A stretch of 64,000 nucleotides of DNA from an uncultured Thermoleophilia bacterium (GTDB taxonomy: Bacteria > Actinomycetota > Thermoleophilia > UBA2241): NCBI GenBank assembly GCA_963715985.1, contig CAVQSP010000009.1, positions 106,749 to 170,748 of the forward strand, in the 5' to 3' direction. Positions within the stretch are counted from its first letter, which is position 1; every line of letters begins with the position of its first letter. A program made the translations under genes and the position numbers. Shown here in pieces: positions 1-64,000 of this stretch. The notes below the pieces were generated by a model that saw only the letters and a program-made list of their open reading frames with translations, searched no databases and was not told the origin of the DNA.

Positions 1-1502
1 TGCGCGGCAGGACCGCGGCGTCGTAGGGGTCGTTGGGATAGTCGAGCACGTTCGACAGCATCTGCGGGACGGTGCAGTGGATGTTGCCGGGCGAGCCCAG
101 CGAGAGCCACGGCCGGCCGTCCTTCATGACGATCGGTGCTGCTGATGACGGATCGCATCCGGCTGCCCGGCAGACCGAGCCAGCCGCTGATGAAGTAGTC
201 CATGGCGAACTTGACGTGGCTGCCCGCCATGGGGACCCCGTCGACGACCATGCCGGGGATGCCGCCGGACTGCAGCGTGTTCATCATCTGCACCCAGTTG
301 CCGTCCGCGTCCACGCACGTGAGCTCGCAGCTCCCGGCAGGCTGCTTCTTCGCCGTGTCCGGCCCCGGCGACTGCCAGCCGAAGGCGCGCAGAAGCGCAG
401 GGTCGCCGGTGAGCTCGACGTGGCGGGTGAGGTCGACGCCGTCCTTGGGCCGCGAGCGGCGCAGGATCGTCGCGAGGCTCGCGTGGTAGTCGTCCGACAT
501 CCAGACGTCGAGCGGCACGTCGAAGAACTCCGGGTCGTGCAGGTGACCCAGTTCGAAGTGCGCGCGACGAAGGGCCTGGCCCATGTAGTAGAGGCTCTCG
601 GCGGACTCGGAGTAGTGGCCGAGCTCGCTCACGCCGAGGTGCCGCAGGATGCCCAGCACGAGGCAGCAGTACACGCCCTGACGTTCGGGCGGCGGCGGCT
701 GGAGTATCTCGTAGTCCCCGTGCCGGTAGCGCAGCGGCTCGGCCCATCGCGGCGGCGCCGCCGTGAGATCCCCGAGCTCGATCTGCCAGCCCAGCCGGTT
801 CGCGGTCTCGACGAAGTGCCGCGCCCAGTCGCCGGTGGTGAAGTAGTCGGGTCCCTCCTCGGCGAGACGCCGCAGCGTGACGGCGAGCGCGGGGTTGCGC
901 AGCTTCTCGCCGACCGACGGTGTGAACCCGTCCGGCGCGTAGAGCTCGCGCATCGCCGGGAAGTAGGTGTTGCCCTCGAGCTCCCACTCGAGGATCGCGC
1001 GTGTGAACTCGTCGACCGGGAACCCGTCCTCTGCCCACGGGATCGCGGGCTCGACCAGTGCCTTCCACGGCTTCGAGCCGAAACGCTCGTGAAGCGCGGC
1101 GACGCCGGGCATGAACCCCGGCAGGCAGGCCATCGGCTCGCCCTGGGCGAGGCCGTCCATCCCCGGGGGAAAGGTGCGGAACGGCGGCAGCGTCGGGTGC
1201 AGCGTGCCCATGCTGTTGAGGTAGTGCGTCGTACCCGTCCGCGCGTCGAAGTACAGGGCACAGACGGTCCCGGTGTGGTTCGTCATGTCGATCTGCACGG
1301 TCGCCTGCGTGAGGCAGCCGGCGACGGCGGCGTCGGCCGCGTTGCCGCCGGCGCGCAGCACGTCGAGCATCGTCTGCGTCACGATCGGGCTCTGGCTGCT
1401 GGCGACGGCGCGCTTGCCGCGTACCACCTCTTTCGGTCCCTGGCGCGGGAGCAGTGACGACGCCGGGGTGGGGCCGGCACGCGGGGCAGATGGGTCGCTC
1501 AC
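1..1502 (-). CDS. Gamma-glutamyltransferase-family Ntn hydrolase (runs off the window; non-canonical nucleophile)
   Basis: Own translation: GTG at 1502 overlaps the upstream TGA. N-terminus ...AVASSQSPIVTQTMLDVLRAGGNAADAAVAG is typical of GGT; the small-subunit start region reads GSCELTCVDADGNWV. Confidence 0.85.
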   Translation of the reverse strand, partial: MSDPSAPRAGPTPASSLLPRQGPKEVVRGKRAVASSQSPIVTQTMLDVLRAGGNAADAAVAGCLTQATVQIDMTNHTGTVCALYFDARTGTTHYLNSMGTLHPTLPPFRTFPPGMDGLAQGEPMACLPGFMPGVAALHERFGSKPWKALVEPAIPWAEDGFPVDEFTRAILEWELEGNTYFPAMRELYAPDGFTPSVGEKLRNPALAVTLRRLAEEGPDYFTTGDWARHFVETANRLGWQIELGDLTAAPPRWAEPLRYRHGDYEILQPPPPERQGVYCCLVLGILRHLGVSELGHYSESAESLYYMGQALRRAHFELGHLHDPEFFDVPLDVWMSDDYHASLATILRRSRPKDGVDLTRHVELTGDPALLRAFGWQSPGPDTAKKQPAGSCELTCVDADGNWVQMMNTLQSGGIPGMVVDGVPMAGSHVKFAMDYFISGWLGLPGSRMRSVISSTDRHEGRPAVALAGLARQHPLHRPADAVERARLSQRPLRRRGPAA

Positions 1503-2803
1503 GACTCAGCCTTCGGTGCCTGGACCGGAGCCGGCCCGCGCTCCGCCAGGAGGTCGCCGTCGCTGCGGCAGGCGACCCCGGCCTTGAACACCTCGCGGAC
1601 CGTCCCCTTGTCGCGGAACACGGTGATGTCCGAGGGGTCCACGCCGAGCACGATGGCGTCGAAGACGTAGCCGGGCGCGATGCGCCCGTAGCGGTCGCCG
1701 ACGCCGCAGAGCTCGGCGCCGCTCGACGTGGCGGCCAGCAGGGTCTCCTCGACCGTGAGGCCGGCCTCGTGCAGCAGCGCGAGCTCCTCGAGGTTGCGGC
1801 CGTGCTGGCGGCGGTCGATCCAGTCGCAGCCGCTGGCGATGCGCACGCCCGCCTCCCGTGCGATGCGCACGCACTCACCGAACGAGTCGCGCAGCTCCAG
1901 CACCTTCTTGATGGCGTAGGAGGGGGCGGCCACCGACTCCTCGCTCCGCTGGGAGAGAGCCGTGTCGATCAGATCGTTGACGATGGACAGCGTCGGCACC
2001 AGCCAGCAGCCGGCCGCCGCCATCGCCTCTGCCTGGCTCTCGGTCAGCATGGTGCCGTGCTCGATCGAACGGATCCCGCAGGCGACGGCCAGGTCGATGC
2101 CCTCGCCGGCGATGGCGTGGCTCATGACCGGCTTGCCGCGCCGGCCGGCCTCGAAGACGGCGGTGGCGACCTCCTCGGCGGTGAAGCTCGTGTCCCACGG
2201 AGTGTCGTGGGGAGAGACCACGCCGCCGCTCGTGCAGAGCTTGATGCAGTCGGCGCCGTCGCGCAGCAGGCGTCGCACGGTGACGCGCATGTCGTCGACG
2301 CCGTCGACGGTGGTCAGGAGGTGGCCGAGGACCGGGTCGGGGTCCACGCCGACGCGCTCGGAGTAGGTGTCGCCGTGGCCGCCCGTCTGGCTGAGCAGGA
2401 TGATCGCGACCTGCAGCCGCGGCCCGGTGACGAGTCCCTCCTCCACGGCGCGCTTGACGCCGGCGTCCGCACCTCCGGCGTCGCGCACGAAGGTGACCCC
2501 GGCGTCCAGCGTCTTGCGCAGGTTCACGGCCGTCTCCAGGGTGGAGTACGAGAGCGGGGTGCGCAGCAGTTCCCGCTCATCCACCGTGGACGATGCCATG
2601 TGGGCATGGCAGTCGAAGACGCCGGGCATCAGCCAGAGACCGCGCAGATCGTAGGCCGGCGCGTCCGCCGGCCCTTTCGCGGAACGGCCGATCCCGGTCA
2701 CGACGCCGTCCTCGACGACGACGGCGGTCTCCTCCGAGAAGCCGCCGTCCTCTTCCAGGACGCGGACGTTGTGCAGCGTGAACGTGGAGCCGTTGGGTGA
2801 CAT
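1499..2803 (-). CDS. Metal-dependent amidohydrolase (prolidase/Xaa-Pro dipeptidase-like)
   Basis: MPGVFDCHAH, AGVTFVRDAGG, SQTGGHGD, GADCIKLC, SIEHG motifs; AAGGAG RBS before ATG 2803. Confidence 0.88.
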   Translation of the reverse strand: MSPNGSTFTLHNVRVLEEDGGFSEETAVVVEDGVVTGIGRSAKGPADAPAYDLRGLWLMPGVFDCHAHMASSTVDERELLRTPLSYSTLETAVNLRKTLDAGVTFVRDAGGADAGVKRAVEEGLVTGPRLQVAIILLSQTGGHGDTYSERVGVDPDPVLGHLLTTVDGVDDMRVTVRRLLRDGADCIKLCTSGGVVSPHDTPWDTSFTAEEVATAVFEAGRRGKPVMSHAIAGEGIDLAVACGIRSIEHGTMLTESQAEAMAAAGCWLVPTLSIVNDLIDTALSQRSEESVAAPSYAIKKVLELRDSFGECVRIAREAGVRIASGCDWIDRRQHGRNLEELALLHEAGLTVEETLLAATSSGAELCGVGDRYGRIAPGYVFDAIVLGVDPSDITVFRDKGTVREVFKAGVACRSDGDLLAERGPAPVQAPKAES

Positions 2804-2823
2804 AGCTGCTCCTTGAGGGGGTG

Positions 2824-4921
2824 TCATGGGCCGTCACCGCCGTCCGGGGACGGCATGCTGAGCCCGAGCTTACGCATCAGGAACCCGAGCCACTCCGCGA
2901 CCTGGTCGGGGTCGGTGCCCACGCTGAGATGGCCGCCGTCCGGGCGAGCACGCAGGAGGATCTCGTTGCCGGACGTTGCCAGCTGCTGGAGGCGCGCCGC
3001 GAGCTTGCGCGCGTGCCAGGGCTGGCAGCGCGAATCGTTCTCGCCGGTCCACACGAGGACGGGCGGGTAGGCGGCCTCCTTCAGGTTCTGGTAGGGCGAC
3101 CACCGGGCCAACGCCTGCGCTCCCTCGGGCGACTTCGGATCACCGTAGTCGATGACCGTGGCCCCGTACCCGAACGGATCCAGGGACGGGCTGAGCAGGT
3201 CGGCGAGGGGCACCTGCACGCAGACGGCGCCCCACAGCTCCGGCCGCTGCGCCAGTGCCGCCGCCGTCAGCACTCCGCCGTTGGACTCACCCACGAGGCC
3301 GAGCTGAGCCTGGGTGGTGACGCCCTGCGCGACCAGCCACTCCGCCACCGCGAACAGGTCGTCGAAGGTGCCCTGTTTGTGCTCCAGGCGTCCCTCGTGC
3401 CACTGGCGCTCGCCGAACTCGCCGCCGCCCCGCAGGTGCAGGATGCCGACCACGCCGCCGGCGAGCACGAAGGGAGCCAGCTTGCCGAGGTAGGTAGGGA
3501 CGAAGGCGATGCTGAAGCCGCCGTAGCCGTACAGGAGCGTGGGGTGCGGCCGCGACGTGTCGAGGTCGCGCGGCCGGACCAGCGTGACCGTCACCTCGCG
3601 GCCGTCCGCGGCAACGGCCGTCCGCAGCTCGTCCACGACATCATCGAGGACCAGCGCGGGAGGCTGGACGAGCGTGAGCTGCCGGGAGGGGACGTCGTAC
3701 TGATAGGCGGCCGGTGAGCGGCCCGGCGAGGCGAACGTGAAGGTGAACGAATCGCCGCAGACGACGACGCTGTCGCCCTCCATCGGGGGCATCACCTTGT
3801 AGTGGGCGCTCATGGCGTGCTCCGCCACGACCCCGCGCCCCGGCAGCGGCAGCTCGTCGACGAGCGTCATGCCCGCGTCGAAGATGCGGACGCGCGCGGC
3901 CGCCCGAGCCAGGCCGCAGACCACGTAGTGCCCGGCGACGAGGTCGATGGTCAGCAGGACCTCGTCGGACTCCGGCAGCAGCTCCTTCCAGGTCGAGCGA
4001 TCGTGGGCCGACTCGAGCGGCAGGCGCACGACGCGACCGCGCGGGGCGCCCTCGGTGGTGACCGCGACGTAGTCGTCGCCGTCCACGAAGCCGTAGGCGC
4101 GGCCCTGCCTTGCGGTCCTCGAGGACCTCGAACCACTCCCCGTCCGGCAGGCGGCGCGCGAGCCAGATGCGGCCCCCGAAGCGCTCGCTGACCAGCGTGA
4201 GCCAGCGCCCGTCCGCGGAGACCTGCGGGTAGCCGCCGGGCGGGTCGCCGACGGCCGACGCGGAAGCCGAGCGCCGCCAGGGAGTCGCGCGCTCGGCTCG
4301 CTCCTCGTCCACCGCGAGGAAGAGCAGGTCGCGCGGCTCGTCCCCCAGGTAAGTCGCCTGCGGGGAAGTAGCAGCCGCTCGAGTCGGGCAGCCACGCCAC
4401 GCGCGAGAACCACGTCTCCGGGACGGCCACGGGGAGCACCTCCTCGCGCTCCACGTCGAGCAGGCGCAGGACGCACTGTTCGTCGCCGCCCCCGGAGATG
4501 CCGAAGGCGACGTAGCGGCCGTCCGGCGAGGGGAAGAACCAGTCGAGGGAGGCCGGCCGGCCGGGCTCCGAGAACGCGTCGGCCGTCAGGATCGCGCGCC
4601 AGGGGCCCGCAGGGCCGGAGGCGCGCTCGAGCCGCTCGCCGCCCTCGCCGTGGGCGAGGCGGATCCAGCGGTCGCCGCTGCCGTGCGGGGCGCTCACGAA
4701 CGTCGAGCCCACGTGTTGTCTCCAGGGAGCGCCTGAGCTCGTCGAACCCCTCGACGTCGCCGCAAGGCGCGCTCCGCGACGGCGTTCTGCGCCGCCTGCC
4801 AGGCGAGCGTCTCGGGGCTGTCCTCCTCCAGCCAGGAGAAGGGGTCCTCGTACGTCACGCCGGCGGCGTCCACGCGGACCGGCCGCGGCTCCGCCTTCGG
4901 CGCCTCATCTCCCAGCAGCAT
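2824..4921 (-). CDS. Prolyl oligopeptidase (S9A) copy 1, several apparent frameshifts
   Basis: EDPFSWLE N-terminus, SPDGRY propeller, LYGYGGF, RGGGEFGERQWH, GESNGG, D-SRC and GGH catalytic motifs spread over 3-4 frames. Confidence 0.85.
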
Positions 4922-4963
4922 CTCGCTCCCCTTGTCGTCGGACTCCGCCCCGTGTGCTCGCCT

Positions 4964-5706
4964 TCATTGGGGTCGTTCACCGGCCAGCCATCCGCCGTCG
5001 ACGGGCACGTAGGCGCCGGTCATGTACGACGAGTCGTCGCAGGTGAGGAACTGCACGACGGACGCGATCTCCTCGGGCCGGCCGTAGCGGCCGAGGGCGG
5101 CGCGGCGGCCGTAGTAGGCGATGCGCTCCGGACTGGCGAAGCCGGCCGCGTTCATCGGCGTGTCGATGACGCCGGGGCCCACGACGTTGACCCGGATGCC
5201 GTAGCGGCCCCAGTCGATGGCGAGGCCACGGCCGAGCTGCAGGACCGCGCCCTTCGACGTCACGTACGCGACCTGGCCGGGCATCGCGATCTGTGAGTTG
5301 ATCGAGCCCAGCAAGACGATGCTCCCGCCTGCCCGCGCCCGATGAGGTGACGCCCCACGGCGCGGGCCATGAAGAAGCACCCGTCCACGTTCACGCGCTG
5401 CACGCGGTGCCAGGTGTCGTCGTCCATCTCGTGCGCCGGACCGGTCAGCTCGATCCCTGCGGCAGCCACGAGGTGATCCACGTGACCGAGCTGCTCCACG
5501 GCCGCCATCACGGCCGCGTCGCACTCCGCCGAGGAGGCGACATCGACGACGAGGCCCAGCGCCGCGCCGATCTCGGCGGCGAGACGAGGGGTGTCGGGCG
5601 ACAGGTCGGCGCAGACCACGCGGTCGCCTCGTGCGACGAGGCGGCGGGCGCAGGCCAGGCCGATGCCTGAGGCGGCGCCGGTGACGAGGGTGACGACGTC
5701 GCTCAC
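4964..5706 (-). CDS. SDR-family oxidoreductase (frameshift ~5335)
   Basis: TGAASGIG, YVTSK and IRVNVVGPG motifs in two frames. Confidence 0.85.
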
Positions 5707-7482
5707 GGCGCGCCCGTCGGCAGTATCAGGCGCGGCGCCGAGGCGGCGTCGTGGAGGATGCGCACGTGCGCCGCCGGGGCGTCGGCGGGCCGGCCGTGCC
5801 CGTACGGCGTCAGCTGGATCGCGTAGGCGTGGCGGATCGCCAGGCGCAGGCGGCTGCCGGCCTGCACGGTGCGCGTGCACCACTTGAACTCGCGGAACGT
5901 GACGTCGGTGGGCTCGCCCGGCACCAGGTAGTGGTGCGTGCCGTCGAGGTGGCGGCAGCTCAGTCGCAGCGCGTCGCTGCTGAGGAAGATCGAGTCGCCC
6001 ATCGGCGTGATCTCGTGCAGCAGCACCACGAGATCGGCGTCGGGCTGGTCGCACACCAGGCGCACGTGCAGTTCGGGCTCGCCGACGATGGTGATGTCCG
6101 TCGGTGAGGATGCGCGACGTGTACACCACACCCTGGCCGTCGAGGTCGAGCACGAGACGGGGATTGGTGGGGTCGTTGCCGGCTACGGACATGAGGAAGT
6201 TGTTCATCGGCTGGCCGTGGAACGGCGACTCTGGTCCGCTGCCCGCGGGTCGTGGCTGCAACTCGGCCTCGTGCGTGCGCATGTCGAACGGGTCGCACGT
6301 GAAGGTGGCGTCGGGGCTTGCCGCCGGTGCGTCCTCGACGAAGCCGGAGTGGGTGGCATCCATCGGCCCGTCGGCAGAGCGCAGGTACTTGGTGACGCTT
6401 CCGGTGGTGGCTTGCTCGAGCGACGAAGCCGAGATCCAGCGCTCGGCGCCGGCGAGGTACAACATCACCCGGTCGCGCAGGAACTCGGGCGCCGGCGCGC
6501 CGTGCAGGATGTGGCGCAGCCAGTCGCGGCGCAGTTCGGGCAGGTTCACGGCGGCATCCGGCCCGAAGACCAGTTCGCCCACCTTGCCCTCGCCGAAGTG
6601 CGTGGCCATGTGGTCCCACGGGCCCACCACGAGGTGGCTCGCGGCGACCACGTCGGCAGGTGCGTGCCGGACGAACCGCCGCCAGTTGTGGATCGTGCCG
6701 CCGCTGCTGTCGTCGTACATGCCGGTGATCGACAGCACGGGCACGGTGGTGGCTGCGAGCTGCTCGGGCTGCGCCCAGTAGACCTCCCAACGCGGCCCGG
6801 GCTCGGCGTGGTCGACCGGCTCGAGGACCCACTCGTCCAAGGGGGCGCCTGCTGCGACCGCTGCCTCAACCAGCGAAGTGCCGGCAACCGCTGCATCGTA
6901 GAGGTGGCGGTGCCAGTGGGCGATGTCGCCGGCGATGGTGAACTGCGTGCCGCGGTTGCTGACCAGGCGCCGCCAGCCGAAGTCGTACAGCGCCGGGATG
7001 CCGCCGCGCGGCAGGTCGACGCCGAAGCCGCTGGTCGAGTCGGGCGTGATCGCCTTCAGCGACGGCGGCGCAGCGGCCAGGATGAGGTACTGGTTGACGC
7101 CCGTGTACGAGCCGCCGTGCAAGGCCACCTTGCCGTCGCACCAGTCCTGCGCGGCGATCCACTCGACCGCGTCGTAGCCGTCGCTCGCGTCGCGCAGGAA
7201 CGGCACGAAGTCGCCGTCGCTGTTGCCCCGGCCGCGCACGTCGATGGCCACGTAGGCGAAGCCCTCCGCCGCCCAGAACACGCCGTCCTCGTTGAGGTGG
7301 TCGACGCCGTAGGGAGTGAGCTCCATCACGGCGCTCACCGGCTCGGTGTGGCCCCGGGGCCGCCACACCGCGGCGTGCAGCGAGAGGCCGTCGCGCAGCG
7401 GGATGCGCACGCCGATCGCCGTGAACGCCGACTGCGATCGAGGGGCGGGGCTCTTCAGACTGCTGTGTACGGGCATGGTCAT
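5703..7482 (-). CDS. CocE/NonD-family serine hydrolase (S15), frameshift ~6105
   Basis: TPYG, DVRGRGNSDG, GGSY nucleophile elbow, GPWDH; the C-terminal PepX_C-like domain is in a second frame. Confidence 0.88.
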
Positions 7483-8438
7483 TCCCTCCGGTCGCGGCCG
7501 CCGACGACCCCTGCCTCGACGCGCGCGAGGAAGTCGGCGACGAGCACCATGGTCCGTGTCTCCTCCTCGGAGTGGCAGCTGTGCGAGCTCTCCTCGAGGA
7601 TGTGCCATTCCGAGCCTGCGATGCCGTCGTGCAACGAGCGCATCACCGCCGGGGTGGCTTCGTCGTAGCGGCCCGAGAGCAGCAGCGTGGGCGCTGTGAC
7701 CTCGCCGAGGCGCGGCCTGACGTCCCAGGCATCGAACTCCGCCGGCGCGCCCCCGGTCGGGAACTCGGCGCCGCCGGTCATCACGTCGTACACACGGTGG
7801 TCGTGCTCGAACGACGCGAGTGCGAGCGTCTCCCACTCGGGAGGGTGGTCCATCCGCAGGACGTGCCTGCGTTCCCACACCGCATATGCCGCCTTGAACG
7901 CTTCGCTGTCCTGGCGGCCGGCGGCCTGCTCCGCGTCGAGTACGGTGAGCACGTCCGCGGGCAGTTCGCCGCGCAGCCGCAGGGTCTCGCGGTTCCACTC
8001 CTCCATGCTGGCCGGGCCGCTCTCGAGCACGAGACTGCGCACACCGCTGGCGCCCGACAGCACGTGTTCCATGGCCAGCATGCATCCCCACGACTGGCCG
8101 ATCAGGTGCACCTCGCGCAGGTCGAGCGCCTCGCGCAGCGCAGCGAGCTCGCGACGGAACAGGTCGATGGAGAACACGCCGGAGCGCGCGAAGCACTCGT
8201 CGGGCACGGGCGAACGGCCGCTCCCGATCTGATCGTAGCGGATGACCCGGCGACCCGTTGCGGCGAGAGTCTCGAACGGGCGGAGATACTCGCTGTTGTA
8301 TCCGGGGCCGCCGTGCAGGAGCAGCACCGGAGGCCGGTCGTCGTCATCGCCCACGATGCGACACCACGTGCCGCCGAGCTCCGGCAGAAGGGCGAGGACC
8401 TGCTCCGTGACGGGGCCGGCGGGAATCGGGTCGTTCAT
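7479..8438 (-). CDS. Proline iminopeptidase / L-amino-acid amidase family hydrolase
   Basis: LLHGGPG, YDQIGSGRS, GQSWG, GRYDEATP, SSH motifs. Confidence 0.88.
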   Translation of the reverse strand: MNDPIPAGPVTEQVLALLPELGGTWCRIVGDDDDRPPVLLLHGGPGYNSEYLRPFETLAATGRRVIRYDQIGSGRSPVPDECFARSGVFSIDLFRRELAALREALDLREVHLIGQSWGCMLAMEHVLSGASGVRSLVLESGPASMEEWNRETLRLRGELPADVLTVLDAEQAAGRQDSEAFKAAYAVWERRHVLRMDHPPEWETLALASFEHDHRVYDVMTGGAEFPTGGAPAEFDAWDVRPRLGEVTAPTLLLSGRYDEATPAVMRSLHDGIAGSEWHILEESSHSCHSEEETRTMVLVADFLARVEAGVVGGRDRRE

Positions 8439-8461
8439 GGCGTCCAACCGTTCCCGAGGGC

Positions 8462-9853
8462 CTACAGGTAGGGCCTGATCCGCCGCGCCGCCGCCGCGCA
8501 GGCCTGCGCGAGGCGCTCCATGTCCGCCTCGGTGTGCGCGGTGCTCGCGGCGCAACAGCCGTAGAGCACGTAGACGTCTTCCAGCAGCAGGGCGAGGTGC
8601 AGGATCTTGTGGCTGAGCTCCACGTCGCTCAGATCGGGGTCGTGGAGCACGTGCGGGCGGTCGAGCGGCGCGCTCGGATCGTGGGGGAAGTGGAGGCCGG
8701 TCAGCGAGCTGCCGATGCCCGCCTCGTCGCGCCCGCCCGTGCACCGCGCCTCCACGCCTCCGGCGGCGAAGCCTTCCGCGATCCGCCGGCGCATGACGTC
8801 ACCCAGCGCGGCGAGCCGCGGGTACACCTCGGCCTCGTGCTCGCGCAGGTAGGAGACCATCGTCTTCGCGGCGAGCAGCGAGGCGGGGTGTGCCGAGTAC
8901 GTGCCGCCGGTGAAGGCGACGCGGTTGCCGCCTGCCTCGCCGCAGAGGGCCATGACCTCGTCGCGGCCGGCGACGGCGGCCACCGGCATGCCGCCGCCGA
9001 CGATCTTGCCGACGGTGACGAGGTCGGGGCGGATGCCGTAGAGGGAGCCGAGGTCGCCGGCGCAGAAGCGGAAGGCGCTGATGACCTCGTCGAAGATGAG
9101 CAGGACGCCGTGCCGCTCGCACAGCTCGCGCGCGGCGCGCAGGTACTCGGGATGCGCGAAGATGAAGCTCCCCGCGCCCGCGTGCGGCTCGACGATGAAG
9201 CAGGCCAGACGGTCGCCGTAGGCGCGGAAGTCCTCTTCGAGCGCCTCCAGCTCGTTGAAGCGCGTCAGCACCACTTCGTCCGCGACGCGCCCCGGCAGGC
9301 CCTCGCTCTCCGGCCCCCACGGCCGCGGCGGGCCCTGGTTGTAGACGCCGTTGAGGCCCCAGGGCTGGGCGCCGTGCCAGCCGGTGGCGACCTTGAGCAC
9401 CAGGTCGCGGCCCGTGAACGCCCTGGCCAGCATGATGGCGTACATGGTGGACAGCGAGCCACTCGTGGTGAAGCGGACCTTGTCGGCGTGCAGGCAGTCG
9501 CAGACCAGCTCGGCGGTCTCGATCTGCAACTCCTCGGTCTGCCCGAGCTGCAGGCCCGTGCCGCCCGCGAACGCCTCTGCCAGCACGGAGGTGACGACCT
9601 CCGGGTCGTTCCCGAGGATGTTGGCGAAGTGGCCCTGCCAGAAGTCGAGCAGGTCGTGACCGTCCACGTCGCGCACGAAGGCGCCCTGGGCGCTCTCGAT
9701 GCGCACGGGGAACGGGCGCGTCAGACGGAACCCGTGGCTGCCCCCGTCGACCATCACCCGTTCGGCCCTGACTGCGAGCTCCCCGGAGCGCGGGAAGCGC
9801 GCCGCGTACTCGCTGCTCAGGTGCTCGATCAGCCGCGTGTTGTCACGTCTCAT
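8462..9853 (-). CDS. Class III PLP aminotransferase (GSA aminomutase-like)
   Basis: DVDGHDLLDF, LLIFDEVI, GKIVGGGMP, GGTYSAHP; ATGA overlap at the start; TAG stop. Confidence 0.85.
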   Translation of the reverse strand: MRRDNTRLIEHLSSEYAARFPRSGELAVRAERVMVDGGSHGFRLTRPFPVRIESAQGAFVRDVDGHDLLDFWQGHFANILGNDPEVVTSVLAEAFAGGTGLQLGQTEELQIETAELVCDCLHADKVRFTTSGSLSTMYAIMLARAFTGRDLVLKVATGWHGAQPWGLNGVYNQGPPRPWGPESEGLPGRVADEVVLTRFNELEALEEDFRAYGDRLACFIVEPHAGAGSFIFAHPEYLRAARELCERHGVLLIFDEVISAFRFCAGDLGSLYGIRPDLVTVGKIVGGGMPVAAVAGRDEVMALCGEAGGNRVAFTGGTYSAHPASLLAAKTMVSYLREHEAEVYPRLAALGDVMRRRIAEGFAAGGVEARCTGGRDEAGIGSSLTGLHFPHDPSAPLDRPHVLHDPDLSDVELSHKILHLALLLEDVYVLYGCCAASTAHTEADMERLAQACAAAARRIRPYL

Positions 9854-11340
9854 GTCCGGCTCCATTCGCTCGGCCGGCCGCCCAGCGGGCGGGCGGGTCC
9901 GGTTCGGGATCGCGCGTGGGCGCGCCCGGGGAGGGCCGGGCGGCGCGCCCGGCCAGCGCCCCCACGTACACCCCATTGTGCACGGTGAGGACCCCTCGCA
10001 CGAACACCATGTGCACGCCGGCCGGCGGCGTCCGCGCAGCGCTCGGGCTCGTAGTCGGCCGTGTCCACGATCGTTGCGGGGTCGAAGACGACGAGATCGG
10101 CGTCGCGGCCGGCCGCCAGCACGCCCTTGCCGGCCAGGCGCAGGCGCCACGCGGGCAGCGCCGTCATCTTGAAGAGCGCCTCCTCGAGGTCGAACAGGCG
10201 CTCGTCGCGCACGAACGGTCCCAGCACCCTGGGGAACGTGCCGGCCATGCGCGGGTGACCGCGTGTGACGCCGTCCTCACCGACCTCCGGCATGCCGTCG
10301 CTGGCCACCATGCACCAGGGCTTGCGCAGGGCCGTGCTGACGGCTCGCCACGGGATGCCGTGGCCGACGACCGTCGTGTCCTCGGGTGCCGCACGCAGCT
10401 CCCGAAAGAGCTCGTCGGTGAGGCGCTCGCCGAGGTGCGGCCCGCTGATGACCTCGACATCGGCGAGATCCATCTCGTGGCGGGACCGCCAGTCGCCGTC
10501 GAAGACGGCGCTCTTCAGAAACGTCGACCAGGCATCGTAGGGGTAGCAGTCCGCGGTGACGTCAAGACCCTCGTCTCTGGCCTGCACGATCACGGCGAGC
10601 GTCTCCTCGATGGCGACGCCGGCGATGCTCGCCACGTGCGAGACCTGCACGGGGCAGCCGGCGGCGCGTCCCACGTCGACGACCTCGCGCACGGCCTCCG
10701 GGGCGCGGGCACCGGCGTGGCGCACGTGGGAGGCGACAGGGGCTCCGCGTGCGGCGGCCAGACGCGCCAGGGTCAGCTGCTCCTCGAAGGTCGTGCCCGG
10801 TGAGTACATCGGGCCGAACGAGACGCCGACGGCACCGGCCTCGAGGGAGGTCTCGACGAGAGCCTCGAGGCGCGCGAGCTGCACGGCCGAGAGAGGTCCG
10901 TACCCGTCGGCCTGGCCGGCCTCACGGCGCAGGGCCTGGGGCCCGACGTAGGAGGCGATGTTGCACTGCGCGCCCACCGCGTCGATCTCCGCCAGATACG
11001 CGCCGACGTCGCCCACCGACACGCCGCAGTTGCCGGTGACCACGGTCGTCACGCCCTGGCGCACGAAGACCTCGGGACCCGTGGAGCCGCCGCCGTCGAG
11101 GTGGGCGTGGATGTCGATGAAGCCGGGGGCGACCGTGCCGCCGCCGACATCGTGCACCTGGGTGACGCCGGGCCGCACGAGCGCATCCATCTCGGCGTCC
11201 GACCCCACGGCGAGGATGCGGGCCCCGTGCGCGGCCACGGCGGTCGCCTGCGGCCGCGCCGGGTCCATCGTCAGCACACGGCCGTTGCGCAGAACGAGGG
11301 TGGCCCAGCCGGGGCCGGGGCTGCCGTCCGGCGGCTTCAC
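9850..11340 (-). CDS. N-acyl-D-amino-acid deacylase family amidohydrolase (frameshift ~10040)
   Basis: PGFIDIHAH, QGVTTVVTGNCG, ASDG, HPRMAGTFPRVLG, DADLVVFDP. Confidence 0.85.
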   Translation of the reverse strand: MKPPDGSPGPGWATLVLRNGRVLTMDPARPQATAVAAHGARILAVGSDAEMDALVRPGVTQVHDVGGGTVAPGFIDIHAHLDGGGSTGPEVFVRQGVTTVVTGNCGVSVGDVGAYLAEIDAVGAQCNIASYVGPQALRREAGQADGYGPLSAVQLARLEALVETSLEAGAVGVSFGPMYSPGTTFEEQLTLARLAAARGAPVASHVRHAGARAPEAVREVVDVGRAAGCPVQVSHVASIAGVAIEETLAVIVQARDEGLDVTADCYPYDAWSTFLKSAVFDGDWRSRHEMDLADVEVISGPHLGERLTDELFRELRAAPEDTTVVGHGIPWRAVSTALRKPWCMVASDGMPEVGEDGVTRGHPRMAGTFPRVLGPFVRDERLFDLEEALFKMTALPAWRLRLAGKGVLAAGRDADLVVFDPATIVDTADYEPERCADAAGRRAHGVRARGPHRAQWGVRGGAGRARRPALPGRAHARSRTGPARPLGGRPSEWSRT

Positions 11341-12218
11341 GCGCCGGCCGCCCCGTCCGCTTCGAGACAGCCGGCGAGGAACGTGCGCAGCGCGCCCTCG
11401 AAGAGCTCCGGCTCGTCCTCGGGGACGTCGTGCGAGCTGCGCTCCCCGACGACCCTGGTCACCGTGGCGTTGACGAGCCCCGCCTCCATCTCGTCGGAGC
11501 ACACCGGCGGCGTGATGGGGTCGTGGACGCCGTTCAGGATCAGCGTGGGGCAGGTGATGCGGGCGAGGCTTGGGCGCAGGTCCATCCTCCAGGCCTCGTC
11601 CGAGAAGAAGTGGCGCGTCACCTCCGGGCGGATGACGGGGCGCGTCTCGCCGTAGCTGAGGTGCTCCGGGTCGCGCTTCACCGTGTAGAACGGGAAGCAG
11701 ACGCGCATGAACTCCTCTTCGGCCGCCGGGTCCAGCTCGACGAGGAAGCGGCGCGCGATGGCTCTCGCCTCCGCGCCGCCCAGCCGCTCGAACGCCGGGC
11801 CGAACTGCTCCTCGGAGATCTGCGCCGCCGTGGAGAGCAGCAGGAGCCCGGCGATCTCGTCCGGGTAGCGCGCCGCGTAGGACTGCGCGACCATGCCGCC
11901 GAAGCTCCAGCCCAGGACGAACGGGCGCTCGATGCCGAGCGCCGCGCAGAAGGCGTGCACGTCGTCGCCCCAGCGCTCGAGGTTCCACAAGGCCGGGTCG
12001 CCGTCGTCGCTGCGCCCGTTGCCGCGGTGGTCGTACATGACCACCTGGACCACGTCGCAGAGGGGGTCGAGCACGCCCTTGAAGTCCGTGTGGTCGAAGC
12101 CGGGGCCGCCGTGCAGCGCGAGGAGCACCGGCCTCTCGCGCATCACCGGGCCCTCAGGGACCAGCCCTGCGTTGAGCACGTCGAACCACAGGCGCACGTC
12201 GCCGATCGAGACTTTCAC
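11337..12218 (-). CDS. Alpha/beta hydrolase (proline iminopeptidase-like)
   Basis: LHGGPGFDH, YDHRGNGRS, GWSFGG; GAGAGGAG RBS and GTG start. Confidence 0.85.
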   Translation of the reverse strand: MKVSIGDVRLWFDVLNAGLVPEGPVMRERPVLLALHGGPGFDHTDFKGVLDPLCDVVQVVMYDHRGNGRSDDGDPALWNLERWGDDVHAFCAALGIERPFVLGWSFGGMVAQSYAARYPDEIAGLLLLSTAAQISEEQFGPAFERLGGAEARAIARRFLVELDPAAEEEFMRVCFPFYTVKRDPEHLSYGETRPVIRPEVTRHFFSDEAWRMDLRPSLARITCPTLILNGVHDPITPPVCSDEMEAGLVNATVTRVVGERSSHDVPEDEPELFEGALRTFLAGCLEADGAAGA

Positions 12219-12367
12219 GGTAGCGTCTCCTCTCGTGGGGTCGTCGCCCCCGCGGAGGCGGACCGCAGCTGACAGGCCACCAGCACGCCCGGCTCGCCGG
12301 CCAGGGTTCGCACGGGCTCCTCCTCGCGGTGACAACGGCTGGACCTGCTCGATCCTGATTCTCTCAC
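12215..12367 (-). pseudogene. Internally deleted remnant of an OppF/DppF ABC ATPase C-terminus (50-codon ORF)
   Basis: Reads ...HREEEPVRTLAGEPGVLVACQLRS..., versus HREEERVRTLPGEP[...]TLVACHLRS in the ATPase at 20008-21063; its TGA overlaps the next GTG. Confidence 0.75.
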
Positions 12368-12391
12368 CGCCGCCCACCTGCCCGCAGTCGG

Positions 12392-12462
12392 TTACGTACT
12401 GAAATTACGCACTATATGATAGTCTTGCGCAAATCGGGAGTCGGTGTCAATGAGACTCCCGA
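12392..12462. promoter_or_regulatory. Promoter/operator homologous to 25729-25787 (TTACGTA repeats plus minus-strand TTGACA)
   Basis: ttacgtactgaaattacgcactatatgatagtcttgcgc matches ttacgtattgtaattacgtagagtgtgatatttttgcgc; tgtcaa lies at the same 53-nt offset in both. Also a 9-bp inverted repeat at 12434-12462. Confidence 0.75.
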
Positions 12463-12557
12463 GGGTGCGGACGACGGCGTCTCTTCTGGATGCGTGCCAT
12501 ATGCTACGTGACTGCGCTGTCGGCGCGTCGAACGCGGGCGATTCATGGAGGCGAGGG

Positions 12558-14816
12558 TTGAGGGATGTCAGCAGAGGGCGGACGCTGGCGGACTCGGCAC
12601 CTGTCTTCACCCAGCGGCGCCGGCCGCGGGCGGGTGCTCCCAACGTCGTGATGATCCTGCTCGACGATCTGGGGTTCGCGCAGTTCGGCTGCTACGGCTC
12701 CGGCCTCATCACACCGCACGTGGACGCCCTTGCGGAGCAAGGCCTGCGCTACAACAACTTCCACGTCACCGCGATCTGCTCCGCGACGCGAGCGTGCCTG
12801 TTGACCGGCCGCAACCACCATGCAGTCGGCATGGGCTTCTTCCCCGACCAGCCCATGGGCTTTCCCGGCTACAGCGGCCGGATCCCCAAGAGCGCGGGAA
12901 CCTTGCCGCGGCTGCTGCGCGATGATGGCTACAGCACGTTCGCGGTGGGCAAGTGGCATCTCACGCCGCGTTTCGAGTGGACGGCGAGCGGCCCGTTCGA
13001 CCGCTGGCCGCTGGGCATGGGTTTCGAGCGCTACTACGGCTTTCTCAGCGGGTGGACGAATCAGTGGAGCCCCGACCTGGCGTGTGACAACGGCCTGATC
13101 GAGCCACCCGCGTCGCCCGAGGACGGCTATCACCTGACGGAGGACCTCGCGACGCAGGCGATCCGCTTCGTGCAGGACCAGCAGCAGGCCGCGCCGGACA
13201 AGCCGTTCTTCGTCTACTTCGCCCCCGGCGCCATGCATGACCCGCACCAGGTACCTGCGTCATGGGTGGAGCCGTACCGCGGGCGTTTCGACGAGGGTTG
13301 GGAGGTACTGCGGCACCAGACGTTCCTCCGGCAGCAGGAGCTCGGTGTGGTGCCACCCGACACGACGCTCCCGGAGCGGCCCTCCTGGGTCGCGGCCTGG
13401 GACGACCTCTCCCCCGACGAACGCCGCGTGTTCGCGCGGCAGATGGAGGTGTACGCCGGCTTCCTCACCCACACGGACGCCCAGATCGGGCGCCTGGTGG
13501 ACTTCCTTGCCCGCATCGAGGTCCTGGACGACACCATCGTCATGGTCCTGTCGGACAACGGGGCGAGCGCTGAAGGCGGACCACAGGGATTCCTCGAGCC
13601 GGCTGCGCCCGACGTCGCTGCCATGCTGAGCCGCATCGACGACTTCGGTGGGCACCGGGCCTTCAACCACTACGCGTGGGGCTGGGCGTGGGCCGGCAAC
13701 ACGCCGTTCAAGCTGTGGAAGCGCTACTCGTGGCTCGGCGGCGTGCGGGTGCCGCTGATCGTCCGGTGGCCCGCCGGGATCTCCGCCGAGAGCAGCGGCG
13801 AGGTGCGCGGCCAGTTCTGCCACGCCATCGACCTGATGCCCACGATCCTCGCCGCCGCCGGGGTCGCTGTGCCCGAGGCGCTCGACGGCGTCTCCCAGCA
13901 GCCCGTCGACGGGGCGAGCATGCTCCCGACGTTCGGCGACGCCGGCAGTCCCAGTCCCCGAGGCACGCAGTACTTCGAGACCCTGGGCTCGCGCGCCATC
14001 TACCAGGATGGCTGGAAGGCCACCACGGATCATGTCGACAGCACGAGGCCGGCCGAGCGCGAGCTCATCGACGGCAGCTACGACTTCGACACCGATTCCT
14101 GGTCGCTGTTCCGCGTGGAGGAGGACTTCGCCGAGGCGCACGACCTCACGGAGGCACAGCCGGAACGCCTGCGCCAGATGATCGAGCTCTGGTGGCAGGA
14201 GGCTGACCGCAACCAGGTGCTGCCCTTGTGCGAGGGCATCCTCACCGAGCAGCGCGCCGCAAGCTTCGAGCCGCCGCCCTACCCGGACCGGCAGGACTAC
14301 GTGTACCGGCCCGGCGGCGGCGCCGTCATCACGCCCTCGTTCCTCGCCGGCTTTCGCCTCGTCGCCGACATCGAAGTGCCGGACGGGATCTCCGCGTCCG
14401 GGGTCATCTGCGCTCACCACATCTACTCGTTCGGGGCCACAGTCCCCGGTGGCTGGGCCTGCTACGTCCTGGACGGGCGTCTGGTCGTCGCGTTCGACGC
14501 CGTGGGACTGACGACGCAGGTCACTGTGGACGATCTCAGCCTGGCCGGCAGGCACGAGGTAGGCATCGCCTACCTCCCCGACCCCGACGCCGATGGCCGG
14601 CTTCTCGTCACCCTGGACGGCCGGCAGTCGGCGACCCGCCGTGTCCCGGCCGGCCCCGGACGGGCAGTCCTGCGGTATCTCGAGGGCAAGCTCCTGATCG
14701 GCCGCGACGTGGGCTTCCCGCTCTGCGCCGACTACCGGCCGCCGTTTCCGTTCACCGGGCGCATCCACAGCGTCCGCTTCGCCGTTCCCGCCTCCACCGC
14801 CGAGAGACCCGCGTGA
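12558..14816 (+). CDS. Arylsulfatase (type I, Cys-type)
   Basis: PNVVMILLDDLG, CSATRACLLTGRNHH, VGKWHL, SDNGAS, GGVRVPLIVRWP; probable TTG start after GGAGG. Confidence 0.9.
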   Translation: MRDVSRGRTLADSAPVFTQRRRPRAGAPNVVMILLDDLGFAQFGCYGSGLITPHVDALAEQGLRYNNFHVTAICSATRACLLTGRNHHAVGMGFFPDQPMGFPGYSGRIPKSAGTLPRLLRDDGYSTFAVGKWHLTPRFEWTASGPFDRWPLGMGFERYYGFLSGWTNQWSPDLACDNGLIEPPASPEDGYHLTEDLATQAIRFVQDQQQAAPDKPFFVYFAPGAMHDPHQVPASWVEPYRGRFDEGWEVLRHQTFLRQQELGVVPPDTTLPERPSWVAAWDDLSPDERRVFARQMEVYAGFLTHTDAQIGRLVDFLARIEVLDDTIVMVLSDNGASAEGGPQGFLEPAAPDVAAMLSRIDDFGGHRAFNHYAWGWAWAGNTPFKLWKRYSWLGGVRVPLIVRWPAGISAESSGEVRGQFCHAIDLMPTILAAAGVAVPEALDGVSQQPVDGASMLPTFGDAGSPSPRGTQYFETLGSRAIYQDGWKATTDHVDSTRPAERELIDGSYDFDTDSWSLFRVEEDFAEAHDLTEAQPERLRQMIELWWQEADRNQVLPLCEGILTEQRAASFEPPPYPDRQDYVYRPGGGAVITPSFLAGFRLVADIEVPDGISASGVICAHHIYSFGATVPGGWACYVLDGRLVVAFDAVGLTTQVTVDDLSLAGRHEVGIAYLPDPDADGRLLVTLDGRQSATRRVPAGPGRAVLRYLEGKLLIGRDVGFPLCADYRPPFPFTGRIHSVRFAVPASTAERPA

Positions 14817-14874
14817 AGACCCCCAGGGTGTGCCGCGCCACGATTGAGGCGGACCGGCAGGCGTCCGTACTCCG

Positions 14875-16308
14875 CTATCGCTCCAGAAGGCGCGCCAGCT
14901 TCGTGTCGACGTCGGGGGGGAGCGGCATCGGCCGATGATCCTCGAGGAGCTGCCGGACCTTGGCGTTCACCCGATCGCGCATCGTGAGGGACCCGCCCTT
15001 CGCCCAGCTGCCGTGGTTCTGCCGATCCTCCAGCTCGGGCGACCAAGCCGAGCGGCAGTGTGTCGACGTGTGCTTGTGGCTCAGGAACGTCCCGCCGGGT
15101 CCGACGTCGTGCGTCACGCCGACGGCAAGCGATTCCTCGTCCACGCGGATGCCGCCGAGCAGGTGGGCGCACTTGCCGATCATCTCGTTCGTGAACACCA
15201 GCTGCTCGAACGAGGACGTCATGCCGCCCTCGATGAAGCCCACGTCGTGCGCCAGGTTGGAGCCCGAGAGCGCCGCCATCATCACCCAGGTCGCCGCGTC
15301 GGCGGCCGCCTGCTCATCGAAGCACTTGGCGTCCGTGCAGCCGGCGTAGCCCCAGGCCGGCAGATCGTAGTACTCCGCCAGCTCCGAGATCGCAGCCATG
15401 GTCAGCATGAACTCCGGTGATCCGTAGCTCGAGATAGACGTGCGCATGTCCAGCGTCAGGATGCCGCCGCCCGAGACGACCGGCGTGCCCTTCCTCTTCA
15501 ACTGGGCGATCAGTATCCCGGCCAGGGACTCGGCGTTGGCGAGCGCCAGGCCGCCCGCCGGCGTGACCGGCCCCGTGCCTCCGCTGAGCATCCCGGACAT
15601 GAAGATGCACGGGATGCCGTGCTCCGCGCAGAACAGCAACTTCTGCATGTCGTCGGGAGCGAAGCCGAGGGGCGACACAGGCTCGATGTACATGATCGCG
15701 AAGGGCCGCTGCCGGAAGGCGTCCTCTCCGCCGGCGACGGCGCCCGCCATCTCGAGCAGCCTGCCCGCGGCCGCCACATCCAGTGCCGTGTAGACGAGGG
15801 GTTTGGTGGAGTTGCGCATCATCGCCGCGAAGTGGTGCAGTTCGGCAGTCTCGGCCGCCACGTCTGAGGCGATGCCCATGCACATGAGGAAGTCGATGTT
15901 CGGCAGGGCGTCACCGACGCGGGCAAAACCGGCGACGTCGGCCAGCAGCGGTCGACGGCGCTCGCCCGTGTACGGATCGATCACGTTGGGTGTGTCGGAA
16001 CCGGTGCCGAAGTAGGTGCGGCGCCGGCCCACGTGCATGGCCTCCGCACCGTTGCGGTCGTAGATCGTGATGCTGCTCGGACTGGACCTCACAGCCCAGT
16101 CGATGAGATGCGCCGGGATCCGGACGAGCCCACCGGCACCCACGTGCGCGCCGGCGTCTGCCAGCAGGGCGGTGGCTTCGTCGCTGTAGACACGTACTCC
16201 GGTCTGCCGGAGTATGCGCATGCTGGCGTCATGGATATCGTCCAGCTGACTGCGCGAGAGGATGCGGAAGCCCACGGTTTCCAGGGGCGCTGATCCGGTG
16301 GTGATCAT
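14875..16308 (-). CDS. MttB-family methyltransferase, non-Pyl (Cys at the Pyl position)
   Basis: FGTGSD, EPVSPL, GGTGPVTPAG, WGYAGCTDAKCFDEQA, HDVGFIEGG, VGPGGTFL. Confidence 0.9.
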   Translation of the reverse strand: MITTGSAPLETVGFRILSRSQLDDIHDASMRILRQTGVRVYSDEATALLADAGAHVGAGGLVRIPAHLIDWAVRSSPSSITIYDRNGAEAMHVGRRRTYFGTGSDTPNVIDPYTGERRRPLLADVAGFARVGDALPNIDFLMCMGIASDVAAETAELHHFAAMMRNSTKPLVYTALDVAAAGRLLEMAGAVAGGEDAFRQRPFAIMYIEPVSPLGFAPDDMQKLLFCAEHGIPCIFMSGMLSGGTGPVTPAGGLALANAESLAGILIAQLKRKGTPVVSGGGILTLDMRTSISSYGSPEFMLTMAAISELAEYYDLPAWGYAGCTDAKCFDEQAAADAATWVMMAALSGSNLAHDVGFIEGGMTSSFEQLVFTNEMIGKCAHLLGGIRVDEESLAVGVTHDVGPGGTFLSHKHTSTHCRSAWSPELEDRQNHGSWAKGGSLTMRDRVNAKVRQLLEDHRPMPLPPDVDTKLARLLER

Positions 16309-17816
16309 GGTGAGTCCCTCCGAGACGTCGGCGGTGCAGGTACACGAGTGGAATCCAGCAGCGTCAGCAGGTCCGGCGCGTCGTCGATGCCCATCTGGCG
16401 AGCGGTCTCCGCGACCACCTCGCCGGCCTGGGCGAGCAAGCCCCGCTCGAGCCCCACCGGCTCCTGAGCCAGCGCCTCTGCGACCTTGCGGCGCGCGCGC
16501 TCCAGCATGCTCTCTCCCGCGCTCCAGCTCTCTTGCGTGCCGCGGAACGAGAGCCTGCTCTGCACCTTCTCGGTGCGAAGGTACTCGCGCGTCTGGCGGA
16601 GCCCCAGGAACCCGGCTCCGGAGAGCGCTCCGCGCTGCATCTCGGCGACGTCGAGCACAGTCTCGTCCGCCGGCCGCTCCTCGAGCGACCAGCGGATCCA
16701 GCGCGAGATCTCGTCGTCGATGACGAGCATCTCCAGCGAGCCTCCCACCGCCGCCTGCATGAGGCCCATGCCCGAGACGAAATCCGGGCGCGCGATCGAG
16801 GCCAGCAGCGCGCCGATGGCCCGCTCGAACCCACACTGCACGTCGATCACCCTGCTGTCGCTGGACAGTCCGTACACATCGCAGCGCATGCCGTACCGAT
16901 GGGCGAGGATCGTTGCCGCCTGGGCTGTGGAACCGATCTCGGGCCCGCCCATGAGGGCCTGGCCGGTACGAGAGTCGCAGGGCATGAGCCTGGAGCCGTA
17001 GGTGACGGGGGTCCCCGGCCTTGCCGCCTGGGCGACGACAAGGCCGCACAGCGCTTCCGCGGTCTGCTGTGCGAGCGCGGCCGCGAGGGGCGCCGGGGCG
17101 GTCGTACCGGCGAGAGGGCACGGCAGCACGGTGCAGGCGGCGCCGAGCCGGGCGGCCTCGACGAGCGCCTCCGCCGGTCCGGCGCCGAAGCTGAGCGGCG
17201 ACAGCGGGGAGAACGCCAGGCTGATGGCGTAGCGATCCTGAGCGACGTCGCCGCCCACTGCGTCCTGAGCAAGCCGGCAGAGGCCTCGGACCTGGGCGAC
17301 AGACCACAGCCCCGGCCCACTGATGCACTTGTCGGTCTGCGCCAGGCAGGCGACGTAGCTGACGAGCGGCTCGAGGTCGCCCGGAAGCCCGCTGGGTCCG
17401 AAGAGCGGCAGCACCAGGTCGGGGTGCTCGCAGTGGTGCTGCACGCGCACCGCCGCGGACACGTCGGCGAGCGTTGCGGGACGCTGCTCGCCGGTATCGG
17501 GATCGACGACTGACGGCGCTCCCGCGAGCGGATGCGTGCGCGGCGCCGTGCCGCCCTCACCCACGACCAGCGAGCGGGCGTCGTCCCGCGCGACGAGCGT
17601 GAAGGTCCGAGGGGCGGCCGCCGACGCCTTCTCCACGACCTCCCAGGGGATCGTGACGCGCCCGCCGTCGGACTCGGTGCACCCATACTCGACCATGAGG
17701 TCTCGCACGGCCTCCGACTGGACGGCCATCCCCACCGTGCTCAGGAGATCTCGAGTCGCGCGCTCTATCGCGTCGATCGCCGATCCCGGCCAGAGACTCA
17801 CTTCACGCCTGTCCAC
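16305..17816 (-). CDS. MttB-family methyltransferase, non-Pyl (Ser at the Pyl position)
   Basis: APRTFTLVARD, SPLSPLSF, AGTTAPAPLAAALAQ, GLSSDSRVIDVQCGFE; AAGGAG RBS and GTG start. Confidence 0.88.
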   Translation of the reverse strand: MDRREVSLWPGSAIDAIERATRDLLSTVGMAVQSEAVRDLMVEYGCTESDGGRVTIPWEVVEKASAAAPRTFTLVARDDARSLVVGEGGTAPRTHPLAGAPSVVDPDTGEQRPATLADVSAAVRVQHHCEHPDLVLPLFGPSGLPGDLEPLVSYVACLAQTDKCISGPGLWSVAQVRGLCRLAQDAVGGDVAQDRYAISLAFSPLSPLSFGAGPAEALVEAARLGAACTVLPCPLAGTTAPAPLAAALAQQTAEALCGLVVAQAARPGTPVTYGSRLMPCDSRTGQALMGGPEIGSTAQAATILAHRYGMRCDVYGLSSDSRVIDVQCGFERAIGALLASIARPDFVSGMGLMQAAVGGSLEMLVIDDEISRWIRWSLEERPADETVLDVAEMQRGALSGAGFLGLRQTREYLRTEKVQSRLSFRGTQESWSAGESMLERARRKVAEALAQEPVGLERGLLAQAGEVVAETARQMGIDDAPDLLTLLDSTRVPAPPTSRRDSP

Positions 17817-17913
17817 TGCTGCTCCTTGTCGAGCATCGAAGGGCTGACGGCGCGGGCTGCGGAGCGATGTCGCGACTCTCGCAGGCGCGTCAGGTCGCTC
17901 CCGGGCGCGCCGG

Positions 17914-20011
17914 CTATGACCGCACGTCTTGGTCACTCGGCCCGGGCAGCGGCAGCCCGAGCTCGCGCATGAGAAAGCCGAGCCACTCGGCCACCTGGTC
18001 CGGGTCGGTGCCGACGCTGAGGTGGCCGCCGTCGGGCCGGGCGCGCAGGAGGACGGGGTGTGCGGAGCGATTGGCGGCAAGCAGGCGGGCCGCGAACTTG
18101 CGCGCGTGCCACGGGGCGCAGCGGACATCGTTCGCCCCGGTCCAGACCAGGGTGGGCGGGTACGACGCGTCTTGGGCATTCTGGTAGGGCGAGTACGCCG
18201 CCAGCACCGCTGCATCCGCAGCCGACGTCGGGTCGCCATACTCGACGACCACCCCCCAGTACGTGTAGGGAGGGCGCTCGCAGCGGAGGAGGTCGGTCAC
18301 CGGCACCTGGACACACACGGCACCCCAGAGCTCCGGGCGCTGGGTCAGCGCGACGGCGGCCAGGATGCCGCCGCTCGACTCCCCCACGAAGCCGAGCCGG
18401 GCGGACGTCGTCACGCCCTCGGCGAGCAGCGCCTCGGCGATCACGTAGAGGTCGTCGAACGTGCCCTGCTTGCTCGCGAGCCGGCCTTCGAGCCATTGGC
18501 GCTCACCGTACTCGCCGCCGCCTCGCAGATGCGCGATCACGACGATCCCGCCGGCGAGCACAAAGGGGGCCAGCTTGCCCAGATACGCAGGCACGAAGGC
18601 GACGTTGGAGGCGCCATAGCCGAAGATGAGCGTGGGCCGTGGCAGCGAGCGCGCGGCGTCGCTGCTGCGAGATCAGCGTGTACGACGCTTCACGGCCGTT
18701 CGCGGCGACGGCCTTCCGGACCTCGCCGTACACACCGTCGAGGACGAACGCCGGCGGCTGGAGCAGCGTGAGCCGCCGCGACGGGACGTGGTAGAGGTAG
18801 GTGGCCGGGGAGCGTCCGGGAGAGGCGAACGTGAACGTGAACGACTCACCGCACGCGACCACGCTCCCCCCCTCGATGGGGGGGAAGATCTTGTAGTTGC
18901 CGCTGAAGGCGTGCTCGGCCACGACGCCGCGCTCGGGAAGCGGCACATCATCGACGAACGTCCCATCCCGGTCGAGGATGCGGACCCGCGCGGCGGCGCC
19001 CTGAAGGCTGCACACGACGTAGTACCCGGCGACGTCGTCGACGCTCACCAGGACCTCGTCGGACTCCGCCAACAGCTCGACCCAGGTGGACCTGTCGTGC
19101 GCGGACTCGAGCGGCAGGCGCACGAGACGTCCACGCGGGGCATCTTCGCTGACCACCGCGACGTAGTCGTCGCCGTCGACGAAGCCATAGGCCCGCTTGT
19201 CCATCCGATCCTCGAGGACCTCGAACCACTCACCGTCCGGCAGGCGGCGCGCGAGCACGATGCGTCCCCCGCTGCGGCAGCTGCTGAGCGTGAGCCACCG
19301 CCCATCCGCCGAGACCTGGGGATACCCGCCGAGCGGCTCCGGATTCGAGGCCTGCGCGATCCCCAGCGCCGCGATCGACTCGCGCCGCGGTTCCCCATCG
19401 CCGACCGCCAGGAACAGCAGGTCGCGTGGCTGGTTCATCACGTAAGGACCCGCGGGGAAGAAGAAGCCGCTCGAATCCGGAAGCCAGGCCACCCGGGTGT
19501 TCCAGCACTCGGGGACCGCGACGGGAAGCAACTCCTCGCGCTCCAGGTCAAGCAGGCGCAGGACGCACTGTTCGTCGCCGCCCCAGGAGACACCGACTGC
19601 GGCGTAGCGGCCGTCGGGCGAGGGGAAGAACCAGTCCAGAGTCGCCGGCCGGCCGGGCTCGGAGAACGCGTCGACGGGCAGGACCACGCGCCACGGGCCC
19701 GCCGGTCCTGCGGCCGACTCCAGCCGCTCTCCATCGTCGCCGTACGCGAACCGCAGCCAGCGGTCGCCGCAGCCGTGGGGGGCGCTCACGTACGTCGCGC
19801 CCAGGTGGTCGCCCAGCATCTGTCTCAGAGCATCGAAGCCCTCCACGTCGCGCAGGCGGGCCTCCGCGACGGCGTTGTGCGCCCTTTGCCAGGCAAGCGA
19901 CTCCGGGCTGTCGTCCTCCAGCCACACGTACGGGTCTTCGTAGTCGAGCCCTCCCGCGACGACACGGACAGGCCGCAGCTCCGCGAGCGGGGCCGCGAAC
20001 TCGCCGTTCAC
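17914..20011 (-). CDS. Prolyl oligopeptidase (S9A) copy 2 (frameshift ~18655)
   Basis: EDPYVWLE, SPDGRY, RGGGEYGERQW, GESSGG, NDVRC, GGH; close paralogue of 2824-4921. Confidence 0.88.
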
Positions 20012-21059
20012 CGCGAGCCCTTCGACAGCCCGGACGAGCGCAGATGACAGGCCACCAGGGTCGTGCCGCCTGAGGCTGCCGGCAGCAGCTGCGGCACCTC
20101 GACGCGGCAGCGCTCCTCGACGATCGGGCAGCGCGGATGGAAGCGGCAGCCGGGCGGCACGTGGGAGGCATCCGGCGGCTCACCCGGCAGGGTGCGCACG
20201 CGTTCCTCCTCGCGGTGCACGCGTGGTACCGCGTAGATCAGCGCCTGGGTGTAGGGGTGCTGCGGAGAGTCGATCACGGCGTGTGCGACGCCAAGCTCGA
20301 CGAGGTTGCCGTGGTACATGACCGCGACCCGGTCGGCGACGTGAGCCGCCGTGGCGAGGTCGTGGGTGATCATGAGGATGCCGAGGCGCTCCTCCCTGCG
20401 CAGGCGGTCGAGCAGCTCGAGGATGCCGGCGCGCACGGAGACGTCGAGCATGGAGACGGGCTCGTCGGCAACGAGCAGGCTGAGGGCAGCAGGACGAGGC
20501 TGCCGGCGATGGCGACGCGCTGGCGCTGACCGCCGGAGAGCTGGTGCGGGTAGCGCTCGCTGAAGCTCGCGACCGGGGTGAGGCCGACCTTGGTGAGGGC
20601 GTCGGAGACGAGCTCCTCCTCGGCCGCCTTGTCGCGCGCGAGGCCGTGGATGCGCAGCGCCTCGGCGACCAGCTCGCGGGTGCGCAGGCGCGGGTCGAGG
20701 GCTGCGTAGGGGTCCTGGTGGATGAGCTGGGCGCGGCGGCGCAGCGGGCGCAGCTGGCGCCGCGAGAGGGCGGTCACGTCGCGGCCCTCGAGGAGGACCG
20801 TCCCGGCCGTCGGGTCGAGGAGGCGCAGGGCGGCGAGCGCCAGCGTCGTCTTGCCCGAGCCCGACTCGCCGACGAGGGCGAGGAGCTCGCCGGCGTCGAG
20901 GTGCAGGGAGACGCCGTCGACGGCGCGGGCGACGCTGCCGCCGCGCCCGCCGAGGCGGTCGCCGAGCGAGCGCTTGAGGGCGAAGTGCACGGCGAGGTCG
21001 CGGACCTCGAGAAGATGGGCGGCGGCGGAGCGGCCACGGGCTCTGAGGGGCGGCGGCGC

Positions 21060-21063
<4 letters not shown>
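20008..21063 (-). CDS. Oligopeptide/dipeptide ABC ATPase (OppF/DppF), frameshifts ~21020 and ~20485
   Basis: GESGSGKT, LSGGQRQR, ADEPVSMLD, HPYT, GCRFHPRC. Confidence 0.88.
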
Positions 21064-22063
<1,000 letters not shown>

Positions 22064-22067
<4 letters not shown>

Positions 22068-22951
22068 GCCTCGTCCTCCGCCGTCGCCCGCCGCAGGCGG
22101 AACGAACGCGGCGAGACGTGGGCGTGCCCGAGGCGCGGGTTCATGGCCTCTTCGACGCCCTGGCCGATGAGGAAGGAGCCGAGCACGACGAGGGCGATGC
22201 AGACGCCAGGCGGCACGATGGCCCACCAGGCGCCGGAGGAGACCGCCGAGTGCAGGAAGGCGTTCTGGATGATCGTGCCCCAGGAGACGCGCGACGGGTC
22301 GCCGAGACCGATGAAGGCCAGCGCGGCCTCGAAGAAGACGGCGCTGGCCACCGTGAGCACGGTCTGCGCGACGAGCAGCGGCGCCACGTGCGGCAGGATG
22401 TGGCGGCGGATGATGTAGAGGTCACCGGCGCCCAGCGAGCGCGCTCGGGAGACGAACCCGCGCTCCTTGAGCGTGTGCACCTGGGCGCGCACCACGTAGG
22501 TCACGCTCATCCAGCTGAGGAGCCCGATGACGAGGACGATGTGGTAGATGGTCTGCCCGAACAGCGCGGCCAGCACGATCATGAGGGGCAGGGCGGGGAT
22601 CACGAGGAAGAAGTCGGTGACCCCGGTGACGGTGGTCTCGCCCCAGCTTCCCTTGTAGCCGGCGATGATGCCGAGGACGCCGCCGATGAGGACGGCCACG
22701 AAGGCCGCGGCGAAGCCCACGAGCATCGAGTTCTGGGCGCCGGCGATGACCAGGGACAGCATGTCGACGCCGGCGTCGTCACAGCCCAGCCAGTGGGCGG
22801 CCGAGGGAGGCGCAAAGGCGGCGCCGCTGGGGCGGTCGATCGGGTAGGGCTCGAGCAGCGGGGCGAAGACGGCGACGAAGGTGAAGAGGGCGACGATGAC
22901 GACCCCGGCCAGTACCGTCTTGCGGGTGAGCACGCGGCGCAGGCTCTTCAT
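22064..22951 (-). CDS. Peptide ABC permease (OppC/DppC)
   Basis: PPSAAHWLGCD, RHILPHV, EAALAFIGLG; multiple TM helices. Confidence 0.92.
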
Positions 22952-23913
22952 TCCGCGACCCTGGGGTCGAGCACGGCGTGCAGCACGTCGCCGAGGAAGT
23001 TGAAGCCCACCACCGAGACGGTGATGACGAGGAAGATGCCCTGCAGCATGGGGTAGTCGCGGGCGCCGACCGCCTGCACGGTGGCGAGCCCGACGCCGGG
23101 CCAGCTGAAGACGGCCTCGACGAGGAGGACGCCGCCGATCAGCCAGCCGAGGGTGAGCGTGGAGAGCGTGACGAGCGGCAGCATCGCCGAGCGGAAGGCC
23201 TCGCGCCAGACGATGCGCCGGTTCGCGTAGCCCTTGGCACGCGCCGTGAGCACATGGTCCTCACCGAGCGCCTCCAGTTGGGATGAACGCACGACGAGGG
23301 CGAACGACCCGAACAACATCAGCGCCACGCAGGTGGCCGGGAGGAGCATGTGCTGGAGGCGGTCGGCGAGCGTGGTGACGAAGCCGGCATCGAACAGGTA
23401 GGGGTCGCTCATGCCGCTGGTCGGCAGCCAGTGAGCCAGCCAGACGAGGAGGAGGAGGCCCAGCCACTGTACCGGCAGGGCGTAGATGATCATGGCGGCG
23501 CCGGTGATGACGCGGTCGCGGGCGCCGCCCTGCCGGTAGGCGGCGGAGACCCCGATCCAGGTGCCGACGAGGATGGCGACCACCGTCCCCAGGAGGACCA
23601 TGGGCACGGTGTTGCGGACCGACCGCCAGACCTCGTGGAGCACCGGCTGCTGCGTCTGGAAGCTGACGCCGAGGTTGCCGCGCGCGAGCTGCTTCAGGTA
23701 GAGCGCGTACTGCGTCGTCAGCGGCTTGTCGATGCCGAACTGCGCGCGCAGGGCTGCCTGTGCCTCCTTGGTGAAGTTGGGCACGCGGCTGAGGTTCGCG
23801 GTGGCGTCCCCGGGGAGCGCGCGGAACAGCACGAAGCTGAAGCTCACCGCGATGAAGGCGATGACGAGCGCGCTCCCGGCGCGCCGCAGGATGAAGCGCT
23901 GGCGCTTGCTCAT
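22948..23913 (-). CDS. Peptide ABC permease (OppB/DppB)
   Basis: LPGD, GNLGVSF, TARAKG, EAVFSWPGVG, RDYP. Confidence 0.92.
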   Translation of the reverse strand: MSKRQRFILRRAGSALVIAFIAVSFSFVLFRALPGDATANLSRVPNFTKEAQAALRAQFGIDKPLTTQYALYLKQLARGNLGVSFQTQQPVLHEVWRSVRNTVPMVLLGTVVAILVGTWIGVSAAYRQGGARDRVITGAAMIIYALPVQWLGLLLLVWLAHWLPTSGMSDPYLFDAGFVTTLADRLQHMLLPATCVALMLFGSFALVVRSSQLEALGEDHVLTARAKGYANRRIVWREAFRSAMLPLVTLSTLTLGWLIGGVLLVEAVFSWPGVGLATVQAVGARDYPMLQGIFLVITVSVVGFNFLGDVLHAVLDPRVAE

Positions 23914-23922
23914 GGTCTCAGA

Positions 23923-23957
23923 TCGAGGCGCGGGCGGCTGCGCCGCCCGCGCCTCGA
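23923..23957. terminator. Perfect 16-bp stem-loop between the SBP and permease genes (mRNA stabiliser/attenuator)
   Basis: TCGAGGCGCGGGCGGC-TGC-GCCGCCCGCGCCTCGA; this position after a binding-protein gene is typical. Confidence 0.75.
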
Positions 23958-23976
23958 GATCCGTCCGCTCAGCCCG

Positions 23977-25682
23977 TCACTGCACTGCCAGGGAGTTGAA
24001 CTGCGTCTTGTTCAGGTAGTGGTAGTAGCCGAACGGCGAGTCGCCCTGCGGCACGCCCTGCCACTTCTTGTTCCAGGCCGTGACCACCTGCGTGTAGACG
24101 AGCGAGTGGTTGACCACCTGGTCCAGCATCATCGTCGACATCTGCTCGATGAGCGCCTTGCGCTTGTCCGCGTTCATCTCGCTGGTCTGCTGGGTCCAGA
24201 GCTTGTCGTACTCCGGGTTCGAGTAGCCCGTCGGGTTGTAGACGCCGAGCATCTGGCTGGTCGAGATCATCAGCGACCAGTCGGGATCGGGCGTGAGCCC
24301 CCACTGCGTCAGCAGCATGTCGTAGTCGGTGTAGGGCTTGGCGCCGGCGAACGCCACCGCGAGTGAGTTGTCGACCGCCTTCTTCTCCAGGCCGATGCCG
24401 ATCTCCGCGAAGTTCTGCTTGAGGAGGTCCGCCGTGCGGCCGTCGGTCGCGATGCTCTGCGTGCCGATCAGCAGCGTGTACTGCATCTTCACGCCGTCGG
24501 CGACGCGGATGCCGTCGCCGCCCTTGGCGTAACCCAGATCGTCCAGCAGCTGGTTGGCCTTGGCCACGTCGCGCTGCGTCACCGGCACCGGCGCCGAGAG
24601 GAACTGTGGCACGTACTGGTTGAGCAGCCACGACCCGCCGGGGTCGGCGATAGCCGCCGTACACGGAGTCGATGACGGCGGTACGGTCGATGGCGAGGTC
24701 GAGCGCCTGCCGCACCTCTACCTTGTTGAGCTCGGGGTGCTTGGTGTTGTTCTTGGAGTAGTTCACCGCGATGGACAAGGGGATGCCTCCGCCGAAGCCC
24801 TCGATCTGGAGGTTCGCGTCGCTCTTGATCGTGGGCGCCGACGCCGGCGGCAGGAAGTCGACGCAGTCGACCTGGTCGGTCTTGAGCGCCTGCACGGCGG
24901 CGTCGCCGTTGGTGAACACCTGGTAGCCGTACCCCGTGATCAGCGGCTTCGGGCCGTAGAAGGTGTCGACGCGCTTGAAGATCGTCGTGCCCTTGAGGTC
25001 GAGCTTCTGGATCTCGAACGGGCCGGAGCAGACCACGGGCCCGTCGGCCGGGTCCATGCTCACCGTCTTGAGCTTGGCGCCGTCGCCCTTCGCGTACTGG
25101 GACCAGACGTGCTCGGGCAGGATCGGCAGCTGGAAGAGGTTGGCGATCAGGGCCGCCGAGGGCTGGGCGAGCGTCACGTCGAGCGTCGTGTCGTCGACGG
25201 CCGTCGCGCTCTTGATGCCGGGGACGAACGGGCTCAGCACGGCGGCCGCCCCGCCTGCGAACTTCACCACCGTGTTGATGGTGAAGGCCGCGTCCTTGGC
25301 CGTGATCGGCTGGCCGTCGGTCCAGACCGCGCCGGAGCGCAGCTTGAAGGTCCAGGTGAGGCCGTCCGCGCTCGCCGTCCACGACTCGGCGAAGTCGGGC
25401 TGCGCCTGCGAGATCACTCGAGTACTGGACGAGGTTGGGGTACATCAGCATCCAGGCCGCATAGTCCATGGCGTACATGCCGACGAAAGGATTGAGCGAG
25501 TCGTAGCCGTAGCCGGCGGTGCCGAGCCTGTAGATCGGCTGGTCGCCGCTGGGGCTGGCCGAGCTGCTGCTACCACCGCCTCCCCCGGAGCTGCTGCCGC
25601 ACCCGGCCAGCAAGATGATGGCGAAGCCGGCAAGCGCCGCGATGAACGCTCCCCGCCGTGCGAACTCTCGAGTCCGGTCCAT
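23977..25682 (-). CDS. Family 5 peptide ABC substrate-binding lipoprotein (frameshifts ~25410 and ~24650)
   Basis: LLAGC lipobox, DSLNPF, AESWTASADGLTWTFKLR, VRQALDLAIDR, YSNPEYDKL. Confidence 0.88.
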
Positions 25683-25727
25683 AGTCCGATCCTCCCCCTC
25701 GTGTCACCACTTCGCGACTGGTGCTCA

Positions 25728-25787
25728 ATTACGTATTGTAATTACGTAGAGTGTGATATTTTTGCGCCATGACCGAGCCAATGTCAA
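25728..25787. promoter_or_regulatory. Divergent promoter/operator between the ABC operon and the TetR-like gene
   Basis: AT-rich ATTACGTA-TTGTA-ATTACGTA (direct repeat, with palindromic TACGTA cores); minus-strand TTGACA at 25782-25787. Confidence 0.75.
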
Positions 25788-26542
25788 CAGAGCGAGCCGG
25801 GCGGCGCAGACGCACCCGCGGTGAGACCCGAGAACTCCTTCTGGCGGCGGCGACGCGCCTGGTGAGCAGCAGGATCGCCGGCAACGGCGCGCCGTCGGTC
25901 AATCCCCTCGCCGACGTCCTGCTCACGGACGTGCTCGACGAGGCGAACCGGGTCTTGCGCGCCGCCGACCCTGGGGCGCGCAAGATGACGACCGGGGCGG
26001 CCTACAACATCTGGCCCAACCAGACGGATTTTCAGCTGGACCTGCTCGCGCGGGTGCTGGACGCGGCGGCGACCCCGGGGCTGGAACGGGTGAGGGCGGC
26101 GACGCTGAACGGCCTTGCCCGCTCGGTGCCGTGGCAGACGGTGCTCGCCGACACCATGGAAGTCGACTTCCTGGAGTCGTACGCAGAGCCATCAATGTTC
26201 CTCATGATCGGGGTCGCCGCGCTGGCCGCACCGGCCGACGTCGCGGCCGGCGAGCAGGAGGCGAACGAGCGCTACGTGGCGGAGACCGGCGAGCTTCTCG
26301 CGGCCATCGTCCGCTACGCCGGCCGGCGGCTGCGCCCCGACCGCACCATGGAGGACCTGGTCTGGGCGATCGAGGCCCTGGAGACCGGCTACCTCCTGCG
26401 CATGCGCGTCGCTGACGACGTCCCGCTGCGCCGCGACGCCGCGGGGGCCAGCGCCCTGGCGACGGCGGCCACCGGCATCGTCGAGGCGTTCACGGAGCCG
26501 CTGGAGGCGTCTCCGGCCGCGGAGGCGAGCGCGCGGGACTGA
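25769..26542 (+). CDS. TetR-like transcriptional regulator
   Basis: ETRELLLAAA...MTTGAAYNIW HTH-like segment; divergent from the ABC operon. Confidence 0.75.
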   Translation: MTEPMSTERAGRRRRTRGETRELLLAAATRLVSSRIAGNGAPSVNPLADVLLTDVLDEANRVLRAADPGARKMTTGAAYNIWPNQTDFQLDLLARVLDAAATPGLERVRAATLNGLARSVPWQTVLADTMEVDFLESYAEPSMFLMIGVAALAAPADVAAGEQEANERYVAETGELLAAIVRYAGRRLRPDRTMEDLVWAIEALETGYLLRMRVADDVPLRRDAAGASALATAATGIVEAFTEPLEASPAAEASARD

Positions 26543-26601
26543 GTCCGACCACTGCGTGACGCTCGAGAAGGCAGAAGCCCGGCTGCAGGTCCCGCCCGGC
26601 G

Positions 26602-27747
26602 TCAGCCGTCCGTTCTGTCTCCCGTGAGCCAGGGCCGCGCGGCGAGCAGGCGCGCGATCGCGGCCTCGTCGTACTCGACCCCGAGGCCGGGACCGTCCGG
26701 CACACGCATCATGAGCACGCCCTCCTCGCGGCGCTGGACGAAGCCAGCGGCGATGCTGTCGATGTAGCCCATCGCCGCCTGGTCCGCCGTGTCGCTGTAG
26801 CGGGCGTTGGCAAGCGCGCCGTGCAGGGCGATCATCGCCGCGCAGGCGCCGGCCACCTCGCCCATCGCGCCCACGTGCAGCGTCATGCCGGCGGCCTCGG
26901 CCACGGCGTTGACCTTGAGCGCGTTGAGGATGCCGCCGCACTTCATGAGCTTCACGTTGATGACGTCGCAAGCGCCGGCGCGCGCGGCCGCGAGCGCCTC
27001 GCGCGGGCCCCGCACGCTCTCGTCGAGCGCGATGGGCACGTCCACGCGCTCGCGTACGAAGCGGCAGGCCTCGAGGTCGTCCATCCGCACAGGCTCCTCG
27101 ACGAACTCGACGTCGTACGGTTCGAGCAGCCGGATGGCCGCGATCGCCCGGCGCGCCGTGCGCCAGCCGGTGTTGGCGTCGCACTTGATCTGCGCGCCGG
27201 ACCCGACCGCCTCGCGCACGGCGGCGACGCGCTCCGCGTCACTGCACGGGTCGTCGCCGACCTTGACCTTGAAGACGGTCACGCCCTCGGCGGCGCGGGC
27301 CCGTGCCGCGGCCGCCAGCTCCTCCGGCGGGGCGTAGCCGAACGCGTGGATGAGCGGGACCGAGCCGCCGCGCACGCCGCCGACGAGCTCGACGAGCGGC
27401 CGCCCGAGCGCCTTGCCCTGCAGGTCCCACAGGGCGAGCTCGAGGCCCGCTTTGGCGGCCTGGTTGCCGACGACCTGCTCGAAGCCGGCCGTGATGCGTT
27501 CCAGGTCGAACGGGTCACGGCCCACGACCATGGGCGCCAGGTGCTCGCAGATCACGTCCTCCACCGTCCACAGCGTCTCGCCGGTGAACTCGTAGGCCGG
27601 CATGGCCTCGCCGTAGCCCACAAGGCCATCGTCTGTCTCCACGCGCACGATGTCGACCGGGTTGGCGGCCATCGCGGAGGTGGCGATGACGTAGGGATGC
27701 GCCATGCGCATCCACAGAGGAGTGACCGAGACTGCGGTGACGCGCAT
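26602..27747 (-). CDS. Enolase-superfamily racemase/epimerase (MLE/dipeptide epimerase subgroup)
   Basis: KVKVG, DAN, EEP, DES, NVKLMKCGG. Confidence 0.88.
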   Translation of the reverse strand: MRVTAVSVTPLWMRMAHPYVIATSAMAANPVDIVRVETDDGLVGYGEAMPAYEFTGETLWTVEDVICEHLAPMVVGRDPFDLERITAGFEQVVGNQAAKAGLELALWDLQGKALGRPLVELVGGVRGGSVPLIHAFGYAPPEELAAAARARAAEGVTVFKVKVGDDPCSDAERVAAVREAVGSGAQIKCDANTGWRTARRAIAAIRLLEPYDVEFVEEPVRMDDLEACRFVRERVDVPIALDESVRGPREALAAARAGACDVINVKLMKCGGILNALKVNAVAEAAGMTLHVGAMGEVAGACAAMIALHGALANARYSDTADQAAMGYIDSIAAGFVQRREEGVLMMRVPDGPGLGVEYDEAAIARLLAARPWLTGDRTDG

Positions 27748-27756
27748 GGTCCCTCC

Positions 27757-29166
27757 TCAGCGGCGCCGCGGCCGGGGGCCGCTCGGCATCGAGAAGTCGA
27801 GCCCGCGCCGCAGCAGCCGCGACACAGGGTCCGGCCGGCGCCCCTCGTCCTCCGCGATCTCACAGCGCTCGACGGCGCTGCGCACGGCGCGCGCTCCGAC
27901 GGAGCGGAAGGGCTCCGGAGGCAGATAGGTCGGCGGCTCCGAGACGAGCGGGGACAGCGCGTAGTCGTCGCGCAGACCCAGCGCGACCGAAGCCAGCGTG
28001 CGGCCGATCAGGTTGGACGGCGCGACACCGTTGCCCGAGTAGCCGACGCCGTAGTGGACGTTCGCGTGCGGACCGACCGTGCCCACCCAGGGCAGGCCGT
28101 GCTGGGTACGGTCCACCGGGCCGCCCCAGCGCCACTCCACGGGCAGGTCGCGGGTCGCCGGAAGCAAAGCGTGCATGTCGGCGACGATCTCGCCGATCTC
28201 ACGCGGATCGTGGAAGTGCGCGGGGATGACGCGGCCGCCGTACCCGAGGCGGCCGCCGCCGCGCCCGAACGCCAGGCGGTCGTCGCCGGTCCGCTGGGCG
28301 TAGTGGACGGCGGTGCGGTTGTCGGAGAACGGGCGGCCCCTGACCCAGCCGAGCCGGTCGAGGTGCTCGCGCGATGCGGCCGTGGCCACCATGTGCGACG
28401 GGATGATGAAGATCGTGCGGCGCAGCTCGGGGACCAGTGCCAGCCACGATCCCGCGGCGAGCACGACCTTGTCGGCCACCACGGCGCCCGACGGCGTCTC
28501 GACCACCGCCGGCAACGTGCGCTCCAGCTCCAGCATCGGCGTCGCCTCGTAGACGCGCACGCCGGCTTCGATCGCGAGGCGGCGGAGGCCCTGGACGAGC
28601 AGCGCCGGCTGGACGCTGCCGGCATGCAGGATCAGCTCTCCCGCCTCGGCCAGAGGCGAGCCGCACAGGGCGCGCGCTTCGTCCCCGTCGAGGACCCGCA
28701 GCAGGTCGTCGCGCCCCAGGTCGCGAGCCGCCGCGGCGGTCGCCTGCAGGGACTCCGCCTGGGCCGGCGACGCCGCCACGACGAGGCCCCCTTCCATGCC
28801 GAAGTCGCAGTCGATGTCGCCGTCCCGCACGGTGTCGCGGATGTCTGAGACGCTGCGCCGCGAAGCTTCGAGCAGCCACGCGGCGGCCCCTGCGCCGAAG
28901 CGGGCGACCAGCTTGGGTAGCGACTTGTCCCAGCCGTTCACCCAGCCGCCGTTGCGCCCGCTGGCGCCGGCGCCGCAGTACTCGCGCTCGACGAGCACAA
29001 TGTCCGTGTCCGGCTCGAGACGCTTGATGGAGAGCGCGGCCCACAGACCGGTGAAGCCCCCGCCGACGATGCAGGCGTCAGCGCGTTCGGTGGTGGTGAG
29101 CGGCACGAGGTCGCGCGGCTGCCAGCGCGGATCGCCGCCCTGCCAGAGGACGCCTGCGCGGGTCAT
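27757..29166 (-). CDS. FAD-dependent amine oxidoreductase (DAO/PuuB-like)
   Basis: IVGGGFTGLWAA, GASGRNGG, VQPALLVQGL, GYSGNGV. Confidence 0.88.
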   Translation of the reverse strand: MTRAGVLWQGGDPRWQPRDLVPLTTTERADACIVGGGFTGLWAALSIKRLEPDTDIVLVEREYCGAGASGRNGGWVNGWDKSLPKLVARFGAGAAAWLLEASRRSVSDIRDTVRDGDIDCDFGMEGGLVVAASPAQAESLQATAAAARDLGRDDLLRVLDGDEARALCGSPLAEAGELILHAGSVQPALLVQGLRRLAIEAGVRVYEATPMLELERTLPAVVETPSGAVVADKVVLAAGSWLALVPELRRTIFIIPSHMVATAASREHLDRLGWVRGRPFSDNRTAVHYAQRTGDDRLAFGRGGGRLGYGGRVIPAHFHDPREIGEIVADMHALLPATRDLPVEWRWGGPVDRTQHGLPWVGTVGPHANVHYGVGYSGNGVAPSNLIGRTLASVALGLRDDYALSPLVSEPPTYLPPEPFRSVGARAVRSAVERCEIAEDEGRRPDPVSRLLRRGLDFSMPSGPRPRRR

Positions 29167-30476
29167 GACGCCACCCCGCACCAGCGCATCGCCATCACTG
29201 CCACCGCCGCCGTGAAGTCCAGCAGGCTCTGCACGCTCACGTGCTCGTTGACGGCGTGAGCCGAGTCGATGCCGTCCGGACCGAAGCTGAAGGTGGGCGT
29301 ACCGTTCGCGGTGAACGTGGCGGCGTCGTGCCAGCTGTCCAAGCCGGCGGGCCGGCCGGCACGGCCCACGAGCGCCGCGCACTCGAGCGCCGTGACGACC
29401 AGCGGGTGGTCGGCCGGCATCTCGGCCGGCACCACATCGTCGGCCCAGCGGAAGCGCAAGGGGTGCTCCGCGAACCACGGGTCCGCGGCCACGGCGGCGT
29501 TGAGGCGGTCGACGACTTCGGCCTCGACCGCCTTGCCCGTACCCTCCGCGTCCACGTGCGCGGGCAGGTAGGTGATGTCGCAGGTCACGTCGCAGCTGGC
29601 CGGGATGGTGACCATCCAGGTCCCGCCCTGGACGATGGTCGGCACGATGTCGCCGGGGGAGAGCAGCGGGTGCCGTTGGTCGGGGCGCTGCCTCCACTCC
29701 TCGCGCAGCGCCTTGATGCCCTCCAACAGCGGCATCAGCTTCTCGACGGCGTTGACGGCGCCGCCGTCGCGCCAGTCCGGCTGCGGCATCTCGGCGTGCC
29801 CGGCGCGGCCCTCCACGGTGATCGTCGGCGTCACGGTGCCGCGACAGCTCACCCAGGCGTCGAAGCCGGTGGGCTCGGCGGCGATCCCCGCATCGGCCCG
29901 CACGCCGTGCTCGACCGCGGCCCGGCCGCCGGCGCCGGACGACTCCTCGTCGGTCACCGTGCACAGCACCACGTCGCCGGCCGGCCGCACGCCGAGCCGG
30001 TACAGCGTCTCCAGCGCCACCACCAGGCAGGCGACGCCGCCCTTCATGTCGCTGGCGCCGCGCCCGTAGAGCAGCCCCTCGCGCTCCTCCAGCCGGAAGG
30101 GGTCGCTGAGCCACTGCTCGCGCGGAGCCACGTCCACGGCGTCGATGTGGCCGTTGAGCAGCAGGCTGCGGCCGCCGCCGGCGCCGGGTATCGTGGCGGC
30201 CAGCTGGGGCCGGCCGGCGAAGTCGAGGCCGGCCGGCACGAAGCGGCTGCCGGCGCCGGTCGGCGCCGGCTCCCACAGGTCGATGCGCGCCCCGAGCGCG
30301 GCGAGGCGCGCCGCCAGGATCCGCTGCAGCTTGTCCTCGTCGCGCGCGGGGTCGCCGGGCAGGCGCGCGGTGGTGTCGCACGCCACGAGCTCGGCGAGCA
30401 GCGCGACGATCTCGTCGGGGGCGCCTCGCACAGCGCCGACGACGCTCTCCTCGACGGTGAAGCGCGGTCCACTCAC
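29163..30476 (-). CDS. M20 ArgE/DapE-family deacylase
   Basis: LLNGHIDAV, YGRGASDMKGG, DEE, AEPT, AHAVNE. Confidence 0.9.
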   Translation of the reverse strand: MSGPRFTVEESVVGAVRGAPDEIVALLAELVACDTTARLPGDPARDEDKLQRILAARLAALGARIDLWEPAPTGAGSRFVPAGLDFAGRPQLAATIPGAGGGRSLLLNGHIDAVDVAPREQWLSDPFRLEEREGLLYGRGASDMKGGVACLVVALETLYRLGVRPAGDVVLCTVTDEESSGAGGRAAVEHGVRADAGIAAEPTGFDAWVSCRGTVTPTITVEGRAGHAEMPQPDWRDGGAVNAVEKLMPLLEGIKALREEWRQRPDQRHPLLSPGDIVPTIVQGGTWMVTIPASCDVTCDITYLPAHVDAEGTGKAVEAEVVDRLNAAVAADPWFAEHPLRFRWADDVVPAEMPADHPLVVTALECAALVGRAGRPAGLDSWHDAATFTANGTPTFSFGPDGIDSAHAVNEHVSVQSLLDFTAAVAVMAMRWCGVAS

Positions 30477-30564
30477 CAGGCATCCTCCCAGACGACGGCG
30501 ACAACACGGCCTGGCCATTGTACGCTCGTGCCGCACCGCTTCTACGCTCACATGGAGGGCCCCC

Positions 30565-30963
30565 ATGACGCCAGGACGCTCGACCAAGATCCGCGTGATC
30601 AAGCCGCAGGACGTCGTCTGGGAGGAGGCCCTGCGCTCGTCCCAGGAGGTGGAGGAGCCCGGCAAGGAGTTCACGGCCGCGCAGTCGGTGGACCAGAAGT
30701 TCAGCTTCGGCCTTTGGCAGCGCGACGAGCAGAGCCGCCACTTCGAGCGCCCTTACCATGAGATCGCCTACATCATCGAGGGCCGGGTGGAGGTCACCGA
30801 CGACGACGGCGAGGTCCTCATCGCCGGCCCCGGCGACATCCTCGTCACTCCACAGGGGAGCAAGGGCTACTGGAAGAACCTCAGCCCGGTGAAGAAGGTG
30901 TGGGGCATCTACGAAGAGGTAGGGGCCGACCTGGACCCGTATATCGGCCCGGGCGCGTTCTGA
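30565..30963 (+). CDS. Cupin domain protein (DUF861/EutQ-like)
   Basis: GLW...YHEIAYIIEGRVEVTDDDG...GPGDILVTPQG; GGAGG RBS. Confidence 0.85.
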   Translation: MTPGRSTKIRVIKPQDVVWEEALRSSQEVEEPGKEFTAAQSVDQKFSFGLWQRDEQSRHFERPYHEIAYIIEGRVEVTDDDGEVLIAGPGDILVTPQGSKGYWKNLSPVKKVWGIYEEVGADLDPYIGPGAF

Positions 30964-31264
30964 GACGCGATGCGGGCTGGACGTTCTGATCCAGCTCGTC
31001 CTCGTCCATCTCGAACACGGTCTCGTACTCGAACAGGCCCCTCCCGAGCTCGATCTCCGCGCCGTAGCGGGCACGCATCGCCTCAGCGTACGCGGTGTTG
31101 AAGCCCGTGTCGCGGAAGTCGGTGTCGAGGGAGAAGACGGACCCGTCGATGCTCTCGACCGTGCTCTGCAGCAACGCCTGCTGGCGGCGCACCGCCTCCG
31201 CAGTGCGGACGAGGTCGCTACCGAGCTCCTCATCCGCGAGCCGAGCCCGGCCGGCAGCGGTCAT
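30881..31264 (-). other. Short PAS-domain-like fragment, possibly a truncated sensor gene
   Basis: QQALLQSTVESIDGSVFSLDTDFR..FNTAYAEAM resembles a PAS N-terminus; the tail overlaps the cupin gene. Confidence 0.45.
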
Positions 31265-31467
31265 GGGGCGCCGGTCGGAGTCGCCCAGGACCATGGCGGG
31301 CCCGAAGCCATTGCACTCCCTGCTGCACAACGCCGCGTCCTTAGTCCGGACGGCGTTGCGGCCTCCGGCCGCAGCCCCCCCCGCAACGACTGTCGTGCCT
31401 GCGCCCGTGGGCGTCAAGAAGCGGGCCGTCGAGCCGGGGCGTGGTCCCGCAGTGGTAGCATCGGACG

Positions 31468-32682
31468 ATGGCGCCCGTCGACCTCCTCCCTTCGCGCCGC
31501 CGCCTCCGGCAGCTCGACCCCCAGGTGCGCGATCTCGGGTGGGTGAGCCTGTTCGCCGACCTCAGCTCCGAGATCGTCTATCCGCTCTTCCCGATCTTCG
31601 TCACCACGGTGCTGGGCGCTCCGGTGGCCCTGCTGGGGCTCATCGAAGGCATCGCTGAGGCTACGGCCAGCATCACCAAGTACCCGTTCGGCCAAGCCGC
31701 AGACTTCACAGGTCGCCACCGCCCGTTCGTGCTCGGCGGATACGGGCTCGCGGCGGCCGGCAAGCTGATCCTCGCCCTCTCCTTCGTCTGGCCGGTGGCG
31801 CTCACCGGCCGGTTCGTGGACCGCTTCGGCAAGGGCATGCGGACCGCCTCGCGCGACGACCTCATCGCCGTTCGCACCAAGCCCGGCCAGCAGGGCCTCG
31901 CCTTCGGCCTGCACCGGAGCATGGACACGCTGGGCGCCGTCCTGGGGCCGCTGGTGGCACTGGCGCTGGTGGAGGCGCACGTGCCGATGCGCTGGATCTT
32001 CGCCATCGCCGTGATCCCCGCCCTGCTGAGCGTCCTGGTCATTCTGTGGCTGGTGAAGGAGCACCGCGCCGAGCCGCGCCGCCAGGCGTTCCGGCTGTCG
32101 CTGCCCGCCTCCCCAGCCTTCCGCTGGCTGCTGGCCGGCTCGCTCCTGTTCGCAGCCGGCAACTCCAGCGACATGTTCATCCTGCTCAAGGCCAAGGATG
32201 TGGGCATGACGACGGCCGCCGTCATCCTGTTGTACGTGCTCTACAACGTGACGTACTCGGCCGCGTCGCTGCCTCTTGGAGGCCTCAGCGACCGCATAGG
32301 GCAGTACCCGGTGGTGCTCACGGGGTACGCGCTCTTCGCCGCCGTCTACCTGGGGTTCGCGGCGGCGGGCTCCGGCTGGACCCTGGCGGCGCTCTTCGCC
32401 GTGTACGGCCTCTACATCGCCGCCACCGAGGGCACCAGCAAGGCCCTGGTCGGGCGCGCCATCCCGGAGGGCCGGCGCGCCTCCGCTCTGGGTCTCTACT
32501 ACACGGCCACGGGCCTGGCGGGCTTCGCCGCAAGCACCGTCGGGGGCGTGTTGTGGAGCGCCGTGGGCCCGTGGGCGACGTTCGCGTACGGGGCGGCGGC
32601 GGCCGTGGCCGCCGCCGCCCTCATGCTGCTCGGACGCGGGCGTGTGCGCAGGGCGATCGCAGTGCCCGACCAGGACTCCTAG
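31468..32682 (+). CDS. MFS transporter
   Basis: About 12 TM segments; SLFADLSSEIVYP, DRFGKGMRT, GGLSDRIG. Confidence 0.9.
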   Translation: MAPVDLLPSRRRLRQLDPQVRDLGWVSLFADLSSEIVYPLFPIFVTTVLGAPVALLGLIEGIAEATASITKYPFGQAADFTGRHRPFVLGGYGLAAAGKLILALSFVWPVALTGRFVDRFGKGMRTASRDDLIAVRTKPGQQGLAFGLHRSMDTLGAVLGPLVALALVEAHVPMRWIFAIAVIPALLSVLVILWLVKEHRAEPRRQAFRLSLPASPAFRWLLAGSLLFAAGNSSDMFILLKAKDVGMTTAAVILLYVLYNVTYSAASLPLGGLSDRIGQYPVVLTGYALFAAVYLGFAAAGSGWTLAALFAVYGLYIAATEGTSKALVGRAIPEGRRASALGLYYTATGLAGFAASTVGGVLWSAVGPWATFAYGAAAAVAAAALMLLGRGRVRRAIAVPDQDS

Positions 32683-32760
32683 CGGGGCCTTCTGTCGGCC
32701 CGGCGTTGAAGCGGGTACGATGTCGACAGGAGTCCGGTCTCTTTCACACCCGGAGGAAGT

Positions 32761-34500
32761 ATGGCCAGCACCTGCCCGTCCTGCGGCCGCGCCAACGACG
32801 ACGACGCCCGCTACTGCGCCGGGTGCGGCGCGGAGCTCACGCGGCAGTGCTCGTCCTGCGGCGCGCCGCTGGCGGCCGGCGCCGTCTTCTGCCCCTCGTG
32901 CGGCGCGCTGGTCGGCAAGGCGACAGCGAGCGCCAAAGCCACCGACGAAAGAACGCCGGCAGGGGCGGACGAGACACGCGTAGAACCACGGCCCGCCGGC
33001 GCTCGCGCGGCTGCCGGGGCCGCCGCAGCAGTGCCGCCGTCCGGCGCGGCACCCGTGCCCGCCGAGGTCGGCCACGCGCGCCCGCCGGTCGTCCCGCCCG
33101 GCCCAGGCGGCCGAGTGGCGGGCGGACCTCCGCCCGGCCCGGCCGGACCCGCGCCCGGCCCAGGTGGCCCGCCGCCGCTCGTACCGCCGCCGCCCTCGAT
33201 CCTCGCCGGGAGCGGGGGGACGGCCGTGGCAGGCGCGTGCCGGTGTGGCTCATCGTCGTCATCATCGTGCTCGTCATCGCAGCCGCGGCCGCGGCGGCCA
33301 TCGTCTTCCTCGTGCCCGGCGAGAAGACCACCGTCGAGCCCTCGACCTCGCCCAGCGCGGTGGCCTCCGCCTCGCCGTCCGGCTCCGCGAGCGCCTCGCC
33401 TACACCGTCGCCGTCGACGTCCGCCGCCGCCGGCTTCCCGATGGCGGCCGCATCAGGCGCCAAGGCCAACATCCTGTCCACGGTGAGTGCGGACGGCACC
33501 GTCACCCTGCTCACCGAGACGCTGGGCGCACAGGTGTTCCAACTCCTGTGGTCTCCCGACGGCCGCCGGCTGGCCTGCGTCGCCGGCGACTGGAACGACT
33601 CCCGGCTCTGGCTGAGCGATGTCACCTCCGGGGACGTCACCGAGGTGGTCATCACCACGCCCGCCGTCGTTGCCGTGGACTCCGTCGCCTGGCTGAGCGC
33701 CACCGAGCTCCTCGTGGCCGGCTACACGGTGAAGCCCGCCTCCCAGGGCGAGGTGGCGGAGTTCCTCGTGTACGACGTCGAGGCCGAGGCCGTGCAAGGG
33801 CCGCTCGAGGACGGCGGCGGCACCGCCCTGCGCGGCGTCTCCGTGAGCGCCTCAGGCGACGGCGGCAGGATCGCCGTACGCCACCTACACCGACCAGAAG
33901 ACGAACAAGTACGGCATGGCCACAGCCACGGAGCGTCTCGAGCTCTTCGACCGCGCCTCGGGCGCCGTGACCGAATTGGGTTCCGACAAGGCGTTCTTCG
34001 AGGTCAACGCGCGCCGCTTCGACGACCCGCTCATCTCACCGGACGGCGAGGCGATCATCTACCGCGCGGCGGGCAGCGACGTGGGCACGAGCTACACCGT
34101 GGTGGACACCAACGGCTCGGTGCTCATGCCCACCAGGGAACTCACCTACCCGGCCGGGTACGCCTGGGACCCCACGGGCCAGAAGGTCGTGTTCACCGGC
34201 CATTCCATCCGCTGGAACGGGAGCGGCCAGGACCCCGTGGTGTTCTACGTCTTCGACCGCACTGTGGGCGGCAAGGCCAAGGCCATCACCCGCTACAAGA
34301 AGACCAACGTCCAGGACCTCTCCTGGTCGCCGGACGGTGCCACCATCGCCTTTGCCGAGTACGACCAGAAGAACTACGAGACGGGCAACATCTACCAGCT
34401 CAGCGCGAGCGGGGGTGACGCGCACCGTCTGGTGAGCGAGGCGCTGAGCCCGGCATACAGGCCGACGGGCGGGGGCGCCCAAGCGAGTCCGGCGCCGTGA
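32761..34500 (+). CDS. Double zinc-ribbon / Pro-rich / TM / TolB-like beta-propeller membrane protein (frameshifts ~33200 and ~33880)
   Basis: Four CxxCG motifs, a hydrophobic helix VWLIVVIIVLVIAAAAAAAIVFLV, WSPDG repeats. Confidence 0.75.
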
Positions 34501-34612
34501 GCCCGGGGGCGAGTCCGGCGCCGCGAGACCGCGGCGGGAGGCGGCGGCGGCCGCCCCTTGCGGGTCCTCTGCGAGAAACAAGACTGAAACTACCCGAAAT
34601 TGGTGATCGAGC

Positions 34613-34656
34613 TTGCCCGCTGTTCCTGCGGCCACTACACTGTGCAATGAAGCACA
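34613..34656 (+). promoter_or_regulatory. Sigma70-type promoter of the hdr-flx operon with an overlapping Rex-like operator
   Basis: TTGCCC-17nt-TACACT; TGTGC-AATGAA-GCACA (TGTG-N8-CACA) at 34641-34656. Confidence 0.65.
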
Positions 34657-34740
34657 AGCTCTGAAACTTCCCAGCGACACCGTTCAGAGGGCGACCGTTC
34701 GGGCGCCCGTTTGCGGCAGAAGGGCAGGTTCGTCAGCAGT

Positions 34741-35280
34741 ATGAGCGCACCTAACGGCACCCTTGTCTCCGAGATCCGCACGGCCACCGGCATCAACGCG
34801 GCCACCTGTTACCAGTGCGGCAAGTGCTCGGCCGGTTGTCCCATGGCGTCCGAGTCAGACCTGCGCCCGCACAACGTCATGCGTCTCGTCGTGCAGGACC
34901 GTCGCGAGCAGGCGCTCCACGACGAGTCCATCTGGCTCTGCCTCACCTGCGAGACGTGTTCCGCGCGCTGCCCCAACGCCTGCGACCCGGCGCGCGTCAT
35001 CGACCAGCTACGGGAGATGAGCATCGAGGCCGGCGCCGCCGACATGCCGCGCACCATCGGCGCCTTCCACAGAGCCTTCCTCGACCAGATCCGCAACAAC
35101 GGCCGTCTCCACGAGTTCGGCATGGTCATGGAGTACAAGCTGCGCAGCGGCGAACTCATGAAGGACGCCGCCAGCGCGCCGGCCATGATCCAGCGCGGCA
35201 AGCTCAGCTTTCGCGCCGAGCGCATCGAGGGCATGTCCGAGATCAAACGCATCTTCGCGATGTGCGGGGTGACCCCGTGA
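34741..35280 (+). CDS. hdrC: Heterodisulfide reductase-like subunit C
   Basis: CYQCGKCSAGCP and IWLCLTCETCSARCP. Confidence 0.92.
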   Translation: MSAPNGTLVSEIRTATGINAATCYQCGKCSAGCPMASESDLRPHNVMRLVVQDRREQALHDESIWLCLTCETCSARCPNACDPARVIDQLREMSIEAGAADMPRTIGAFHRAFLDQIRNNGRLHEFGMVMEYKLRSGELMKDAASAPAMIQRGKLSFRAERIEGMSEIKRIFAMCGVTP

Positions 35281-36389
35281 ATGGCCTCCGTAGTCAAACT
35301 ATCGAGCGGGGCACCGAAGGAGCACCTCTCCGCGCTGCAAGCGCCACGGTGCGCGCCGCCAACGACTACGCCTACTACCCCGGCTGCTCCCTGCACGGCA
35401 CCTCGCGCGAGTTCGACGAAAGCCTGCGCGCCGTGGCCGCCGAACTGAGGGTGGGCCTCACCGAGGTCACGGACTGGTCCTGCTGCGGCGCCAGCAGCGG
35501 GCACACCACCGACCACCTCCTCGGCGTGGCGCTGCCCGCCCGCAACCTGGCGCTGGCCGAGTCTCAGGGCTTCTCCTCCGTGCTCGCGCCCTGCGCCGCC
35601 TGCTACAACCGCCTCTCCGCGGCGCGTCTGGCCGTCGCTGAGGAAGAAGGACTGGCGGAGCGCATCCCCGACATCCTCGGGCGCCCCTTCGCCAACACGG
35701 TGGAGGTACACAACGCCGTCGAGCTCCTGCGCGACGCCGCCTCGGACATCGAGGAGAAGCTCGCCGCCGCCCTGACCACCAGGCCCAACCCCATGGAGGG
35801 CGTCAAGCTGGCCAGCTACTACGGCTGCCTGCTCGTCCGCCCCTTCGAGGTCTGCGGCTACGACGACCCGGAGCAGCCCACGTCCATGGACGACGTGGTG
35901 CGCGCCTGCGGCGCCGAGCCTGTGGACTGGGACATGAAGGTCGAGTGCTGCGGCGGCTCCTTCAGCGTCAGCCGTACCGCCTCGGTGCTTCGCCTCGGAC
36001 GCTCCATCATCGAGAACGCCCGCGCCCACGGCGCCGAGGCCATCGTGGTGGCGTGCCCGCTGTGCCACTCCAACCTCGACCTGCGCCAGAAGGCGGCGGT
36101 CGACCGCGGCGCTGCGCCCATGCCCATCCTGTTCATCACGCAGGTCGCAGGCCTCGCGCTGCGGCTCTCGCCGGTGGAGCTCGGCCTCACCCGCCACTTC
36201 GTGGACACCGAGCCCTTCCTGGCCGATCTGCTCGCCCGCGCCAACGTGCGCGTGGAAGAGGAGAAGAAGCTGCAGGCCGAGGCGGCCGCCAAGGCGGCCG
36301 CCCGCGCCGAGAAGCAGAAGGTCGCCGCTGCCGCCGCCGGGACCGGCGTGCGCGTCGAGCGATGCCCCCGAGCCGGCGGAAGGTGGTGA
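35277..36389 (+). CDS. hdrB: Heterodisulfide reductase-like subunit B
   Basis: YYPGC, DWSCCG, CAACY, YYGC, ECCGG, ACPLCHSNLD (CCG domains). Confidence 0.92.
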   Translation: MNGLRSQTIERGTEGAPLRAASATVRAANDYAYYPGCSLHGTSREFDESLRAVAAELRVGLTEVTDWSCCGASSGHTTDHLLGVALPARNLALAESQGFSSVLAPCAACYNRLSAARLAVAEEEGLAERIPDILGRPFANTVEVHNAVELLRDAASDIEEKLAAALTTRPNPMEGVKLASYYGCLLVRPFEVCGYDDPEQPTSMDDVVRACGAEPVDWDMKVECCGGSFSVSRTASVLRLGRSIIENARAHGAEAIVVACPLCHSNLDLRQKAAVDRGAAPMPILFITQVAGLALRLSPVELGLTRHFVDTEPFLADLLARANVRVEEEKKLQAEAAAKAAARAEKQKVAAAAAGTGVRVERCPRAGGRW

Positions 36390-36395
36390 GGCTCA

Positions 36396-38423
36396 GTGAG
36401 CCGCATCGGCGTCTTCGTCTGTCACTGCGGCGAGAACATCGCCCGCACCGTCGACTGCGCCGCGGTCGCGGAGGCCCTCAAGGACCACCCCGGCGTGGCC
36501 CACGCCGAGGACTACAAGTACATGTGCTCGGACCCGGGCCAGGCCCTCGTCAAGAAGGCCATCGAGGAGAACCACCTCACCGGCGTCGTCATCGCCGCGT
36601 GCTCGCCGCACATGCATGAGAAGACCTTCCGCCGCGCCTGCGACCAGGCGGGGCTCAACAAGTTCATGTGCGAGATGGCCAACGTCCGCGAGCACTGCTC
36701 GTGGATCCACGAGGACCGTGGCGAAGCCACGGCCAAGGCCATCGACATCGGCCGCACCATCATCGAGAAGGTCAAGCACAACAAGCCGCTCGAGGTCATC
36801 AAGATCCCCGTCACCAAGCGCGCCATGGTCATCGGCGGCGGCATCGCCGGCATCCAGGCGGCGCTGGACATCGCCGACGGCGGCCACGAGGTCATCATCG
36901 TGGAGAAGGAGGCGTCGATCGGCGGCCATATGAGCCAGCTGAGCGAGACCTTCCCCACCCTGGACTGCTCCCAGTGCATCCTCACCCCGCGCATGGTGGA
37001 GGCGTACCAGCACCCCAACATCAAGCTGTACACCTGGAGCGAGGTCGAGAAGGTCGACGGCTACATCGGCAACTTCGAGGTCACGGTGCGCAAGAAGGCG
37101 CGCAGCGTCAACGAGGACCTCTGCAACGGCTGCGGCGACTGCTTCGGGGTCTGCCCGTCCAAGAAGATCCCCAGCGAGTTCGAGGCCGGGCTGGGCAAGC
37201 GCACCGCCATCTACGTGCCCTTCCCGCAGGCCGTGCCCAACATCCCCGTGCTGGACCGCGAGAACTGCACCCTCTTCAAGGGCCGCCGCAAGGGCCTCAA
37301 GAAGGAGGCCTGCGGCAACTGCAAAGAGGCGTGCCTCAAAGGCGCCATCGACTACGACACCGAGGACACCTTCGTGACCGAGCAGATCGGGGCCATCGTG
37401 GTCGCGACCGGCTACAAGCTCTACGACATCGGTCGCGACCAGCCCGAGGGCCTCAAGGGCTACGGCGAGTACGGGTACGGCGAGGTGCCGGACGTCATCG
37501 ACGGCCTGCAGTTCGAGCGCCTGGCCTCGGCCAGCGGGCCGACGGCGGGCGCCATCCTCAGGCCGTCCGACGGCACGGAGCCCAAGACGGTGGTCTTCGT
37601 CCATTGCGTGGGCTCCCGCGACCCGGAGAAGGGCATGGAGTACTGCAGCAAGATCTGCTGCATGTACAACGCCAAGCACGCCATGCTCTACAAGCACAAG
37701 GTGCACGACGGCCGCGCCGTGGCCTTCTACATGGACATCCGCGCCAACGGCAAGGGCTACGACGAGTTCAGTCGGCGCGCCATCGAGGAGGACGGCGCCG
37801 AGTACGTCCGCGGCCGCGTGAGCCGCATCTTCCGCGACGGCGACAAGGTCAAGGTGTGGGGCTACGACACCCTGGCCGGCGAGCAGGTCGTCATCGACGC
37901 CGACATGGTCGTGCTGGCCACCGCCATGCGCCCCAACGACGGCGTGCGCGAGCTCGCCCAGAAGCTCAGCGTGAGCGTCGACGCGCATGGCTTCATCAAC
38001 GAGGCGCACCCCAAGCTGCGCCCCGTGGAGACCAACACCGCCGGGGTCTTCGTGGCCGGCGCCTGCCAGTCGCCGCGCGACATCCCGGACGCGGTGGCCA
38101 TGGCGAGCGCCACCAGCGCCAAGGTGCTGGGCCTCTTCAGCGCCGACGAGCTCGAGCGCGAGCCCGCCGTGGCCGTCGTCAGCGAGCAGACCTGCATCGG
38201 TTGCATGCGCTGCGCCCTCGTGTGCCCCTACGGCGCCATCGAGCAGCGCGACATCTGCACCGTGGACGGCCAGGTGTGCGGCCACACCGCCTACGTGAAC
38301 CCGGGCGTGTGTCAGGGCTGCGGCACCTGCGAGGCGGTGTGCCTGAGCAACAGCGTCGAGCTGCAGACGTTCACCGACGAGCAGGTCTACAGCGAGATCA
38401 ACGCGCTCTGCGCGTGGGAGTGA
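36396..38423 (+). CDS. hdrA: Heterodisulfide reductase subunit A
   Basis: IGVFVCHCG, NVREHCSW, VIGGGIAG, TFPTLDCSQCIL, CVGSRD, YCSKICC, ferredoxin motifs. Confidence 0.96.
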   Translation: MSRIGVFVCHCGENIARTVDCAAVAEALKDHPGVAHAEDYKYMCSDPGQALVKKAIEENHLTGVVIAACSPHMHEKTFRRACDQAGLNKFMCEMANVREHCSWIHEDRGEATAKAIDIGRTIIEKVKHNKPLEVIKIPVTKRAMVIGGGIAGIQAALDIADGGHEVIIVEKEASIGGHMSQLSETFPTLDCSQCILTPRMVEAYQHPNIKLYTWSEVEKVDGYIGNFEVTVRKKARSVNEDLCNGCGDCFGVCPSKKIPSEFEAGLGKRTAIYVPFPQAVPNIPVLDRENCTLFKGRRKGLKKEACGNCKEACLKGAIDYDTEDTFVTEQIGAIVVATGYKLYDIGRDQPEGLKGYGEYGYGEVPDVIDGLQFERLASASGPTAGAILRPSDGTEPKTVVFVHCVGSRDPEKGMEYCSKICCMYNAKHAMLYKHKVHDGRAVAFYMDIRANGKGYDEFSRRAIEEDGAEYVRGRVSRIFRDGDKVKVWGYDTLAGEQVVIDADMVVLATAMRPNDGVRELAQKLSVSVDAHGFINEAHPKLRPVETNTAGVFVAGACQSPRDIPDAVAMASATSAKVLGLFSADELEREPAVAVVSEQTCIGCMRCALVCPYGAIEQRDICTVDGQVCGHTAYVNPGVCQGCGTCEAVCLSNSVELQTFTDEQVYSEINALCAWE

Positions 38424-38430
38424 GAGAACC

Positions 38431-38931
38431 GTGAGCGACACACACGCCGACTTCGAGCCCCGCATCACGGCCTTCGTCTGCAACTGGTGCACCTACACCG
38501 GCGCCGACCTGGCCGGCACGAGCCGCCTGCACATGGCGAGCAACGTGCGCCTCATCCGCCTGCCCTGCACCGGACGCATCGACCCCCTCTTCATCATCAA
38601 GGCGTTCGAGCGCGGCGCCGACGGCGTCATCGTCAGCGGCTGCCATCCCGCCGACTGCCACTACACCTCGGGCAACTACCACGCGCGGCGCCGCTTCGCG
38701 GTGTTCCACGACTTCCTCGAGTTCATCGGCGTCGACCCCCGCCGCATCACCTTCAGCTGGGTGTCCGCCAGCGAGGGCGCCAAGTGGCGCGACGTGGTGG
38801 ACGAGACCGTCGCCAACGTCGTGGCATTGGGCCCGTACGACGAGTACAGGGCGCTGGCGCCGGAGGCCGTCGAGCCGTGGCCCGGCGCTTTGCAGCCGGA
38901 GCCGGCCGTGGCCGCAGGGGAGGCCTCATGA
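38431..38931 (+). CDS. flxD: MvhD/FlxD [2Fe-2S] subunit
   Basis: FVCNWCTYTGADLAG, PCTGR, GCHPADCHY, WVSASEG. Confidence 0.9.
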   Translation: MSDTHADFEPRITAFVCNWCTYTGADLAGTSRLHMASNVRLIRLPCTGRIDPLFIIKAFERGADGVIVSGCHPADCHYTSGNYHARRRFAVFHDFLEFIGVDPRRITFSWVSASEGAKWRDVVDETVANVVALGPYDEYRALAPEAVEPWPGALQPEPAVAAGEAS

Positions 38932-39860
38932 GCGACGCGACCACCGCCACCATGGCCGAGGCCCCCGTGTACACCGGCGTGGACGACCTGCGCCGCATCG
39001 CCCGCGAGCTGCTCGAGGCCGGCGACGTGCGCGTCATCATCGGCTGGGAGCACGCACGCCGCGGCGCGCGGCCGGTGTTCATCGCCGACCCGGCCGAGGC
39101 CGACAAGCTCATCTTCGACACGCGCTGCGTGCACAACCTCGTCACCTACCTCAACCCGCGCCGCGACCACGTCACGGAGCTGGGCAAGATCGGGCTCGTC
39201 GTCAAGGGCTGCGACGTGAAGGCGGTCGCGGGCCTGCTGCGCGAGCAGCAGATCGACCGCGACCACGTCGTGCTCATCGGGGTCAAGTGCGGCGGCGTGC
39301 TCGAGGAGAACGAGCTGCCCGCCGCCGTCGCCCTCTCGCCCGAGAACGTGGCGCCGCGGTGCTACGGCTGCGACAACCGCGAGCCCACCCTGGTCGATCA
39401 CCTGGTGGGCGAGTCGCAGCCCGAGCCGCCGCGCCCGGTCATGACCATCGACGAGCGCGTCGCCATCCTCGACGAGAAGCCCCTCGAGGAGCGCTGGGCC
39501 TTCTGGACCGAGCAGTTCAGCAAGTGCGTGCGCTGCTACGCCTGCCGCCAGGTGTGCCCCCTCTGCATCTGTGAGCGCTGCATCGTCGAGAAGACGCAGC
39601 CGCAGTGGATAGAGCCGTCGGCGCACCCCCGCGGCAACATGAGCTGGAACATCACCCGCGCCGTCCACCTGGCCGGCCGCTGCGTCGATTGCGGCGAGTG
39701 CGAGCGCTTCTGCCCGGTGGGCATCCCGCTCAGTCTCGTCAACCGCAAGCTGCAGCAGATCGTCCACGACCGCTACGACTACGTCGTGGCCGAGGACCCG
39801 GAGAAGCCGGCGCCCATCGGCGACTATCGTCTCGACGACCAGCAGGAGTTCATCAAGTGA
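38928..39860 (+). CDS. flxC: FlxC-like 4Fe-4S protein
   Basis: KGCD, CVRCYACRQVCPLCIC, HLAGRCVDCGECERFCP; position in the operon. Confidence 0.8.
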   Translation: MSDATTATMAEAPVYTGVDDLRRIARELLEAGDVRVIIGWEHARRGARPVFIADPAEADKLIFDTRCVHNLVTYLNPRRDHVTELGKIGLVVKGCDVKAVAGLLREQQIDRDHVVLIGVKCGGVLEENELPAAVALSPENVAPRCYGCDNREPTLVDHLVGESQPEPPRPVMTIDERVAILDEKPLEERWAFWTEQFSKCVRCYACRQVCPLCICERCIVEKTQPQWIEPSAHPRGNMSWNITRAVHLAGRCVDCGECERFCPVGIPLSLVNRKLQQIVHDRYDYVVAEDPEKPAPIGDYRLDDQQEFIK

Positions 39861-40987
39861 GCGATCGCTACTTCATCAGCACCGAAGACCTGCGTGGCCT
39901 CGCCGGCGACCTGATCGCCGCAGGCACCGAAGTGATCGCGCCCGTCGCCGTCGACATCTGCCAGTCGCCGGCCGCCTTCGCCGCCTCCGCGTGCAGGCTG
40001 CCGGGCACGACGGCCGTCGACGTCGACTACCGCATGCTCGGCGACGCGGCCGAGCTGGACCTCAGCCGCGGCCTCCCGGAGCTCTCGCTCAAGGGCTACT
40101 TCCTGCCCGAGCACGAGGCGCTCTGCCGCTGGAGGCAGAAGGGCACCACCGTCGAGGTCCAGGAGGTGCCCACCGAGTTCGCTCCGCGGGTCGTGCTCGC
40201 GGCCAAGCCCTGCGACGCCGCCGCCCTGGTCGTGGTCGACCAGGTCATGAACTGGGACTACGAGGACGAGCTGTGGAACGGCCGCCGCGCGGCCACCACC
40301 GTCATCAACCTCTCCTGCCCGGTCATCGACGACAGCTGTTTCTGCACCGCGGTCGGCGCCGCTCCCGACGACACCAAGGGCGCCGACGGCCTGCTCACGC
40401 AAGTCGAGGGCGGCTACGTCCTCGAGGTCACCACCGACAAGGGGCGCGCCCTGGCCGAGGCCCACAAGGCGCGCCTCAGCACGGACGTCCCCGCCGACAC
40501 CCTCGGGCGGCAGGCCGACGACGAGCGCTCCGCGGCTCGCGCTCGCGTGGCCGCCAACCTCGAGATCGACGCCGGCTCCGTGCGCGACTGGATCGCCACC
40601 CACTTCGAAGATCCGCTGCTGGCCATGCTCGCCGTCCGCTGCAACGGCTGCGGCGCCTGCACCAGCGTGTGCCCCACCTGCCACTGCTTCGACATCGTCG
40701 ATGAAGAAGAGGGCGTCGGCCGCGGCACCCGGCGTCGCTGCTGGGACACCTGCCAGGCGCCCACGTTCACGCTGCACGCCAGCGGCCACAACCCGCGCGA
40801 CAACCAGCACGTGCGGTACCGGCAGCGCATCAACCACAAGTTCTCCATCTACCCGCTCAAGTTCGGCGAGGTCCTCTGCACCGGCTGCGGGCGCTGCACG
40901 CGCGTGTGCCACGCCGGCCAGGACCTCGTGGAGATCCTTGCGCACATCGACATCGCGGCGCGACGGCCCGCGGAGGCGGCATCATGA
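39857..40987 (+). CDS. flxB: FlxB / AsrA-like 4Fe-4S protein
   Basis: KPCD, SCFC, CNGCGACTSVCPTCHCF, RCWDTC, CTGCGRC. Confidence 0.82.
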   Translation: MSDRYFISTEDLRGLAGDLIAAGTEVIAPVAVDICQSPAAFAASACRLPGTTAVDVDYRMLGDAAELDLSRGLPELSLKGYFLPEHEALCRWRQKGTTVEVQEVPTEFAPRVVLAAKPCDAAALVVVDQVMNWDYEDELWNGRRAATTVINLSCPVIDDSCFCTAVGAAPDDTKGADGLLTQVEGGYVLEVTTDKGRALAEAHKARLSTDVPADTLGRQADDERSAARARVAANLEIDAGSVRDWIATHFEDPLLAMLAVRCNGCGACTSVCPTCHCFDIVDEEEGVGRGTRRRCWDTCQAPTFTLHASGHNPRDNQHVRYRQRINHKFSIYPLKFGEVLCTGCGRCTRVCHAGQDLVEILAHIDIAARRPAEAAS

Positions 40988-41815
40988 ACATCTACCAGCC
41001 GCAGCTCGCCACCGTCACCGAGCTGATCGACGAGACTCCCGACACGCGCACCCTGCGCCTGGAGTTCCAGGACGAGGCGCTGCGCTCGTCCTTCGAGTTC
41101 AAGGCCGGCCAGTTCGGCGAGTACAGCATCTTCGGCGCCGGCGAGAGTACGTTCTGCATCGCCAGCTCACCCACGCGCGAGGGCTACATCGAGTGCAGCT
41201 TCAAGGCCGTGGGCAAGGTCACCTCGGCCCTGCGCGAGGCCAATATCGGCGACATCGTGGGCTTCCGCGGCCCGTACGGCAACTGGTTCCCGGTGGACGA
41301 CTGGAAGGGCAAGGACGTGGTCTTCGTGGCCGGCGGCATCGGCCTCGCCGCCGGTGCGCTGCGTCATCTGGAACGTGCTCGATCGCCGCGACGAGTTCGG
41401 CGACGTCACCATCGTCTACGGCGCGCGCAGCGTGAGTGACCTCGTGTACAAGCGCGAGCTGGAGGAGTGGGGCTCGCGCACCGACGTCAAGATGGTCACC
41501 ACCGTCGACCCCGGCGGCCAGACCGAGGACTGGACCGGCGATGTGGGCTACGTCACGCCGGTCGTCGAGAAGACGGCGCCCAAGGCCGACAACGCGGTCG
41601 CCGTGCTCTGCGGCCCGCCCATCGTGGTCAAGCTCACGCTGCCGGTGCTGGAGCAGCTCGGCTTCGCCGAGGACGCCATCTTCACCACGCTCGAGAACCG
41701 CATGAAGTGCGGGATCGGCAAGTGCGGCCGCTGCAACATCGGGCCCGTGTACGTGTGCAAGGACGGGCCGGTCTTCACCGCCGCACAGATGAAAGAGCTG
41801 CCGCCGGAGTTCTGA
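40984..41815 (+). CDS. flxA: FlxA / AsrB-PyrK-like FAD/NAD-binding subunit (frameshift ~41350)
   Basis: AGQF, RGPYGN, AGGIGL, CGPP, LENRMKCGIGKCGRC. Confidence 0.85.
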
Positions 41816-41863
41816 TCGGGCCGGCCCTCGTCACTCTGGCCGGCCACGCCGCAGCCGGACCCG

Positions 41864-42445
41864 ATGCTGCCGCCTGAGCTCACGACCGAGCGGCTCGTCC
41901 TCGACGGCCTCAGCGCCCGCGACGCGGACGCGTTCTCCGCCTACCGTGCGCTGCCCGAGGTGTGCCGCTTCCAGAGCTTCGCGCCCGCGGACGCGGAGGA
42001 CGCGGCGCGTTTCATCGCGTCGGTCGAGCGGGCGGCCTGGGACGTCCCGGGGACGTGGGCGCAGCTCGCGGTCCGCGACCGTGGCTCGCACACGCTCGTC
42101 GGCGACCTCGGCGTGCACTTCGTCGACGAGGAGCAGGTCGAGATCGGCTTCACCGTCGCTCCGGCGTTCCAGCGGACCGGCCTCGGAACAGAGGCCGTCC
42201 GGGCGCTCCTCGACCACCTGTTCCTGGTGATGGGCAAGCATCGCGTCGTCGCCTCCGTGGACCCCCGCAACAAGGCGTCGGTCGCGCTGCTCGAACGGAT
42301 CGGGATGCGCCGGGAGGCGCACTTTCGCGAGAGCCTGCGCTTCAAGGGGGAGTGGGCCGACGACCTCGTGTTCGCGGTGCTCGCTGGGGAGTGGCCGCGC
42401 AGCGCCGGCAGGAGCGCCGGCAGGGACCGCGGCCTCTCCGGTTGA
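41864..42445 (+). CDS. GNAT acetyltransferase (RimJ/RimL family)
   Basis: LTTERL, EIGFTV, QRTGLGTEA, NKASVALLERIGM. Confidence 0.88.
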   Translation: MLPPELTTERLVLDGLSARDADAFSAYRALPEVCRFQSFAPADAEDAARFIASVERAAWDVPGTWAQLAVRDRGSHTLVGDLGVHFVDEEQVEIGFTVAPAFQRTGLGTEAVRALLDHLFLVMGKHRVVASVDPRNKASVALLERIGMRREAHFRESLRFKGEWADDLVFAVLAGEWPRSAGRSAGRDRGLSG

Positions 42446-42578
42446 CGCAGCCGTGACCTCCCATCACCGTTGGGGCGTGAACGGACGACCTGGGGCGGAA
42501 GAAGGCGTAGCCGGCCGCGATACGCAGTCTCGCAGCAGGCGGCGCCGCGGCGATGAGGGCCACGCGCGGAGGCGGAGT

Positions 42579-43655
42579 GTGGGCCGCGCCCGGTCCGCGG
42601 TCGCCTTCTCCCTCGCGGTCGTGTTCATCGCGCTCGTGGCCTTCCCGCCCGCAGGCGCGGCGGCGCCCGCGTACCGCGTCTTCTTCGGCGACCTGCACGA
42701 CCACACGCACTTCTCGGACGGGCAGGGGACCCCCGAGGAGGCCTGGGCGCGGGCCGCGGCGGGTGGCGCCGACTTCATGGCCGTCACCGACCACAGGGAA
42801 GGGCTCACGGCGGCCGAGTGGACCCGCACCCAGAGCGCCGCCGACGCCGCGACCACTCCCACGTTCGTGGCCATCCCGGCGTTCGAGGTCAAGCCCAGGA
42901 TCGGCCATCTCAACGTCTACGGCACGAGCGAACTGCCGCCGATCGGGCTGGATGGAGCCGCCCTGTACGACTGGATCGCCGCCCAGGGGGCGATCGCTGA
43001 GTGGAACCACCCCAGGCGCAACAGCGACGACTTCGACGGCTACGCCTACCGCACGCCGGTGCGCGCCGCCGCCATCGGTCTGCTCGAAGTGGTCAACCGC
43101 GGGAGCGGCTGGCTGTATCCCGATTTCGAGAGCAGCTACGTGCGCGCCCTCGACAAAGGTTGGCGCATCATGCCCGCGGCCAACGGTGACGTCCACGACA
43201 CATCCTGGATCACGGGCTACGGTACGCGCACGGCGCTTCTGGCTCCGGCCCTCACTCGCGATGGACTGTACGAGGCGATGACGGCGCGGCGCGGCTACGC
43301 CACCAAGCTCGACGGGCTCGTGGTGGACTACAAGGTCGGCGGAGCGGTGATGGGCTCGACGGTCACGCGGACGGGCGCTCGGCTTCCGGTCACGGTACAC
43401 GTGCGCGAGCGGGACGCGGCGGGCGGCGCCGTCATCAGCAAGCTGGAGATCATCACCAACGGCGGCAAGGTCGTGGCCTCGCACAAAGGGGACACCGCGG
43501 CGGCCGACTGGACGTCCAGCGTCCGGTCGCGCGCCGGCCGCTACTACTACCTGCGCGTGTGGACCAGGGGCTTCCTGGGGCTGGGCGCCAAGACGGCCTG
43601 GACGGCGCCGGTCTGGGTGGTGGCCGGGGCGTCGGCCGGCGGCATCTCGCGGTAG
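42579..43655 (+). CDS. Secreted PHP-family metallohydrolase (CehA/McbA-like)
   Basis: Signal peptide; GDLHDHTHFSDG, AVTDH, GHLNV, WNHP, NGDVH. Confidence 0.8.
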   Translation: MGRARSAVAFSLAVVFIALVAFPPAGAAAPAYRVFFGDLHDHTHFSDGQGTPEEAWARAAAGGADFMAVTDHREGLTAAEWTRTQSAADAATTPTFVAIPAFEVKPRIGHLNVYGTSELPPIGLDGAALYDWIAAQGAIAEWNHPRRNSDDFDGYAYRTPVRAAAIGLLEVVNRGSGWLYPDFESSYVRALDKGWRIMPAANGDVHDTSWITGYGTRTALLAPALTRDGLYEAMTARRGYATKLDGLVVDYKVGGAVMGSTVTRTGARLPVTVHVRERDAAGGAVISKLEIITNGGKVVASHKGDTAAADWTSSVRSRAGRYYYLRVWTRGFLGLGAKTAWTAPVWVVAGASAGGISR

Positions 43656-43881
43656 CGACGGAGCGCAGGATGCCCGTCCCCATCCCCTTCGTCCTCGTCT
43701 GACTCGGCAGGCGGCTCCCCGGCCGACCTGCCCCGGTCACCCCAGCGGCGGCGCAGGGCAGGGGAGATGTCGTACCATCCACACGACCGACGATCGCCGG
43801 CACGCCGGCAGAACACTCAACGACAGGACACTCCCGGGCGCACCGCGGCGCTGACGAGAGAGACAGGAGACGACGCACGCC

Positions 43882-44310
43882 ATGCTGTACCTGGGCCACT
43901 TCTCTTTCACGACTGCCCCGACCGACGAGGACGGGCCGTCGCACGGGGTCTTCACCTGCTGCGCCGACGCCGAGGACGTCGATGCGGCGCTCGAGAAGCT
44001 GCGCGCACTGGTCCTCCGCCTGAAGGAGGAGGACGACACGCTCGACGACGTGAGCGAGGTGTACCTCGACAGCTGCGTGGAGGTCAGGACGATGCCGGAG
44101 GCCGGCATGATGTCCTACTGGATCAAGTGGCCGCACGAGGAGACCACCTCCATCTCCACAGGGCTCCGCTGGGCCGGCGACGACGAGGCGGTCGGGTACT
44201 CCATCCTCCCCGACGACGACCACGCCGAAGATGAGCACGATCACGACCACGCTGATGACGGGGCGGACGACGACGAAGGCTACGAAGTCGAGCCGTTCGT
44301 GGAGTTCTGA
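43882..44310 (+). CDS. Hypothetical acidic protein with a His/Asp-rich tail
   Basis: RBS AGGAG, GC3-rich codons, DDDHAEDEHDHDHADD. Confidence 0.7.
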   Translation: MLYLGHFSFTTAPTDEDGPSHGVFTCCADAEDVDAALEKLRALVLRLKEEDDTLDDVSEVYLDSCVEVRTMPEAGMMSYWIKWPHEETTSISTGLRWAGDDEAVGYSILPDDDHAEDEHDHDHADDGADDDEGYEVEPFVEF

Positions 44311-44313
44311 CCC

Positions 44314-45228
44314 GTGCAGAAGGTGGACCCGAGCATGAACGCGGTGGCGGCCGCCGTCGGCGCGCCCGATTTCATCCTGCCGTGGCTCGACCGCTTCTAC
44401 GAAACGGAGGACGTGGAGCTGGTCCTCGCCGCGCCGGCCCTGGACGGGGTCGACGAGGCGCGGCTCGAGCGCGCCGTGCGTCGCGCGGTCCTCGACCGCG
44501 ACGAGGCCGGCGTGCACACGCCGGCCTCCTTCCACGGGCGCCTCGAGATCTGGGCGATGTTCGAGGGCTGGAAGGACGTGCCGCTGGCCGTGCACCGGCA
44601 ACTCGCCGACTGGGACGTCGACTACTACGCAGAGTCGATCCGCGCCGACGTCGAGGCCGTCCGCGACGGTCGCACGACCAGCGCGTACCAAGCCGCGTAC
44701 ACCTACCTGCTGCTCCCCGAGGCCGAGGCCGTCATCGCGGAGCAGGAGCACGTCTATCTGTGGCCCTGCGACTGCCGTTCTATCGTCTCGAAGTGCCGCA
44801 AGCCGCTGTTCGTCTGCCTGCGCTTCGAGAACGACCGTGGCTTGGGCTGGGAGATCTCCAAGCAGCGCGCCGTCGAGGTTTTGCACAGCAGCGACAAGGC
44901 CGGGCTCACGCACACCGACTACCTGAGCAACAGGCCGGGGGACCCGCACGCCATCTGCAACTGCTGCACCGACTGCTGCTACCCGCACCTGGCCACGGAC
45001 CGCTTGGGCACGGCTGACGTGTGGCCGGTGCGCCGGCACGTCGCCGTCATCGACATGGGTGTCTGCACGAGCTGCGGCCGCTGCGGGCTGCGCTGCCCCT
45101 TCGACGCCATCATGTGCACCGTGAGCGGCCGGCCGGCGCTCGACCCGGCGCTCTGCCGCGGCTGCGGGCTCTGCGCCACGGGCTGCAGTGCGGACGCCAT
45201 CGAGCTGCGGCCGCTCGCGGCCGGGTGA
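44314..45228 (+). CDS. 4Fe-4S binding protein
   Basis: CDCR..C..C, ICNCCTDCC, two CxxCxxCxxxC motifs. Confidence 0.85.
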   Translation: MQKVDPSMNAVAAAVGAPDFILPWLDRFYETEDVELVLAAPALDGVDEARLERAVRRAVLDRDEAGVHTPASFHGRLEIWAMFEGWKDVPLAVHRQLADWDVDYYAESIRADVEAVRDGRTTSAYQAAYTYLLLPEAEAVIAEQEHVYLWPCDCRSIVSKCRKPLFVCLRFENDRGLGWEISKQRAVEVLHSSDKAGLTHTDYLSNRPGDPHAICNCCTDCCYPHLATDRLGTADVWPVRRHVAVIDMGVCTSCGRCGLRCPFDAIMCTVSGRPALDPALCRGCGLCATGCSADAIELRPLAAG

Positions 45229-45250
45229 ACGCCCGGCCGGACGAACCGGC

Positions 45251-45817
45251 TCAGCCCGCGATCGATTGCTTTCGGATCGTGGCCAGCTCGGCGGCCACGT
45301 CCAGCCGATCCGCCCATTCGTCGAGGTAGTCCTCGTCCAGTATCCCTGCCTGCAGCTCATAGACGCGCAGGGCGTCGTTCAGCTGCTTCTCGCTCCCGCC
45401 CGCCTGTGCCGACCAGCGGAGCTTCATGAGGATCGTGTCCTCTGGCGTGCAGACGCTGATGCGCAGGCCGAGCGCGTCGACGAGTACGCGCCGTGCGAAC
45501 CGTTCACGGTCAAACGGCTCGTCGGTCAGTAGCCAGAAGTCCGCTTTGTCTCCTGATGCGGAGTCGATGAGGTTGAACATGGCGTGGCGGCGTGTGGCCT
45601 CCTCGACGGCGCGCTCGTCGAGGTAGACGTGCGGGCCGGACAGGGCCCGCGTCACTCGCCCCACATCGGTCGCCGAGACGTCGACGACCAGGTCGATGTC
45701 GTGGGTGGCCCTTGGTTCACCCTGGAGGCTCGATGCCAGCGACCCGGTCAGCATGTAGGGCACGCCGGCCTCGTCCAAGGCCTCGACGATGCGCTTCAGG
45801 AGGGCCTGTTGTGACAT
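45251..45817 (-). CDS. Nucleotidyltransferase toxin, MenT1-like
   Basis: MLTGSLASSLQGEPRATHDIDLVV NTase motif and EDTILMKL. Confidence 0.75.
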   Translation of the reverse strand: MSQQALLKRIVEALDEAGVPYMLTGSLASSLQGEPRATHDIDLVVDVSATDVGRVTRALSGPHVYLDERAVEEATRRHAMFNLIDSASGDKADFWLLTDEPFDRERFARRVLVDALGLRISVCTPEDTILMKLRWSAQAGGSEKQLNDALRVYELQAGILDEDYLDEWADRLDVAAELATIRKQSIAG

Positions 45818-46011
45818 GCAGACAGCCGCTCCAGGTAGATGCGCTCCAGCTCAGCCTCGTCGGCCTCTGGAAAGCGTCGCTTCAAGCCCGCGCGGAAGAG
45901 CTCGCGCGAGAGTTCCGTGAGCTCGAAGGCCTTGAGGAGGCGCTGCTCCGGCGTGAGCCGGCGGAGCGCCTCGAGGTAGAGCTGGTGGTTCGGCCGCGGC
46001 TTGGGGTCCAC
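45796..46011 (-). CDS. Small antitoxin-like protein, MenA1-like (probably leaderless)
   Basis: 71 aa LTPEQRLLKAFEL...GLKRRFPEADEAEL overlapping the NTase start; TGcTATCCT lies 6 nt before the GTG. Confidence 0.65.
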   Translation of the reverse strand: MDPKPRPNHQLYLEALRRLTPEQRLLKAFELTELSRELFRAGLKRRFPEADEAELERIYLERLSACHNRPS

Positions 46012-46087
46012 GCGAAGAGGATAGCACCGCGCGCGACCAGCGCGGCCGGGTCTTTCGTTCAACCGGGCGGCGCCTGATCGGCGGCCG

Positions 46088-47527
46088 TCAGTCGGCCGGT
46101 ACGATCGCGTTCAGGCGCTCGGTCAGCTCCTCCGGAGCGCCGGCGCCTCGTGCGTCGCGAGCAGCTCGAGCGCCTTGCGGCGGGCCTTCTCCGTGGCGTC
46201 CAGCCCGCCGCCGTCTATCCAGCGGTCGTAGCTGGCGCGGTTGAGCAGCTGGGCGCGCCACTGGCTGCTGCGCAGGTGGCGCCTGGTGTGCCGCTGGCCG
46301 AGGTAGTCGCCGCCGGGGCCGACGGCCTTGAGCACGTCCACGGCCAGCGTCTCGTCCGAGACCTCGATCTCGGCGAGCAGGCGCCGGTCGCGGGCGATGA
46401 ACTCGGCCGCCAGCACGACCTCGGCGAGCGAATCCGGAGAGGCCGAAGTCCATGTAGCCGACGTCGTGGTTGAGGTTGGCGCCCAGCTGCATGGAGAGCT
46501 TGATGAGCTCGTCGGCCTCCATGCCGGCCTGGGCGTCCACGACCTGCGCGTCGGTGTGGCCGCTGAACCCCCAGTTGGGGATGTCCAGCCACTTGGCCAT
46601 CTCCACCTCGCAGGCATAGGCGCGCGTGAACTCGGGCGAGTTGTACGACGACTGCGACGTCGCCATGTCCAGCGTGTTGGGGCCCTGCCCGATGACGAAC
46701 GGGCGCTCCGGGGACCCGGAGCTGGTGCATGACGAGGCCGAACAGCGCCTCGGCCACGCCGAGCGTGATCTGGCCGGCGGTGGTGATCGGGGCGGTGCCG
46801 CCGGCGACCGGCGACGGGCAGTAGGTGGACGGGACGCCGTGGTCGGCGCAGAACAGCAGCTTGTCCACCGTCTCGAACGGGTGCTTGAGCGGCGTGACGG
46901 GCTGGTTGTACATGACGAAGTAGGGCTTCTCGCGCAGCGCCTCGGCGCCGCCGCGGACCTCGCAGGCCATCCGCCACATGGGCTCCACGGTCTCCACGCC
47001 GCCGGCCGTCATCACGAGCGGCTTGGTGGTGGCCGGGATCATGGCGCGGAACTGCTTGCGGGTAGGCCTCCCGCGCGTCCATGCCGTCGGGGTAGGCGCC
47101 CGACATGACGAAGTCGATGTCGGGCAGGGCGTCGCAGAGACGCGCCGCCTCGGTGACGTCTTCGAGCTTGCCGAGGCGGCGTTCGCCGGTCTCCAGGTCG
47201 TGCAGGTGCATCACGTCGGAGCCGTTGCCGAAGTACGAGCCTCGGCCGCCGAGGTCCATGGCCGGCTCGCCGTCGCGGTCGTAGACGACGAAGCTCGACG
47301 GCACCGACTCGCGCGCCTGCTCGACAAGGGCGGCGCGGGACGTGGACGAGGCCGTCGCCGTCCTTCGTGCAGCCGCCCTCGAGCATGACCTGCTCGCCCT
47401 CCTCGTGGAGGACGACCATGCCGATGTCGGCGAGGATGCCGAGGGCCGTCTCGTAGATGCGCCGCTTCTGCTCTTCGCTGAGGAAGCTGACGCGGCCGGC
47501 GCCGATCTCCTTGCTGCTGTCTGACAT
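46088..47527 (-). CDS. MttB-family methyltransferase, non-Pyl (His at the Pyl position), several frameshifts
   Basis: [58 protein letters not shown]. Confidence 0.88.
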
Positions 47528-47612
47528 GGTCGCTCCTCGGGATGGTGGTGCAAAGGCCAGGCGCCGCCGCCACGGACGGCGCGCCTGGCCGAACACTACA
47601 CCGTCCGGCGGC

Positions 47613-49088
47613 CTAGTGCACGTCCAATTCGCGTTCTGCGGCATCGATAATCGACTTAAGTTCTGCCGCGACCGCGTCCGGGCAGCGGCTCCGGCCGGTG
47701 CGTCTCGAGGATGCGCCGGGCCTCGGCGAGGGCGCGGTCGTAGAGCGTCGTCGACCCGTCGGCGGCCCACTCCTCGCGGACCCGGCGGTCGATGAGACCT
47801 GCTCCGCGACTGGTCGCGCATGCCTTTGTACGTGTCGTCGTGGGCGAGGAAGTCGTTGAACGGCCCGATCTCGGCGATGACGTCCACGGCGAGCGTCTCG
47901 TCGCTCACCGGGATGCCCGGCACGCAGTACTTGACCATGCGCGCGAACTCCGCGTCCATGACCAGCTGCGCGTAGTCGATGGTGACGCCCGATTCCAGCA
48001 TCCCCAGCCCGTAGATCAGGTTGGCCCCTGCCAACGCCGGCAGCAGGCTGGTGATCGTCTTCTCGTGTCCGGATTGGGCGTCCGACACTTTGGAGTCGCC
48101 CTACGCACCGGCGACCCAGCTGGGCAGCAGGTAGTAGCGCGCCAGGCAGGCCACGCCGGCGCCGATCATGCCGCACTCGGGGCTGCCCACCGAGGCGCTG
48201 GCGAAGCGCAGGTCCAGAGCCGTGGTGGACGAGCCGTAGATGACCGGGCGTGCCGCGCTCCGTGAGCTGCGCCAGCGTGATGCCGCTGAGCACCTCGGCG
48301 TTGTGGCCGACCAGCGTGCCGGCCAGGCTCACCGGCGACGACCCGCCGGCCATGGCCATGGAGAGCACGTTGACGGGGATGCCGGCGCGGGCGCCCTCGA
48401 TGATGATGCGGCAGACGTCGGCGACCAGCTTGAGCGGGCTCACCGGGCAGGTGAGGAACGAGAGGATGGGGCGGCGGCGGAGCTCGTCGTGCCCGCCGGC
48501 GATGGCCGCCGCCATGTCGATCATCTTGCGCGCGCAGAAGCCCGTGAGCGGGCCGATGGTGGCGTGCTTCGTGGTGTTGCTGAAGATGGCCTCGGCGTTG
48601 TGCAGCGCCGCCGTGTCCTGCGGCGACGTCGTGGGCGCCCAGCGGCCGCTCCACCACGTCGATCTCGGGCAGCGCGTCGATGATCCTGCGTGCAGTCGGC
48701 GACGTCCTGCTTGCGCGACTCGTGCAGCTCGCCGGTGTACGGGTCGACGACCTGGATGCCCTCGCCGAAGTTGGTGAAGCCGACGCGGCCGTCCTCAAGG
48801 ACGACGTCCCGGGCCGGGTCGCGCCCGCACATCACGACCTTGGGCGGCGCCGAGCGGATCGCGTCCTCCACGAGGTGCGCCGGGATGCGCACCACGCCGC
48901 GTCTCGCGATCGACCTCGGCGCCGGCCGCCGGCGAAGATCTCCTGCGCCTCCGCGTCCTCCACGAAGACACCGGTGCGCGCCAGTACCTCCAGCGTCGCG
49001 AGATGGATCTCGTGAGCTCGTCGTCGGTGAACACCTCGAGCCTGAAGCCGCCGCTCTTGCGCGCTCCTGCGCGCGGGTTACGGATCAT
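47613..49088 (-). CDS. mttB: Trimethylamine:corrinoid methyltransferase with in-frame amber (pyrrolysine) at 48101-48103; several frameshifts
   Basis: [36 protein letters not shown][TAG][27 protein letters not shown]; ~490 codons. Confidence 0.9.
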
Positions 49089-49091
49089 CGG

Positions 49092-50488
49092 TCAGCCTCC
49101 CGCCGTGCGTTCCTTGAACTTCTCGACGCTGTTGATGGGCACGTCCAGCACGCGCGCGATGTTGAACTTGGCCTCGATCTGGTTGGCCTGCCAGGGCTGG
49201 CTGATGGCGTAGCTGTGGACGCGCCCGAACCCGTGCTCGTTGCGCACGTCGGTCATCACGACCGGGTCCGAGAGGTCGAACGGCGTGACGCCGAGCTTGT
49301 CGGCCACGTACTGCTTGGCTTCCGTGAGGCGCATGCCCCGAGTCATCTGCATACGGGCAACCAGGTCTCCGCCTGCCCGAATACCGCCGATGCTCGCCGC
49401 CTGCGCGTGCGCGTTGTGCATGCCGTGCGGGTCGCCCGAGCCGACCTACAAGCCGTCCACGTGCAGCAGCTCGACGAACGACTTGGCCGCCCGGCAGACG
49501 GCGTCCGAGGGCAGGTGCACGAACATCGGCACGCCGCCGACGCCCATGCCGGCGTTGGGGTGCACGGGGATCTCGGCGACCTCCATGCAGGGCTTGATGA
49601 GGGCGATGGCGCGGGCCATGTTCCAGGCCAGCGACTTGCCGGTGTTGACGTTGACGACGGGCCCGAACATGGTGGCGCCGGCCTTCTGCGCGAGCAGCAG
49701 CTGGTCCTTGGGCCACAGCCCGGCGAGGCGCACGCCCTCCCACTCGAGCTGGCCGTGCATGCCGAGCACGAACTCGCCGGCCATGCCCAGCTGCACGCCC
49801 ATGTCGGGGTACTTCTCGCGGATGATCTTCGTGGCGCGCAGCGCGGCCAGGAACTCGGGGTCGCCGGAGGCGCCGGTGGTGTCCCAGTCGATGGCGTCGG
49901 CGCCGGCCTCCCACTGCGAGTCGGCGAGGTTGACCATGTCGACGACGGCCATCTCGACGGCCTCTTCGGCGGCCGCCCGCGCCTCGGCGATCTTGCCCAG
50001 CGGCAAGCAGCTCGTTCCAGTTGTCGCAGGGCCCGTCGGGCTTGGAGTAGAGGCCCAGGTTGGGCATCACGCCGTACTGCAGCGGGGCGATGGTGCAGAG
50101 CTGCGCGTCGTGCATGTACTGGGCCTCGTAGGCGAGGATGGTGCGCACCACCTTGAGCGAGTAGTCGCCGACGCAGAGCTCGAGCAGGTCGGCGCCCATC
50201 CACTGCTCGTAGGACTGCAGGTCCTGGATGCGCGTGGCGTGCGTCTTCATGCCCCGTGCCGTCGCAGCTGAGGACGATCTCCTCGCCGACGTCGACGCCG
50301 ATGAAGCGCAGCGGCGAGGCGTAGATGTCGAGCAGGTGGTCGATCTCGTCGTCGGTGAGCGGCGCCACCTTGGCGCGCTTCACGGCCGCCGCCACGCCCG
50401 CCTCGAGATCGGCGCGGATCTCGCTGCGCGTCAGCCGCGCAAAGGTGCCGTCGCCCATGCGGGTCGGCACCCTGGCCTCGTTCGTCAC
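49092..50488 (-). CDS. mtbB: Dimethylamine:corrinoid methyltransferase with in-frame amber (pyrrolysine) at 49446-49448; frameshifts ~50255 and ~50005
   Basis: TRMGDG, MPNLGLYSKPDGP, DTTGASGD, GMAGEFVLGMHG, GMGVGGVPM, DGL[TAG]VGSGDP, GIRAGGDLVARMQ; ~465 codons. Confidence 0.93.
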
Positions 50489-50531
50489 GTCGTCCTCCCC
50501 GTTCAGGCGACCGGCGCGGTCGGGCCATCGA

Positions 50532-50590
50532 CTAATCGACCGGTCAATTAGCTGATAGACAGTCCACACCAGCGCACGCGGCGATGTCAA
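50532..50590. promoter_or_regulatory. Palindromic operator and minus-strand -35 upstream of mtbB
   Basis: CTAATCGACCGGTCAATTAG (near-perfect 20-bp palindrome, 50532-50551); minus-strand TTGACA at 50585-50590. Confidence 0.7.
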
Positions 50591-50682
50591 GAGCGGCCGG
50601 GCGCTGGCGTCGCACGGGTATCATCGCGCCGTGCGCGCAGTGCGGCGGCAGAAGCGAAGACGGAGACGGAAGAAGGCGGCGG

Positions 50683-52140
50683 ATGAGAGCGCACACGACC
50701 TGGCTGAGCGAGGCCGAGAAGAGCAGGATCGTCGACGCAGGCGATGGAGCCTGCTCGGGAACGTGGGCATGCGCTTCGCCGGCTCGAGCGTGCTGCCCCT
50801 GCTGGCGGAGCGCGGGGCGGACGTGGACGAGGCCACCGGGCTCGTCCGTCTTCCCCGCGAGCTCGTGGAGTGGGCGGTCGGCCAGTGCCCCCGCCGGATC
50901 GTCATGGCCGGCCTCGACGGAGGCGGACGACGTGCGTGCTGGACGAGGGCGAGCCCTTCCACTTCGCGCCCAGCGGCTGCGTCGCGAAGACGCTCGACTT
51001 CCGCAGCGGGCGAGCGCCGCGCCAGCACGCTGCAGGACGTGCGCGAGTGCACGGCCCTCAACGACGAGCTGCCCGAGCTCGACATCATGTGGACGCAGGT
51101 GAGCGCATCCGACGTGCCGCTGGAGGCACGCGAGCTCACCGAGTACTTCACGCTGCTCACCGAGACGCGCAAGCACGTGACCTTCGTCGACTGCCCTACG
51201 GAGGTCGACGCGGTCGTGCGGCTCTGCGAGGCCCTGGCGGGCGACCTGGAGCGCTTCCGCGCCCGCCCGCGCATCTCCACCGTGGTCACCGCGGCGTCGC
51301 CGCTGCAGGTGGACGGCGGCATCCTCGACGTGCACGTGGCGCTGGCGCGGCACGGCGTGCCCGTCAAGATCTACTCGATGGCCATCGCCGGGGCGACGGC
51401 GCCGGTGACGCTGGCCGGCACGGTGGTGCAGGGTCTCGCCGAGTTCCTCGGCGTCGCCACGGCGCTGCAGGTGGCGGCGCCCGGGCGCGCGCCTCGTCTT
51501 CTGCTTCGGCTCGGGCGTGCTCGACATGCGCCAGACGACGTTCGCGCTGGGCTGCGTGGAGGCGCGCTGATGGCGGCCATGGCCACCGAGGTCGGCCACC
51601 ACGTCGGCGTGCCGACCCTCAGCCCCGGCTTCTCGACCGACGCCCGGCACGTCGCCCTGCAGGACGGCTACGAGAAGGCGATGAAGGCGGCGACAGTGTG
51701 CGCCGCCAACCCGGACGTCGTCACCGGCTGGGGGCTCGTGGACTCGCACAACACGATGTCGCTGCCGCAGTCGGTCATCGACAACGAGATGGCCGGCATG
51801 CTGCAGGCGGCTGAACCGGCCGGTCGAGGTCTCCGACGCCACGCTCGCCGCCGAGGCCTTCGACGCCGTCGGGCCGGGCGGCGGGTTCCTCGGCCGCAAG
51901 GAGACGGCCAAGCGCATCCGCGCCGGCGAGCACTACCTGCCGACCCTCTCGAGCCGGCTCTCCTACGAGAAGTGGGTGGAGCAGGGCGCGACGGAGTACG
52001 ACGAGGCCTGCGCGCGCGTGGAGGCGCTGCTGGCCGCGCACGCCTCAAGGAGCCGTACATCGACGGCGCGCTGCTGGACGAGATCGCGGCCATCTGCCGC
52101 GTGGACGACGACGCCGTGCGCCGAGCACGGCGCGAAGTGA
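50683..52140 (+). CDS. MttB-family methyltransferase, non-Pyl (Ser at the Pyl position), several frameshifts; end approximate
   Basis: FAPSGC, TAASPLQ, MAIAGATAPVTLAG, PGFSTDAR, VGPGGGFL. Confidence 0.85.
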
Positions 52141-52155
52141 CCTGGGGAGGACTAC

Positions 52156-53077
52156 ATGACGCTCAGGATCGGCTACATCGGGCTCGGCGCCCTCGGCAGG
52201 CACCTGGCCGGGAGCCTGCTGCGCGCCGGCTTCCCGCTCACCGTGTACGACGTGGACGCGAGCTGCGCCGTCGAGCTCGGCAGGGCGGGCGCCGTCTGCG
52301 CCGACTCGATCGCGGAGACCGCGCGCGCCTCCGACACCATCATCACCTGCCTGCCGTCGCCCGAGGCGGTGGCCTCCGTGGTCGCCGAGGAGGGCGGCGT
52401 GCTCGAGGCGCTCGCCCCCGGCGGCACCTGGATCGACATGAGCACCAACGACGCGCACGAGCTGCAGCGCCTCTCCCGGCTCGCCGCCGCCAGAGGCATC
52501 GAGACGCTCGAGGCGCCGGTCACCGGCGGCGTGCACCGCGCCGCCGCCGGCATGATCACCGTGCTCGTCGGCGGCAAGCCGGAGGTGTTCGAGAAGCACC
52601 GCCCGGCCTTCGACGCCATGGGCGGGCGCGTCTTCTACATCGGCGAGCTGGGCCAGGCCTCGGTGATCAAGGTCATCACCAACATGCTGGCCTTCATCCA
52701 CCTCGTCGCCGACGGCGAGGCGCTCATGCTCGCCAAGAAGGGCGGCATCGACCTCAAGCTGGCCTGGGACGTCATCAAGGCGAGCTCGGGCAACAGCTTC
52801 GTGCACGAGACCGAGGGCCAGCTCGATCCTGAACGGCAGCTACAACATCAACTTCACCATGGACCTGGCCCGCAAGGACCTCTACTTCGCCCACCAGATG
52901 GGCCGCGAGTTCGGCGTGCCGCTGGAGCTGGCCGGCCTCACCGAGCAGATCTTCGCGCGCGCCCGGGCCATGTACGGCGGGGGCGCGCAGTCGCCCATGG
53001 TCGTCAAGATGCTGGAGGAGGCCGTGGGCACCGACCTGCGCGCCCCGGGCTTCCCCGCCGAGCTCGAGCCCGAGTGA
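52156..53077 (+). CDS. Beta-hydroxyacid dehydrogenase (3-hydroxyisobutyrate DH family), frameshift ~52825
   Basis: IGYIGLGALG, IDMST, EAPVTGG, KVITN, ARKDL. Confidence 0.88.
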
Positions 53078-53175
53078 TCGCCGCAGGCGGATCATCGTGC
53101 GGCGCGCCGAAGGGGCGCCGCACAATGATCGCCGCAGTCAAATCACCGTGCGGCGCGCCGAAGATGGCGCCGCAG
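53074..53175 (+). repeat. Tandem 51-nt hairpin repeat (2 units); further copies at 22014-22067(-) and 35277-35330(+)
   Basis: (G/A)TGATCGCCGCAG...GTGCGGCGCGCCGAAG..GCGCCGCA twice; stem closing a C-GAA-G loop. Confidence 0.8.
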
Positions 53176-53242
53176 TCAGTGAGCGGCGACGACGGCAGTG
53201 AGCCGGCCGCCGAAGATTCAGCGAAAGCAGCTGACGAGGCAC

Positions 53243-53289
53243 AGATGTTCTTCTGCCGGCTTGACCGAGAGAACATGTGCGCGAATACT
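53243..53289 (+). promoter_or_regulatory. Promoter of the ygc-like operon, homologous to the lrp promoter at 58955-59003
   Basis: TTGACC-17-AATACT, flanked by the ATGTTC/GAACAT inverted repeat. Confidence 0.7.
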
Positions 53290-53349
53290 CTGGACCCGGC
53301 GCACCCCGCGCGCGCCGCGCGGGCGCGCCCTGACAGGAGAGCGGGCAGC

Positions 53350-54127
53350 ATGGAGATCAGCGACTTCTCGATGGACTTCTTCTCCCTCAAGGGGAAGAAC
53401 GCCATCGTCACCGGCGGCAACACGGGCCTCGGCCAGGCCTTCGCCCTGGCGCTAGCCAAGGCCGGCGCCAACGTCTTCGTGCCGAGCATCATGGACGACG
53501 ACGGCTCCACGAGGAAGCTCATAGAGGGCGAGGGCGTCCACTACGAGTTCCTGAAGGCCGACATCACCGCCGCGCGGCGTGCCCGCCAGGTCGTCGGCGA
53601 GCTGCGTCGACGCGCTTCGGCTCCTGGACATCCTCGTGAACTGCGCCGGCATCTGCCCGCTCGCCGCGGTGCTGGAGTTCGGCCGCGAGCAGTGGGACGC
53701 CACCGTGGCCGTGAACCTCACGGCGGCCTTCGAGATGAGCTACGAGGCCGCCAAGCACATGGTGCCGCGGCGCAGCGGCAAGATCATCAACATCTGCTCG
53801 CTGTTCTCGTTCCTGGGCGGCCGCTGGTCGTCCGCGTACGCGGCCACCAAGCACGGCCTGGCCGGGTTCACCAAGGCGTACTGCGACGAGCTCGCCGAGC
53901 TCGGCATCCAGGTCAACGGCATCGCCCCGGGCTACTACGCCACGGCCATCACCACGGCCACGCGCAGCGACCCCGAGACCAACAAGCGCGTGCTGGACCA
54001 CATCCCGGCCGCACGCTGGGGCGACCCGGCCGACCTCATGGGCGCCACCGTCTTCCTCGCCAGCCGCGCCTCCGACTACGTCAGCGGCCACGTCCTGGTG
54101 GTCGACGGCGGCTACCTCGTCCGCTAG
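53350..54127 (+). CDS. KduD/YgcW-like SDR oxidoreductase (frameshifts ~53575-53610)
   Basis: FSLKGKNAIVTGGNTGLG, YAATKHG, QVNGIAPGY. Confidence 0.85.
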
Positions 54128-54143
54128 GGCGCGGGAGGCACGC

Positions 54144-55575
54144 ATGGCTGGCAAGTACGTCATCGGCATCGACAACGGCACCCAGAGCTCCAAGGTCGTC
54201 ATCTACGATCTCGAGGGCACCGTCGTCTGCGAGGCCAAACGGACGCTACTTCCGATGGAGCACCCGCAGCTGGGCTATGCCGTGCATCCCGACGACGACC
54301 TCTGGGAGTCCATCGTCGCGGCAAGCCGCGAGGTGATGACGAAGTTCACCGGCGACCCCGCGCGACATCCTCGGCGTCGGCCTCTGCACCATCCGCTGCT
54401 GCAAGGCCTTCCTCAAGGCCGACGGCACGCTGCTCGAGCCCGTGATGAGCTGGATGGACACACGCGCCTACCAGCCCTGGCTGCCGGACGATCCCGAGCT
54501 CGCCTGCGCCACCACCTCGTCCGGCTACATGACCCACCGGTTCACCGGGCAGTTCCGCGACAGCGCCGCCAACAACATCATCCTGCAGTGGCCCATCGAC
54601 ACCGACACGTGGCAGTGGGATCCCGCGCTGTTCGAGCAGTTCAACATGCGTCCGGAGCTGCTGGTGGAGTTGCAGATGCCGGGTGACATCGCCGGCTACG
54701 TGACCGCAGACGCGGCGGCGGCGACCGGCATCCCGGAGGGCCTGCCGGTCGTGACCACCGCCAACGACAAGGCGGTCGAGGCGCTCGGCTCCGGGTCGCT
54801 CGACGAGCGCACGGCCCTCATCTCGCTGGGCACCTACATCGCCTCCATGGTGCACGGGCGCGAGAACCGCCAGGAGGCTGTGGACTTCTGGACGAACTTC
54901 GCCTGCATCCCCGGCCGCTACCTCTACGAGAGCGGCGGGGTGCGCCGCGGCATGTGGACCCTCAGCTGGTTCCTCGACCTGCTGGGGCCGGAGTTCGCGG
55001 CGGCGGCGGCGAGCCAGGGCACCTCCCGCGAGGAGTACCTCGAGCGGGAGGCCGAGCTGGTCCCCGCCGGGAGCTGCGGCCTCATGACGGTCCTGGACTG
55101 GCTCGCCCCCACCGACAAGCCCTTCCGCAAGGGCGAGATCATCGGCTTCGACGCGCGTCACACCAGGGCCCACGTCTACCGCTCGATCCTCGAGGCCATC
55201 GCCTTGACGATGAAGCAGAACGTCGACGCCATGTGCGCCGAGCTCGGCATCGACCTGCGCGAGATCGTCGTCTCGGGCGGCGGCTCCAACAGCCCCCTCT
55301 TCATGAACATCTTCTCTGACGTGTTCGGCGTGCCCGCGTCGCGCAACGTCGGCAGCAGCGGCGCGAGCCTCGGATCCGCCATCTGCGCAGCCGTGGCCAC
55401 CGGTGCGTATTCCGACTTCGCGACCGCTGCCGGCGCCATGAAGCAGGGTCGCGAGTCCTTCGCTCCGAACCTGGAGAACCACGACGTCTACCGGCGCATG
55501 AACGAGAAGGTCTACCGCGCCATCCACGGCGCTACCGACCCGATCCTCGAGCGCTCGTTCTCGATCTTCCACTGA
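54144..55575 (+). CDS. FGGY-family carbohydrate kinase (YgcE-like), frameshift ~54360
   Basis: IGIDNGTQSSK, TANDK, SLGT, SGGGSNS. Confidence 0.88.
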
Positions 55576-55612
55576 TCTCGCGCCCACCCACGGAACGCAA
55601 AGGAACCCCGGC

Positions 55613-57055
55613 ATGCCACTGAGCAGAGAAGCCATCGTCGAGGGCCTGCGGCGCATCGCCGGCCCGGAGGACGTGGTCACGGACGAGCAGATCCTCGTGC
55701 AGAGCAGCGTGGACAACTTCCGCAAGCTGCAGAACATCTTCGACGTGCACACCTTGCCGGTGCCGGCCGCCATCGTCATGCCGCGCAGCACGGAGAAGGT
55801 CGCGGAGATCCTGCGCTGGGCCGACGGCAACGGGGTCAACGTCATCCCTCGTACCGGGGGCACCGCCACGGAGGGCGGGCTCGAGAGCGCCGTGCCCGAC
55901 TCCGTCATCATCGACGGCTCCCACATGAACGCGATCCTCGACGTGGACGCCTACAACATGCAGGCCACCGCGCAGTGCGGCGTACCGCTGCAGGTGCTCG
56001 AGGACCGCGTGCGCGAGCTCGGGCTCACCACCGGCCACTCGCCGCAGTCCAAGCCGGTGGCCCACATGGGCGGCCTCGTGGCCACGCGCAGCATCGGCCA
56101 GTTCTCCACGCTGTACGGCGGCATCGAGGACATGGTGGTCGGCCTCGAGGCGGTCTTCCCCGGCGGCGAGGTCGCGCGCATCAAGAACGTGCCGCGCCGC
56201 GCCGCCGGCCCGGACATCCGCCACGTGGTCATCGGCAACGAGGGCGCCCTGTGCTTCATCACCGAGGTGACGGTGAAGCTGTTCCCGTACTTCCCGGAGA
56301 ACAACAGGTTCCTCGGCTGGACACTCAAGGACATGGCCACCGGCTTCGCGGTGCTGCGCGAGGTCATGGTGAACGGCTACAAGCCGTCGGTGGCGCGGGT
56401 CTACGACCCGGGCGACGCCGGCCTGCACTTCTCGCACTTCGCCGCCGAGGACGACTGCGTGCTGCTCTTCATGGCCGAGGGCGCGGCCGGCATCGCCAAG
56501 GCCACGGCCGACGGCATCCAGGCCATTGTCGACGGCCACCCCGAGTGCACGCAGGTGGACAGCCGCTACATCGAGACCTGGTTCAACGACCTCTGCTGGG
56601 GCCCTGACAAGATCACGGCGGAGGACGAGCGCATCCGCCAGACGCGCAACGTGAACCGCACCACCGAGATCTCCGCCGACTGGAGCTCCATCAACGACAT
56701 CTACCAGGCCGCGCGGGCGCGCATCCTGGCGGAGATCCCCGACATCACGATGATGGGCGGGCACTCCTCGCACAGCTACATCAACGGCACCAACATGTAC
56801 TTCAACTACTTCTTCAACGTGGTGGGCGTGGGGCCGGAGGAGGAGACGAGCAAGTACTACCTCCCGATCATCGGCATCATCTGCGAGGAGACGCTCAAGC
56901 GCGGCGGGTCCATCGTCCACCATCACGGGATGGGCAAGGCGCGGGCGCCGTGGGTCAAGGACGAGTACGGTTCGTCGTACTACATCCTCGAGACGCTGAA
57001 GACGGCGTTCGACCCCAAGGGCACGATGAACAAGGGAACGATCTTCCCGCTGTGA
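55613..57055 (+). CDS. FAD-binding oxidoreductase (YgcU/alkyl-DHAP synthase-like)
   Basis: PRTGGTATEGG, GHSPQS, GQFSTLYGGIED, HHHGMGK. Confidence 0.9.
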   Translation: MPLSREAIVEGLRRIAGPEDVVTDEQILVQSSVDNFRKLQNIFDVHTLPVPAAIVMPRSTEKVAEILRWADGNGVNVIPRTGGTATEGGLESAVPDSVIIDGSHMNAILDVDAYNMQATAQCGVPLQVLEDRVRELGLTTGHSPQSKPVAHMGGLVATRSIGQFSTLYGGIEDMVVGLEAVFPGGEVARIKNVPRRAAGPDIRHVVIGNEGALCFITEVTVKLFPYFPENNRFLGWTLKDMATGFAVLREVMVNGYKPSVARVYDPGDAGLHFSHFAAEDDCVLLFMAEGAAGIAKATADGIQAIVDGHPECTQVDSRYIETWFNDLCWGPDKITAEDERIRQTRNVNRTTEISADWSSINDIYQAARARILAEIPDITMMGGHSSHSYINGTNMYFNYFFNVVGVGPEEETSKYYLPIIGIICEETLKRGGSIVHHHGMGKARAPWVKDEYGSSYYILETLKTAFDPKGTMNKGTIFPL

Positions 57056-57062
57056 CCTCCCC

Positions 57063-57890
57063 ATGAGGATCCTCGTCTGCTTCAGGACGACGCCGGACTA
57101 CGAGGCGCTCAGGGCCACCGACTGGGCGGCGCTCGCGGCGGGCAGGGCGGCGGACGAGGCCACGAAGTACGTCCGCCGCGTCCTCAACTGCTTCGACGAG
57201 AGCGCGCTGGAGCTGGCCCTGCGGCTGGCGGAGGCGCGCGGCGCGCTGGGCGCGGCCACGGAGCTGGCCGCGCTCACCGTCGCCGGGCGCGAGGCCGACG
57301 CTCACCTCAAGACGCTGCGCGCCCTGGGCTTCTCGAGGGCGGCGCGGGTGGAACCGCACGCCGCCCTCGACTTCGCCCCGGCGGCCACGGCGGCGCTCAT
57401 CGCCGGCTTCGCCCGCCTGGACCGCAGCGACGTGCTGCTGCTCGGCAGCCGCAGCGGTCCCGGCGACAGCGGCACCGTGCCCTTCCGCGTCGCCGATGCG
57501 CTCGGCCGCCCGTGCCTCACGCAGCTCACGGAGCTGGAGCCGTGGGGCGAGGACGGCGTGCGCGTGAGCTTCGCCGCCGACGACGCCCTCCTGCGCATCA
57601 CGCTGCGGCCGCCGTGCGTGCTGGCCGTGGGCAACGCGCTCGTCTCGAACCTGCGCGTACCGACGCTCACGGACCGGCTGGCCCTCAAGGACGAGCCGGT
57701 CACCGTGCTCTCGCCCGCCGACGTGGGCGTGGACCTGGCCGCGCAGCTCCGCGCGGAGACGTCCGCCCTCGCGAGTCTCGAGGAGGTCGACCGGCGCCGC
57801 GCCGGCCTCCGCGTCGCCGGCGCCACCCCGACCGAACAGGCGAACGCCCTCTACGAGGCTCACCTGCGCGGCGTGCTGGAGGCCTTGTGA
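57063..57890 (+). CDS. Electron transfer flavoprotein beta subunit (FixA/YgcR-like)
   Basis: RILVC, LNCFDESALELALRL, GSRSGPGDSGTVP. Confidence 0.82.
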   Translation: MRILVCFRTTPDYEALRATDWAALAAGRAADEATKYVRRVLNCFDESALELALRLAEARGALGAATELAALTVAGREADAHLKTLRALGFSRAARVEPHAALDFAPAATAALIAGFARLDRSDVLLLGSRSGPGDSGTVPFRVADALGRPCLTQLTELEPWGEDGVRVSFAADDALLRITLRPPCVLAVGNALVSNLRVPTLTDRLALKDEPVTVLSPADVGVDLAAQLRAETSALASLEEVDRRRAGLRVAGATPTEQANALYEAHLRGVLEAL

Positions 57891-58909
57891 GGATCGTCGC
57901 CGTCCTGGATGCCGCGACGGCGGCGGCGGCGCAGCAGGCGCGCGCCCTCGGCGCCTTCTTGCGCGAAGGGCTGCGCAGCAGTGGTGACGGCCGCGCGGCC
58001 GCCGAGACCGTCGTCTTCTGCCGCGGCGACGACGACCGGCTGCAGCTCGCGGCGCTCGCGCCCACCCGCGATGTGCGCGTGGTCGCCGCGGAGCCGCGAC
58101 GGCCCGACCGGCTCGTCGCGCACCTCGCGGAGATCGCGCGCAGGGAGCCGGAGTCGCTGTTCCTGTTCGCCGGCGGCACGGCGGGCACCGAGCTCGCCAC
58201 GCGCCTCGCCTGCGCGACCGGTGGCTCAGCCCTGACAGACGCGCTCGTCATCGACGTCGAGCCGGGGCGCGTGAGCGGACGCAGGAGCGTGTACTCCGGT
58301 CACCTGACCGGCCGGTTCGAGCTCACGGCGCGGCCCTGGTGCGTCAGCATCGAGGCGGGCTGGGCGGACGCACCCGCGGGCGCCTCGGGTACCGACCCCC
58401 CCGGAGCCGCCCCCGATCGCGTGATCTTGTCCGAGGAGGTCGCGGCCGACGCCGCGTTGCCGCCGTTCGACGAGGTCGAGGTACTGGAGCAGCCGGCCGC
58501 CGGCGACCTCGAAGCCGCCGCCTTCCTCGTCGTGGCCGGCGCAGGGGCCGGAAGCCGCGACAGCGTGCAGCGCATCGCGACGGCGGCGGCCGGGATGGGC
58601 GCCGCCTTCGGCGTCACCCGGCCGGTGGCGATGAACGCCTGGGCGCCGATGGACCGCCTCATCGGCGTGTCCGGCGCGCGCACGGCGCCGGCGCTCTGCA
58701 TCGTCGCCGGCGCCTACGGAGCGCCCGCCTTCTACTGGGGCATCGAGCGCGCCGGGTACATCGTCGCGATCAACACCGACGACCACGCGCCCATCGTCGG
58801 TGAGGCGGACGCGACCGTCATCGGCGACGCCGTCGCCGTGGTCGAGGCGCTCGCCGCCCGCGTGAAGGGGCGGGACGGTCGCGTGAAAGCGTCGGACGGC
58901 CCCATCTGA
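57887..58909 (+). CDS. Electron transfer flavoprotein alpha subunit (FixB/YgcQ-like)
   Basis: VVAGAG, GVTRP, IGVSG, IVAINTDDHAPI. Confidence 0.85.
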   Translation: MRIVAVLDAATAAAAQQARALGAFLREGLRSSGDGRAAAETVVFCRGDDDRLQLAALAPTRDVRVVAAEPRRPDRLVAHLAEIARREPESLFLFAGGTAGTELATRLACATGGSALTDALVIDVEPGRVSGRRSVYSGHLTGRFELTARPWCVSIEAGWADAPAGASGTDPPGAAPDRVILSEEVAADAALPPFDEVEVLEQPAAGDLEAAAFLVVAGAGAGSRDSVQRIATAAAGMGAAFGVTRPVAMNAWAPMDRLIGVSGARTAPALCIVAGAYGAPAFYWGIERAGYIVAINTDDHAPIVGEADATVIGDAVAVVEALAARVKGRDGRVKASDGPI

Positions 58910-58954
58910 CGACGAGAACGGACAATCCGGACTGTTTGGGGCCGTTTCTACGGA

Positions 58955-59003
58955 AGATTATTCGTCTCCCAGCTTGACTCGGCGAACATCTGGCTGAAAT
59001 ACT
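58955..59003 (+). promoter_or_regulatory. Promoter of lrp, homologous to 53243-53289
   Basis: TTGACT-18-AATACT with the shared AGAT..TTC.TCT.CC.GCTTGAC...GAACAT context. Confidence 0.65.
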
Positions 59004-59039
59004 CCCCCTTTGAAAGACACTCGTTGTAAGGGGGATGGT

Positions 59040-59504
59040 GTGGACGCTCTGGACCGGCAAGTCCTTCTGGCCTTGCAGACCGACGGCCGCATGTCCAACC
59101 TCGCTCTTGCACGCTCTCTCGACCTCTCGCCGTCGGCCATGCTCGGCCGCGTGCGCCGCCTCGAAGCCGGCGGCGCCATCCGCGGCTATCGCGCCGTCAT
59201 CGACCCGGCTGCCCTCGGCATCACCGTGCGGGCGCTCGTGGTGGCGCGCCTGCGCGAGCACAGCGAGCGCTCCATCCAGGCGTTCGAAGACGGCATCCGC
59301 ACGGTGCCCGGTGTGCGCGCCTGCTACCACGTCACCGGGCAGTTCGACATGGTGGTCGAGCTGGCGCTGCGCGACCTCGACCACCTCGGCCAGCTCATCC
59401 GCGTGGACATCGCCCGCATCCCCGGGGTCATGAACCTCGAGACGATGCTGATCATGGCCGAACCCGTCGAAGACCAAGGCTGGCCCAACGTCACTCAAGG
59501 GTAG
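59040..59504 (+). CDS. Lrp/AsnC-family regulator
   Basis: DALDRQVLLALQTDGRMSN HTH, CYHVTGQFD. Confidence 0.92.
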   Translation: MDALDRQVLLALQTDGRMSNLALARSLDLSPSAMLGRVRRLEAGGAIRGYRAVIDPAALGITVRALVVARLREHSERSIQAFEDGIRTVPGVRACYHVTGQFDMVVELALRDLDHLGQLIRVDIARIPGVMNLETMLIMAEPVEDQGWPNVTQG

Positions 59505-59555
59505 TCCGTGGCGCTCGCGCCGCGGCGATCCGCACCGCACAGGAGGTCCACCCCC

Positions 59556-60410
59556 ATGCCCGCGAAGAAAGGTCTCTTCGACCTGCACGAGATGAAGCGC
59601 GCCGGCGAGCAGATCGCCTGGCTCACCGCCTACGACTACCCGACGGCGCAGTTCGAGGAGGCGGCCGGCGTCGACATGATCCTCGTCGGCGACTCGCTGG
59701 GCATGTGCGTCTACGGCTACCCCGGCACCGTCCCGGTGACCATGGACCAGTGCCTCGTGCACAGTGAGGCGGTGCGCCGCGGCGCCCCGGACACCTTCGT
59801 CCTCGGCGACATGCCGCTGGGCAGCTACCAGGCCTGCGACGCAGACGCCGTGCGCAACGCCATCCGCTTCCTCAAAGAGGCGAACGTCGACGCCGTCAAG
59901 CTCGAGGGCGGCGTGCGCACGCTCTCCCGCGTCACGGCGATCCTCGCGGCCGGCGTCGCCGTCTGCGGCCACATCGGGCTCACGCCGCAGTCCTCGGGGC
60001 AGCTCGGCGGGCACAAGGCGCAGGGCCGCACCCTCGCCTCGGCCCAGCTCGTCGTCGAGGACGCCCGCGCCCTCGACGAGGCCGGCGTCCAGCTCCTCCT
60101 CGTCGAGGCCGTGCCCCCCGAGGTCGCCGCCTTCATCGCCCGCGAGCTGCCCATCCCCGTGCTCGGCATCGGGGCCGGCGCCGACGTCGACGGGCAGCTG
60201 CTCATCGTCAGCGACGTGCTCGGCACCTTCGCCGCCTTCACGCCCAAGTTCGTGAAGCAGTACGCCGACCTCGCCGCCCTCTCCACGGCGGCCCTTGCCG
60301 AGTACGTCGCCGACGTGCGCGGCAACGCCTTCCCCGAGGAGCAGCACTGCTACCGCATGCTCGAGGGCGAGGCGGCGAAGTTCGGGGAGTGGGCCGCGGC
60401 CGGCGACTGA
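59556..60410 (+). CDS. panB: 3-methyl-2-oxobutanoate hydroxymethyltransferase
   Basis: LTAYD, LVGDSLG, AVKLEGG, GHIGLTPQ, GIGAG, PKFVK. Confidence 0.92.
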   Translation: MPAKKGLFDLHEMKRAGEQIAWLTAYDYPTAQFEEAAGVDMILVGDSLGMCVYGYPGTVPVTMDQCLVHSEAVRRGAPDTFVLGDMPLGSYQACDADAVRNAIRFLKEANVDAVKLEGGVRTLSRVTAILAAGVAVCGHIGLTPQSSGQLGGHKAQGRTLASAQLVVEDARALDEAGVQLLLVEAVPPEVAAFIARELPIPVLGIGAGADVDGQLLIVSDVLGTFAAFTPKFVKQYADLAALSTAALAEYVADVRGNAFPEEQHCYRMLEGEAAKFGEWAAAGD

Positions 60411-60446
60411 CCCGCGACCATCCGACTCCAGGCGACAGGCTGACTC

Positions 60447-61710
60447 ATGCTGCACGAACTCGATGACCTCACCGCGCCGGGCAGCGTTCACGCCGGCTTC
60501 ACGCCCGCGGAGCGCGTGGCGCGGCTCGGCACCGAGACGGTGTTCGCCGTCTCGTCCGAGGCGGCCGCGCTCGCCGCGACGGGCAAGACCATCTACCCGT
60601 TCCACCTCGGCGACCTCAACATCCCGACGGCGGAGCCGATCGTCGAGGCCATGAACCAGGCCATCCGCGACGGCAAGACCACGTACTGTCCCAACGCTGG
60701 CATCATGCCCTTGCGCGAGGCGCTGGCCGCGGATGTGAGCGCCGCCCGCGGCGTCACCTACACCGCCGACAACGTCTCGGTGCAGCCGGGCGGCAAGCCG
60801 GTCATCGGCAAGTTCCTCATGGCCGCCATGAACATGGGCGACGAGGTCCTCTACCCCAACCCCGGCTTCCCGATCTACGGTTCGTTCATCGAGTTCGTCG
60901 GCGGGGTCGCCGTCCCCTACGGCTACGTGGACGCCGGCGACCGCTACACCATCGACATCGACGAGCTCGAGCGCCGCATCACGCCGCGCACGCGCCTGCT
61001 CATCCTGAACGACCTGCACAACCCGACGGCGGCCGAGTGCCCGCCCGAGGAGCTGGACCGCATCGCCGAGATCGCCCTCGAGCACGACCTCGTCGTGCTC
61101 AGCGACGAGGCGTACTTCGACGTGCGCTTCGCGGGCGCCAGCGGATCGATCGTCTCGCGCCCGGGCATGCAGGAGCGCACCGTCATCCTCTACACGTTCA
61201 GCAAGAAGTACGCGATGACCGGCTGGCGCCTGGGCGCGGCCGTCGGGCCCAAAGCCCATCATCGACATCGTCACTCGGCTGAACGTGAACATGGAGTCGT
61301 GCCCCAACCACTTCGCCCAGTACGGCGCCCTGGCGGCGCTCACCGGCGACCAGGCGGGCCCTCGCGAGATGATGGCCCGGCTCAAGGGGAGGCGCGACGC
61401 AGCGCTCCGCCTCCTCAACGCCACGCCGGGCGTCAGCTGCCACACGCCCGGGTCGACGTTCTACCTCTACCCGGACGTCACCGGCGCCATCCGCATGACC
61501 GGCTGCGCCGGCCACGAGGACTTCCGCCGCCTCCTGCTCGAGCAGACCGGCGTCTCGTTCTGCACCCGGCAGCACTTCGGGAAGGCAGTGCCGGGCGAGA
61601 CCGGATACCATCTACGTCTCGCCTACTCCGGCGTCACCACCGCACAGATCGAGGAGGGCCTCGGCGCGTTCAAGGCCTTCATCGAGTCGACAGAGCCCGC
61701 AGAGTCCTAG
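60447..61710 (+). CDS. Class I/II PLP aminotransferase (aspartate aminotransferase-like), frameshift ~61255
   Basis: PGGK, HNPT, SDEAY, FSKKYAMTGWRLG, FYLYP, LRLAY. Confidence 0.9.
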
Positions 61711-61731
61711 ACCCCCCAAGGAGACACCGCG

Positions 61732-63187
61732 ATGACCGACAAGCCTGCCGCCGCGCTCGAGAGCCGCCTCAGGATGCTCTCGGACGAGAAGTGCCAGATG
61801 ATCTACGACGCCGCGCTCACGATCATCGCCGACATCGGCATGACCGTGCCGCACGCCGAGGCGCGCGACATCCTCGTCAAGGGCGCCGGCGCCAGCGTCG
61901 AAGGCGAGGACCTGGTGAAGATCCCGCGCGATGCCGTGGCCGCCGCGCGCGACTCCGTGCCGGCCATGATCCGCGTCTACGACCGTAACGGCGAGCTCGC
62001 CATGCAGCTCGGCGGCTACAACTCGTACTTCGGCACGGGCTCGGACCTCATGAGCATCTACGACTTCGAGACCGCGCGAGCGCCGCCCGAGCGTGCTCGC
62101 CGACACGGCGCGCATGGCGCACCTGTGCGACGGCCTCCCCAACATCGACTTCATCATGTCGGCCGCCCACCCGCACGACATCCAGGCGTACGCCTCCTAC
62201 CTCGAGTGCTACCGCGTCATGGTGAGCAACACCACCAAGCCCATGGTGATGACTGCCGCGTCCAGGGACGACATCGAGGTCATGTGGAAGATCGCCTGCG
62301 CGTTCCGCGGCGGCGCCGAGGAGCTGCGCGCCAAGCCGTACTTCATCCACTACGGCGAGCCGGTGAGCCCGCTGCAGCACGCGCCCGAGGTGCTCGACAA
62401 ACTGCTCTTCTGCGCCGACTGGGGCATCCCGCTCATCTACTCGCCGGCGCCGATCGCCGGCGCCACCGCGCCCATGACCCACGCCGGCCACATCGTGCAG
62501 GCCGTGGCCGAGTCGCTCTTCGGCGCCGTCATCCACCAGCTGCGCCGCCCCGGCTCGCCGCTGCTCACCGGCATGGGCCCGGTCAAGCTCGACATGAACA
62601 CCGTGCAGGCGCTCTACAACTCGGCCGAGTACTACACCACGTACCTCGGCATCACCGAGATGGCCAAGTGGATGGACATCCCCAACTGGGGCTACGCCGG
62701 CACCAGCGACTCGCAGTGTGTGGACGCCAACGCCGGCATCGACATCGCCGAGCTCACGCTGCTCTCCATGCAGGCCGGGTCCAACCTCAACCACGACATC
62801 GGCTACCTGGACTTCGGCCTCACCTGCGCCGGCGAGCTCGTGGTGCTCACGGACGAGGTCATCTCCATGAACCGCCGCGCGCTCGAGGGCATCGAGGTCA
62901 GCGAGGAGACGCTGGCGCTGGACACGATCGCCGCGGTCGGTCGCGGCGGCGACTTCCTCGGCCAGAAGCACACCAAGCGGCACGTGCGGGACCTGCAGTG
63001 GCGGCCCACGATCCTCAACCGCGCCACTCAGAAGAACTGGGAGGCCGAGGGCTCGCTCGACGCCACCGAGAAGGCGCACCGCAAGCTCGTGGACATCATG
63101 ACGAACCACACGCCCGAGCCGCTCAGCGCCGAGATGAAGCAGACCATGGACGAACTCGTCGACGCCTACGTGGCGGCCGGCGCGTGA
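61732..63187 (+). CDS. MttB-family methyltransferase, non-Pyl (Thr at the Pyl position), frameshift ~62080
   Basis: YFGTGSD, EPVSPL, AGATAPMTHAG, WGYAGTSDSQ, HDIGYLDFG. Confidence 0.9.
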
Positions 63188-63204
63188 CCCGAGGAGGACC
63201 CCCC

Positions 63205-63930
63205 ATGTCCCAGCAGCTCTACGAGCAGATGAAGCAGAGCGTCATCGACGGCGAGGTCGAGGACGCCGAGCGCCTCGCCCAGGAGGGCCTCGACGCCGGC
63301 CTACCCGCCGGCGACATCCTCGACGCCGGTTTCGTGAAGGGCATCGAGGAGGTCGGCGAGCTCTTCGGGCGCGGCGAGTTCTTCCTCCCCGAGCTCGTGC
63401 AGGGGGCGGAGGCGATGAAGGCCGCGGTGCGCGTCCTGCAGCCCGCCCTCGACGCCTCCGGCGGCGGCAGGCAGGCGCTCGGCGTGGCCGTCGCCGGGAC
63501 GGTGGCCGGCGACATCCACGAGATCGGCAAGACGATCGTCTGCAGCATGCTCTCGCCGCCGGCTTCACCGTCACCGACGTGGGCTGCGACGTGCCCGTCG
63601 AGACCTTCATCGCGAACTGCAAGGAGACGGACGCCGACCTGCTCCTGCTCAGCGCCCTGCTGACCACGACGATGCCCAACCAGCAGAAGACGATCGCAGG
63701 CGCTGAAAGAAGCCGGTCTGCGCGACAAGGTGAAGGTGATGATCGGCGGCGCCCCCACGACGCGGGCCTGGGCCGACGAGATCGGCGCCGACGGCTACGC
63801 CGAGGACGCCATCGAGGCGGTCGTCGCGGCGAAGGCGCTGCTGGGGGTGGAGAGAGGCGCCGGCCCGCAGAGTGGCAGTCTCACGCCGGCGCCCGTTCCA
63901 CGGCCCGCTCGTAGGGCACCTTGGCAGTGA
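63205..63930 (+). CDS. Methyltransferase cognate corrinoid protein (MttC/MtbC-like), frameshifted; end uncertain
   Basis: GEFFLPEL, GTVAGDIHEIGK (DxHxxG), SALLTTTM, VMIGGAP, IGADGYAEDA. Confidence 0.9.
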
Positions 63931-64000
63931 CCGCCACGTCGACCTGCACCCAGGCAGGCATCGCGTGGATGAAGCAATCGGACCGCGGGTGGATGCCCGG

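What the first reader, a model, noticed from the sequence alone, without database searches (positions are those of the whole stretch)
47613..50488. Genetic-code expansion: tandem mtbB-mttB each with an in-frame UAG at the pyrrolysine site in a very GC-rich bacterium
Seen: ...VDGL-TAG-VGSGDPHGM... (49446-49448) and ...[23 protein letters not shown]... (48101-48103). In both, family homology continues in the same frame after the TAG. Known: Methanosarcina MtbB and MttB have catalytic Pyl at these motifs; bacterial Pyl is best documented in Firmicutes and Deltaproteobacteria. Inference: this organism, probably an actinobacterium, decodes UAG as Pyl and demethylates TMA to DMA to MMA. A non-Pyl paralogue is in the same operon. 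ORF callers split both genes.
Basis: partly seen in the sequence, partly recalled or inferred. Interest (0 to 1): 0.88.

Follow-up and report, generated by a model that had tools for sequence, protein, structure and literature searches.

The report
Pyrrolysine-coded methylamine genes in Thermoleophilia
Two neighbouring genes for breaking down tri- and dimethylamine use the stop codon UAG for the rare amino acid pyrrolysine in an uncultured actinobacterium that carries the full machinery for it; similar bacteria are already in print, and the genes look broken here mostly because of assembly errors.

Summary
On the minus strand, TAG lies at 49446-49448 in an mtbB homologue and at 48101-48103 in an mttB homologue, with homology continuing in frame. 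The mttB TAG aligns with the non-standard residue X of solved Methanosarcina barkeri MttB.

The genome holds pylB-pylC-pylD-pylT-pylSn and pylSc on another contig. It also holds 8 full-length mtbB copies, each with one TAG, 10 TAG-bearing mttB copies and 2 TAG-bearing mtmB copies. The TAGs are kept in 7 of 7 mtbB and 9 of 9 mttB orthologous loci of same-genus genomes.

Orthologues are intact, dN/dS is low, and short-read contigs lack the extra bases. The frameshifts are therefore most likely assembly errors.

The organism sits among Thermoleophilia MAGs. PylSc was found in 73 of 79 genomes of its family. Pyl-encoding mttB and mtbB in Actinobacteriota are already published (PMC10805028; PMC9630628). 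This is a new member of a known kind, of moderate interest.

The parts
49092..50488 (-). mtbB homologue (dimethylamine:corrinoid methyltransferase). GTG start at 50488, TGA stop at 49092-49094. As assembled it lies in three frames.
   Evidence: Pfam Dimeth_Pyl pieces cover model positions 4-73, 84-170 and 156-462 of 463. tblastn with intact paralogues shows frames -1, -2, -3. The C-terminal piece scores 313.8 bits on TIGR02368. Intact orthologues score 412-416 bits against a cut-off of 369.1.
49446..49448 (-). In-frame TAG of mtbB, the predicted pyrrolysine codon.
   Evidence: Conserved in 7 of 7 orthologous loci. All 8 full-length paralogues have exactly one TAG.
50255..50255 (-). One-base insertion relative to three intact orthologues (GGG read as GGGG). 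First frameshift in mtbB.
   Evidence: Short-read contigs of four runs lack one base at 50252-50256.
50006..50006 (-). One-base insertion relative to three intact orthologues. Second frameshift in mtbB.
47613..49088 (-). mttB homologue (trimethylamine:corrinoid methyltransferase). ATG at 49088, 3 nt after the mtbB stop. Ends in TAG at 47613-47615. As assembled it holds 8 one-base indels (49015 deletion; 48932, 48903, 48688, 48625, 48248, 47797, 47679 insertions).
   Evidence: Two pieces score 256.8 and 186.4 bits on TIGR02369. Intact orthologues score 741-743 bits against a cut-off of 525. Short-read contigs lack a base at 48625/48626 and 48689.
48101..48103 (-). In-frame TAG of mttB, the predicted pyrrolysine codon.
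   Evidence: It aligns with the residue written X in chain 7xcl_A, M. barkeri trimethylamine methyltransferase. Conserved in 9 of 9 orthologous loci.
46123..47527 (-). Non-Pyl MttB-superfamily paralogue, third gene of the operon, probably a methyltransferase for another methylated amine. Five assembly-specific one-base indels (47335, 47057, 46703, 46433 insertions; 46136 deletion).
   Evidence: Pfam MTTB pieces at window 46129-47334. Translation. Indels. Short-read contigs lack a base at 47059.
50739..52038 (+). Divergently transcribed MttB-superfamily gene without TAG, with one frameshift as assembled.
   Evidence: Pfam MTTB matches at G000:C9:157487-158557 and 158553-158786, in two frames.

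Best explanation
The window holds a three-gene operon on the minus strand: mtbB, mttB and a non-Pyl MttB paralogue. The host is an uncultured Thermoleophilia (Actinomycetota) bacterium that reads certain UAG codons as pyrrolysine.

The Pyl machinery lies on another contig. PylB, PylC and PylD make pyrrolysine from lysine. The split synthetase PylSn + PylSc charges tRNA-Pyl (anticodon CUA). That tRNA inserts Pyl at the single in-frame UAG of each methyltransferase.

MttB and MtbB then pass a methyl group from trimethylamine or dimethylamine to the Co(I) of a corrinoid protein encoded elsewhere. A pterin-binding methyltransferase probably carries the methyl on to tetrahydrofolate. RamA-type activators repair oxidised corrinoid.

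UAG is not reassigned genome-wide. It still ends about 19% of genes, so decoding is ambiguous, as in other Pyl bacteria. The 15 one-base frameshifts in the three genes of this copy are most likely consensus errors of the assembly, not decay.

Shown here: the codons, their conservation, the machinery, family membership and the lineage distribution. Inferred: actual Pyl insertion, substrates, the methyl acceptor, and that the frameshifts are artefacts.
For: **TAG positions.** The TAGs sit at the family's Pyl position. The mttB TAG aligns to X of 7xcl_A.

**Pyl machinery.**
- tRNA-Pyl (CUA) is found by ARAGORN. Its fold allows a 6-bp anticodon stem and a 3-nt variable loop, by my reading.
- Scores against curated cut-offs: pylSc 316.5 bits (178.15), pylSn 124.6 (51.15), pylC 317.9 (248.3), pylD 199 (150.05).
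- pylB scores 303.8 + 125.8 bits in two frames against a cut-off of 348.2.

**Pyl-type methyltransferases in the genome.**
- 8 of 8 full-length Dimeth_Pyl matches have exactly one TAG.
- 10 MTTB matches spanning the Pyl region have one TAG.
- 2 MtmB matches have one TAG.

**Conservation in orthologues.**
- Orthologous loci are 85-91% identical in DNA.
- They keep the TAG in 7 of 7 mtbB and 9 of 9 mttB loci.
- mtbB is in one frame in 6 of the 7 loci that cover it, and mttB in 7 of 9; both genes are unbroken in 5 loci, L056 holding only part of mttB.
- Two intact orthologue pairs pass the NCBIfam equivalog cut-offs: 412 and 416 bits against 369.1, and 741 and 743 bits against 525.

**Frameshifts are probably errors.**
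- There are 14 insertions and 2 deletions, all single bases and all specific to this assembly, against three intact orthologues.
- dN/dS of the window against orthologues is 0.08-0.12 for mtbB, versus 0.06-0.16 among orthologues. For mttB it is 0.20-0.31 versus 0.12-0.25.
- Apart from the TAG, no stop codon appears once the indel columns are dropped.
- Short-read contigs of 4 runs lack one base at 5 of the 14 insertion sites, among the 12 indel rows shown.

**Co-occurrence across genomes.** PylSc is present in 45 of 49 same-genus and 73 of 79 same-family genomes. The locus itself matches in 18 of 18 same-genus genomes.

**Downstream parts.** There are 35 B12-binding matches, 2 RACo/RamA matches, and a pterin-binding gene beside one RamA.
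Against: - No protein or mass-spectrometry data exist, and no reads of the source sample were seen. The contigs laid were short, 115-281 bases, and came from mixed related populations at 90% identity or more.
- Only 40 of 423 substitution rows and 12 of 46 indel rows were shown. The TAG positions themselves could therefore not be checked in reads.
- Indels are far denser here than elsewhere. There are 16 in 4.4 kb, against stretches of 3 kb and more in one frame in the same window. A uniform error rate does not explain this.
- dN/dS of mttB is slightly higher for the window copy than among orthologues.
- No corrinoid-protein gene lies beside this operon. The nearest B12-binding match is at window 63555-63825.
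- TAG ends 474 of 2530 confidently coding frames. After TAG there is no enrichment of back-up stops: median 61.5 codons to the next in-frame stop, against 58 after TGA (Mann-Whitney p = 0.84). How read-through of ordinary genes is avoided is unknown.
- The bin is 88.8% complete with 7.29% contamination. The operon and the pyl cluster lie on different contigs.
Confidence: 0.8

Rival explanations
1. The organism decodes Pyl, but this particular mtbB-mttB-paralogue operon is a decaying, non-functional copy. The frameshifts are real mutations in one of many redundant paralogues.
For: - There are 16 one-base indels in 4.4 kb, far denser than in most of the window.
- The genome holds 10 other mtbB loci and about 9 other TAG-bearing mttB loci, so loss would cost little.
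- Several other MttB paralogues are also fragmented into many pieces.
- mttB dN/dS is slightly raised, 0.20-0.31 against 0.12-0.25.
Against: - No nonsense codon and no multi-base indel appears once the single-base columns are removed.
- mtbB dN/dS is 0.08-0.12, as in intact orthologues.
- 14 of the 16 events are insertions, and several extend G/C runs. That looks like a consensus-calling bias. By my recollection, bacterial pseudogene decay is deletion-biased.
- Short-read contigs from four runs lack the extra base at the five sites shown.
- Two other few-contig genomes of the genus show different frameshifts in the same genes (L049, L050).
Confidence: 0.14
2. The TAGs are true stops. Either the genes are naturally split or inactive, or the pyl cluster comes from another organism wrongly binned with this contig.
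For: - Contamination of the bin is 7.29%, and the two loci lie on different contigs.
- TAG is a common genuine stop in this genome, at 18.7% of coding frame ends. mttB itself ends in TAG.
Against: - PylSc is present in 45 of 49 same-genus genomes, and the operon matches in 18 of 18. The two travel together in many independent bins.
- GC content is 0.70-0.71 on both contigs.
- The TAG is conserved at the catalytic Pyl position in all orthologues and paralogues, and homology continues for 115-162 codons after it.
Confidence: 0.03

Closest known systems
Methanosarcina barkeri MttB (PDB 7xcl, 7xcm, 7xcn) and MtbB/MtmB methylamine:corrinoid methyltransferases
   Same: Same protein families: TIGR02369 and TIGR02368 equivalogs for the intact orthologues. 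The window's mttB piece matches 7xcm_A at E = 1.6e-45, and its TAG aligns with the Pyl residue, written X in 7xcl_A. Each gene has one in-frame UAG.
   Different: The host is bacterial, so the methyl acceptor is probably tetrahydrofolate through a pterin-binding enzyme rather than coenzyme M. That is inferred. The synthetase is split into PylSn + PylSc rather than fused. No cognate corrinoid-protein gene lies beside this operon.
Bacterial Pyl systems of Firmicutes and Deltaproteobacteria (Desulfitobacterium hafniense, Acetohalobium arabaticum, Bilophila, delta1 symbiont of Olavius algarvensis)
   Same: pylSn and pylSc are separate genes, together with pylBCD and pylT. UAG is still used as a stop. 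Tandem mtbB/mttB genes occur. I read passages of PMC1976440 and PMC9630628.
   Different: - The phylum differs (Actinomycetota).
- Gene order is pylB-pylC-pylD-pylT-pylSn, then about 3 kb holding a radical-SAM protein and a B12-binding protein, then pylSc on the opposite strand.
- The gene count is far larger: about 11 mtbB, 10 mttB and 2 mtmB with TAG. The delta1 symbiont had 8 Pyl methyltransferases, then called the largest number in bacteria (PMC1976440, passage).
Actinobacteriota MAGs of Stordalen Mire expressing Pyl-encoding mttB and mtbB (Ellenbogen et al. 2023, PMC10805028), and the 'two Actinobacteria' with PylRS in Guo et al. 2022 (PMC9630628)
   Same: Same phylum, same two gene families, and a wetland setting. 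The runs holding related sequence here are wetland, soil and freshwater-sediment metagenomes. This is the nearest published precedent. I read passages only.
   Different: The passages I saw do not name Thermoleophilia. Searching 'pyrrolysine' with 'Thermoleophilia' gave one unrelated paper. They give no pyl cluster, copy numbers or lineage-wide distribution. Their supplements, which may hold these, were not seen. That the genus RBG-16-64-13 named there belongs to Thermoleophilia is my recollection, not a tool result.

Membership tests
MtbB, dimethylamine:corrinoid protein Co-methyltransferase (Pfam PF09505, NCBIfam TIGR02368) | Full-length similarity to the family model above the curated cut-off | tested here: inconclusive
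   The window copy covers model positions 4-462 of 463, but in three frames (395.9 + 78.7 + 56.8 bits on Pfam against a cut-off of 25). Its largest piece scores 313.8 bits on TIGR02368, below the whole-protein cut-off of 369.1. Intact orthologues, 86-89% identical in DNA over the locus, score 412.1 and 416.3 bits, above the cut-off.
MtbB, dimethylamine:corrinoid protein Co-methyltransferase (Pfam PF09505, NCBIfam TIGR02368) | Single in-frame UAG at the conserved Pyl position | tested here: met
   TAG lies at 49446-49448 in the DGL-O-VG.GDP.GM motif. The same column holds TAG in 8 of 8 full-length paralogues and 7 of 7 orthologous loci. Equivalence to Pyl-356 of M. barkeri MtbB1 is recalled and interpolated from model coordinates. 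It was not aligned to that protein.
MttB, trimethylamine:corrinoid protein Co-methyltransferase (Pfam PF06253, NCBIfam TIGR02369) | Similarity to the TMA-specific equivalog model, as opposed to non-Pyl MttB-superfamily members | tested here: inconclusive
   Two window pieces score 256.8 and 186.4 bits on TIGR02369 and hit no other family. The whole gene cannot be scored because of 8 frameshifts. Intact orthologues score 741.1 and 742.9 bits against a cut-off of 525.
MttB, trimethylamine:corrinoid protein Co-methyltransferase (Pfam PF06253, NCBIfam TIGR02369) | In-frame UAG at the catalytic Pyl position of M. barkeri MttB | tested here: met
   The TAG residue aligns with X in 7xcl_A, within SYVAGS-X-SDAKV, and with K in 7xcm_A. 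It is conserved in 9 of 9 orthologous loci.
Pyrrolysine decoding system (pylT, pylS, pylBCD) | tRNA-Pyl with CUA anticodon | tested here: met
   ARAGORN calls tRNA-Pyl (cta) at G000:C13:555126-555198, with the fold. The same tRNA lies beside pylSc in 18 of 33 related loci. 13 of the 15 misses are loci under 13 kb that are cut at a contig end.
Pyrrolysine decoding system (pylT, pylS, pylBCD) | Pyrrolysyl-tRNA synthetase (PylSc catalytic part plus PylSn tRNA-binding part) | tested here: met
   TIGR02367 scores 316.5 bits (cut-off 178.15) and TIGR03912 scores 124.6 bits (cut-off 51.15).
Pyrrolysine decoding system (pylT, pylS, pylBCD) | Biosynthesis genes pylB, pylC, pylD | tested here: met
   pylC scores 317.9 bits (cut-off 248.3) and pylD 199 bits (cut-off 150.05). 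pylB scores 303.8 + 125.8 bits in two frames, each piece below 348.2, because of one frameshift in the assembly.
Pyrrolysine decoding system (pylT, pylS, pylBCD) | Pyl actually incorporated at UAG in the proteins | not testable with these tools
   This needs LC-MS/MS of MtbB and MttB peptides, or an amber-suppression assay.

The most novel reading that the evidence does not exclude
A whole family-level lineage of wetland and soil Thermoleophilia inherited pyrrolysine decoding vertically. PylSc is present in 73 of 79 family genomes and 9 of 61 genomes of one other family. It was not found in the other 260 class genomes searched, and in a separate phylum draw the only hit besides G000 was one genome of that second family (2 of 401).

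This lineage carries what may be the largest bacterial set of Pyl methyltransferase genes, about 23 in this bin. Yet about 19% of its genes still end in UAG, with no back-up stops.

If so, these actinobacteria would be a major non-methanogenic sink for methylamines in wetlands, competing with methylotrophic methanogens. They would also need a still-unknown way to tell Pyl-UAG from stop-UAG, either conditional expression of the pyl genes or a local signal.
Probability: 0.3. Interest if true: 0.6.

Novelty: new member of a known kind. Interest (0 to 1): 0.35.

Why it matters
This locus is a clean, well-supported case of genetic-code expansion outside the usual Firmicutes and Deltaproteobacteria. 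Standard gene callers split or drop every one of about 23 methylamine methyltransferase genes in this genome.

These Thermoleophilia are common in wetland and soil metagenomes. They may divert tri-, di- and monomethylamine away from methylotrophic methanogens, which bears on methane budgets.

The lineage also offers split PylSn/PylSc and tRNA-Pyl pairs from a high-GC actinobacterial background. It is a natural test case for how UAG ambiguity is tolerated when about a fifth of genes end in UAG.

As a discovery it is incremental. Pyl-encoding mttB and mtbB in Actinobacteriota, and PylRS in Actinobacteria, are already published.

Tried and rejected
- **Reads.**
  - No run held half or more of the sampled words; the best share was 0.30.
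  - The four runs laid gave only short contigs, 115-281 bases, from mixed related populations.
  - The output showed 40 of 423 substitution rows and 12 of 46 indel rows. The TAG positions could therefore be neither confirmed nor refuted in reads. None of the 40 shown rows lies at them.
  - Low-cover bins (47570-47726, 48826-48982, 50553-50700) say nothing.
- **Calling ORFs by GC3 alone in the orthologous loci.** This could not tell sense from antisense frames. I replaced it with tblastn.
- **Flanks of G003 (L060, L061).** They showed no synteny with the window. A two-reference map of indel density across the whole window was therefore not made. Only a one-reference check on the 11 of 29 G001 ORFs that matched the window at 75% identity or more was done.
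- **Adaptation to UAG read-through.**
  - TAG ends 474 of 2530 coding frames, so it is not depleted.
  - The distance to the next in-frame stop does not differ from that after TGA (p = 0.84).
  - The result is negative.
- **In-frame TAG at 59502-59504 and in-frame TGA at 44308-44310.** I considered these as further recoding sites. The first is the stop of an AsnC-type regulator followed in frame by panB. The second most likely separates two adjacent genes.
- **Literature.** 'pyrrolysine' with 'Thermoleophilia' gave 1 unrelated paper. 'pyrrolysine' with 'Actinomycetota' gave 8 papers (6 listed); none of the listed titles or abstracts concerns this lineage, and I opened only one.
Full report
**1. 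The observation**

The window is 66-74% G+C. On the minus strand the bases at 49446-49448 and 48101-48103 read TAG. Recognisable MtbB and MttB sequence lies on both sides of each TAG in the same frame.

Gene limits:
- mtbB runs from GTG at 50488 to TGA at 49092-49094.
- mttB starts at ATG 49088, three bases later, and ends in TAG at 47613-47615.
- A third gene, an MttB-superfamily member without TAG, runs from ATG 47527 to 46123.

Pfam models Dimeth_Pyl and MTTB match all three genes.

**2.

In this assembly the genes are broken by more than the TAG. tblastn with intact paralogues from the same genome finds mtbB in three frames and mttB in at least six successive frame segments.

I aligned the locus with three orthologous loci in which the genes are unbroken. 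Within 50488-46123 this shows 16 window-specific single-base events, 14 insertions and 2 deletions:
- 2 in mtbB;
- 1 in the 3-nt spacer;
- 8 in mttB;
- 5 in the third gene.

**3. Are the frameshifts real?**

Several results say they are probably errors.
- Orthologous loci are 85-91% identical in DNA in same-genus genomes.
- mtbB is in one frame in 6 of the 7 loci that cover it, and mttB in 7 of the 9. Both genes are unbroken in L051-L054 and L056, which holds only part of mttB. Two few-contig genomes (L049, L050) have different frameshifts.
- With the single-base columns dropped, the window copies show no stop other than the TAG.
- dN/dS against orthologues is 0.08-0.12 for mtbB, compared with 0.06-0.16 among orthologues. 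For mttB it is 0.20-0.31 compared with 0.12-0.25.
- Contigs from four public wetland, soil and sediment runs, laid at 90% identity or more, lack one base at 50252-50256, 48625/48626, 48689, 47059 and 49089. These are five of my 14 insertion sites, among the 12 indel rows shown of 46.

Against this, the density here is much higher than elsewhere. There are 16 events in 4.4 kb, while other parts of the window run 3 kb and more in one frame. I cannot explain that. I put assembly error at about 85% and true decay of this copy at about 15%.

**4. Is UAG read as pyrrolysine?**

The whole genome is 4.35 Mb in 22 contigs, 88.8% complete with 7.29% contamination. It holds a complete pyl cluster on contig C13.

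| Part | Position on C13 | Score (bits) | Cut-off |
|---|---|---|---|
| pylB | 551949-552972 | 303.8 + 125.8, two frames | 348.2 |
| pylC | 553014-554180 | 317.9 | 248.3 |
| pylD | 554252-555034 | 199 | 150.05 |
| tRNA-Pyl (CUA) | 555126-555198 | ARAGORN call | - |
| pylSn | 556301-556558 | 124.6 | 51.15 |
| pylSc (opposite strand) | 559328-560053 | 316.5 | 178.15 |

A radical-SAM protein and a B12-binding protein lie between pylSn and pylSc.

The mttB TAG aligns exactly with the residue written X in the solved M. barkeri trimethylamine methyltransferase 7xcl_A.

The genome carries many Pyl-type methyltransferase genes:
- 11 Dimeth_Pyl loci, of which 8 are full length, each with exactly one TAG;
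- 10 MTTB matches with one TAG that span the Pyl region, among 89 MTTB rows;
- 2 MtmB matches with one TAG, plus 5 loci without.

The TAG is kept in 7 of 7 orthologous mtbB loci and 9 of 9 orthologous mttB loci. Two intact orthologue pairs pass the NCBIfam equivalog cut-offs for MtbB (412 and 416 bits against 369.1) and MttB (741 and 743 bits against 525).

**5. How it probably works**

The shown parts are listed above. The rest is inferred from the established biochemistry of these families.
- Pyl is made by PylBCD, charged by PylSn/PylSc and inserted at the one UAG of each enzyme.
- MttB and MtbB methylate a corrinoid protein. There are 35 B12-binding matches in the genome, but none beside this operon.
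- A pterin-binding methyltransferase next to a RamA-type activator at C11:149.6-151.9 kb probably passes the methyl group to tetrahydrofolate.
- A cluster at C14:682-698 kb holds mtmB, mtbB, mttB and four corrinoid-protein genes together. All three demethylation steps are therefore encoded.

UAG is not reassigned. It ends 474 of 2530 confidently coding frames (18.7%), including an AsnC-type regulator in the window and mttB itself. The distance to the next in-frame stop is the same after TAG as after TGA: median 61.5 against 58 codons, p = 0.84. Decoding is therefore ambiguous, as reported for other Pyl bacteria. How read-through of ordinary genes is limited is open.

**6. Who it is**

- The 33 nearest PylSc loci in named public genomes (68-79% identity) are titled Thermoleophilia (29), Actinomycetes or Actinomycetota (3) and Deltaproteobacteria (1).
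- They align with 2-13 kb of the cluster and its housekeeping flanks at 74-79% DNA identity, 12-13 kb wherever the locus keeps both flanks. 18 of the 33 carry the same tRNA-Pyl.
- Thermoleophilia is a class of Actinomycetota.
- In an even draw of 400 further genomes of the class, PylSc was found in 73 of 79 genomes of the window's family and 9 of 61 of one other family. It was found in none of the 260 others.
- In a draw of 400 genomes of the phylum, only one genome besides G000 had it, and that genome belongs to the second family.

In the genomes searched, the trait is a lineage character of one or two families, not a stray transfer into one bin.

**7. Comparison with what is known**

- Guo et al. 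2022 (PMC9630628, passages) list PylRS in 81 bacterial genomes. [quoted passage not shown]
- Ellenbogen et al. 2023 (PMC10805028, passages) state that some Actinobacteriota MAGs of a thawing peatland express Pyl-encoding mttB and mtbB.
- Zhang and Gladyshev 2007 (PMC1976440, passages) called 8 Pyl methyltransferases in one deltaproteobacterial symbiont the largest number in bacteria. This bin has about 23, though it is 7% contaminated and some copies may be duplicated contig ends.
- Searches for 'pyrrolysine' with 'Thermoleophilia', 'Actinobacteriota' and 'Actinomycetota' found nothing further on this lineage. The supplements of these papers were not available.

**8. Verdict**

The frameshifts are an added caveat.

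The finding is a new, well-documented member of a known kind: bacterial Pyl-dependent methylamine methyltransferases, already reported in Actinobacteriota. The lineage-wide distribution and the very large gene complement may not be in print. Interest is moderate, 0.35.

Noticed in passing
G000:C13:139538-139635 (outside the window): ARAGORN also calls a tRNA-Sec (anticodon tca). The organism may use both selenocysteine and pyrrolysine. Selenoprotein genes and selABD were not looked for.
   Followed up: no
window 58998-60410 (+): An AsnC/Lrp-type regulator ends in TAG at 59502-59504 and is followed in the same frame by panB. If UAG were read through here, the product would be a regulator-PanB fusion. 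This illustrates the cost of ambiguous UAG.
   Followed up: partly
window 43855-45228 (+): Two coding-like stretches lie in one frame, separated by TGA at 44308-44310. The second is a 4Fe-4S ferredoxin-domain protein. They are most likely two adjacent genes, but a selenoprotein was not excluded.
   Followed up: partly
window 54039-55572, 60471-61704, 50739-52038, 61762-63163: Further genes with one frame change each as assembled: an FGGY sugar kinase, an aminotransferase and two MttB-family genes. The assembly has scattered indel errors throughout, but they are densest at 46.1-49.1 kb.
   Followed up: partly
G000:C3:7432-8833 and G000:C9:168510-169911 (window 61762-63163): Two MttB-family loci on different contigs show the same split, the same model coordinates and almost the same scores (206.9 and 205.8 bits; 47.0 and 47.2 bits). 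They may be duplicated contig ends or a second strain, in line with the 7.29% contamination.
   Followed up: no
G000:C11:185068-186420, C11:311481-312830, C3:48518-49861, C14:103360-104718, C14:620367-621708: Five MtmB-family loci have no in-frame TAG (225-378 bits on Pfam MtmB), and several lie beside corrinoid-protein genes. Non-Pyl MtmB homologues are little studied and their substrates are unknown.
   Followed up: no
G000:C13:556.6-559.3 kb (L001 10602-13300): Between pylSn and pylSc lie a radical-SAM protein (L001 11243-12676, minus strand) and a B12-binding protein (C13:558583-558822). This is an unusual insertion within a pyl cluster. L001 aligns with the related loci over 12-13 kb, but whether this segment is among the aligned parts was not looked at.
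   Followed up: no
L020 (JBLMXT010000180.1, 5.7 kb contig): One of the 33 PylSc relatives is titled Deltaproteobacteria, yet it is 77% identical in protein and 77.6% in DNA over 5.6 kb to this Thermoleophilia-type cluster. It is probably a mis-binned or mislabelled contig.
   Followed up: no
G000 genome-wide: There are about 55 or more MttB-superfamily loci, 89 Pfam rows including fragments, in a 4.35-Mb bin. This very large expansion was also noted in earlier findings on this genome.
   Followed up: partly
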